Source: Saccharolobus solfataricus
GTDB taxonomy: Archaea > Thermoproteota > Thermoprotei_A > Sulfolobales > Sulfolobaceae
Direction: 5' to 3'
Assembly (NCBI RefSeq): GCF_900079115.1
Contig: NZ_LT549890.1
Location: 1,980,001-2,012,000 of the forward strand
Length of the DNA: 32,000 nucleotides
Made by a program: the position numbers and the translations under genes. The notes beneath the pieces are model-generated. The model was not told where the DNA came from. It saw nothing but the letters and a program-made list of their open reading frames with translations, and ran no database searches. How positions within the stretch are numbered: the first letter of the stretch is position 1; each line of letters begins with the position of its first letter. Positions 1 through 32,000 of the stretch are shown here, one piece after another.

Positions 1-918
1 GTTCACGCCATTATTGATAATTCTCCAAAACATATCTTAGAGGATATTGCTGATGTAGTCCACAAATATGACAAGATTGTAATAGCCGAGAGTGATTTAA
101 ATGATCCCAGAGTTGTTAATCCTAAAGAGAAGTGTGGATATAATATTGATGCCCAGTGGGTAGATGATTTTCATCATGCAATACATGCTTTCTTGACCGG
201 TGAGAGACAAGGTTATTATAGTGACTTTGGTAGTATAGGTGATATAGTTAAATCGTACAAAGATGTCTTCATATATGATGGGAAGTACTCGAACTTTAGA
301 AGAAAAACTCACGGAAAATCGGTCGGCGATCTAGATGGTTGTAAGTTCGTAGTTTATATACAAAATCACGATCAAGTTGGCAATAGGGGTGGAGGGGAAA
401 GATTAATTAAACTGGTTGATAAGGAGAGCTATAAGATCGCTGCAGCGCTTTACATACTTTCACCATATATTCCAATGATCTTTATGGGAGAGGAATACGG
501 TGAGGAAAATCCGTTTTACTACTTTTCCGACTTTTCTGATCCTAAACTAATACAAGGAGTTAGAGAGGGTAGAAGAAGAGAGAATGGACAAGAGACTGAT
601 CCACAGTCCGACTGCACATTTAACGATTCTAAGTTAAGCTGGAAGATAAATGACGATATTCTTTCATTTTACAAGAGTTTAATAAAAATAAGGAAAGAGT
701 ATGGTTTAGCTTGTAATAGAAAATTGAGTGTTGAAAATGGGAATTATTGGTTAACCGTGAAAGGAAATGGGTGTTTAGCTGTTTACGTGTTTTCCAAATC
801 TGTAATTGAAATGAAATATAGTGGGACTTTAGTTCTATCCTCCAATAGCTCTTTTCCATCACAAATTACAGAAAGTAAGTACGAATTAGATAAGGGATTT
901 GCTTTATATAAACTTTAG
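1..918 (+). CDS. treZ: maltooligosyltrehalose trehalohydrolase, C-terminal part (5' end lies outside the window)
   Basis: Frame 1 is open from base 1 ([60 protein letters not shown]). These are GH13-type conserved blocks. The ORF-track start at 193 is an internal TTG. Stop at 916-918. Adjacent to treX/treY. Confidence 0.9.
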
Positions 919-1086
919 GGCAGGAGAGTTTAAAAATTCCTATAAATGATTATACTTTAGATGACAAGTAAAAATAAAATAGATGAGGAAGAGAGAAGGA
1001 GAAGAGAAGAAGTTAAAAGGTTAATAATGCTCTTAGCAATGTTAAGATAAGGTTTTTAAAAAACTAAATAATAGTTAAGTACAACT

Positions 1087-3243
1087 ATGGCATTATTCTT
1101 CAGAACTAGAGATAGGCCTCTTCGTCCCGGAGATCCATATCCATTAGGTTCGAATTGGATAGAAGATGATGATGGTGTGAATTTTTCATTATTCTCAGAA
1201 AATGCAGAAAAAGTCGAATTACTCCTTTACTCACTGACAAACCAAAAGTACCCAAAGGAGATAATAGAGGTTAAAAACAAAACGGGAGATATTTGGCACG
1301 TCTTCGTCCCGGGACTGAGACCCGGGCAACTTTACGCATATAGGGTTTATGGCCCATATAAACCGGAGTTGGGATTAAGGTTTAATCCAAATAAGGTTTT
1401 AATAGACCCTTATGCTAAAGCCATAAACGGTAGTGTAATTTGGAACGACGCGGTATTTGGTTATAAGATAGGAGATCAAAATCAAGATTTGACCTATGAC
1501 GAGAGGGATTCCGGCGAATATGTTCCTAAAAGTGTTGTGATTAATCCATACTTTGAGTGGGACGATGAGGATTTCATTAAGGGAAAGAAAGTTCCATTAA
1601 AGGATACAGTAATTTACGAAGTTCACGTAAAAGGGTTTACAAAACTTAGGTTGGATTTGCCGGAAAACATAAGGGGAACTTATGAAGGTCTTGCCTCAGA
1701 ACAAATGATCAGCTATCTCAAAGATCTAGGGATTACTACTGTGGAACTAATGCCAGTTTTCCATTTTATCGATCAAAGATTTCTGACAGATAAGGGGCTA
1801 ACGAATTACTGGGGGTATGACCCAATAAATTTCTTCTCTCCTGAATGTAGATATTCCAGTACTGGCTGTTTAGGAGGGCAAGTATTAAGTTTCAAAAAAA
1901 TGGTAAACGAATTACATAACGCAGGAATTGAGGTTATAATCGATGTAGTTTATAATCACACTGCTGAGGGGAATCATTTAGGCCCAACGTTAAGTTTCAG
2001 AGGTATTGATAATACAGCATATTACATGCTCCAACCAGATAATAAAAGATATTATTTAGACTTTACCGGAACTGGCAATACGTTAAATCTTAGCCATCCT
2101 AGAGTCATCCAGATGGTCTTAGATAGCTTAAGATATTGGGTTACAGAGATGCACGTAGATGGCTTTAGATTTGACTTAGCAGCAGCTTTAGCCAGGGAAT
2201 TATACAGCGTTAATATGTTAAATACGTTCTTCATTGCTCTACAGCAAGACCCAATATTGTCACAAGTAAAACTGATAGCTGAGCCTTGGGATGTGGGACA
2301 AGGGGGATATCAAGTAGGGAATTTCCCATATCAATGGGCAGAGTGGAATGGAAAGTATAGGGATTCGATAAGGAGATTTTGGAGAGGAGAAGCGTTACCC
2401 TATAGCGAGATTGCTAACAGATTATTAGGCTCGCCGGACATTTACTTAGGTAATAATAAAACACCATTTGCCAGTATAAATTACGTAACTTCTCATGATG
2501 GTTTCACATTAGAGGATTTAGTCAGTTATAATCAAAAACACAATGAAGCGAATGGATTTAACAATCAAGATGGAATGAACGAGAACTATAGTTGGAATTG
2601 TGGTGCAGAAGGACCAACAAATGACCAAAACGTGGTAATATGCAGGGAGAAACAAAAAAGGAACTTTATGATAACGTTACTCGTTAGTCAAGGAACCCCT
2701 ATGATATTGGGAGGAGATGAGCTAAGCAGGACACAAAGAGGAAATAATAACGCGTTTTGTCAAGACAACGAGATAACTTGGTTTGATTGGAATTTAGATG
2801 AGAGAAAATCAAAATTTTTAGAGTTTGTTAAAAAGATGATCCAATTTTATAGGGCACATCCAGCATTCAGAAGGGAAAGATATTTTCAAGGAAAGAAATT
2901 ATTCGGCATGCCGTTAAAAGATGTGACCTTCTATACTCTAGAAGGTAGGGAAGTTGATGAGAAAACATGGAGTTCCCCGACGCAACTAGTTATTTTCGTG
3001 TTGGAGGGAAGTGTTATGGACGAGATTAATATGTATGGAGAGAGAATTGCTGATGATTCCTTCTTAATAATACTTAACGCAAATCCCAATAACGTAAAGG
3101 TGAAATTCCCAAAAGGTAAATGGGAACTAGTTATCAGTTCTTATTTGAGAGAAATAAAACCAGAAGAGAGAATCATAGAAGGTGAGAAGGAACTGGAAAT
3201 AGAGGGAAGGACGGCATTAGTTTATAGGAGGATAGAATTATGA
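1087..3243 (+). CDS. treX: glycogen debranching enzyme / isoamylase-type GH13 (TreX)
   Basis: 718 aa with GH13 blocks DVVYNHT, GFRFDLA, EPWD and SHDGFTL plus an N-terminal CBM48-like region. ATGA start/stop overlap with treY. Confidence 0.93.
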   Translation: MALFFRTRDRPLRPGDPYPLGSNWIEDDDGVNFSLFSENAEKVELLLYSLTNQKYPKEIIEVKNKTGDIWHVFVPGLRPGQLYAYRVYGPYKPELGLRFNPNKVLIDPYAKAINGSVIWNDAVFGYKIGDQNQDLTYDERDSGEYVPKSVVINPYFEWDDEDFIKGKKVPLKDTVIYEVHVKGFTKLRLDLPENIRGTYEGLASEQMISYLKDLGITTVELMPVFHFIDQRFLTDKGLTNYWGYDPINFFSPECRYSSTGCLGGQVLSFKKMVNELHNAGIEVIIDVVYNHTAEGNHLGPTLSFRGIDNTAYYMLQPDNKRYYLDFTGTGNTLNLSHPRVIQMVLDSLRYWVTEMHVDGFRFDLAAALARELYSVNMLNTFFIALQQDPILSQVKLIAEPWDVGQGGYQVGNFPYQWAEWNGKYRDSIRRFWRGEALPYSEIANRLLGSPDIYLGNNKTPFASINYVTSHDGFTLEDLVSYNQKHNEANGFNNQDGMNENYSWNCGAEGPTNDQNVVICREKQKRNFMITLLVSQGTPMILGGDELSRTQRGNNNAFCQDNEITWFDWNLDERKSKFLEFVKKMIQFYRAHPAFRRERYFQGKKLFGMPLKDVTFYTLEGREVDEKTWSSPTQLVIFVLEGSVMDEINMYGERIADDSFLIILNANPNNVKVKFPKGKWELVISSYLREIKPEERIIEGEKELEIEGRTALVYRRIEL

Positions 3244-5438
3244 TAATAGGTACGTATAGGCTACAGCTCAATAAGAAATTCACTTTTTATGATGTAATAG
3301 AAAATTTGGATTATTTTAAAGAATTAGGAGTATCACATCTATACCTATCTCCAATACTTAAGGCTAGGCCAGGGAGTGCTCACGGTTACGATGTAGTAGA
3401 CCATAGTGAAATTAATGAGGAATTAGGAGGGAAAGAGGGATATTTTACACTAGTCAAGGAAGCTAAGAGTAGAGGTTTAGGAATCATACAAGATATAGTG
3501 CCAAATCACATGGCAATACATCATACTAATTGGAGGCTTATGGATCTACTAAAGAATTGGAAAAATAGTAAATATTACAACTATTTTGATCATTATGATG
3601 ATAACAAAATAATCCTTCCAATTCTTGAGGACGAGTTGGATACCGTTATAGATAAGGGATTGATAAAAGTACAAAAGGATAAAATAGAGTATAGGGGATT
3701 CATATTACCAATAAATGATGAAGGAGTCGAGTTCTTGAAAAAAATTAATTGCTTTGATAATTCATGTTTAAAGAAAGAGGATATAAAGAAATTACTATTA
3801 ATGCAATACTATAGGTTAACTTACTGGAAAAAAGATTACCCAAATTATAGGAGATTTTTCGCGGTAAATGATTTGATAGCTGTTAGAGTAGAGTTGGATG
3901 AAGTATTTAGAGAGTCCCATGAGATAATTGGCAAGCTACTTGTTGACGGTTTAAGAATTGACCACATAGATGGACTATATAACCCTAAGGAGTATTTAGA
4001 TAAGCTAAGACAGTTAGTAGGAAATGATAAGATAATATACGTAGAGAAGATATTATCAATCAACGAGAAATTAAGAGATGATTGGAAAGTAGATGGTACT
4101 ACTGGATATGATTTCCTGAACTACGTTAATATGCTATTAGTAGATGGAAGTGGTGAGGAGGAGTTAACTAAGTTTTATGAGAATTTCATTGGAAGAAAAA
4201 TCAATATAGACGAGTTAATAATACAAAGTAAAAAGTTAGTTGCAAATCAGTTGTTTAAAGGTGATATTGAAAGATTAAGCAAGTTACTGAACGTTAATTA
4301 CGATTATTTAGTAGATTTTCTAGCATGTATGAAAAAATACAGGACGTATTTACCATATGAGGATATTAACGGAATAAGGGAATGCGATAAGGAGGGAAAG
4401 TTAAAAGATGAAAAGGGAATCATGAGACTCCAACAATACATGCCAGCAATCTTCGCTAAGGGCTATGAGGATACTACCCTCTTCATCTACAATAGATTAA
4501 TTTCCCTTAACGAGGTTGGGAGCGACCTAAGAAGATTCAGTTTAAGCATAGACGATTTTCATAACTTTAACCAAAGCAGAGTAAATACCATTTCAATGAA
4601 CACTCTCTCTACGCATGATACTAAGTTCAGTGAAGACGTTAGAGCTAGAATATCAGTACTATCTGAGATACCAAAGGAGTGGGAGGAGAGGGTAATATAC
4701 TGGCATGATTTGTTAAGGCCAAATATAGATAAAAATGACGAGTATAGATTTTATCAAACACTTGTAGGAAGTTACGAGGGATTTGATAATAAGGAGAGAA
4801 TTAAGAACCACATGATTAAGGTCATAAGAGAAGCTAAGGTACATACAACGTGGGAAAATCCTAATATAGAGTATGAAAATAAAGTTTTGGATTTCATAGA
4901 TGAAGCGTTCGAGAACAGTAATTTTAGAAATGATTTTGAAAGTTTTGAAAAGAAAATAGTTTATTTCGGTTATATGAAATCATTAGTTGCAACGACACTT
5001 AAATTCCTTTCGCCTGGTGTACCAGATATTTATCAAGGAACTGAAGTTTGGAGATTCTTACTTACAGACCCAGATAACAGAATGCCGGTGGATTTCAAGA
5101 AACTAAGGGAATTATTAAATAATTTGACTGAAAAGAACTTAGAACTCTCAGATCCAAGAGTCAAAATGTTATATGTTAAGAAATTGCTACAACTTAGAAG
5201 AGAGTACTCACTAAACGATTATAAACCATTACCCTTTGGCTTCCAAAGGGGAAAAGTAACTGTCCTTTTCTCACCAATAGTGACTAGGGAGGTTAAAGAG
5301 AAGATTAGTATAAGGCAAAAAAGCGTTGATTGGATCAGAAATGAGGAAATTAGTAGTGGAGTATACAATTTAAGTGAGTTGATTGGGGAGCATAGAGTCG
5401 TTATATTAACTGAAAAAGTGGGTGAACTACCTATATAG
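3240..5438 (+). CDS. treY: maltooligosyl trehalose synthase
   Basis: 732 aa. N-terminus (TYRLQLNKKFTF..LGVSHLYLSPILKARPGSAHGYDVVDH), DIVPNHM and GLRIDHIDGL are typical of TreY. Its ATG overlaps the treX stop (3240-3243 ATGA). Confidence 0.93.
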   Translation: MIIGTYRLQLNKKFTFYDVIENLDYFKELGVSHLYLSPILKARPGSAHGYDVVDHSEINEELGGKEGYFTLVKEAKSRGLGIIQDIVPNHMAIHHTNWRLMDLLKNWKNSKYYNYFDHYDDNKIILPILEDELDTVIDKGLIKVQKDKIEYRGFILPINDEGVEFLKKINCFDNSCLKKEDIKKLLLMQYYRLTYWKKDYPNYRRFFAVNDLIAVRVELDEVFRESHEIIGKLLVDGLRIDHIDGLYNPKEYLDKLRQLVGNDKIIYVEKILSINEKLRDDWKVDGTTGYDFLNYVNMLLVDGSGEEELTKFYENFIGRKINIDELIIQSKKLVANQLFKGDIERLSKLLNVNYDYLVDFLACMKKYRTYLPYEDINGIRECDKEGKLKDEKGIMRLQQYMPAIFAKGYEDTTLFIYNRLISLNEVGSDLRRFSLSIDDFHNFNQSRVNTISMNTLSTHDTKFSEDVRARISVLSEIPKEWEERVIYWHDLLRPNIDKNDEYRFYQTLVGSYEGFDNKERIKNHMIKVIREAKVHTTWENPNIEYENKVLDFIDEAFENSNFRNDFESFEKKIVYFGYMKSLVATTLKFLSPGVPDIYQGTEVWRFLLTDPDNRMPVDFKKLRELLNNLTEKNLELSDPRVKMLYVKKLLQLRREYSLNDYKPLPFGFQRGKVTVLFSPIVTREVKEKISIRQKSVDWIRNEEISSGVYNLSELIGEHRVVILTEKVGELPI

Positions 5439-5470
5439 ATTTATTCCTGAACTACTCTTGTCAGATATGC

Positions 5471-5490
5471 ATTACTCAGATCTGAGTAAT
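5471..5490. terminator. perfect 20-bp palindrome about 30 nt after the treY stop, followed by a T-rich tract
   Basis: attactcaga/tctgagtaat is an exact reverse complement, followed by atgtttta. A terminator role is only a guess. Confidence 0.3.
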
Positions 5491-5504
5491 ATGTTTTATA
5501 TAAG

Positions 5505-5830
5505 AGATGAAGCATGTGATTCCTCTGGGCCATTTAGGTTTCCATTACAAATTCACTATATTTTCATGAATTATGATAAATTTAACTGAGTAAAAACGGT
5601 TAATAAAGGGAATTCATGCTTAATCGCGTCATGGTGTCATTATTAAGCTATAAATTTTCTTTCTAATATTCAAACGTATATTAAGTATATCAGTTTAACG
5701 TCTTCTCCTCATGAAGATCATTTAACCTAATTAATTTGTAGCTCAGTGATTACACTATGAATCGCGTTAACACATTTATACTTATACTGTTTATAAATTA
5801 CAATTCGCAACGGATCCAGGAGTCCTCCAA
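5505..5830 (+). repeat. AT-rich non-coding repeat block, copy 1 (interrupted by a 131-bp MITE); copy 2 is at 23818-24015
   Basis: By-eye alignment: atgaagcatgtgattcctctgggccatttaggtttccattacaaattcac... here versus atgaagtatgagtttctaagggccattcaagttttcattgcaaattcat... at 23821. Colinear through ..aatggatcc. Confidence 0.6.
5629..5759. mobile_element. about 131-bp MITE with imperfect terminal IRs and a 7-8 bp target duplication
   Basis: aatcgcg occurs at 5622-5628 and again at 5760-5766. The uninterrupted paralogous repeat at 23940-23955 has a single aatcgtg. Ends are tcatggtgtcat.. and ..attacactatga. The size is compatible with the SM-type MITEs described for S. solfataricus (recollection). 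Confidence 0.6.
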
Positions 5831-5915
5831 ATGACGTTTTGCATGCCTCAATCAAGCTGAGGAGCACCATTAACATTACTAAGAAATATTTTGAAAAAAG
5901 AGGTGTTTAAATATA

Positions 5916-6161
5916 GGACTATCCATCCCATAGGGGTTTGGGCTTCATAGGATTTCATGATATTTCATCTCAATCCTCAGCCCTTGGGCTTCACCAAAGT
6001 CACGGACGTTCATCCCTCTCCGCCCCATTAGCGGAATAACCCCAACCCACACCCGTGAACGGATGTGAGGAAATCCGCACATCCTGTATCTCAACACCAG
6101 CCTTTCGGGATACGAACCCACATTTGGTGGTGCGTCATCAGATTATATTATATGTGTTTTT
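5916..6161 (+). ncRNA. candidate structured RNA / GC-rich repeat family, copy a
   Basis: TATA-like tttaaatata at 5906-5915 lies directly 5' of it. The body is GC-rich with perfect local stems, e.g. ggatgtg(6061-6067)/cacatcc(6078-6084). A T5 run follows at 6157-6161. The 5' part aligns with 19421-19470 and 26220-26260. The overlapping 72-aa ORF (6055-6273) looks non-coding. Confidence 0.3.
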
Positions 6162-6177
6162 CATATTATCCTATATA

Positions 6178-6211
6178 AACTTTACGGTTTATCGGAAACC
6201 GTTGGCAACGG
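6178..6211 (+). repeat. 34-nt double-hairpin boundary motif, copy a
   Basis: AACTTTACGGTTTATCGGAAACCGTTGGCAACGG. Stems ACGGTTT/AAACCGT and CCGTTG/CAACGG. 32/34 identical to the reverse complement of 22002-22035 and 29/34 to 20897-20930. Confidence 0.7.
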
Positions 6212-6262
6212 TGAATTTTCCGCCGCCCCCAACTTTACAGAAATTACATTATCATGTGTATG

Positions 6263-6400
6263 TGCTTAGTTGATCTGTTGGATATTTTTACACTAAACCA
6301 CTATTATCTTCATTTCAATTAATCTCAAGGTCTACAATTTAGGCTTGTGAGATATCTTAAACGTTTGCTAAAAATTCAACAAGTCCACAAAGCAATGTGT
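6263..6400 (+). repeat. about 138-bp repeat upstream of vapBC (second copy at 22958-23095)
   Basis: tgcttagttgatctgttggatattttta..ttcaattaatctca..aaaattcaa.aa.tcca.aaagca aligns colinearly with 22958-23095. Roughly three quarters identical by eye. Confidence 0.6.
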
Positions 6401-6440
6401 ATGATAAACTTTATATAATCATGTAATTATATAACTATGT

Positions 6441-6668
6441 GTGAAGTCAACAATAACTGTCAGTAAAAAAGTCAAGGAAGTCCTTGAGAGGAAGAAGAAG
6501 GAAATGGAAATTAAGTTAAACAAACCGTTAAGTTGGGACGAATTTTTCCAGAACATATTTAGAGAGGAAGAGGAGAGAATACCGAAATTAACTGAGGAAG
6601 AGGCTGAAATTCTTAAGGATTTGACTAAGGAGGATAGGAAGAATTGGAGAATAAGAGAATTTGTTTAG
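6441..6668 (+). CDS. vapB: VapB-type antitoxin (archaeal putative-antitoxin family, formerly DUF217-like)
   Basis: 75 aa with a GTG start (MKSTITVSKKVKEVLERKK..LSWDEFF). Overlaps the downstream PIN gene. TATA-like ctttatataa at 6409-6418 lies about 25 nt upstream, suggesting a leaderless mRNA. Confidence 0.7.
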   Translation: MKSTITVSKKVKEVLERKKKEMEIKLNKPLSWDEFFQNIFREEEERIPKLTEEEAEILKDLTKEDRKNWRIREFV

Positions 6669-7015
6669 ATACGGATGTACTTATAGATGCTTTTAGAAAT
6701 GATATTAAGAAATTCATAGGTTATTACACTACCTGTATTAATCTTTATGAATTCTTGAGAGGATTAGCCTTTATTGGGAAAAATATAGATGAGTTCAAAT
6801 CGTGGATAGAACTTAACCTTAACGTAGTATGTATTGATAATAACTCCCTAAAAACTGCTTCAAGAATTTACGCAGAACTTAGAAAGATGGGAGAAATAAT
6901 TGAAGATCCAGATTTATTAATAGCTTCGATATGCATAGCTAATGACTTCTCTCTAATGACACATAATAAGAAACATTTTAAAAGATTAGAGAAATACGGC
7001 TTAAAACTAATTTAG
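6644..7015 (+). CDS. vapC: PIN-domain toxin VapC
   Basis: 123 aa. ICLDTDVLID (first acidic residue), YEFLRG, and DLLIASICIAN (later acidic residue). TTG start overlaps vapB by 25 nt. Confidence 0.85.
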   Translation: MENKRICLDTDVLIDAFRNDIKKFIGYYTTCINLYEFLRGLAFIGKNIDEFKSWIELNLNVVCIDNNSLKTASRIYAELRKMGEIIEDPDLLIASICIANDFSLMTHNKKHFKRLEKYGLKLI

Positions 7016-7763
7016 ACAAGCGTTTTTAAAACATATTAAACATATTTATTACAGAAACTAGAGAATATAGTGTAAATTTGCTTTACTGTTAAATTCACTA
7101 AAAATTCACATTTGAGTGTATACCTAACTAAAGAATAGCAGAACAAAGTTTGCCTGGTTGGTTTTTGACAAATCTCTCTGCAAAACAGTAAAGCTATCTC
7201 GATATTACTTGATGAATACAGATTATGTCATTCTTTATAGTTTGATATAATGTATAATTATATAATATAAAACATTTGAATTATGATCATTTCTCAATTT
7301 TACTCAGATCGCCAACGCCTCTCAGTGCTGGAGAGAGTAAATGAAGAGTGGAATAAATATCTCAATACACTAGGCGAAACAATCAACGGACTCATAGTAA
7401 TCATCATAGATGAAACCTTCAACAACAGAAATACGCCAGAATCAAGAATGGATTAAGCAAACGAGGAAACTACAAGATCCGATATCAAACCAGCGAAACC
7501 TTCCAATACGGAGTATAATTCCTAACATAACAATCTACGACTTGAACATTAGATAAAGCCTACGTGGTAAGAGCCTTTTTATACGTCACAAGGAAAATGC
7601 TTAAGAAGTGGAGGTAAATGAGTTGCAAGCCAAGATCTGGATGGCTTCCACTATTACTGCTTTGAATATTAAAGCGTAAACTCGGGAAAAGCGTCGAAAT
7701 AAATATTGAGCAAGCCGACAAAGTATTGGGGAACATAAGGTCTTTATATTAACTAAAAAGTGG

Positions 7764-10700
7764 TTAAAGTTGTTTTAATGCCAACTCTATTGCCGTATCT
7801 AATTGAGTATCCCTATTATTTACATAATCATCTGGCTTAATCTCAACAACTATATCTGGGTCTACTCCGTAATTCTCAATACCAAAACCTACATCCTCGA
7901 AGTTAACAGCAAACTCTGGTTGACTAATATAAGTTTTATCCACTAATCTATATCTAGGTCTTATACCGACAACACCTCCCCACGTTCTTCTACCAATAAG
8001 TACTCCTAGCTTGTACTTCTTGAACAAGAATGAAAAGATATCGCCATCGGACCCAGCATGCTCATTAGTTATTCCCACTAAAACCTTAGGAGAAGAGAAA
8101 TAAGGCATAGGTATTGGTTTTCCATTTCTAGGATAATCATAGCCAACTCTTTTCAAGAGTAGCTTCTCTAAGAGTAAACCTGAGACAAAGCCACCCCTAT
8201 TAAACCTAACGTCAACTACTAGCCCTTCTCTGTGGAATTCAGACATGAAAAGTCTGTAAAACTCAGCGAATCCTTGATACATCATATCTGGTATGTGAAT
8301 ATATCCTAATCTACCCTTGCTCTTCTCGTGAACATATTCCCTATTCTTCTCAACCCAATACCTATATATTAAGAACCTTTCATCTTTTAATACTTTAACC
8401 GTGACGCGTTTATTCTTACCGTCAGCAGTTATTACGTCAAGAATAACTTGATCCTTATTTATTAGATGAGAGTAAATGTTACCATTTGCATCTTCCCCGT
8501 CAATATTTTTTATACAATCTCCAACATTCAATTGAACACCAGGATCCCGTAATGGACTTCTCTCATTCTCATTGGTAGAATCCCCAACATAAATCTTTGT
8601 AATTTTGTAACATTTATTGCTCTCATCATACTCAAACTCAGCACCTAAACCACCAACTGACAACGGCTCCGGAGTATCGTAATCGTAAGCTGTTTCGTAG
8701 GAATGAGAAGTCCTAGTCTCGCCTTGCATCTCTTGAATTACATCAGAAAGCTCAAATCTAGTACTTATCCTATCTAAAAGTCTCTCGTATTTGGGTAAGA
8801 TAGAGTCCCAATTCTTTAATCTCTCCTCATTCCAATAATTCTGCTTCATCAACTTCCACGTTTCCCTAAGCATTTGCCTCCATTCCTTCTCCGGCTCAAC
8901 ATAAACCTTAACTCTAGATAAATCTATTACCCCACCTTTTCTTCCAGTTGAGTTAAAATCTGGTTTTACATTAACATCAAATAGCCTTAGACTATCCTTA
9001 AGTATTAAAAGTATTTTACTTTTATCGCTAGACAAAGAGAAGCTTGAAACGTTATCTGCATATAACTCCTTCGCCTTATTCTCTAGATCATAAACCTCTA
9101 ACCTACCAAACACATCTCCAGTTTGTGATCTAAGCCCCCTTATTGGATAGGAAAATAGGAAGATCTTGTTGTTCTTAGCTCCAGCTATTTGCACGTAATT
9201 TTCCTCTTCAATCGGGAATGGAACTACCCTATCTTCGATTCCCTCAATTATGACGTTTTTGTCGTTGCTATTAGCCTCATCTAATGGTTGGTTAAATGGG
9301 GAATAATAATTTCCTAAAACTACTAGGTATGGCTTAACAACCCTCTGGAAACTTAAATTAAATATTACCTTATCGTTAGTTGGGTCCAAATGCCTAGCAG
9401 CCAAGAAGTATAAATATCTACCATCTGGGTCAAATGATGGTGAAAAGTCATATCCATAGGGAGTCGTTATCCTAACAACCTTCCCATCAATGTGGGCAAG
9501 CTTTATTGATTGAGTATAATAGCCTTCTGGAAAAGCGTAAGCAAACCACTCAGCATTTGGATGCCAATCAAACTCTAAAATTAAGTCGTACTCGCTCTTA
9601 TCTATTAATCTAGCGTTATCATTATCAATCTCGTAAACCCATAATTCAAGTTTATTGTTAGATAATAATACTTTCTTACCATCTGGAGAAACCTTAACTC
9701 TCTCTATTCTACTAAAATCCTTGTTTATAACCTTCTCACTACCGTCCTTACCTAAGATTACCAATTTGTCCTCATCGTTTACTCCTATCACGTCACCATT
9801 AGGCAAAACTTGAATCTGCCTATATTTTACACCTTGTTTCTTACCCAATTGAACTGAAGGACCATCCCATGGTCTCATTAAAAATACCTTGCCCCTACTT
9901 ACTAATGCTATATAGTTACCATTTACAACAGCTTCGTTCATGTACTCCATTACATTAACGAATTTTGGTTGCTTCTTCTTCCTATCGGTAGGTAAGTTAA
10001 TATCCAGTTTAGTTAAGCTGTCCTTTTCTGGATCGTACAAATATATGTCTCCAGCGTTTTGAAAAACAATTCTCTTACCATCACTACTGGCATTCCTACA
10101 ATAATAATCAGTGAAATTAGTATGTCTCCTTAAATCCTTACCTTTTAAATCAACTGAATAAAGATTACCAACTCCCTCGTGATCAGATAAAAAGTAAACC
10201 CTTTCTCTAACTATCATAGGCCAGCTAACGTTACCATCTAAACTAACAAACTTCTCAAAGGTTTTACCACCATCGCTGGAAATCCATAATTCACCCTTAG
10301 TTCCACCCTTATACCCTTTCCAGTTTGGTAAGTCTTGATAACCCCTTGCAATTACTATTATATCATCCTTTATTACAATATTGGATAACATGCCGAAAGG
10401 CAATTTCTCTGTCTTTCCGTTATTTACATTTACCTTATACGCCTCAGTCCATTGAATAAAAGGAGTGTGAAAGTCAGTTATTACAATAATCTCGTCCTCA
10501 GAAATCCAACCAGCAACCCTACTATTCCTACTACCAAAATAGGTAACCCTCCTAGCTTGCCCGTCTTCAACAACGTAGATATCTCCACCTTGCTTACCGC
10601 TCTTAAGCCAAATAACAGAAAACGCCACTTTTCTACCACTTGGACTTATTTTAGGCCTAGTGGAAACTCCTAAACCACTTGTTATCCTAAGCGGTTTCAT

Positions 10701-10790
10701 ATCTTTTAAAGAAAGAAGCCAAACGTCATCATCTGAAGTAAATGATATTAAATCTCCCCTAATATCAGGGTACATATAGTATGCTTTCAT
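7764..10790 (-). CDS. tricorn protease
   Basis: About 1008 aa from MKAYYMYPDIRGDLISFTSDDDVWLL, the tricorn-type N-terminus. Long beta-propeller region, PDZ-like segment and a C-terminal S41-like catalytic region (NEHAGSDGD, GRRTWGG). The ORF-track start at 10970 would overlap the divergent gene, so M61 (10790) or M66 (10775) is preferred. Confidence 0.9.
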   Translation of the reverse strand: MKAYYMYPDIRGDLISFTSDDDVWLLSLKDMKPLRITSGLGVSTRPKISPSGRKVAFSVIWLKSGKQGGDIYVVEDGQARRVTYFGSRNSRVAGWISEDEIIVITDFHTPFIQWTEAYKVNVNNGKTEKLPFGMLSNIVIKDDIIVIARGYQDLPNWKGYKGGTKGELWISSDGGKTFEKFVSLDGNVSWPMIVRERVYFLSDHEGVGNLYSVDLKGKDLRRHTNFTDYYCRNASSDGKRIVFQNAGDIYLYDPEKDSLTKLDINLPTDRKKKQPKFVNVMEYMNEAVVNGNYIALVSRGKVFLMRPWDGPSVQLGKKQGVKYRQIQVLPNGDVIGVNDEDKLVILGKDGSEKVINKDFSRIERVKVSPDGKKVLLSNNKLELWVYEIDNDNARLIDKSEYDLILEFDWHPNAEWFAYAFPEGYYTQSIKLAHIDGKVVRITTPYGYDFSPSFDPDGRYLYFLAARHLDPTNDKVIFNLSFQRVVKPYLVVLGNYYSPFNQPLDEANSNDKNVIIEGIEDRVVPFPIEEENYVQIAGAKNNKIFLFSYPIRGLRSQTGDVFGRLEVYDLENKAKELYADNVSSFSLSSDKSKILLILKDSLRLFDVNVKPDFNSTGRKGGVIDLSRVKVYVEPEKEWRQMLRETWKLMKQNYWNEERLKNWDSILPKYERLLDRISTRFELSDVIQEMQGETRTSHSYETAYDYDTPEPLSVGGLGAEFEYDESNKCYKITKIYVGDSTNENERSPLRDPGVQLNVGDCIKNIDGEDANGNIYSHLINKDQVILDVITADGKNKRVTVKVLKDERFLIYRYWVEKNREYVHEKSKGRLGYIHIPDMMYQGFAEFYRLFMSEFHREGLVVDVRFNRGGFVSGLLLEKLLLKRVGYDYPRNGKPIPMPYFSSPKVLVGITNEHAGSDGDIFSFLFKKYKLGVLIGRRTWGGVVGIRPRYRLVDKTYISQPEFAVNFEDVGFGIENYGVDPDIVVEIKPDDYVNNRDTQLDTAIELALKQL

Positions 10791-10856
10791 ATGATAATGT
10801 ATAATTTTGAGTATATAGTGTTTTCCACAAAACTCTTTTACTCCAATTAGATCCTT

Positions 10857-11498
10857 ATGGTTATGAAACCCTATGTAATAATATTTAGCACAGTATCGAT
10901 AGATGGTAGACTCGCAACGAAAACTGGTTATAGCGAATTGAGTTGCCCTTATGATAAGCAAAGACAACATGAGATAAGAAGTGAGGTTGATGCAGTAATG
11001 GTGGGAGCTAATACGGTAAGAGTAGACAACCCATCATTAACTGTAAAGTATGGTAAAAATAGGAGAAACCCCATTAGAGTAGTGGTGACTAGAAGTTTCA
11101 ATCTAGACCCTTCATACAAGATATTCACCACACCACCATCAACAGTAATCTATACTTCTAATTACGAAAGTGAAAAAGTTGAGGAGTTTATTAGAAAAGG
11201 AGTTATCGTTAGGAAATTCCTTCATTTAGATGATCTTTTAGAGGACTTATACGACAACTTCAACGTTAGAAGACTAATGGTTGAAGGAGGTGGACATTTA
11301 ATATGGTGGTTTATAAAAGACAATCTTTATGACGAAATTAGGATAACAATTTCTCCTAGAATTTTTGGAAATGGAGTCAGTTTTACACAAGGAGAAGGAT
11401 TTATTGGTGAGGATTCGCCTAGGCTCGAGTTAATTGATGCCAAAATTTGTGAATGTGGGAACGAAGTCCATCTTACGTACAAGAAATATATGACATAA
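10857..11498 (+). CDS. RibD C-terminal-domain reductase (2,5-diamino-6-ribosylamino-4(3H)-pyrimidinone 5'-phosphate reductase type)
   Basis: 213 aa. [43 protein letters not shown] is the typical RibD_C / DHFR-like fold signature. Confidence 0.85.
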
Positions 11499-12225
11499 AA
11501 AATATTTAGATCATATTATTAGCGATTATTCGAAACTTTTCTCCAATTCAGTTGCATGTTGGATACTCAATAGAACGTAAATATTTTTGCGAAAAATATT
11601 GTAAAGTCTTCATCTTAGAATTAGTATCTGTTATTCTACAAGGAATATAGGTTGTTTTTATTCAATATCAGTACTAAAAAATTTAATAGATGAGAGTAAT
11701 ATTCATACGTCCAAAAAATCTAAAGCTCAACGTGTATGATAATGTGATATCTAAACGGTTTTAAGGAGAGCGTCAACTAAACTGAAACTGTATTTGTTCC
11801 TAGGATATTCATATTCATCTCTGTAGTTAGGTAGATGATCTAATCTAGGAAGAATTTCAGTGCCGCGAAGGCTTGAACCCAGACAAACAGATCTCTAAAA
11901 CGTTAATTTAACTCATTTGTGTTGAAGGGTTACTTGTCATTCTAAACAATTGTTTTTCTTAATTTTGTATTAATCTATAAATAACCCAATAGCTGTATTA
12001 AAATGGAGACTGGATTGTATATTATTGGGACCGCAAGAGTAGTGGGAATAATTATGAGTAACTTGCTTGAAGGGATTATTGCTATATTTAATCTGGTGAG
12101 GTACAAGCTAAGTACTCTGAATATAAAATCTTAAGATATAATATTTATTTATCTAGATTTTGTATAATAATTCTCTCTCGATCTCTTTTAACCTGTTATC
12201 TAAAGAAAGTAGCTTAAGGTTGTCG

Positions 12226-12598
12226 GCCTTTGCAGTGTACGGTACTCCCAAAATCATTTTACAAATGTAAATTCAATAAAGATTATCATATTATTTCCTA
12301 AAATATAAGAAAATTTATCCTATTACACCTATTATTGATTACCTAAAATTCAATTATATGTATCCAATAATATAAATAAAATGAAATTTCTTCGAATCTA
12401 ATGCTATTTTTGATATATTAATATTAATTAATACTTTTTATGTTAACTATTATAAAAAGACATTGTTGTGATACTAAGATTTTCCATAAATTTTTATAGA
12501 ATTGAGTAAGATAACCGTATAATGCGCTATAATTAGTTATTAACGGAAAACTATTATTTTTAATAATACGATTTTGGATCTACCGAGAAGGGGCGAGG
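12226..12598 (+). mobile_element. about 373-bp non-autonomous element with ISC1217-type termini, copy A
   Basis: Ends ..gtacggtactcccaaaatcattttacaaa and gattttggatctaccgagaaggggcgagg match both ends of the IS at 17253-18469. The interior is AT-rich, has no ORF, and aligns with the reverse complement of 25584-25978. Confidence 0.6.
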
Positions 12599-12711
12599 CT
12601 TTCAACATTTTGTAAATCTTTGAGTATAAACTTATTCTTGAGAACGGTATATTTTGGGATATTTACCCATTTACCCAACATCTCCCTAAAATAGATAATG
12701 TGATTACCAAA

Positions 12712-12980
12712 AGGATAAAGATATTTTAAGTCTTTCAGATAGTGATTGCCCCGTCATACTCAAGATGAAAGCTGATATGAAATGGTAGAAGGGTGCATGG
12801 CTCATAAGCTCTAGAATCCTATCGTCCTTAACATTAGCGTAAGCTATTCCCAGGGCCGCAGAGATTTTATCTATATAAAATAGGCAATCGCCTTCTGCGA
12901 GAACTTCATTTATTATATTAAATAGAATATCTGGCTTGTCCGCTAACCTATGAAAGAGATCCCAATTTCAATTTTCACGT
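12712..12980 (-). pseudogene. 3' part of an IS-disrupted paralogue of the 387-aa gene at 24197-25360
   Basis: Colinear with 24205-24474 and clearly diverged, about three quarters identical by eye. Ends at the IS junction. Confidence 0.7.
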
Positions 12981-14209
12981 GAGAGTGTCCGGAATGTAAA
13001 AAATTGAATTTTTATTGGCAAGAATAAATTGGTTTCTAGTATTATCTTGGATTAAATTGGAGTAACACTTAAGTTATGGGAGTAGAGGGTAGTACCATGG
13101 CAAGAACATTAAGACACATACCAAACCTGATGTACTACCCTCTTCCCCCAATAGAGGATATGCCGTGGAGGGAAAAATGGTTAACGGAGATCAAGCCCGT
13201 GCTGGACGCCATGGATTTGGAGAGGGTCCTTGGCGAGGGCGCGCTGGTTTACCTGAAGTTGTTAATCGTCATGGTGCTCTATTCCTGCTCCTATAGGGAC
13301 GCGGTGAAAATGGTCAACGTGAACGTGGTCGTGGCCTGGTTCGTGGGGAGGAAGGTGGGGAAGAGCACGCTGCACGACTTCGTGGGCAGGTTGTACGGGG
13401 TGAGGAAGAAGTTGTTGGAGATTTCCTTCAAGCTTGAGGAGAAGTGCCTACCCAGTTACCTCCCTGCGAGCGCGCATCTCGTGGACTTCATGGCGTGGCT
13501 AGTGGACTCCTTCCTACTGGACTTACCTCCTGGGAAGAGGAGCGTGGAGACCTTTCGGGAGAAGGCGGAGCTGGAGAGGAGGGAAGGTAACTTGGAGAGG
13601 GCCGGGAAGCTGCTCTCCCTGGGGAGAACCAAGAGGAGGTTCGAGGGAAGGTGGACCAAGAAGAGAGGGGTCTCGCACTACGGGCTCAAGGCAGTGGCCG
13701 TGATCTCCGTCTCCCTCTTCGTGAGGTCCATCACGTTGAAGCCAGCCAACTTCTCGGACAAGAGGTTCAAGTCACCGCTCAAGGGGATTAAGATCGCGGA
13801 CAGGGGATTCTCTCCCTCCCCGACACAGCTCATAGCGCGGGAGAAGCCCTTCACTACCCTGAGGGCCCACGTGGAGTTCTTCGGCACCTACCTGAACGCG
13901 TTCTGGAGGCCCTACGGGACTACGACTTGGAGGAACGACGTCTTCCTTCACGTCCTGGGAGTGATCTACAACATCAAGATATTCCTCGCGATCCAACGGA
14001 GGACTCCTCCAGAACGTAGAGCCGTTCAGCTCTGAGACGCACCTCCTCGCGATCAGACAACGCTATGCGCGATAGGTAAATCCTCTCGTCTTGATATTTT
14101 TCCATTATAAAGTTTTTCTCGGTGATCCAGGTCCTATCCTTCTGGCAATATTAATATTTATCATTCTGTTTATCTATTCGTTCAGATAATTACATTCCGG
14201 ACACTCTCT
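12981..14209 (+). mobile_element. IS5-family insertion sequence, 1229 bp under this boundary choice (size fits the name ISC1229; identity not verified)
   Basis: Terminal IR gagagtgtccggaatgta (12981-12998) versus tacattccggacactctc (14191-14208). cgt is duplicated at 12978-12980 and 14210-12. Removing the element restores ttttcacgttacctttt, which matches the intact paralogue ttttcacgtcacctttt at 24466-24482. Confidence 0.8.
13076..14035 (+). CDS. IS5-family DDE transposase
   Basis: 319 aa. N-terminal DUF772-like LVYLKLLIVMVLYSCSYRDAV..VVAWFVG. Candidate DDE residues in WLVDSFLLD, IKIADRGF and AHVEFFGTY. The ORF is conspicuously GC-rich compared with its own AT-rich IS ends. Confidence 0.85.
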   Translation: MGVEGSTMARTLRHIPNLMYYPLPPIEDMPWREKWLTEIKPVLDAMDLERVLGEGALVYLKLLIVMVLYSCSYRDAVKMVNVNVVVAWFVGRKVGKSTLHDFVGRLYGVRKKLLEISFKLEEKCLPSYLPASAHLVDFMAWLVDSFLLDLPPGKRSVETFREKAELERREGNLERAGKLLSLGRTKRRFEGRWTKKRGVSHYGLKAVAVISVSLFVRSITLKPANFSDKRFKSPLKGIKIADRGFSPSPTQLIAREKPFTTLRAHVEFFGTYLNAFWRPYGTTTWRNDVFLHVLGVIYNIKIFLAIQRRTPPERRAVQL

Positions 14210-14575
14210 CGTTACCTTTTGACTTCTGAAAGGCTTCCAAAGCAATGTCTAAGTATCTTTCCTTTTTAGTGTATGCATAAGCTGTATTAGCGGAAAGTGC
14301 GTATAGCATAATATTCGTACCTTTATCTCCATGTTTAATCCTCTCTATACTATCAATTAACTTGTCAACCTCGTCAATTTCATTGAAGATGGAGTGATAG
14401 CTCACTAACGAGTGAGCGGAGAAATAGAATTCATAGTCATATTTCTTTAAGCCTTCCCTTAAACTCTCCACGAACTTCTCGCTTTCTTTAATTCTTCCTA
14501 GACCTCTTAATGCCACTGCCAAAGTATAATTATTTAGAATTTTCTCCGTTTTTTCTCTTTTATACGTTAAATAAT
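14210..14575 (-). pseudogene. middle part of the IS-disrupted, 5'-truncated paralogue of the 387-aa gene
   Basis: Colinear with 24472-24837. The ORF-track entry 14190-14522 runs into the IS end. Homology stops at about 14561-14575, so about 190 N-terminal codons are missing. Confidence 0.7.
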
Positions 14576-14615
14576 AAGATTTTAATACATAAGGCTTTGT
14601 ATAGTTTTATACACA

Positions 14616-15698
14616 TTATTTTTTTAAATAAAAAGACAAAATAGGGTCTATTATCTTGTATTCATCATTTATCTTATCTACAAGTCCTCGATTTTTTAGT
14701 ATTTTTATTACTCTATATATATTTGATACTTTGATTTCGCTTAATTTATTACCTTTTGCTAGGCCTTTCAATACCTTAATTTCGTTCTTTGTAAGCCCCT
14801 CTAGATCTTTTTTCAACTCTATCTCTACATTAGGATCTTCAAGAATGGCTTCAATGTTACATTCCCTCTCAAATATCAATCCGGCTAAATTCAACCACGC
14901 GGGGATACCTTCGGTTAATTCATAGACTTTTTCGTAATATTCTTTACATTTTCCTTTAAGCCCTTCATTTAAGAACCTTATTGACGTTTCTTTGTCAAAT
15001 GATTTAAGTCTCTCTATTTTGAAATAGTTGTAAAATGGTTCTTTAGCCTCAGTTATCATTTCCTCTATTATACCTGTTTCAGATCCAGAAACTATTATTT
15101 CAACGTTTTTACTTTCTTGTAATCTTTTCCTAGTTAACTCTAAGATCTTTGGAAATGGTTGTTTAAGAACTCTAATCTTTTGAAACTCATCTATCATGAT
15201 TACTACGTTCTTCCCAGTATCTTCAGCGATTCTTTGAGGTAAAAGTAACACATCATCTAAGATTTCACTGGGTTTTAATTTATTCTCTTTAAATAGAGAA
15301 TAACGATCAATATATAACTCTAAATTCTGCATTCTAATGCTTAAGCTTTTGATTGAGCCAAGGAACTGATTTAATGACGCCACTAGAGATGATATCGTAT
15401 TTTTAGCTCTCATTTTAAGCGACTTAGATAATGCCTCCAACACTAGCTTGCTAGTGAGCTCATCAGCAAATTCTTCTATTGATGTTATTCCTTCTAAACT
15501 TATCTTTGCTACTATATATTCATTACCTAATTTAATTTTAATATAATTTAGGAGTGAAGATTTACCCATTCTTCTGGGAGCTAATATTGCTACGGGCTGT
15601 CTTCTATTTATATAGCTAAGTAAAACGTTAACGTAATCCTCTCTATCAAAGAATTCATCTTCTTCAGTTAACTCTCTACCGAATATGAATTTGACCAT
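14616..15698 (-). CDS. archaeal AAA-type ATPase (Arch_ATPase-like) with a C-terminal winged-helix (DUF234-like) region
   Basis: 360 aa. Walker A APRRMGKSSLL, Walker B VVIMIDEFQ. C-terminal LTKNEIKVLKGLAKGNKLSEI..IYRVIKILKNRGLV looks like HTH. Confidence 0.85.
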   Translation of the reverse strand: MVKFIFGRELTEEDEFFDREDYVNVLLSYINRRQPVAILAPRRMGKSSLLNYIKIKLGNEYIVAKISLEGITSIEEFADELTSKLVLEALSKSLKMRAKNTISSLVASLNQFLGSIKSLSIRMQNLELYIDRYSLFKENKLKPSEILDDVLLLPQRIAEDTGKNVVIMIDEFQKIRVLKQPFPKILELTRKRLQESKNVEIIVSGSETGIIEEMITEAKEPFYNYFKIERLKSFDKETSIRFLNEGLKGKCKEYYEKVYELTEGIPAWLNLAGLIFERECNIEAILEDPNVEIELKKDLEGLTKNEIKVLKGLAKGNKLSEIKVSNIYRVIKILKNRGLVDKINDEYKIIDPILSFYLKK

Positions 15699-15725
15699 AC
15701 GGTACCGATATTATATCGGTACCGT
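15699..15725. promoter_or_regulatory. perfect 13+1+13 palindrome between the TATA box and the start codon of the ATPase gene (candidate operator)
   Basis: ACGGTACCGATAT-T-ATATCGGTACCGT abuts the ATG (15696-15698 on the minus strand). On the minus strand, aaataatttaaa lies just upstream of the palindrome, in a TATA-like position for a leaderless mRNA. Confidence 0.5.
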
Positions 15726-16258
15726 AGTTTAAATTATTTACTGCGTTCAGTACACATTCTACCTAATAACTGCTTTAGCTAGGAAGTTGCCCAAGTATAG
15801 ATGGAGTGTTTGGTATAATAATAAGCCTTATGAGGTGAAGTGACCCTCCCCTAATCACGCGGATTGAAAGAGTCCGCGTGGCAATAGTAGCTGATACTAT
15901 GCTCAAAATTGGACCGAAAGATTTATTACTGAACGCCCTTTTGGAGAACATGAAATAACTTATAGGATAAATTACGGTGAAGATAGTATACTAAGAACTT
16001 TTAAAGTTAGGTATTTAGGAAAGGAAGGGGATAAGCATAGGGCCTTAATAAAAGAAGGCGTAACTGGTTGTGGAATAAGAACTAGAAGAATAGAGAACAA
16101 GGAGATATTAATACCAGATAAACTGTATCAGCCTTTACCCTTTACAACAAAGGAGTGAAAGTGAAGAAGATAAAGATCCAAATCCGATAGAATGCGAAAT
16201 ATGTAAAGCAATAGTTTCAGTATTATGTGGACTATTAGCTGAAGGAGTAGCTAAAAGT

Positions 16259-16450
16259 GTGGCATGTGACGAAGCTTGTGGAACAGTTTGCTTAATATTT
16301 GTTGAGGATCCCATTATTTATGATATTTGTGTGGTAATATGTATACCTTCTTGTGATGAACTACTTCAACTAATTATCTCAATAGGAGTAGCGACTGCAT
16401 GTGGACTAGGTGGTGAGTATCTATGTCAAAAGGCTGGTCTGTGTTGCTAA
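16259..16450 (+). CDS. small cysteine-rich hydrophobic protein of unknown function
   Basis: 63 aa from a GTG with 10 Cys, including two CxxxCxxxC units (ACDEACGTVC, ICVVICIPSC) and a terminal CC. The frame stays open upstream to 16112, adding CEIC and another Cys, but contains no ATG/GTG/TTG there. Confidence 0.4.
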   Translation: MACDEACGTVCLIFVEDPIIYDICVVICIPSCDELLQLIISIGVATACGLGGEYLCQKAGLCC

Positions 16451-16502
16451 TAGATTTTTTTTAGATATGTGGTTATAAATAGCTAAGGAGGGAGGGATAG
16501 AA

Positions 16503-17066
16503 ATGGAAAGAAAGGGGACAGAAATAGAAAGAAATAAGATATCTTTTTTAAAGTGGCTTGAGCTAACATTATTATTTGTGATTTTGCCTTCAGTAGTGGC
16601 AGTCATACTATCATTCTCAATCCCTTACTATTTATTGCATAACATAACACTAGCAAACACTCTTAGTACAATAATTCCAATAATAGTATTTGGCATCTCA
16701 GTGGCTTATTTTGGCAAGTACCGCAAAAGTCATGGCATTATAACTCCCTTTATGAAAAGAACATCTATTCCAATTTTACCAGATAGTGGACAACCAATTG
16801 ACGAAAAGTATATTAAGAGTTTCGAAGCTGGGCTAAAATTTGTTAAAGGTGAAGAGTATATTAAACGTTTAGCTATGATTGGTATGATGTATTTGCAAAA
16901 TGCCGTTGCTTATGATAATAAAGACCTCTATTTGAAGGCTAAGGAATACTTATCAAAGGCTGAGGAGGCTATGAAGGGAAAGGATGTGAGATTTGAGACT
17001 AGATTGTTGGTTGATAATTTGAGGAGTAAGATTGAAACGTATAAGTACCGTTTCGGAGAAAGATAA
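16503..17066 (+). CDS. membrane protein with two predicted TM helices and a helical (TPR-like) C-terminal domain
   Basis: 187 aa. Hydrophobic stretches LTLLFVILPSVVAVILSF and TIIPIIVFGISVAYF, then an amphipathic helical tail (YLQNAVAYDNKDLYLKAKEYLSKAEEAMKG). Confidence 0.55.
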   Translation: MERKGTEIERNKISFLKWLELTLLFVILPSVVAVILSFSIPYYLLHNITLANTLSTIIPIIVFGISVAYFGKYRKSHGIITPFMKRTSIPILPDSGQPIDEKYIKSFEAGLKFVKGEEYIKRLAMIGMMYLQNAVAYDNKDLYLKAKEYLSKAEEAMKGKDVRFETRLLVDNLRSKIETYKYRFGER

Positions 17067-17252
17067 GCAATATCTGGCTAAACTGAGGAGTTATCTAAAT
17101 AAAAAGAAAATTCTGAGTATAGTACACCACACGCTTTATGAGAAATTGAGAGAAGAGATCTCATTACCATCAAATATGGTTGAAAACCGTTATAGAGACG
17201 CTGTCTCAATATACAAGGTATGGCATAATAATCCTGACACAGAAAAGACAAG
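17032..17252 (+). pseudogene. N-terminal fragment of a TnpB (IS605 OrfB)-like gene, cut by the ISC1217-type insertion
   Basis: HHTLYEKLREEISLPSNMVENRYRDAVSIYKVWHNNP resembles the conserved N-terminal segment of archaeal OrfB/TnpB proteins (recollection). The reading frame runs into the IS terminal repeat at 17253. Confidence 0.45.
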
Positions 17253-18469
17253 CCTCGCCCCTTCCAGCGATAGACCCAAAATCATCTTACAAAAATAATT
17301 CTGATTGAACAATATTAAATTTGTTAAACATAACCAAGTTTATAACAACATTAAGAATTCAAGAAATTGGAAAAAAGGTTTAAAGCGAGAAAATCGGTAT
17401 TACCATAAGGGTTTACGGTATGCCAATTCCCTCATTAAACATTCAACAAATAGTGTATAAATTACTTTCCATGATTAACTTCCACGGGAGGAAGGGAGAG
17501 GAAGCTACAAAAACCTCGGTCTCAGCATCATTACACAACGATTCAGTGGAAAAACGTTTCCAAAGCTTACAACGTATCACCACAAACAGTGAGGAATTAC
17601 GTTGAAGAACAAGGATTACAAGTAGTGGAAAAATACTGGAATAAGTGAAACAAATCTCACTCGAAACGCTTAAGGACGTGAAGGAGATAGATCTATCATT
17701 AGATTGGACAACTTGGTACGGAAAACTTGTAGAAGGTTTGGGAAGCTCAGAAAAGGGATACTCGTGGAACTACACAACAACGACGAAATACGAGGGAAAA
17801 ATCCTCATACTCGCCTTCATACCGCAAGTTAATGACAAAGGATGAGATTGTCAAGATCTTGATTGAACAAGTGGTTGCAATGGGATTTAGGATTAAACTG
17901 ATAGCACTTGATGCAGGATTTTACACGGTTGAGGTGATAAAATTCATATCCCAGTTCAACTACATTATTGGAGTTCCCGTTAGTGATGTCAAGATCTACG
18001 AGGAGTTTGATGGTGAATATGTTACGAATAGTAAGAGGCGTAGTAAGGGTGAGCAGGTTAAATTTAGGCTGATCGTGTATAGGGAGAAGATCAAGAGGAA
18101 AAAGAAGGAGGTTGTTTACTTCGCCAGGGGTACAAATCTCGATTTACCCAAGAATAAGGTCTTGGAGTAACAAGGTGAGGAATCCGATAGAAACGTCTTA
18201 TAAGAGTGTTAAATCGTTCCTCCCCTTTACGTGTTCAACAAAGTTCATTTTCCGCATGTTAATCTTCTTACTTGACGTGCTCGTTTACTCCTTGTACACT
18301 ATCCTCAAGGATAACGTGAAAATGAGGACTTTCAAATCACTAATTTCAAAAAATATTGAAAATATATCTGAGATAGAGATTTATTTAAGTAAATTGGAGG
18401 AAACGCTTACTAATACTACAGGTTTATTTTTAAGGAGGTGATTTTTGGGAGTACCGGTTAGGGCGGGGT
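17253..18469 (+). mobile_element. ISC1217-type insertion sequence (1217 bp under this boundary choice, ends +/- 3 bp) with a frameshifted transposase
   Basis: Ends cctcgccccttccagcgatagacccaaaatc and gatttttgggagtaccggttagggcggggt are imperfect inverted repeats. Four consecutive ORF pieces (17420-17605, 17645-17845, 17832-18170, 18112-18441) together span one transposase-sized gene in different frames (..LIALDAGFYTVEVIKF..). Confidence 0.75.
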
Positions 18470-18567
18470 AGCTCACAGATATATAAACCCTATGAAAGTC
18501 TGATCCCTATTTCGAATGCAGATATTCCTAAAATAAGTCCATAATAATATATGGCCAATAAGTGCTA

Positions 18568-18855
18568 TTATGAAAACATCAGGTAATATGCTGCTGCCAT
18601 TGATCCCAGAAAATGTATCATTACTGGTGCAAACATAGTCATGGCAACTGGAATGAAAACTACTACATAAACAATTAAACCCGTGGCTAAACCAAGTCCT
18701 AATGCCTTTAAACTGAATGTAAGATTTAATTGTCTTACATATAATACAATCACACCAAATATTACACCTATTACTATGCTGACCACAAAATGCGCAATCA
18801 TGCCCACAGCTACAGCGTTACTCATTGATGCACCTAGAGCCATACCCATTACCAT
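18568..18855 (-). CDS. small integral membrane protein, possibly the 3' part of a frameshifted gene
   Basis: 95 aa and almost entirely hydrophobic. A second hydrophobic frame (..IISSIIGGILGGIAMVIVLMIGAMSLGRPPAGF..) continues upstream at 18856-18960 in another frame. Confidence 0.4.
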   Translation of the reverse strand: MVMGMALGASMSNAVAVGMIAHFVVSIVIGVIFGVIVLYVRQLNLTFSLKALGLGLATGLIVYVVVFIPVAMTMFAPVMIHFLGSMAAAYYLMFS

Positions 18856-19420
18856 AGGAAAACCCTGCTGGAGGACGACCTAAGCTCATTGCCCCTATCA
18901 TTAGCACTATGACCATTGCTATACCACCCAGGATTCCACCTATTATAGAGGAAATTATAATATTTTTGCTCTGAGATTTTCTTTCTTATTATCCATTTAT
19001 CTTCACATACTCTAAACTTAATAATTGAACATACACAATAATTTCTTCATTGGATTATCCTAATTCATACTAGAAATTTTCACAATTAGTCGTTTTAATC
19101 GAGATGTAGCTAAGGAATTAGAACGTGAAAAAACGGCCTCTGAAAAAGGTTTATGTGAGAAGGTTATGAAATCTTTTTGTGGTAGTACTAGAATGAACCT
19201 CGTAAGCCCTTTCACATAAGCTTTTCTAAAATAATGTCTTTGTTAAAATTTCTATATCTTAAACGTTAAACGAGCGTTTTTCCATACTACTCCAATATTT
19301 TTACAAACGTTTTTTGAATTTCATGACTGTTTGAGAACACTCCCAAAAAACAAGCTTAATATATTTATGTTACATTAGTACTAACCGTGTCATACGACAT
19401 TGCTGAGGAATTTTTGAGGA

Positions 19421-19600
19421 AGGGGTCGGACTTTCATTGAGGTTTCATGAATTTGTATTCAACCCCTCGTCCTCATACCCCTTATTTTCCTCCCCATGCC
19501 GTCTACGGGACTAACTCCCTTCAAGGACATGGGGAGTTTCATTGGGTGCCTTCCTCCCCCTCACATTGCTCACAGAGTTCATTGTGGCACCCTCTAACTT
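19421..19600 (+). repeat. GC-rich structured repeat, copy L (left arm of the inverted pair)
   Basis: Perfect stems aggggt(19421-26)/acccct(19462-67), ctccccatg(19490-98)/catggggag(19528-36) and gggtgcc(19544-50)/ggcaccc(19586-92). Aligns with the reverse complement of 21735-21915. Confidence 0.7.
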
Positions 19601-19616
19601 AATGTTAGCATGAAAG

Positions 19617-19624
19617 TTTATAAA
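19617..19624 (+). promoter_or_regulatory. TATA box (tttataaa, preceded by aaag) for the AbrB-like/TnpB-like genes
   Basis: Centred about 27 nt upstream of the ATG at 19647, the usual spacing for leaderless Sulfolobus mRNAs. Confidence 0.4.
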
Positions 19625-19646
19625 TTTTAATGCTTCTAACATTCTT

Positions 19647-19811
19647 ATGGAGCAAATAGTTTTCAGATCAACGGTCTCAAGTTATGGTACAGATAAGTAT
19701 GGGAATAAAAGATATGGCATAACAATACCTTCAAAACTAAGGGATAAGGGTGAGAAATTATACGGCAAGGAGGTGATTGTAATTGTTATCCTACCAGATG
19801 ATGAGGAGTAA
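19647..19811 (+). CDS. 54-aa SpoVT/AbrB-like (swapped-hairpin) small protein, absent from the ORF track
   Basis: MEQIVFRSTVSSYGTDKYGNKRYGITIPSKLRDKGEKLYGKEVIVIVILPDDEE. The GITIPSKLR...GKEV.V.V pattern is typical of AbrB/MazE/VapB-type DNA binders. It overlaps the next gene's ATG by 14 nt. Confidence 0.5.
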   Translation: MEQIVFRSTVSSYGTDKYGNKRYGITIPSKLRDKGEKLYGKEVIVIVILPDDEE

Positions 19812-20892
19812 ATTAATAGGGTCTAAGGAAGCACTTGATAACTTTCAATTCGTCACAATAAACGGTAAAGTGATTTTCAACGAGAAAGACAAGGTTGTTA
19901 GGATTGCTAGGGTTTACTCACAAGTTGTTAAGAGTGCTATTAAACCGTTGTTTGATGGGAAGAGTGTTGATGAGTTAACTAAGGAGTTTTATAATGTTTT
20001 ACCTAACTATGTTTATCTTGAAACTGCTTTAAAGCAAGCTAAGACAATTGTTGAGGGTTTGTTAGAAAGGGAGGAAGAGAGGGGTGAGATAATTCATGCA
20101 AGGATTAGAAAGTTCTGGTTTGGGAGTAGGGGTAATAAAAGTGATAGGGGTAATAGGAATATGAAGTTCCGCGTTTTAGAAGACCGCGTGTTAATTAAGG
20201 TTAGAGACCCGTGGAATAAGGAGTGGATTTTTGGGAAAGCTTATTTCGGTAAGGAGTACTTACCACTGCTTAAGGAGTTGGAGGATTTAGCTCAAAGGAA
20301 GGAGGAGGGTTACGGTGCTTTAGTAAGTTTTAAGGAAAAGTCGATGATTCACCTTCAAATCCCACTCTGGTTGTACTTGAAACACTTCTCTTTACCGAAG
20401 CCTACGGGTTACGGTTTGATTGCTGGTTTTGATTTAAATAGTGACAGACTGAACGTTGTTGTGATTAACAAAGATGGTAAAGTTATTACTACTAGAACTT
20501 TTTGGTATTCAGATGTTACTAGGCCAGGTTTTCCGAAAGTGAAAGCTAGGGCTTTACGGTTAAACGCTTTATCTAACTCCCTGGAGTTCCTATCAAGGAT
20601 TGGTGTTGATTACGTCGTTTTTGAGGATTTATTCCTAGTTAAGAGGAGGAAGTTTATCAAGAGTAAAAGTGGTAATAGGAAGATTAGCAAATTTGCTAAG
20701 AAGCAGTTACTAATTCACGGTGTTATTAAATCTTTAAGGTTTGGTTTTAACGTCGTGTTGGTCAATCCTAAGGGTACTACTAACTCTGGGGAGCATGATA
20801 GGGTAATGAGGGAAAAAGGGTTTGACAAGCATACGGCATCAGCTTACTTAATAGCATTAAAAGGGTTAGGAATGTTGAATGATATTAAATGA
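19798..20892 (+). CDS. tnpB: TnpB-like RuvC-fold protein (IS200/IS605 OrfB lineage) without the usual zinc finger
   Basis: About 364 aa from the ATG at 19798 (the ORF track starts at TTG 19783). RuvC-like motifs IAGFDLNSDRL, YVVFEDL and VNPKGTTNS....FDKHTASAYLIALKG. No CxxC pairs lie between the last two motifs. Confidence 0.75.
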   Translation: MMRSKLIGSKEALDNFQFVTINGKVIFNEKDKVVRIARVYSQVVKSAIKPLFDGKSVDELTKEFYNVLPNYVYLETALKQAKTIVEGLLEREEERGEIIHARIRKFWFGSRGNKSDRGNRNMKFRVLEDRVLIKVRDPWNKEWIFGKAYFGKEYLPLLKELEDLAQRKEEGYGALVSFKEKSMIHLQIPLWLYLKHFSLPKPTGYGLIAGFDLNSDRLNVVVINKDGKVITTRTFWYSDVTRPGFPKVKARALRLNALSNSLEFLSRIGVDYVVFEDLFLVKRRKFIKSKSGNRKISKFAKKQLLIHGVIKSLRFGFNVVLVNPKGTTNSGEHDRVMREKGFDKHTASAYLIALKGLGMLNDIK

Positions 20893-21277
20893 CATGAACT
20901 TCACGACTTATCGGAAACTGTTGACAACGGCAAAGGATTACTTAAAAGCTTCCGAACTGTCATTTGAGCACAACCTTTATGAAGCCTCAGCATTAAACAG
21001 TGAAATTTCAGCCCAACTCTCCTTAATTTTCAAGTTAGGAATAGAGCCTCCCCGAACTCACGGGATTAGAGAGTTACTTTCATTAATATACGCGAAACTT
21101 GGAGATAAAAGGATAAGTGACTTTACGAAGGAGAATAGAGAAAAACTCATTATTCTAGAGAACGTGAGAGGAAAGTCACAGTACGGTTTACCTCCAGTGT
21201 CTAGGGACGAGGCTGAAATAGCTTTAAGTACTGCGCAGGAAATACTAAAACTTGTAGAATCATTATGGAACCTATAG
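20879..21277 (+). CDS. HEPN-domain protein (toxin-like partner of MNT)
   Basis: 132 aa. AKDYLKASELSFEHNLYEASALNSEISAQL...PPRTHGIRELL fits HEPN. The start may be ATG 20894 (MNFTTYRK). Overlaps the tnpB stop and the MNT start. Confidence 0.8.
   Translation: MILNDMNFTTYRKLLTTAKDYLKASELSFEHNLYEASALNSEISAQLSLIFKLGIEPPRTHGIRELLSLIYAKLGDKRISDFTKENREKLIILENVRGKSQYGLPPVSRDEAEIALSTAQEILKLVESLWNL
20897..20930 (+). repeat. 34-nt double-hairpin boundary motif, copy b (encodes HEPN codons 2-12 counted from ATG 20894)
   Basis: AACTTCACGACTTATCGGAAACTGTTGACAACGG. 29/34 identical to copy a. Similarity among the three copies ends right after CAACGG. Confidence 0.7.
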
Positions 21278-21585
21278 AGAAGATAAAGTTATTACGAAAC
21301 TGGAGGGAAGCACTTAGAAAGCTTAACCTTGAAAGATTTGAAGAAGTATATGTGTTCGGCTCTGTAGTAAGCGACAAGATAACTGGGGCAAGTGATATTG
21401 ACTTAATCTTGGTTATTAAACGGGGTGAAGATAGGAATAAAGCGCTAATAGGCTTCTTCGATGAGGTCGAGAGCAAACTAGGGGAGAAAGCATCATATCT
21501 GTTTGACGTTAAAGTAATTTATGAAGATGAGAAAGAATTACCGCCATACAAGTTCTTTCTCAGAGATGCAGTGAGAGTAAAATGA
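21265..21585 (+). CDS. minimal nucleotidyltransferase (MNT), partner of HEPN
   Basis: 106 aa. VYVFGSVVSDKITGASDIDLILV carries the GS...DxD pol-beta NTase signature. 13-nt overlap with the HEPN gene. Confidence 0.85.
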   Translation: MEPIEKIKLLRNWREALRKLNLERFEEVYVFGSVVSDKITGASDIDLILVIKRGEDRNKALIGFFDEVESKLGEKASYLFDVKVIYEDEKELPPYKFFLRDAVRVK

Positions 21586-21734
21586 CTTTGTCTGTAATAT
21601 ATTTACGTAACTTTTAGTCATTTCTAATTAACTTCTAATCCTCTTAAAGCTATTAGGTAAGTTGATGACATATGCCTATCAAGTTACCTCACGTTCATAA
21701 CCCAAAGCTTAAAATCTTTATAGTTAATTACTCA

Positions 21735-21915
21735 GAGAGTATCACTATGAACTCTATGAGCAGTTGAGAGGGGGAGGAAAGTACTCAATGAAACTCCTCA
21801 TGTCGTGATTGGGAGGTAGGCTCCCTAACCTAGGCACGGGGAGGGAGAAGAAGTGATGAGACTGAGTAACTAGTAGTAATTAAAAATAACTATTAGTTAC
21901 GATGAAAGCCGAACT
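21735..21915 (-). repeat. GC-rich structured repeat, copy R (right arm, inverted relative to L)
   Basis: The reverse complement aligns with 19421-19600. A core of about 70 nt (gacatgaggagtttcattgagtactttcctccccctc..) is roughly 80-85 percent identical by eye and the flanks are weaker. It also retains part of the downstream attttaagctt promoter-proximal sequence. Confidence 0.7.
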
Positions 21916-22001
21916 CTGTTGTACTTCCTAAGATTTTAAAAGATAAGATAGTTCATCTTAATACACAGAAGATTTTTGCGTGCTTTTTTAGGGTATTATT
22001 G

Positions 22002-22035
22002 CCGTTGCCAACAGTTTTCGATAAACCGTAAAGTT
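22002..22035 (-). repeat. 34-nt double-hairpin boundary motif, copy c (inverted)
   Basis: Reverse complement is AACTTTACGGTTTATCGAAAACTGTTGGCAACGG, 32/34 identical to copy a. It is preceded on the minus strand by ttttataaata and followed by unrelated sequence. Confidence 0.7.
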
Positions 22036-22350
22036 TATATTATTTTGCATATATATTTATAAAAGTTGAAACAATCCACAAACCATCACTTTTCTCTACT
22101 TTTTAAGATATCTCCTCACTAAGATATCAGGAGGGATATTGTTAGAGAATGCTATTCGATAAATTGTTGATTAGTATATAATGAACATCTTAAACAAGAT
22201 CCCACCCACTATTATTGCTAAAGTTATCATAAAGAGTATTTTGTAGTTCTTCAAAGAATCCCTACTTGTCATTATAGATAAGCCTAAAAGTAACGGGCGA
22301 CGGATCTATTAAATAAGCTGCTGAAAAATTTACTAGTGCCTCAAATATAA

Positions 22351-22674
22351 TCAAGATTCCCATAAAATCGTCATCAACCTTACATTATAGTTAATAAACT
22401 TAGGTAATATGCCAAAATAATATATCAACGTAGGTATTAGCTCGTAAATATAATAATGAAAAGTAACGGATGATGTTACAATTAAGTAAGCTGGCAAAAC
22501 TAAATAGAGTAAAATATGCCCGTTAAGGTAGAATGCATAGGGGAAAATTATTGATAAGAATAACATCGCGTTCTCTAAACCCTTAGCTTCTTGCGCGTAA
22601 AGTAAAAATGAAGAAGCTAGTAATGCTATTATCGAAATAGAATAAACATTGTAGATATTCACTCCATGAGCCAA
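22351..22674 (-). CDS. hypothetical small membrane protein
   Basis: 107 aa with about 3 hydrophobic helices. TTG start preceded by ggagg. No recognisable family. Confidence 0.35.
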   Translation of the reverse strand: MAHGVNIYNVYSISIIALLASSFLLYAQEAKGLENAMLFLSIIFPYAFYLNGHILLYLVLPAYLIVTSSVTFHYYIYELIPTLIYYFGILPKFINYNVRLMTILWES

Positions 22675-22957
22675 AAACCTCCAGAGATAAATAGAAAAAT
22701 GAGAGAGACAATAGCTAGAAATTGAGGCAAGTATCTACTGTATTCAGTCTCCCTTCTTATCATTACTTAAGCTCAGCATTATTTCCACTAATTGCTTTCC
22801 CTTTTCATTGAGGTTATAATATTCTTCTTCTTTTAATATTAATGGCTCAAGAATTTTTAGATGATAATTTAATCATATTATTGAGCAACGTAGCATAAGG
22901 CTCCCTAATCATATGATATGTAAATCCTAAAAATCTAATAAACGTGTCGTTTTATAC

Positions 22958-23095
22958 TGCTTAGTTGATCTGTTGAATATTTTTAAATTAAATCACCAAT
23001 ATCTTCCTTTCAATTAATCTCATGATGTTCAATTTCTGTTTATGAATCCTCTTAACTCTTGGCGAAAATTCAATAAATCCATAAAGCAGTTTTAT
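22958..23095 (+). repeat. about 138-bp repeat, second copy (upstream of the PaREP1 gene)
   Basis: See 6263-6400. Same orientation relative to the downstream gene. Confidence 0.6.
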
Positions 23096-23370
23096 ACTTA
23101 AAGCGCAATCACAGTAGAACTATAGTTATAAGTTCGCTATTGCTTTGTCGAACTCTCAAACTTTCTTAAGTATAAGATTCAATTTTTCTTAAAGCCAAAC
23201 GCCGAATTAGGAGTAAGTAAACGGAAGTCAGAAAGAGTTATACTTGCTTATAGTCTGAAGGACAACAACATTTCTGAAACTATACAAGACCTTTCCGTAT
23301 GATAGGAATAGAGTCTTGCCCTTTAAAGTCTCAGAAAGTATAAAAGTGTGTTTTATAATGTTTATTAATA

Positions 23371-23736
23371 ATGAGTATAAGTACTAGTGCAGAAGTATAT
23401 TACGAGGAGGCTGAGGAGTTTTTATCTAAGGGTGATCTTGTTCAAGCTTGCGAGAAGTATTATAAGGCTGCTGAGGAAGCTATAAAACTTCTCGTTATAG
23501 AAAATAACCTAAAAGAAATAACAAATAACGTTAAGAACAAAGGAAGATGGAAAAGCGAAAACTTGTTTAAAGCTTCCAAATTGTTACGAAGTAATAACAC
23601 TGAAATACCAATTCTATGGAAAAGTGCATGGACTCTTCATGTGGAAGGATTCCACGAGCTTAGTTTAAACGAGAAGGAAGTTAAAAAACTTAAGGAAGAT
23701 GTTAGAAAACTGGTCATATTTGCAGTTAATAGTTAA
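23371..23736 (+). CDS. PaREP1-family protein (HEPN-related helical fold, from recollection of the Pfam clan)
   Basis: 121 aa. YYEEAEEFLSKGDLVQACEKYYKAAEEAIKLL ... GRWKSENL ... WKSAWTLHVEGFHE is the typical PaREP1 pattern. Confidence 0.7.
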   Translation: MSISTSAEVYYEEAEEFLSKGDLVQACEKYYKAAEEAIKLLVIENNLKEITNNVKNKGRWKSENLFKASKLLRSNNTEIPILWKSAWTLHVEGFHELSLNEKEVKKLKEDVRKLVIFAVNS

Positions 23737-23817
23737 GGATTTTACTCTCAATTAAAGAGACCATTGAAGTTTAATTAGCGTTCCATATAATTTATAGTAA
23801 ATTAATAATATTACTAT

Positions 23818-24015
23818 CACCATTTGAAAGATGAAGTATGAGTTTCTAAGGGCCATTCAAGTTTTCATTGCAAATTCATTATATTTCAAAAACTATGACG
23901 AATTTAATTGGGTGATAACGGTTTATAAAGGGAATACAAGCTTAATCGTGTTAATACTTTTATATTTATATTATTCATAAATTGAAATCGTAATGGATCC
24001 GTGAATCACCTCAGC
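23818..24015 (+). repeat. AT-rich non-coding repeat block, copy 2 (uninterrupted by the MITE)
   Basis: Aligns with 5505-5830 minus the 131-bp insertion and serves as the empty-site reference. Confidence 0.6.
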
Positions 24016-24196
24016 ATTTTGTAACATCAGATTAATACCACGTTAGTATTTTTAGTTTATCTCAAGATAAAAGAAATTCCCGTACTGAAGTGGACTAAGC
24101 TTAAACTAAGTTACAATGGAAAGGTTGGGAATTGCCTTGTTAAGAACGTCACTCGCATAATCCGTTATGTCTCTAAACACACATTATATAATGTAA

Positions 24197-25360
24197 TTAT
24201 ATAAAGGATAAAGATATTTTAAGTCTGTTGGATACAGATTGACCCGCCATACTCAAGATAAACTCAAAGATGAAACGATAAAAGGGAGCATTGTTCATAA
24301 GCTCTAGAATTCTATTGTCCTTAATATTGGCGTAAGCTATTCCTAGTGAACTAGAGATTTCATCTAAATAGAATAAGTAGTTACTTTCTGCGGTAATTTC
24401 ATTTATTATATTAAATAGAATATCCGGTTTGTCTACTGACTCCAAGAAAATGATCCCGACGTTAATTTTCACGTCACCTTTTAACTTCTGAAAGGCTTCC
24501 AAAGCAATGTCTAAGTATCTTTCCTTGTTAGTGTAGATATAAGCTGTATTAGCGGAAAGAGCGCGCATCATACTATTTGTGGTCTTATCTCCATGTTTAA
24601 TCCTCTCTATACTATCAATTAACTTGTCAACCTCGTCAATTTCATTGAAGATGGAGTGATAGCTCACTAACGAGTGAGCGGAGAAATAGAATTCATAGTC
24701 ATATTTCTTTAAGCCTTCCCTTAAACTCTCCACGAACTTCTCGCTTTCTTTAATTCTTCCTAGACCTCTTAATGCCACTGCCAAAGTATAATTATTTAGA
24801 ATTTTCTCCGTTTTTTCTCTTTTTACTCTTTCATTAAGCATAAGAGCGTCTTCAACCAATTCTGACCTGGCCGGTTCCTTATCAAACCTAATTGCTATAC
24901 TCCTTAGAAATTCAGAAATATTGGATTCAGTATTATAAGATGGATTATCTCTTAACAATCTCATGAAATACTCCATAGGATCATAATCCTCTAATAGGTG
25001 AGAACATTCTGCGATTACCCCCATTAAAGCTAACTTGGAATACGTAGGCTTCCTTCCACTGAGGCATTCGAGAAGAATAAGCGTATTAGAAACTAAAACC
25101 TTATCCTCAACAATTCTCTTATTTTTCTGAAGTATTATAGACATAGTATCCTTGTCTCCCATTATTAGGTAAACTTCAGCTAGTTTAACTAAGTGATCAG
25201 CAGAATGATCTCTCCTCTTTAAGATCTTATAGTACTCGTCCAGCTCATCTTTAGTTAGAATATTTTCCGAAGCTCTGTATAGATAATAATAAATCTCGGC
25301 AAATCTCCTTTCATAGGCACTTAGACCCCTTGTGAGTTCCTCAACTTCTTTGAAGTCCAT
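24197..25360 (-). CDS. all-helical repeat protein of unknown function (TPR-like)
   Basis: 387 aa with no catalytic motif recognised. A disrupted paralogue lies next to the ATPase gene at 12712-14575. Confidence 0.75.
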   Translation of the reverse strand: MDFKEVEELTRGLSAYERRFAEIYYYLYRASENILTKDELDEYYKILKRRDHSADHLVKLAEVYLIMGDKDTMSIILQKNKRIVEDKVLVSNTLILLECLSGRKPTYSKLALMGVIAECSHLLEDYDPMEYFMRLLRDNPSYNTESNISEFLRSIAIRFDKEPARSELVEDALMLNERVKREKTEKILNNYTLAVALRGLGRIKESEKFVESLREGLKKYDYEFYFSAHSLVSYHSIFNEIDEVDKLIDSIERIKHGDKTTNSMMRALSANTAYIYTNKERYLDIALEAFQKLKGDVKINVGIIFLESVDKPDILFNIINEITAESNYLFYLDEISSSLGIAYANIKDNRILELMNNAPFYRFIFEFILSMAGQSVSNRLKISLSFI

Positions 25361-25583
25361 TAATATTCAGTAAGTCCATTAGGAAAAATAGTTTACAGTA
25401 TATTTTAGACAAATCTTAACTAATTAGATCTTGGAAAACTCTTTACAATAGTCTGAGTATTTTTCTTAATAGTCTTTTCCTTAGTAAACATGAAGTCGAT
25501 TAGAAGTGGACTAAGGGTGATTCAAGCTTCCTTTGCAGATTGTAATATCTTGTCTAAATATGGCTGACTCCTTATGTGAACTA

Positions 25584-25978
25584 CCCTGCCCTAACCGGTA
25601 GACCCAAAATCGTATTATTAAAAACAATTGCTTTCTGTTTATAACTAATGATCATGCATTATACGATTATTTTATTTAATTATATCAAAATTTATGGGAA
25701 AAATCCAGCTCTATAGTAATATTTTTTATGATTGTTTACCTAAAAAGTGTAAAATTGGTGAAATGCCCCTGGTTATTGGGTATGAACATGTATCAAAAAT
25801 AACATTAGATTCAAAGAAATTTCATTTTATTTATATTGTTAGATGGGTATAATTGTATTTTAGGTTATTAATGATAAGTACAATGGGATATGTTTTCTTA
25901 TATTTGAAGAAACAATATGATAATCTTAGCTGAATTTATATTTGTAAGACTATTTTGGGTCTACCGTAACGGACAAGG
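25584..25978 (-). mobile_element. about 395-bp non-autonomous element with ISC1217-type termini, copy B
   Basis: ccctgccctaaccggtagacccaaaatcg at the left end and attttgggtctaccgtaacggacaagg at the right. The interior aligns with the reverse complement of copy A (e.g. aatataaataaaatgaaatttctt.gaatctaatg.tatttttgata). Confidence 0.6.
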
Positions 25979-26215
25979 CTTCCTGCTTCACAACCCCACC
26001 TTGCCAGCGGTAGAGGGCGGAGCTCCACACTAAGGGTCGTTCCGACCCCGAACGAAACTCATTAACCATGACACTGTTACCGCCTTTGGGGCTACTGTCT
26101 GGAGCAGAGGCGTACCTCATTGACCCTCGCTTTAACCAAGGCGTCTCGGTGACGCTCACTCCATTGGTAACTATCATTAAGAAATTTATGATTAGATTAG
26201 TTAAAAAACTTTTAT
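25979..26215. other. GC-rich island between two mobile elements: candidate structured RNA or degenerate GC-rich repeat member
   Basis: Local perfect stems: gggtcg/cgaccc-type (26034-26049 region) and gcgtc..gacgc (26141-26157 region). The overlapping ORFs on both strands (25950-26231 minus, 26068-26262 plus) have no protein-like features. Confidence 0.25.
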
Positions 26216-26351
26216 ATAAGGGGCTATCCATCCCTCACAGAAGGGGACTTTCGCCCCCTTAACCCCCGTTAAGATAAAACATATTAGTCAGATCTATGCG
26301 ATATAGATCTGACTGGGGTTGAGACCGTTGACTCCTTTGGGCTTAGAGCTC

Positions 26352-27092
26352 GAGAGAGTGTCTAAGCGCAAATAATTGAATAAATATATGTTCAGTTTTA
26401 TAAATAATTATTCAGAAGAGAAGATAAAACAGTGCAAAGTGTTAAATTTTCTCTTGAAGTAAAACTAGGAAGTAATACTTAAGGGAGACCGGGACGATAT
26501 AATACCGAGACACATGAAACCATGGATAAAGTACTACACCGGCCCGTCCCCTATGAAAACTTAGCTTCAAGACATAAAACTCTTGTGAAAATAAACTACC
26601 TACTAATCACGCCAACTATCCTCTTACGCCTCCCCAATCTCTACGTACTAAAAGCGTTAATAGTAATGGTAGTATGGACTTGTTCATACAGGGACGTGGG
26701 AGCTATTATCAGACAGACGTAGTAGTAAGGTGGTTTCTAGGAGAACGCAAGTCAAAGTCCGAAATTCATAGGAAGGCAAAGAAACTTAAGGGAGAGTTCC
26801 TGTTCAAGGAGTACGCAAAGGAACTGGAGAAGAAGATGAGCACACTAACTGATTACTTACCAGGTAGCGCATTGTATGGTAAGGTGGGGAAGCTGTGGAC
26901 TGTTGACTCTTTACTGAATCAGGGGTTAATAAGGATAGTGTAGGGTATACCAAAAATTCTGTTTTTCTCCATACTTGAATATTTTCTATTATAATATAAA
27001 ATTAATCTTTCGTTGTATTGAAAAATATAATTATATTTCTCTTCTATTATTATTATTCAATTATTTCCGTCTGAGACACCATCTTAAGTATT
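26352..27092 (+). mobile_element. internally deleted, AT-rich relative of the IS5-family element at 12981-14209
   Basis: Left end gagagagtgtctaagcgcaaataattgaat versus right end caattatttccgtctgagacac (imperfect IR), similar to gagagtgtccggaatgtaaaaaattgaat of the 1229-bp IS. ORF pieces 26522-26722 and 26674-26943 are a frameshifted homologue of the transposase N-terminus (LKALIVMVVWTCSYRD / VVVRWFLGERKSKSEIH / WTVDSLL), ending after the first D. Confidence 0.6.
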
Positions 27093-27097
27093 TTTAT

Positions 27098-28240
27098 CTA
27101 GCTTTTTAGAAAAAATGACAATAAACCAGCTATGAGCTCAATTATAACCACTATTATGACTCCCTCAATTATAGTCGAATTATTACTAAATAATACCCCA
27201 ACTGTTTCTGGAATTACTGAGACTCCAACATTTGTTATTACACTATACATGGAAGTGGCGAAACCAGCCTTTGCAGGATCATTAACGTATAGAGTTGTTG
27301 AAGCCATAGCCATTGACCAATAGGCATTTCCAAAGAACCCAAATAGGAAATACCCTATCGCTATTAGGGGGAAATTAATAGTAAAGGAAAGGGATAATAC
27401 TGTTATAACCGCTGAGAGAGATGTAAGCAAACCAACCGATATCAGACCTAACCTTAACCTATTTTCCAGTAGGGATGGCAATATTATAGCACCAAGCCCA
27501 GAACCTAGGAAACTAAGCCCAGTTAAGAACCCTCCCATACTCACTGCTAATAAAGTAATTATACCATGAATTTGCAAAACTATTGATGCAATACTGCCAA
27601 GAGTTACTGAGATCGATGCAACAGCCAATCCGACGTACCAATTCTTTACCATTCCTAGATTGAAACTACCTTTAAGAGATCTTTCATAATGAGCAGGATA
27701 GCTCCTCAAAGATGGGATAATTAAAATCATAGCGATTAAAGCTAAAATCGCATTAAGCATTAATGTTCCTCTTAAGCCTATAAAGGAAAGTATTGACGGA
27801 CTGATAAACGAGCCTAGAGCCATTCCAATAAATAAAATGCCAACGCTTATACCGACAACAGTATTAGCATTTCCTTTGAAAACTGATTTAGCAATACTGC
27901 CAACTGGAGCTACTGCTAAGGGATAAGCTAATGATGCGATTATGGCGAAAAGAAAGAAGGTTCCAAAGCCATTGGACACTGCCCTACCTAAAAGTCCTAT
28001 AAACGATAGGAGAGATGAGAGTAATAAAACACTTCTAGTGGTGAACTTGGCTGATAGAAAACCCGCTAACAAACCTAAAATAGCCATACTATACCCGTAA
28101 GCTGATATGATAAAAAGGATTGAACTTAAGGGTACATTAAAGGTGTACTCTAGAACAGGTACCAAGGGTGCTAAAGAAAACCATCCAAAGCCTATGGTGA
28201 ATATAAGTAACCAATACGGTAAAATCCTTGTTTCCATCAC
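27098..28240 (-). CDS. major facilitator superfamily transporter
   Basis: 380 aa with about 12 hydrophobic helices in two halves. Confidence 0.8.
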   Translation of the reverse strand: MMETRILPYWLLIFTIGFGWFSLAPLVPVLEYTFNVPLSSILFIISAYGYSMAILGLLAGFLSAKFTTRSVLLLSSLLSFIGLLGRAVSNGFGTFFLFAIIASLAYPLAVAPVGSIAKSVFKGNANTVVGISVGILFIGMALGSFISPSILSFIGLRGTLMLNAILALIAMILIIPSLRSYPAHYERSLKGSFNLGMVKNWYVGLAVASISVTLGSIASIVLQIHGIITLLAVSMGGFLTGLSFLGSGLGAIILPSLLENRLRLGLISVGLLTSLSAVITVLSLSFTINFPLIAIGYFLFGFFGNAYWSMAMASTTLYVNDPAKAGFATSMYSVITNVGVSVIPETVGVLFSNNSTIIEGVIIVVIIELIAGLLSFFLKS

Positions 28241-28352
28241 CTCAAATATTAGGAGTAAGTAAAAAAGCCTTACTATTATTATGTAGTGATCATATGATTT
28301 TGACGTAGTTTAAAGATTTTCATCAGTCCCACTATCCCTCCTAAACGCCTTT

Positions 28353-29791
28353 CAGTGGTGTTTCACCAATTTTACTCAAAATGATACAATTTCTATGGAA
28401 GAGAAAAATATCAGAGCGGAGTTAGAAAAATCGGCTTATTTCAACACAAGAAGCAAAAAATTTTCATATTTGTTGAAGAAACTAACAGAAAACGAGTTTA
28501 TATATAAAGAGTAATACCATTTGTCTAGTATTATCAATAGAGGAAAGTAGGTGGAAGGACGAGATGAACAAGAAAAGGTTAAAGCGAGGGACTCCATAAC
28601 TCCGTTATGCAAACCATACAAGTATCCAAAACGGAGCTGAAGTCCCTCGCTATAAATTTAGCAACAAACAATATTAACGTTATCTCTCAAGATCTAGACC
28701 CGGAAATAGTGAAAGCAGCACCATCCTTGCTAACCGGAAACAGAGGAAAATACTACTTGAAGGTAGTAAGACGAGGCGAGAAAGTAATTAGTAAAGGTCA
28801 GAGAACCTTCAAGTTCTACCCAATCTACAGAGAAGTAAAGGGAGAGATCAACGTAGTCGCTGTAGATGAGACCGGATTAACCGTGGGAGAAAAGGAACAA
28901 GAAAAAGCAGAGGGCTTTCTACTCTACAACTGGAAGAGAAAAGGAGTAAAGATGAGATCCTTGGACCTCGTATATCCCTTAAGGTTACCCCTCCTAGTGG
29001 AGGTAGCAGATTTGAGAAGCGACAGTCCATCACAGTTCCTACTCAGGAGCGTGAGGGAAGTAAGCCAATACATGGAAATAGATTACGTTGTAGCTGACGC
29101 CGGATTCTTGAACCTAGGGGTCATCAAGGAAATGCCCGTGAAGACCATTGTGAGAGGAAAGTCGAACTTGAAGGGATTCAAGGAACTATCTAACGTTCCA
29201 TTAGTTGAGAAGAGATACGAGGTTAAGGACAAGGTTTACGTTGCGTATAGGGTCTTGGAATTTGAAGGGCTTTATTATTACGATGTGGTTTACGTTAAGG
29301 GAAAGCCGAGGCACTTCATGTTCGTAACGAACTTCGAGGGAGATCCCTATGAACTGGCTGAACTCTATAGGTTGAGGTGGCAGGTTGAGGAGGGTTTTAA
29401 GGTTAGGAAGGCAAGGATAAGGTATGTTAGGAAGTTGAGTAATAAGATCTTCTTGTTCCTCTATTATACGGTTCTGGATTCTGCGTGGAATCTAGTGAAT
29501 CATCTTCTCTTTAACTTCAAGTCCACGTGTAAGAAGGTTTTGTCCTTCGATTCATTCGTCAAGCTTCTCTAACTTTCTCGGTGTTCAGAGGAGACTATGC
29601 ACGTCGTTTTCACCACGTGAGAAAAATTCAGAATTCTCCTCTTATTATTAGAATTGTACGCTATATTTTTTGCAAATTATTTTAACATGTTATGTTTCAT
29701 AATAATTTTATTGTTTTTCTCTATATCAATCTCTTTTTGAAAGTGCTAATATTATATCTTTCAAATGAAATAATTTGGTGAAACACCACTG
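28353..29791 (+). mobile_element. insertion sequence of exactly 1439 bp (fits ISC1439 of S. solfataricus; name from recollection)
   Basis: Perfect 17-bp terminal IR cagtggtgtttcaccaa (28353-28369) / ttggtgaaacaccactg (29775-29791). 9-bp direct repeat aacgccttt at 28344-28352 and 29792-29800. Confidence 0.85.
28607..29572 (+). CDS. DDE transposase of the 1439-bp IS
   Basis: 321 aa. VVADAGFLNLGVIKE (second D region) and YRLRWQVEEGFKVRK (the YREK-like E region typical of IS4-related transposases). Confidence 0.85.
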   Translation: MQTIQVSKTELKSLAINLATNNINVISQDLDPEIVKAAPSLLTGNRGKYYLKVVRRGEKVISKGQRTFKFYPIYREVKGEINVVAVDETGLTVGEKEQEKAEGFLLYNWKRKGVKMRSLDLVYPLRLPLLVEVADLRSDSPSQFLLRSVREVSQYMEIDYVVADAGFLNLGVIKEMPVKTIVRGKSNLKGFKELSNVPLVEKRYEVKDKVYVAYRVLEFEGLYYYDVVYVKGKPRHFMFVTNFEGDPYELAELYRLRWQVEEGFKVRKARIRYVRKLSNKIFLFLYYTVLDSAWNLVNHLLFNFKSTCKKVLSFDSFVKLL

Positions 29792-30111
29792 AACGCCTTT
29801 CAACAAACCTCAATAGCTCCCTGACGTTACTTAGATTAAGGAAGACCAATAGCTATCTCACTACATTGATGAGCACGATGAAGAAGAGTAAATGACCTAC
29901 TATATTATGTAGCCGTAGAACTGTGCTCTTAAAAAATTAAGTATAAGTTAAAGGGAATGGAGATCTTAACTAATTTCACTACTTAGGTTATATAGAGTGA
30001 GGGATTTTTGGACATAAAAGCACTGACAGTTTACTACTGTGTAAGTATTTGTGGTAGATATTCTGCTGAATTCACGTAAAATATTTAATGGTTTCTCGCT
30101 AATATTTAGTA

Positions 30112-30921
30112 ATGATAGATTTTCATTTTCATGCTCCAGTTAAAGAGTTTTTAGATTTTTTGGGAGAATTTGGTGAACCTGCAATTAAATACTTTAATGC
30201 AAAGGTGGAAGTTAAAGGCTTAAAGGAGACCTTAGACTATTACGAGTCTTTTGGAATAAAAAGATTTGTCGTATTACCAATAGATTCCACAACGTTTTTA
30301 GGTAGAAGGATTCCAAACCAAGTTATTAACTTGGATGATCGTATCGTGAAATTTATTTCCGTAGACCCATCAAAACCGAACGCTGATGAGGAACTAAAGA
30401 GGTCAATAAAGGAATTTGAGCCAGTAGGTGTTAAGCTACATCCCCAATTGCAAGGTTTTCATCCATTAGATGAAAGAGCGTTAAAAATTTACGAGATAAT
30501 TGATAACCACGGACTAATAGTTGTCTTTCATACCGGTACATCTGGTATTGGGGCTGGTGTAAAATCCAGTATTAGATTAGACTATGGTAGGCCAATATAT
30601 TTTGATGAAATAGCAGTGAGGTTTCAAAACATGAAAATCATATTAGCTCATTTCGGGTGGCCGTGGACTGAAGAGGCAATTGCGATAGCTTTACACAAAC
30701 CTAACGTTTATTTAGATCTATCAGGCTGGGCTCCAAGATATATTCCACAAGTAATTTGGAGTAATGCGAAAAGACTTAGCGATAAATTATTGTTTGGCTC
30801 AGATTTTCCTCTAATTAGGCCGGAACGTTGGTTAGAAGAGTTTAAGAGTGTAAATTTAAGTCAAGATATCAAGGATAAGATACTGAAACATAACGCCGAA
30901 AAACTTGTCAAGAAGAGTTGA
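30112..30921 (+). CDS. metal-dependent amidohydrolase (Amidohydro_2 / TIM-barrel family)
   Basis: 269 aa. N-terminal MIDFHFH (HxH), later VKLHPQLQGF, ILAHFGWPW and LFGSDFP, the pattern of the amidohydrolase-2 family. Confidence 0.8.
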   Translation: MIDFHFHAPVKEFLDFLGEFGEPAIKYFNAKVEVKGLKETLDYYESFGIKRFVVLPIDSTTFLGRRIPNQVINLDDRIVKFISVDPSKPNADEELKRSIKEFEPVGVKLHPQLQGFHPLDERALKIYEIIDNHGLIVVFHTGTSGIGAGVKSSIRLDYGRPIYFDEIAVRFQNMKIILAHFGWPWTEEAIAIALHKPNVYLDLSGWAPRYIPQVIWSNAKRLSDKLLFGSDFPLIRPERWLEEFKSVNLSQDIKDKILKHNAEKLVKKS

Positions 30922-30982
30922 TTTTCATTTATCTCAAAATAAAAATTACTAAAAATGATTTGAGATAAAAAAAAGTAATAAC

Positions 30983-32000
30983 TTAAGCTATTTCTTCTGC
31001 TCTTATGTTACTTACTGGTCTCCAGCCAGCGCCATAAGCTATTGCGGTCCCAATTAGTCCTATGGCTAAATTAATTAGAGTTGATAGTACTCCTATGTAC
31101 ATTGGTCCTAACGGTGTTATGAAGGATGAGGTTTTTAATGGTCCGAAGTGATTAGCCAATAACGTTAGATATATCCCGCTGAACATACCTCCCGCCCAAC
31201 CTCCTACTAACGCATAACCGTTGAGTTTGCTAGTGTAAAGTCCTAGGAATACTGAAGGCAAGGTTTGTAGAATGATTATACCTCCCAATAATTGCAGCTG
31301 TATGGCGTATGTTGAGGGTGTGGCAAATACTAGAGCTAAAGCCAAAAATTTAAACGCGGTAGATATCCATTTAGCTAAGGCTGATTCAGTACTAGGAGAC
31401 ATATTAGGTTTAAACTCCTTTATTATGTTCCTTGTGAGTAAATTAGCTGCTCCAATTGCCATTATAGCTGCGGGGACTAATCCCCCTATGAAAATTCCTA
31501 ACAATGCTATCCCAACAAACCAATCTGGCATTGAATAGCCTATTAGAGCAGGGACAGCTACTGCACCGGAGTGTGTTTTAGCAATAAAATTAACCACTTT
31601 AGAATTAGCGTAGACTAGAATTCCAAACAAGGCTATAACAGCTAATATGATAGAATAGAAGGGTTGTAATGCTAGTGATAATTTAAGGGATTTCTTAGAA
31701 TCTGAACTCACGCTTGCATTAACCGCGTGGGGATATAGATAGAGGGCAAATGCGCTCCCGATAGCTAAAGAAATATAAGCAGTTCGCGCAGCTAGGGTGT
31801 TAGGTAAATAGTTGTAGAAAATTGGCTTATTAACGTTATTTAACGCTAAGTTAATCTGGGAGCTTAACGTTTGGGCATTATGAAATGCACCAGAAAATCC
31901 TCCAAAGGCCAGTGGAACGTAGATCGCAATACTTATTATTGTACCTAAAATTATGATGTCCTTATATACTGCAGTTAGCGCAGCTCCCCTTAGTCCACTT
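30983..32000 (-). CDS. sodium:solute symporter-family permease, C-terminal part (5' end outside the window)
   Basis: I checked the minus-strand frame codon by codon from 31712 to 31999 and found no stop (..GAALTAVYKDIIILGTIISIAIYVPLAFGGFSGAFHNAQ..YPHAVNAS-VSSDSKK..). The ORF-track start at 31711 is an internal GTG. Polytopic hydrophobic sequence. Confidence 0.75.
   Translation of the reverse strand, partial: SGLRGAALTAVYKDIIILGTIISIAIYVPLAFGGFSGAFHNAQTLSSQINLALNNVNKPIFYNYLPNTLAARTAYISLAIGSAFALYLYPHAVNASVSSDSKKSLKLSLALQPFYSIILAVIALFGILVYANSKVVNFIAKTHSGAVAVPALIGYSMPDWFVGIALLGIFIGGLVPAAIMAIGAANLLTRNIIKEFKPNMSPSTESALAKWISTAFKFLALALVFATPSTYAIQLQLLGGIIILQTLPSVFLGLYTSKLNGYALVGGWAGGMFSGIYLTLLANHFGPLKTSSFITPLGPMYIGVLSTLINLAIGLIGTAIAYGAGWRPVSNIRAEEIA

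Follow-up and report, generated by a model that had tools for sequence, protein, structure and literature searches.

In textbooks, RNA-257 stands as the first example of antisense regulation in trans from a hyperthermophilic archaeon. The four paralogous intergenic sRNAs of this name in S. solfataricus P2, RNA-257 1–4 (in older nomenclature RNA-257, RNA-107, RNA-91, RNA-20), have a core homologous to the distal transposase ORF of the insertion sequence ISC1904 (ORF2, SSO1182), are sense to that ORF and are all preceded, ~30 bp upstream, by a box A promoter with an inverted repeat before it (Maertens et al., 2013, EMBO Rep, PMC3674436). All four RNAs are detected by northern blot, their levels fall under phosphate limitation, and RNA-257 was proposed to destabilise the SSO1183 mRNA in trans via pairing with its 3′ UTR, a region antisense to an ISC1904 tnpB tail; the target exists in S. 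solfataricus only (PMC3674436). The antisense experiments of that study used RNA-257-1, with paralogue 3 covered by homology and northern signal, and the origin of the promoter was ascribed to “subtle nucleotide exchanges” within a transposon remnant. The account predates the recognition of TnpB as an RNA-guided nuclease, and neither a guide-RNA role nor mobility appears in it.

The second body of relevant work concerns the transposons themselves. Protein-less elements of the IS200/IS605 family often encode omegaRNAs (guide RNAs of TnpB) that need TnpB in trans (Meers et al., 2023, PMC10055086). Elements of the IS607 family, to which ISC1904 belongs, have no terminal inverted repeats, produce no target duplication and carry the same GG/CC dinucleotide at both termini. 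The present analysis joins these two lines: in our probable overall explanation, the locus described below is a protein-less derivative of ISC1904 that makes RNA-257-3.

This locus lies in a window of 32,000 nt (positions 1,980,001–2,012,000 of contig NZ_LT549890.1; all coordinates below count from its first letter), in the neighbourhood of treX and treY and of genes for a PIN-domain toxin and a tricorn protease. The northern probe published for RNA-257-3, GGTGGTGCGTCATCAGATTAT, reads as plus strand 6126–6146 (21/21) and is unique in the window, where the probes of the other paralogues have no match. This makes the locus an sRNA gene that is already known and is expressed; since the probe has plus-strand sequence, the RNA is the minus strand. 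This is also the sense strand of tnpB, and it carries a box A TATA at 6172–6179 with inverted repeats at 6184–6211. We regard the identification as RNA-257-3, with its RNA on the minus strand, as practically certain; the locus is thus already published under that name, and the bare finding of it adds nothing new. The published fragment of the SSO1183 3′ UTR (compared as this fragment, not as the whole UTR) aligns with the plus strand at 6041–6054 (14/14) and 6059–6083 (24/25), so that the minus-strand RNA is complementary to it, and an antisense role for this particular paralogue appears somewhat more plausible than not.

The features on which the argument rests are the following.
5933–6211, minus strand: protein-less deletion derivative, as judged by alignment, of an ISC1904-type (IS607-family) element, 279 bp, and gene of sRNA RNA-257-3 (old name RNA-91); aligned end to end, at 71–74% identity, with short elements L007, L017, L024, and L025
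6172–6211, minus strand: left end (LE) with inverted repeats and a TATA box; sharing 87–92% identity with the stretch immediately before tnpA in pYN01, SSV10, ATSV, L018, and the resident ISC1904 (L074)
6199–6211, minus strand: palindrome of the LE, CCGTTGCCAACGG
6184–6203, minus strand: second inverted repeat of the LE, AACGGTTT..AAACCGT
6172–6179, minus strand: TATA box of the LE, TTTATATA, which in full elements is the leaderless tnpA promoter
6134–6171, minus strand: AT-rich spacer and 5′ leader, with a predicted transcription start near 6148 (set 24 nt downstream of the TATA on the model of full elements)
6094–6133, minus strand: 5′ hairpin SL0, with arms 6126–6133 (GCACCACC) and 6094–6102 (GGCTGGTGT) and apical CCCGAAAGG
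5933–6085, minus strand: omegaRNA-like scaffold core, descended from the 45 terminal codons of tnpB and the 12 nt that follow them up to the right end (RE); identified by tblastn, covariance model R1 and 92% identity over 161 nt to the resident ISC1904
6046–6069, minus strand: hairpin H1, CTCACATCCG / CGGGTGTGGG, loop TTCA, at which 30 distinct variants fold
5945–5947, minus strand: former tnpB stop codon TGA, placed by alignment with full-length tnpB
5913–5932, minus strand: flank directly past the RE and predicted guide segment, 5′-UAUGGGAUGGAUAGUCCUAU, if the RNA acts as an omegaRNA (from the IS605/IS607 omegaRNA architecture, in which guides overlap the right-end boundary)
5894–5899, minus strand: T6 run 34–39 nt past the RE, visible in the sequence itself, and likely terminator

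A preliminary description of the same DNA had proposed an ncRNA gene in a GC-rich block at 5916–6161, transcribed by implication on the plus strand from a TATA box to an oligo-T run. The discrete transcript seen by northern blot (PMC3674436), with its probe mapping to the locus, bears out the gene, and the composition of the block bears out its GC richness (48.4% vs. a window mean of 35.9%, a value reached by 3% of 246-nt windows). The sequence motifs cited for it are likewise all present, namely tttaaatata at 5906–5915, TTTTT at 6157–6161 and the stem ggatgtg/cacatcc at 6061–6067/6078–6084. However, the polarity of the probe places the RNA on the minus rather than the plus strand, and neither the TATA at 5906–5915 nor the T5 run at 6157–6161 serves it as promoter or terminator; the conserved TATA is the one at 6172–6179 on the minus strand, inside the LE. 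The left boundary also shifts from 5916 to 5933, where the homology of the copies ends, and 5916–5932 is therefore flank. Indeed, homology to more than 40 independent copies with differing flanks stops exactly at 5933 and 6211.

Calling the block a repeat copy was right for its ends, which recur, and wrong for its body, of which self-comparison found no second copy within the window. The boundary motif noted downstream of the block is real: it is the left-end motif 6172–6211, which recurs at 22001–22064, inverted, and at 20884–20935. In the self-comparison it appears as 39 nt at 6173–6211, with counterparts at 22002–22040 (inverted) and 20894–20930. Several solo insertion-sequence ends are present in the window. 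A supposed match at 19421–19455 proved to be a genuine relative, but one restricted to the terminal 33–41 nt and part of a diverged second element: 19433–19473 resembles ISC1904-type right ends at 80–88% identity over those 33–41 nt, and a weak covariance-model match (25.2 bits) covers 19422–19561 on the minus strand. A further copy claimed at 26220–26260 dissolved into a 24-nt similarity between 5906–5929 and 26211–26234 (83%, window-wide E = 0.14, equalled in 1/300 local shuffles), which sits in the flank, outside the element at 5933–6211. No tRNA genes were found in the window.

The descent of the element was traced by homology searches. A BLAST comparison with archaeal plasmids and viruses gave matches to 5931–6086, at ~80% identity, in S. 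islandicus plasmid pYN01, Acidianus tailed spindle virus, and fusellovirus SSV10; in each of these three records the match falls on the 3′ end of a gene labelled TnpB or transposase, which is on the strand opposite to the plus strand of the window and adjoins an IS607-type tnpA. By tblastn, the minus strand at 5948–6085 encodes TnpB residues 381–429 (E = 1e-13), with the stop at 5945–5947. A CxxC fragment of TnpB is discernible at 6096–6125. The second BLAST piece, 6172–6211, corresponds to the sequence immediately upstream of the tnpA start codon, i.e., the LE of the element. The partner proteins are of the expected kinds: TnpA scores 226 bits on NF033518 (IS607 transposase, cut-off 110) and 262 bits against PDB 3ILX (“First ORF in transposon ISC1904”, S. 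solfataricus), to which it is nearly identical, and TnpB, at 110 bits, passes the NCBIfam cut-off for RNA-guided TnpB. An intact ISC1904 (TnpA of 192 aa, TnpB of 422 aa) resides in the same assembly, and the window element is 92% identical to it in the tail (over 161 nt) and 87% in the LE.

The homology of the LE and of the tnpB tail together identifies 5933–6211 as the minus-strand LE, tnpB tail and RE of an ISC1904-type element; both ends are thus homologous to those of elements with a serine-recombinase TnpA (LE 87–92%, RE/core 80–92%). Compared with a full element, ~1.65 kb comprising tnpA and most of tnpB is missing, as is a further ~73 nt of the tnpB tail, and the right-end portion (5933–6133) corresponds to the last ~200 nt of tnpB, the region where TnpB guide RNAs are encoded. 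Neither TnpA nor a full-length ISC1904-type TnpB has a tblastn match anywhere in the window, and the element is a derivative rather than an autonomous insertion sequence. The termini follow the IS607 rule, with CC at the start (CCGTTG..) and CC at the end (..AAACCCC), and no terminal inverted repeat, flanking direct repeat or target duplication was found at the ends of 5933–6211. On this sequence evidence, 5933–6211 is an internal-deletion derivative of an ISC1904-type insertion sequence on the minus strand. The earlier suggestion of a protein-less derivative of a TnpB element keeping its RNA-coding ends was therefore essentially right, given the homology to the tnpB tail and LE; its label “MITE-like” is acceptable in a loose sense but not in the strict sense of a MITE, which the lack of inverted terminal repeats and target duplication contradicts. 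The tnpB-like gene at 19783–20892 of the window was rejected as the parent: ISC1904-type TnpB has no tblastn match there, its product is a different TnpB-like protein, and the true parent, ISC1904, has full copies elsewhere in the genome.

Two complete S. solfataricus genomes agree in every base of the 279 bp at 5933–6211, and both have the same treY product. A search of three related contigs for an empty site found none; the spacing downstream of treY is the same in all three, and the element is exact in two of them. Similar elements are found much more widely. A scan for a conserved 22-mer, with one genome per species, yielded 26 loci, distributed over Metallosphaera yellowstonensis (18), Acidianus, Stygiolobus, a Sulfolobaceae genome and an Acidilobus MAG. 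The distance from the 22-mer to the LE separates them: in five full elements (plasmid and virus references included) the LE is 1850–1871 nt upstream, in eight loci (including the window) just 79–222 nt upstream, and three loci are intermediate. The common layout of the short elements is an LE with TATA, an AT-rich spacer of ~24 nt, a hairpin GTCACACC..CCCGAAAGG..GGTGTGAC, and then AAGATGTGCGG with the tail running to ..GAAGCCCAAACCCC. In one short element (L025) the spacer agrees with the full element as far as the last base ahead of the tnpA ATG, which places the start of the large deletion where the leaderless tnpA mRNA begins.

A metagenome scan with the short-form junction added 41 contigs, with at least 15 complete copies of 257–276 bp, most of them differing in their flanks. 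Across all loci we counted 36 distinct flanks at the LE and 40 at the RE, the homology always ending at CCGT.. and ..AAACCCC. The base before the LE is G in 34/36 insertions and A in the window copy; G is absent from position −2 and A predominates at −3, and the left-flank consensus reads W-A-H-G, followed by CC. The spacer of the window copy is also ~14 nt longer than in other short elements, and because of this extra length and the A at −1 the window copy may be an immobile or poorly targeted relic. That short elements of the same layout are found at many sites, in several genera of Sulfolobales as well as 41 metagenome contigs, seems to be new.

The preliminary description had pointed to Rfam and to a covariance model built from the copies as ways of probing the RNA. 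In Rfam release 15, neither the gathering threshold nor E values up to 10 returned any family at 5700–6400 apart from one chance lncRNA match; the sole Rfam match in the window is RF02814 (Sso133) at 19490–19552 on the minus strand. The covariance model proved more productive. Built from 19 tails (full and short) with a hand-drawn structure, model R1 returned 72 matches, among them 5933–6085 of the window on the minus strand over the full model length (151.7 bits, E = 1e-42). In the alignment of these 72 sequences, which was fitted to the model and thereby favours its structure, 95% of cells are paired, vs. 86% in shuffles and 32–51% with slid partners; both-side changes occur in 13/26 pairs, and 0/500 shuffles reach the observed scores. 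H1 (6046–6069) has both-side changes in 9/9 pairs and 92% of cells paired. As an independent check, each of 30 distinct H1 sequences, folded alone, gives a hairpin in the same place, with inner stems that range over CACATCC/GGATGTG, CATCAGA/TCTGATG, and CACCT/AGGTG. One pair of H5 occurs as G:C, G:U and A:U. The hairpin SL0 is represented by four compensating stems, one each in full pYN01-type elements (AAGTCCTGCC/GGCAGGACTT), the resident ISC1904 (GGTCTTGCC/GGTAAGACC), the other short elements (GTCACACC/GGTGTGAC), and the window copy. The secondary structure is thus supported by covariation, as looked for in an omegaRNA. The helices other than H1, H5 and SL0 are mostly invariant (three helices of the model entirely so) and hence silent on structure.

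Several alternative pairings fared less well. The stem between 6061–6067 and 6078–6084, singled out in the preliminary description, can form in the window copy and is not conserved: in relatives CACATCC (6061–6067) pairs with 6046–6055, and those with a CATCAGA or CACCTC arm retain AAGATGTG unchanged. A long-range helix of GGGTTT (after GATGTGC) with AAACCC of the RE, which appears in single-sequence folds, was left out of the model, all of its variants being uncompensated. The helix GGGCU/AGCCC proposed by RNAalifold has its first pair broken in many copies (AACGGCT), and a local AGCC-CAAG-GGCU hairpin fits equally. Protein coding does not explain the conservation, since the tnpB frame is open in just 8/38 short or other copies, vs. 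7/9 full elements. That the hairpins hold on to their pairing by compensatory change despite a broken frame also seems to be new, as does the presence of an intact ISC1904 in the same genome.

These observations bear directly on other readings of the locus. That it might be a small protein gene, encoding a 45–58-aa C-terminal remnant of TnpB, is hardly credible: the frame is open in the window copy, and CP050869.1 annotates a 58-aa ORF at 5945–6121 on the minus strand, but the product matches no protein family, would have no catalytic part of TnpB, and is interrupted in 30/38 related short or other copies. Nearly as improbable is a plus-strand ncRNA gene with its TATA at 5906–5915, body at 5916–6156 and T5 terminator at 6157–6161. 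Both motifs do exist, TTTAWATA is fairly infrequent (17 occurrences on the two strands of the 32 kb), and the plus strand folds with z = −2.4; yet a probe of plus-strand sequence detects minus-strand RNA only, the plus-strand TATA lies in the non-conserved flank whereas its minus-strand counterpart is within the conserved LE, the T5 run sits in the variable spacer, and the relatives are all sense to tnpB.

The two remaining alternatives accept the transposon origin and differ in what they make of it. A functionless, decaying fragment transcribed merely through a surviving LE promoter would suit a species whose genomes abound in insertion-sequence debris and a window that holds several solo ends, and the functional evidence comes from the family rather than from paralogue 3 by itself. 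We nevertheless consider it improbable given that neither end is damaged, every helix survives in a core that shares 92% identity with the resident ISC1904, two sequenced strains carry the element unchanged, its expression is regulated (PMC3674436), and a layout common to the whole family argues against random decay. An RNA that is purely a host-exapted antisense regulator, i.e., an immobile remnant free of any link to TnpB or transposition and with a structure kept by recent inheritance, deserves more weight and is still, in our judgement, unlikely. Trans regulation of SSO1183 by the RNA-257 RNAs is experimentally supported (PMC3674436), the complementarity to SSO1183 is present in the window copy, and this copy does have the deviant base before the LE and the longer spacer. 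On the other hand, the SSO1183 target is confined to S. solfataricus, yet the short architecture is multi-copy elsewhere, at numerous sites in other genera and metagenomes, and it was among protein-less copies that SL0 and H1 acquired their compensatory changes; together these facts point to selection tied to the element itself.

Our preferred reading, an ISC1904 derivative that makes RNA-257-3, may be put as follows. Two internal deletions would have fused the LE, with its transposase-binding inverted repeats and the TATA box from which leaderless tnpA is transcribed in full elements, to the last ~200 nt of tnpB and the RE; the retained tnpB tail would encode the scaffold of a TnpB guide RNA. 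From the LE promoter a structured RNA of ~215–255 nt would be transcribed, starting near 6148, passing through the RE at 5933 into the flank and probably stopping at the T6 run 5894–5899; both ends, start and terminator, are predicted positions. Since the published probe covers 6126–6146, the RNA must include 6146, in agreement with a start ~24 nt downstream of the LE TATA at 6172–6179, and in full elements the TATA-to-ATG distance of tnpA is 23–24 nt. We are fairly confident that the LE promoter drives the RNA. To see in this promoter the left end of the transposon itself, joined at the start codon of tnpA, seems new.

Further steps are progressively more tentative. The RNA might be loaded as a guide RNA by the TnpB of resident ISC1904 copies, with 5913–5932, a flank whose sequence is not conserved between copies, as its guide; this role is suggested because a homing/retention model has been shown for IS605 and IS607 elements, and use of RNA-257-3 as a TnpB guide in trans is to us a real but doubtful prospect. 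Likewise, the TnpA of ISC1904 could move the 279-bp unit by acting on both ends. Taken to its full extent, and here we speculate, RNA-257-type loci would be mobile “guide-only” IS607 elements across Sulfolobales, in which the LE promoter is fused precisely to a streamlined omegaRNA, TnpA is borrowed for movement and TnpB for homing/retention, and which may compete with full ISC1904 for TnpB; the S. solfataricus host would in addition have recruited their RNAs to regulate a phosphate-transporter mRNA by antisense pairing in trans. If this were true, one RNA would serve both a selfish and a host function.

Overall, RNA-257 now appears as the promoter end of an IS607-family element fused to a TnpB guide-RNA scaffold, in a multi-copy family found in several genera, and an old archaeal sRNA is thereby linked to RNA-guided transposon biology. 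The description of the RNA-257 family as mini-elements of ISC1904 across Sulfolobales, each combining an LE promoter with an omegaRNA, is a modest addition. Our literature search found no paper joining RNA-257 and TnpB in that sense, which is no proof that the link is unmade elsewhere.

A side-by-side comparison with known systems places the element as follows. As RNA-257-3 it is one of RNA-257 1–4, with which it has in common that it is intergenic and sense to the transposase, the homology of its core to the distal ISC1904 ORF2 and a box A with an inverted repeat; in contrast to the published account (PMC3674436), promoter and inverted repeat here are the transposon's own LE, fused by deletion. 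The relationship to its full-length relatives of the IS607 family in Sulfolobales (ISC1904, ISC1926, and ISSis5) is seen in the homologous ends, the CC (GG on the other strand) at the termini and the lack of inverted terminal repeats and target duplication. A strict MITE was rejected on the latter two grounds, and “MITE-like” applies loosely, for a miniature non-autonomous element. With Rfam family RF02814 (Sso133), a Sulfolobus sRNA family located here on the diverged ISC1904-like tnpB tail at 19490–19552 (minus strand), there is a likeness of setting, but RF02814 does not match 5933–6211 even at E up to 10.

Parallels in design are the PATE-like IS200/IS605 elements (PMC10055086) and SMN1 of S. 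islandicus, which are similarly minimal, keep both ends, often encode an omegaRNA and depend on TnpA/TnpB in trans. PATE-like elements have an IS200/IS605 parent with a tyrosine (Y1) transposase and hairpin ends, whereas 5933–6211 has a serine-recombinase IS607 parent. Identity with SMN1 was rejected, the parent of SMN1 being ISC1733, listed under IS200/605, and that of the present element ISC1904; the comparison with SMN1 was one of parent elements. As in the omegaRNAs (reRNAs) of IS605/IS607 TnpB, the RNA originates at the tnpB 3′ end, which it overlaps, reaches and would cross the RE, is structured, GC-rich and on the sense strand of tnpB, and its flank would supply the guide; it differs from them in that RNA-257-3 stands without an adjacent tnpB, has its own promoter and matches no Rfam family, its binding by TnpB being a prediction. 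Thus, protein-less omegaRNA elements are a known concept, of which an IS607 form equipped with an LE promoter of its own is a variant.

Besides the 279-bp element at 5933-6211, the window seems to hold a second, diverged ISC1904-like short element (19422-20935), interrupted by a different transposon. The features of this region and of the adjoining stretch are as follows.

19422-19561, minus strand: diverged ISC1904-like tail and right end (RE), 25 bits with R1, the covariance model built from 19 tnpB tails
19490-19552: Rfam Sso133, 62.6 bits, overlapping the ISC1904-like tail/RE at 19422-19561
19783-20892, plus strand: TnpB-like ORF of 369 aa (TIGR01765, 71 bits), lying between that tail/RE and the left end (LE)-like motif
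20884-20935, minus strand: LE-like motif
21765-21819: inverted copy of an Sso133-type tail that reaches to about 21912; over 55 nt it shows 80% complementarity with 19511-19565
22001-22064, plus strand: solo ISC1904-type LE, ~90 nt beyond the inverted Sso133-type tail

The TnpB-like ORF looks like a solo-tnpB element (~1.3 kb) nested within the diverged short element. A gene pair encoding a HEPN protein (132 aa) and a nucleotidyltransferase (106 aa) occupies 20879-21585; since the HEPN ORF as annotated begins within the LE-like motif (20884-20935), translation may in fact start further downstream. Behind the solo LE at 22001-22064, we found no recognisable sequence.

The surroundings of the 5933-6211 element form a mosaic, in which 24 nt of RE-adjacent flank (5906-5929; TTTAWATA..GG.CTATCCATCCC) are held in common with 26211-26234, a site that also adjoins a GC-rich, tnpB-tail-like fragment (26235-26278) similar to the related locus L021, and a nearby 40-nt stretch (5460-5499) is repeated in inverted orientation at 26274-26313. 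Possible origins of this mosaic are an older repeat present at both places, a favoured target site, or a rearrangement. At the opposite end, the base immediately preceding the LE (-1) is G in 34 of the 36 distinct insertions compared (loci L001-L074 together with the window), the two exceptions, both with A, being the window copy and L016; position -2 is never G, and A is found at -3 in most. This pattern could reflect a target or TAM preference, or the element could really begin one base earlier, with the G. RE flanks identical between contigs of different assigned organisms are also observed (L005/L029 and L015/L020; L006, L020), namely Metallosphaera vs. Stygiolobus and Metallosphaera vs. 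a 'Methanobacteriota' MAG, which could be due to recent transfer or to mis-binned contigs.

Other repeats and insertions are present in the window as well. Two inverted blocks 13 kb apart (12238-12592 and 25589-25968; 181 nt + 113 nt, 82-83% identity) are probably members of another non-autonomous element family. Direct repeats link 14207-14506 with 24469-24768 (300 nt, 94%) and 12692-12947 with 24185-24440 (256 nt, 80%), the latter overlapping a 387-aa ORF (24197-25360) for which no match was found in Pfam. The highest GC content in the window (up to ~59-61%) is reached at 13050-13400, within a 319-aa ORF with a weak match to the DUF772 transposase, and this segment looks like a foreign insertion sequence.

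A Sso133-type RE followed directly by an ISC1904-type tail fragment occurs in an Acidilobus MAG (L008, 1814-1938), and is thus a further case in which the two tail families lie nested or in tandem. The nested arrangement at 19422-20935, with its R1-detected tail overlapping Sso133, suggests that this Rfam family of Sulfolobus sRNAs (RF02814) is itself part of a TnpB guide-RNA-like tail.

What the first reader, a model, noticed from the sequence alone, without database searches (positions are those of the whole stretch)
20897..20930. 34-nt double-hairpin motif present three times, with similarity ending abruptly at the same base
Copies at 6178-6211 (+), 20897-20930 (+) and 22002-22035 (-) are 29-32/34 identical. 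After the terminal CAACGG the three sequences become unrelated: tgaatttt, caaaggat, caataata. The motif folds into two overlapping hairpins (ACGGTTT/AAACCGT and CCGTTG/CAACGG), and some differences between copies are G-T, that is G-U wobble compatible. In copy b it lies immediately 3' of the tnpB stop and supplies codons 2-12 of the HEPN gene. In copies a and c the position of the ATG reads ATA and no HEPN body follows. Comparing copy a with L+b, the two loci differ by a clean 1275-bp block (19622-20896) between ..tata and aactt... This fits either a target-specific, TSD-free IS200/IS605-type insertion or an internal deletion that generated a MITE. The motif is thus a candidate transposon right end, an omega-RNA 3' hairpin or a recombination hot spot.
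Basis: partly seen in the sequence, partly recalled or inferred. Interest (0 to 1): 0.65.

Follow-up and report, generated by a model that had tools for sequence, protein, structure and literature searches.

The report
Shared end of ISC1904-family transposons
The 34-base repeat is the conserved outer end of a known family of Sulfolobus jumping genes (ISC1904, IS607 family), present here on one 1.5-kb element that has split a HEPN toxin gene, on one 279-bp miniature element and as one orphan end, so it is real but ordinary.

Summary
The three copies exist as described, and none is expected by chance. The motif is not an IS200/IS605 right end, an omega-RNA hairpin or the start of a HEPN gene. 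It is the tnpA-proximal (left) end of ISC1904-type IS607-family transposons. In four Sulfolobaceae genomes the same sequence, followed by a TATA box, lies about 60 bp upstream of a serine-recombinase tnpA (closest solved structure: ISC1904 OrfA) and a tnpB. The far end is ...AAACCCC. Copy b ends a 1509-bp non-autonomous element (19422-20930). This element has the same two ends but carries a zinc-ribbon-less TnpB-like gene (SSO2105 type) in the opposite orientation. A Saccharolobus shibatae empty site shows the element inserted at a GG inside codon 12/13 of the HEPN gene, without target duplication. HEPN "codons 2-12" are therefore transposon sequence fused in frame. Copy a ends a 279-bp miniature element (5933-6211). 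Copy c is an old orphan end. In 54 independent junctions similarity stops at ACGG. The hairpins show no compensatory changes. Most likely function: the crossover dinucleotide plus transposase-binding half-sites. Side observation: SSO2105-type elements carry a covarying RNA (Sso133) that reads out of the other end.

The parts
20897..20930 (+). Motif copy b: outermost 34 bp of the 1509-bp element. Read on the minus strand (CCGTTGTCAACAG...) it corresponds to the left end of ISC1904-type elements. The terminal GG (20929-20930) is the inferred crossover dinucleotide.
19422..20930 (+). Non-autonomous SSO2105-type element bounded by ISC1904-type ends (GGGGTCGGAC...CAACGG). It is inserted in the HEPN gene at a GG with no target duplication.
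   Evidence: Ends defined by comparison with about 40 other copies. Empty site in S. shibatae L102: GAGGAA-GG-CAAAGG.
19422..19466 (+). Other end of the element. About 45 bp are similar to the tnpB-distal (right) end of ISC1904-type elements (revcomp ...GAATACAAATTCATGAAACCTCAATGAAAGTCCGACCCC).
19422..19600 (-). Conserved structured RNA region on the strand opposite to the element's ORFs, running to the element end. It contains the Rfam Sso133 match at 19490-19552 (-).
   Evidence: Rfam 62.6 bits, E = 2.9e-10. RNAalifold on 20 copies: 12 of 32 pairs compensatory.
19617..19624 (.). Palindromic TTTATAAA box between the RNA region and the 54-aa ORF. It is a candidate bidirectional TATA box (inference).
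   Evidence: Sequence read. Conserved in the alignments.
19647..19811 (+). 54-aa ORF conserved upstream of the TnpB-like gene. No family match.
   Evidence: Also called in L019 and L021.
19801..20892 (+). SSO2105-type TnpB-like protein (363 aa from the ATG; the ORF tool starts at TTG 19783). It has a RuvC D-E-D triad and no zinc-ribbon TNB domain.
   Evidence: NCBIfam TIGR01765 4e-20. Pfam label PF27229 SSO2105_N on homologues. AlphaFold2 pLDDT 90.8, with Foldseek hits to Cas12k, Cas12f, TnpB and Fanzor2. D211 and E275 invariant, D342 nearly invariant.
19387..19423 (+). Displaced native 5' end of the HEPN gene (GTG TCA TAC GAC ATT GCT GAG GAA TTT TTG AGG AAG G = MSYDIAEEFLRK).
20894..21277 (+). 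Chimeric HEPN ORF. Codons 1-12 (MNFTTYRKLLTT) are transposon-end sequence and the rest is the native HEPN body. The ATG is ATA in every other copy seen. The body lacks 9 bp (LKG) that all full-length homologues aligned have.
21265..21585 (+). MNT-type nucleotidyltransferase, the partner of the HEPN gene.
5933..6211 (-). 279-bp miniature derivative of an ISC1904-type element: left end (copy a plus TATA box), then a tnpB 3' remnant (..CGFPHIRSRVWVGVIPLMGRRGMNVRDFGEAQGLRIEMKYHEIL*), then right end ..AAGCCCAAACCCC.
   Evidence: 92% over the left-end 39 bp and 82% over the right 150 bp to the A. ambivalens element L105
6178..6211 (+). Motif copy a, the left end of the 279-bp miniature element.
22002..22050 (-). 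Copy c: an orphan ISC1904 left end (motif 22002-22035 plus TATA-box region). No partner end was found. An orthologous, more diverged copy is present in S. shibatae.
21590..21918 (-). Degenerate miniature copy of the second SSO2105-element subfamily (ends AGAGTTCGGC... / ...TTACGTAAATATATTACAGAC). It carries a weak Sso133 match at 21778-21843 (+).

Best explanation
The 34-mer is the terminal recombination site at the tnpA-proximal (left) end of ISC1904-type IS607-family transposons. It is reused by non-autonomous relatives. Shown: autonomous elements in four Sulfolobaceae genomes read (G)CCGTYGNCAACAGTTTYCGATRARCCGTRAAGTT-TTATAT, then about 29 nt, then the ATG of a tnpA (MerR-type HTH plus serine-recombinase domain), then tnpB, then ...AAGCCCAAACCCC. 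The same two ends bound the window's 1509-bp SSO2105-type element and its 279-bp miniature element. The 1509-bp element inserted at a host GG without target duplication. Inferred by analogy with IS607, IS1535 and ISC1926 (Chen et al. 2018; Boocock and Rice 2013): a serine transposase supplied in trans by an ISC1904 copy binds subterminal sites in the motif (the imperfect inverted repeats ACGGYTT/AAACYGT and CYGTTG/CAACGG). It pairs the two ends and exchanges strands across the terminal GG/CC dinucleotide to give a circle whose junction (..CCAAAC-CC-GTTGS..) is a near-symmetric core site. The circle then integrates at another GG. That is why similarity ends at exactly the same base in every copy. 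The adjacent TATA box drives tnpA in autonomous copies, so transposase binding may also repress it. In copy b the end happens to fuse in frame to the truncated HEPN gene.
For: Motif next to the tnpA start in L016, L103 (S. solfataricus, named 'Orf in partial transposon ISC1904'), L104 (S. islandicus ISSis5) and L105 (A. ambivalens). TnpA has Resolvase plus MerR/HTH_17 domains, and TnpB has OrfB_IS605 plus TNB. The TnpA matches PDB 3ILX 'First ORF in transposon ISC1904' at E = 1.6e-75. A common second end, GGGGT(C/T)..CTTCATTGA, is seen in 43 junctions. Empty site: window 19347-19423 joined to 20921-21834 aligns as one 94%-identical stretch with S. shibatae, junction GAGGAA-GG-CAAAGG. Similarity stops after ACGG in 54 junctions with unrelated flanks. 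In metagenome loci chosen only by the protein, 42 of 73 SSO2105 homologues are followed by the motif. The miniature element a matches both ends of full elements. Literature: IS607-family termini contain GG, the unoccupied target contains GG, there are no terminal inverted repeats and no target duplication, and short subterminal motifs are bound by TnpA (PMC6188088). The ISC1904 ends carry TTG 2-4 bp from each 5' end (PMC4058570), which fits CC-GTTG and GG-GGTTTG.
Against: No ISC1904 tnpA lies in this window, so mobilisation in trans is inferred. Transposase binding to the 34-mer was not tested, and the exact binding motif could not be derived. The published ISC1904 end sequences are in a figure that could not be read, so identity with them rests on S. 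solfataricus locus L103, where the terminus reads CCTTTG rather than CCGTTG. The base after GG is C in 50 of 54 junctions, a stronger target bias than the 'minimal specificity' described for IS607. A second SSO2105 subfamily ends in ..ACAGAC without GG, so not all relatives use this site.
Confidence: 0.87

Rival explanations
1. Right end of an IS200/IS605-type element. The hairpin ACGGTTT/AAACCGT is recognised as single-stranded DNA by a Y1 (HUH) TnpA, with cleavage after CAACGG.
For: No terminal inverted repeats and no target duplication. The motif sits just 3' of a TnpB-like gene. A 7-bp stem can be drawn 9 nt from the end.
Against: The autonomous elements carrying this end encode a serine recombinase, not a Y1 transposase. 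No conserved 4-5-nt target precedes the other end. The stem pair 11-21 is broken in 11 of 24 copies, there are 0 compensatory changes, and most copies have a G-T mismatch in DNA. Folds are weak and differ between copies. The insertion overlap is exactly GG.
Confidence: 0.03
2. The motif is the 3' scaffold hairpin of an omega-RNA made from the 3' end of the SSO2105-type TnpB-like gene, with the flank after CAACGG serving as guide.
For: The position is right: 4 nt after the stop codon, at the element boundary, on the gene's strand. The protein has a TnpB/Cas12 fold with a conserved D-E-D triad.
Against: The same motif abuts tnpA 5' ends and occurs in miniature elements lacking this gene. The second SSO2105 subfamily, about 70% identical in protein, has a different sequence there. 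No covariation was found. The element's covarying RNA lies at the opposite end on the opposite strand. Dual use by the protein is not excluded.
Confidence: 0.07
3. The motif is simply the conserved 5' coding end of HEPN paralogues, and copies a and c are gene fragments.
For: In copy b it is in frame with a HEPN body, and Pfam aligns the HEPN model from residue 11 of the ORF.
Against: Seven HEPN relatives with a complete N-terminus begin MSY(N/D)IAEEFLR(K/R), or closely related sequences, up to AK(D/E/R)YL. That native 5' end lies at 19387-19423, on the other side of the insertion. The uninterrupted gene exists in S. shibatae. More than 50 other copies have non-HEPN flanks.
Confidence: 0.01

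Closest known systems
ISC1904 (IS607 family, Saccharolobus solfataricus) and its relatives ISSis5 and ISC1926
   Same: The motif plus TATA box precedes a tnpA that matches ISC1904 OrfA (3ILX) at E = 1.6e-75. The layout is tnpA-tnpB, about 1.93 kb long. Both termini have GG/CC, the target is GG, and there are no inverted repeats and no duplication (PMC6188088; PMC4058570).
   Different: None of the window's three copies has tnpA. One carries a different, inverted cargo, one is a 279-bp derivative and one is an orphan end.
IS607 and IS1535 transposon ends (Chen et al. 2018, PMC6188088)
   Same: The terminal GG exchange site, the subterminal short motifs bound cooperatively by a serine transposase with an N-terminal winged-helix/MerR domain, and low target specificity.
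   Different: The sequences are unrelated. Here the candidate sites are imperfect inverted repeats within 34 bp, rather than four phased 9-bp direct repeats. The base after the target GG is C in 50 of 54 junctions.
RNA-257 paralogues, transposon-derived ncRNAs of S. solfataricus (Martens et al. 2013, PMC3674436)
   Same: These are remnants of the distal tnpB region of ISC1904-family transposons scattered in intergenic regions. The miniature element a (5933-6211) retains exactly that region.
   Different: Whether element a is one of the named RNA-257 loci was not checked. That paper does not discuss the left-end motif.
IS200/IS605 right ends and TnpB omega-RNAs
   Same: A boundary at the 3' end of a TnpB-like gene, no inverted repeats, no duplication, and a drawable subterminal hairpin.
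   Different: The partner transposase is a serine recombinase. There is no conserved target motif, no hairpin covariation, and the motif is not tied to the TnpB-like gene.
SMN1, a non-inverted-repeat miniature element of S. islandicus (Berkner and Lipps 2007, cited in PMC3718332)
   Same: A roughly 320-bp non-autonomous Sulfolobus element said to depend on a transposase supplied in trans.
   Different: Any relation to the 279-bp or 329-bp elements here is untested.

Membership tests
IS607 family (ISC1904 group) | Transposase is a serine recombinase with an N-terminal MerR-like HTH, encoded next to the left end | tested here: met
   In related loci L016, L103, L104 and L105 the motif lies about 60 bp upstream of such a gene. 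No such gene is in the window itself.
IS607 family (ISC1904 group) | Second gene is tnpB (OrfB_IS605 plus TNB zinc ribbon), overlapping tnpA | tested here: met
   L016 1751-3046, plus L104 and L105
IS607 family (ISC1904 group) | No terminal inverted repeats | tested here: met
   Ends GGGGTCGGAC... and ...GTTGACAACGG are not inverted copies of each other
IS607 family (ISC1904 group) | No target-site duplication; the same dinucleotide (GG) is at both termini and in the empty target | tested here: met
   Occupied GAGGAA-GG-GGTC...CAAC-GG-CAAAGG versus empty GAGGAA-GG-CAAAGG in S. shibatae
IS607 family (ISC1904 group) | Subterminal short motifs bound by TnpA | not testable with these tools
   Candidate half-sites can be read in the sequence. 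15 of 34 columns are invariant and 9 more are at least 90% conserved across 24 copies. No binding data.
IS607 family (ISC1904 group) | Excision as a circle with a resealed donor | not testable with these tools
   Needs PCR or sequencing of junctions
IS200/IS605 family | Y1 (HUH) TnpA as transposase | tested here: not met
   The associated transposase is a serine recombinase
IS200/IS605 family | Conserved 4-5-nt target abutting the left end | tested here: not met
   43 junctions show only a purine preference at -1
IS200/IS605 family | Conserved subterminal hairpins at both ends | tested here: not met
   0 compensatory pairs, one stem pair broken in 11 of 24 copies, weak and inconsistent folds
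TnpB omega-RNA (for the 34-mer) | Conserved RNA structure at the tnpB 3' end that reads into the flank and is tied to the tnpB gene | tested here: not met
   Position is compatible, but there is no covariation. The motif also occurs beside tnpA and in elements lacking the gene.
HEPN gene 5' end | Orthologous HEPN genes share the encoded N-terminus | tested here: not met
   Orthologues have MSYNIAEEFLRK, against MNFTTYRKLLTT here
   AlphaFold2 pLDDT 90.8. Foldseek: Cas12k 7e-11, Cas12f, ISFba1 TnpB 5.5e-6, Fanzor2. D211 and E275 invariant, D342 at least 90% conserved.
   No cysteines in ..NPKGTTNSGEHDRVMREKGFDKH... No Pfam OrfB_Zn_ribbon/TNB hit.

The most novel reading that the evidence does not exclude
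The SSO2105-type elements may be more than dead cargo between borrowed ISC1904 ends. They may be a distinct hitchhiker class in which a zinc-ribbon-less TnpB-like protein works with a guide-type RNA (the Sso133-containing RNA). That RNA is transcribed divergently from a shared palindromic TATA box and reads out of the opposite transposon end. No TnpB, IscB or Fanzor system I am aware of is arranged this way. The 34-mer would then be the end reserved for the serine transposase, and the GGGGT end would serve both transposase and RNA.
Probability: 0.25. Interest if true: 0.6.

Novelty: already known. Interest (0 to 1): 0.25.

Why it matters
For genome annotation, three puzzling repeats resolve into mobile-element ends. 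The annotated 132-aa HEPN protein is shown to be a transposon-host chimera of a disrupted, probably decaying toxin gene. The element boundaries are fixed to the base. For transposon biology it adds a clean natural example, with occupied and empty sites, of GG-to-GG exchange by an archaeal IS607-family element. It also shows that one pair of ends serves at least three cargo types. The only part that may repay further work is the SSO2105-type cargo with its divergently encoded, covarying RNA.

Tried and rejected
1. Hairpin function. Pair counts on 24 copies chosen independently of the motif gave no compensatory change in either stem (one search used a wrong register and was repeated). Single-sequence folds were weak.
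2. Pfam and PDB sequence searches with the 369-aa protein gave nothing. NCBIfam, AlphaFold2 and Foldseek were needed.
3. The idea that Sso133 is a relic of the ISC1904 omega-RNA was dropped. The Rfam model hits only SSO2105-type elements, not ISC1904 tnpB 3' ends.
4. A search for an empty site for miniature element a, using contigs that encode the neighbouring PIN protein, failed. Both loci that span the interval keep the same 1003-bp spacing.
5. The literature gave nothing for SSO2105 or ISC1491. Berkner and Lipps 2007 and Filee et al. 2007 are not held. I therefore could not check whether the SSO2105-type element is a catalogued IS, possibly ISC1476, which one search shows contains an ncRNA.
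6. A deletion derivative (L002) and the empty site place the left boundary at 19422.
7. Three bacterial hits of the genome-wide pattern scan (L001, L011, L013) were treated as chance.

Full report
**Observation**

The three 34-nt copies are at the stated coordinates. Identities are a/b 29/34 and a/c 32/34. A 23-nt core with up to three mismatches hits only these three places in the window, with none expected from shuffles. The window is from a Saccharolobus/Sulfolobus genome. It encodes trehalose-pathway amylases, a tricorn protease, several insertion sequences and a match to the Sulfolobus sRNA Sso133. The chimeric HEPN protein occurs on contigs of up to 3.03 Mb, and close relatives of its neighbours carry Saccharolobus names.

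**What flanks the motif elsewhere**

One exact-pattern scan of 185,579 species genomes returned 15 Sulfolobaceae/Thermoprotei loci and 3 bacterial chance hits. In every archaeal locus similarity stops right after CAACGG. Inward of the motif, three kinds of sequence were seen:
- the 3' end of a homologue of the window's 369-aa ORF;
- the reverse complement of a gene start, ATGCTTAAACCTAAGGAAGTGTGCC;
- a G+C-rich stretch, ttcgggaaaacccatccacatctggtg, the kind to which copy a belongs.

BLAST of 19300-20960 against these loci showed that the element extends left to about 19421. L002 holds an internal-deletion derivative that joins 19421-19843 to 20761-20940. All three kinds share a second end, GGGGT(C/T)..CTTCATTGA.

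**Identity of the family**

In L016 the second kind is a complete element: motif, TATA box, a 194-aa protein, a 431-aa protein, then ...AAGCCCAAACCCC.
- The 194-aa protein has MerR/HTH_17 and Resolvase domains. The 431-aa protein has OrfB_IS605 and the TNB zinc ribbon.
- The 194-aa protein matches PDB 3ILX, 'First ORF in transposon ISC1904', at E = 1.6e-75.
- Its homologues are named IS607 family, ISSis5 or ISC1904 transposase.
- The same arrangement was read in S. solfataricus (L103), S. islandicus (L104, 1939 bp) and Acidianus ambivalens (L105, 1927 bp). It is (G)CCGTYGNCAACAGTTTYCGATRARCCGTRAAGTT-TATAT, about 29 nt, then ATG.

The motif is therefore the left, tnpA-proximal end of ISC1904-type IS607-family elements. 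It is immediately followed by the tnpA TATA box, about 31 nt before a start codon. That spacing is typical of leaderless Sulfolobus mRNAs (my own knowledge).

**The three window copies**

*Copy a* ends a 279-bp miniature element at 5933-6211, in ISC1904 orientation on the minus strand. It has the left end, a degenerate tnpA start, a tnpB C-terminal remnant (CGFPHIRSRVWVGVIPLMGRRGMNVRDFGEAQGLRIEMKYHEIL*) and ...AAGCCCAAACCCC. It is 92% identical to the A. ambivalens element over the left 39 bp and 82% over the right 150 bp.

*Copy c* (22002-22050) matches the S. solfataricus ISC1904 left end through TTTATATTATTTTGC and then diverges. No partner end follows. An orthologous, more diverged copy sits in conserved flanks in S. 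shibatae, so it is an old orphan end.

*Copy b* ends a 1509-bp element (19422-20930). Between ISC1904-type ends, and on the strand opposite to that of tnpA-tnpB, this element carries a 54-aa ORF and the 369-aa ORF.

**Proof of insertion, and the HEPN question**

HEPN orthologues begin MSY(N/D)IAEEFLR(K/R)AKDYL. The window protein begins MNFTTYRKLLTTAKDYL. The missing native codons (GTG TCA TAC GAC ATT GCT GAG GAA TTT TTG AGG AAG G) lie directly left of the element, at 19387-19423.

I removed the element, leaving one GG. The joined flanks then align as a single 94%-identical stretch with the uninterrupted HEPN-MNT locus of S. shibatae, with junction GAGGAA-GG-CAAAGG. Only the GG is ambiguous between element and host. 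The insertion is therefore 1507 bp at a GG, with no duplication.

HEPN 'codons 2-12' are therefore transposon-end sequence fused in frame. The ATG is ATA in all other copies listed. The HEPN body also lacks nine bases (LKG) that every full-length homologue in the alignment has. The gene is probably decaying (inference).

**Unbiased sample and structure test**

A protein-seeded scan of metagenomes gave 80 loci with homologues of the 369-aa protein. Of 73 with enough 3' flank:
- 42 have the motif 4-10 nt after the stop codon;
- 21 have a different end (..TTACGTAAAnnTGTTAYAGAC);
- 10 are divergent or damaged.

Across all loci there are 54 motif-end junctions and 43 other-end junctions with distinct flanks. 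The base after GG is C in 50 of 54. The base before GGGG is A in 26 and G in 13 of 43. Nothing else is conserved.

On 24 distinct copies from this sample:
- stem ACGGTTT/AAACYGT has 87.5% of cells paired but no compensatory change, and pair 11-21 is broken in 11 of 24;
- stem CYGTT/AACGG is 92.5% paired, also with no compensatory change;
- neither stem exceeds column shuffles.

Predicted folds are weak and differ among copies. The symmetry is thus equally or better explained as double-stranded protein-binding half-sites.

**Mechanism**

Shown: family identity, the element boundaries, the GG-to-GG insertion, and sharing of both ends by three cargo types.

Inferred: a serine transposase supplied in trans by an ISC1904 copy binds the subterminal repeats, synapses the ends and exchanges strands at the terminal dinucleotide. 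This follows the models of Boocock and Rice 2013 and Chen et al. 2018.

Read from the sequence: the predicted circle junction ..CCAAAC-CC-GTTGS.. is a near-palindromic core. This fits the 'TTG 2-4 bp from each 5' end' noted for ISC1904.

**The cargo**

The 369-aa protein has no Pfam-A hit in the local library. It matches NCBIfam TIGR01765 at 4e-20 and, weakly, TnpB models. Its homologues carry the label PF27229 SSO2105_N.
- The family is small: 224 clusters at 50% identity.
- D211 and E275 are invariant and D342 nearly so.
- An AlphaFold2 model (pLDDT 90.8) matches Cas12k, Cas12f, ISFba1 TnpB and Fanzor2.
- There is no zinc ribbon.

'TnpB-like' is therefore justified, but 'TnpB' in the strict sense is not.

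**Side finding: a covarying RNA at the other end**

The Rfam Sso133 model hits only SSO2105-type elements, in both subfamilies and always on the strand opposite to the ORFs. It does not hit ISC1904 tnpB 3' ends.

I aligned 20 copies from the palindromic TTTATAAA box (19617-19624) to the element end and folded the alignment with RNAalifold. It gave 32 pairs, 12 of them with compensatory changes. One pair joins the terminal ACCCC (ACTC in the other subfamily) to an internal GGGG (GGAG). That last covariation rests on essentially one event between two subfamilies.

This looks like a guide-type RNA reading out of the GGGGT end, but whether it works with the SSO2105 protein is untested. Transposon-derived ncRNAs from ISC1904 remnants are already described (PMC3674436). 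A circular ncRNA 'within ISC1476' is also listed for S. solfataricus, and ISC1476 may be this element.

**Verdict**

The feature belongs to a catalogued IS family and is of low novelty.

Noticed in passing
window 19422-19624 (-); also L019, L021 and about 20 metagenome loci: SSO2105-type elements carry a conserved structured RNA that contains Rfam Sso133. It lies on the strand opposite to their ORFs, between a palindromic TTTATAAA box and the very end of the element. 12 of 32 predicted pairs show compensatory changes, including pairing of the terminal nucleotides.
   Followed up: partly
window 19801-20892 (+): The 'tnpB' is a small, Sulfolobales-centred TnpB/Cas12-fold family (224 clusters at 50% identity). 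It has a conserved RuvC D-E-D triad but no zinc-ribbon TNB domain. It always lies inverted relative to the ISC1904 gene orientation.
   Followed up: partly
window 21590-21918 (-); L019, L048-L067 and others: A second subfamily of SSO2105-type elements has a homologous GAGTTCGGC.. end but a different, non-GG gene-distal end (..TTACGTAAAnnTGTTAYAGAC). A degenerate 329-bp copy sits 4 nt after the MNT stop codon.
   Followed up: partly
window 21827-22873 versus L102 1440-2517: Relative to S. shibatae, the segment holding copy c is inverted and lies on the other side of the HEPN-MNT pair. One breakpoint falls inside the Sso133-like part of the 329-bp element, which suggests a rearrangement between repeated elements.
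   Followed up: no
window 18477-18506 (-) and 17268-18477: A fourth fragment of the GGGGT-type end (GGGATCAGACTTTCATAGGG) is cut off by another insertion sequence of about 1.2 kb with terminal inverted repeats (CGGTAsnCCCAAAA..).
   Followed up: no
L016 818-1135 (-) and its reconstructed empty site: A full ISC1904-type copy in Sulfolobaceae RB850M also interrupts a HEPN-like gene about 12 codons in (MSLKKSEILYQE|ALKDIEIRNY..). The window insertion sits at the same relative place (MSYDIAEEFLRK|AKDYL), and the local DNA is similar (AGGA(A)GG|C..AAAGGAT). This may be target preference, tolerance of toxin-gene hits, or chance.
   Followed up: partly
54 junctions (window and loci L002-L099): The host base after the terminal GG is C in 50 of 54 independent junctions, and the base before the other end is a purine in 39 of 43. 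This is a stronger target bias (roughly A-GG-C) than the minimal specificity described for IS607.
   Followed up: partly
window 20894-21277: The HEPN ORF lacks 9 bp (Leu-Lys-Gly) that all full-length homologues aligned have. Its start codon is a position that reads ATA in every other copy of the transposon end. It is either a decaying gene or a re-started one.
   Followed up: partly
window 12238-12592 / 25589-25968; 14207-14506 / 24469-24768; 12692-12947 / 24185-24440; 28344-29800: Several other repeat families and insertion sequences are present. They include a 181-nt and a 113-nt inverted pair, a 300-nt direct pair at 94% identity, and a DDE-transposase element flanked by 29-nt inverted repeats.
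   Followed up: no
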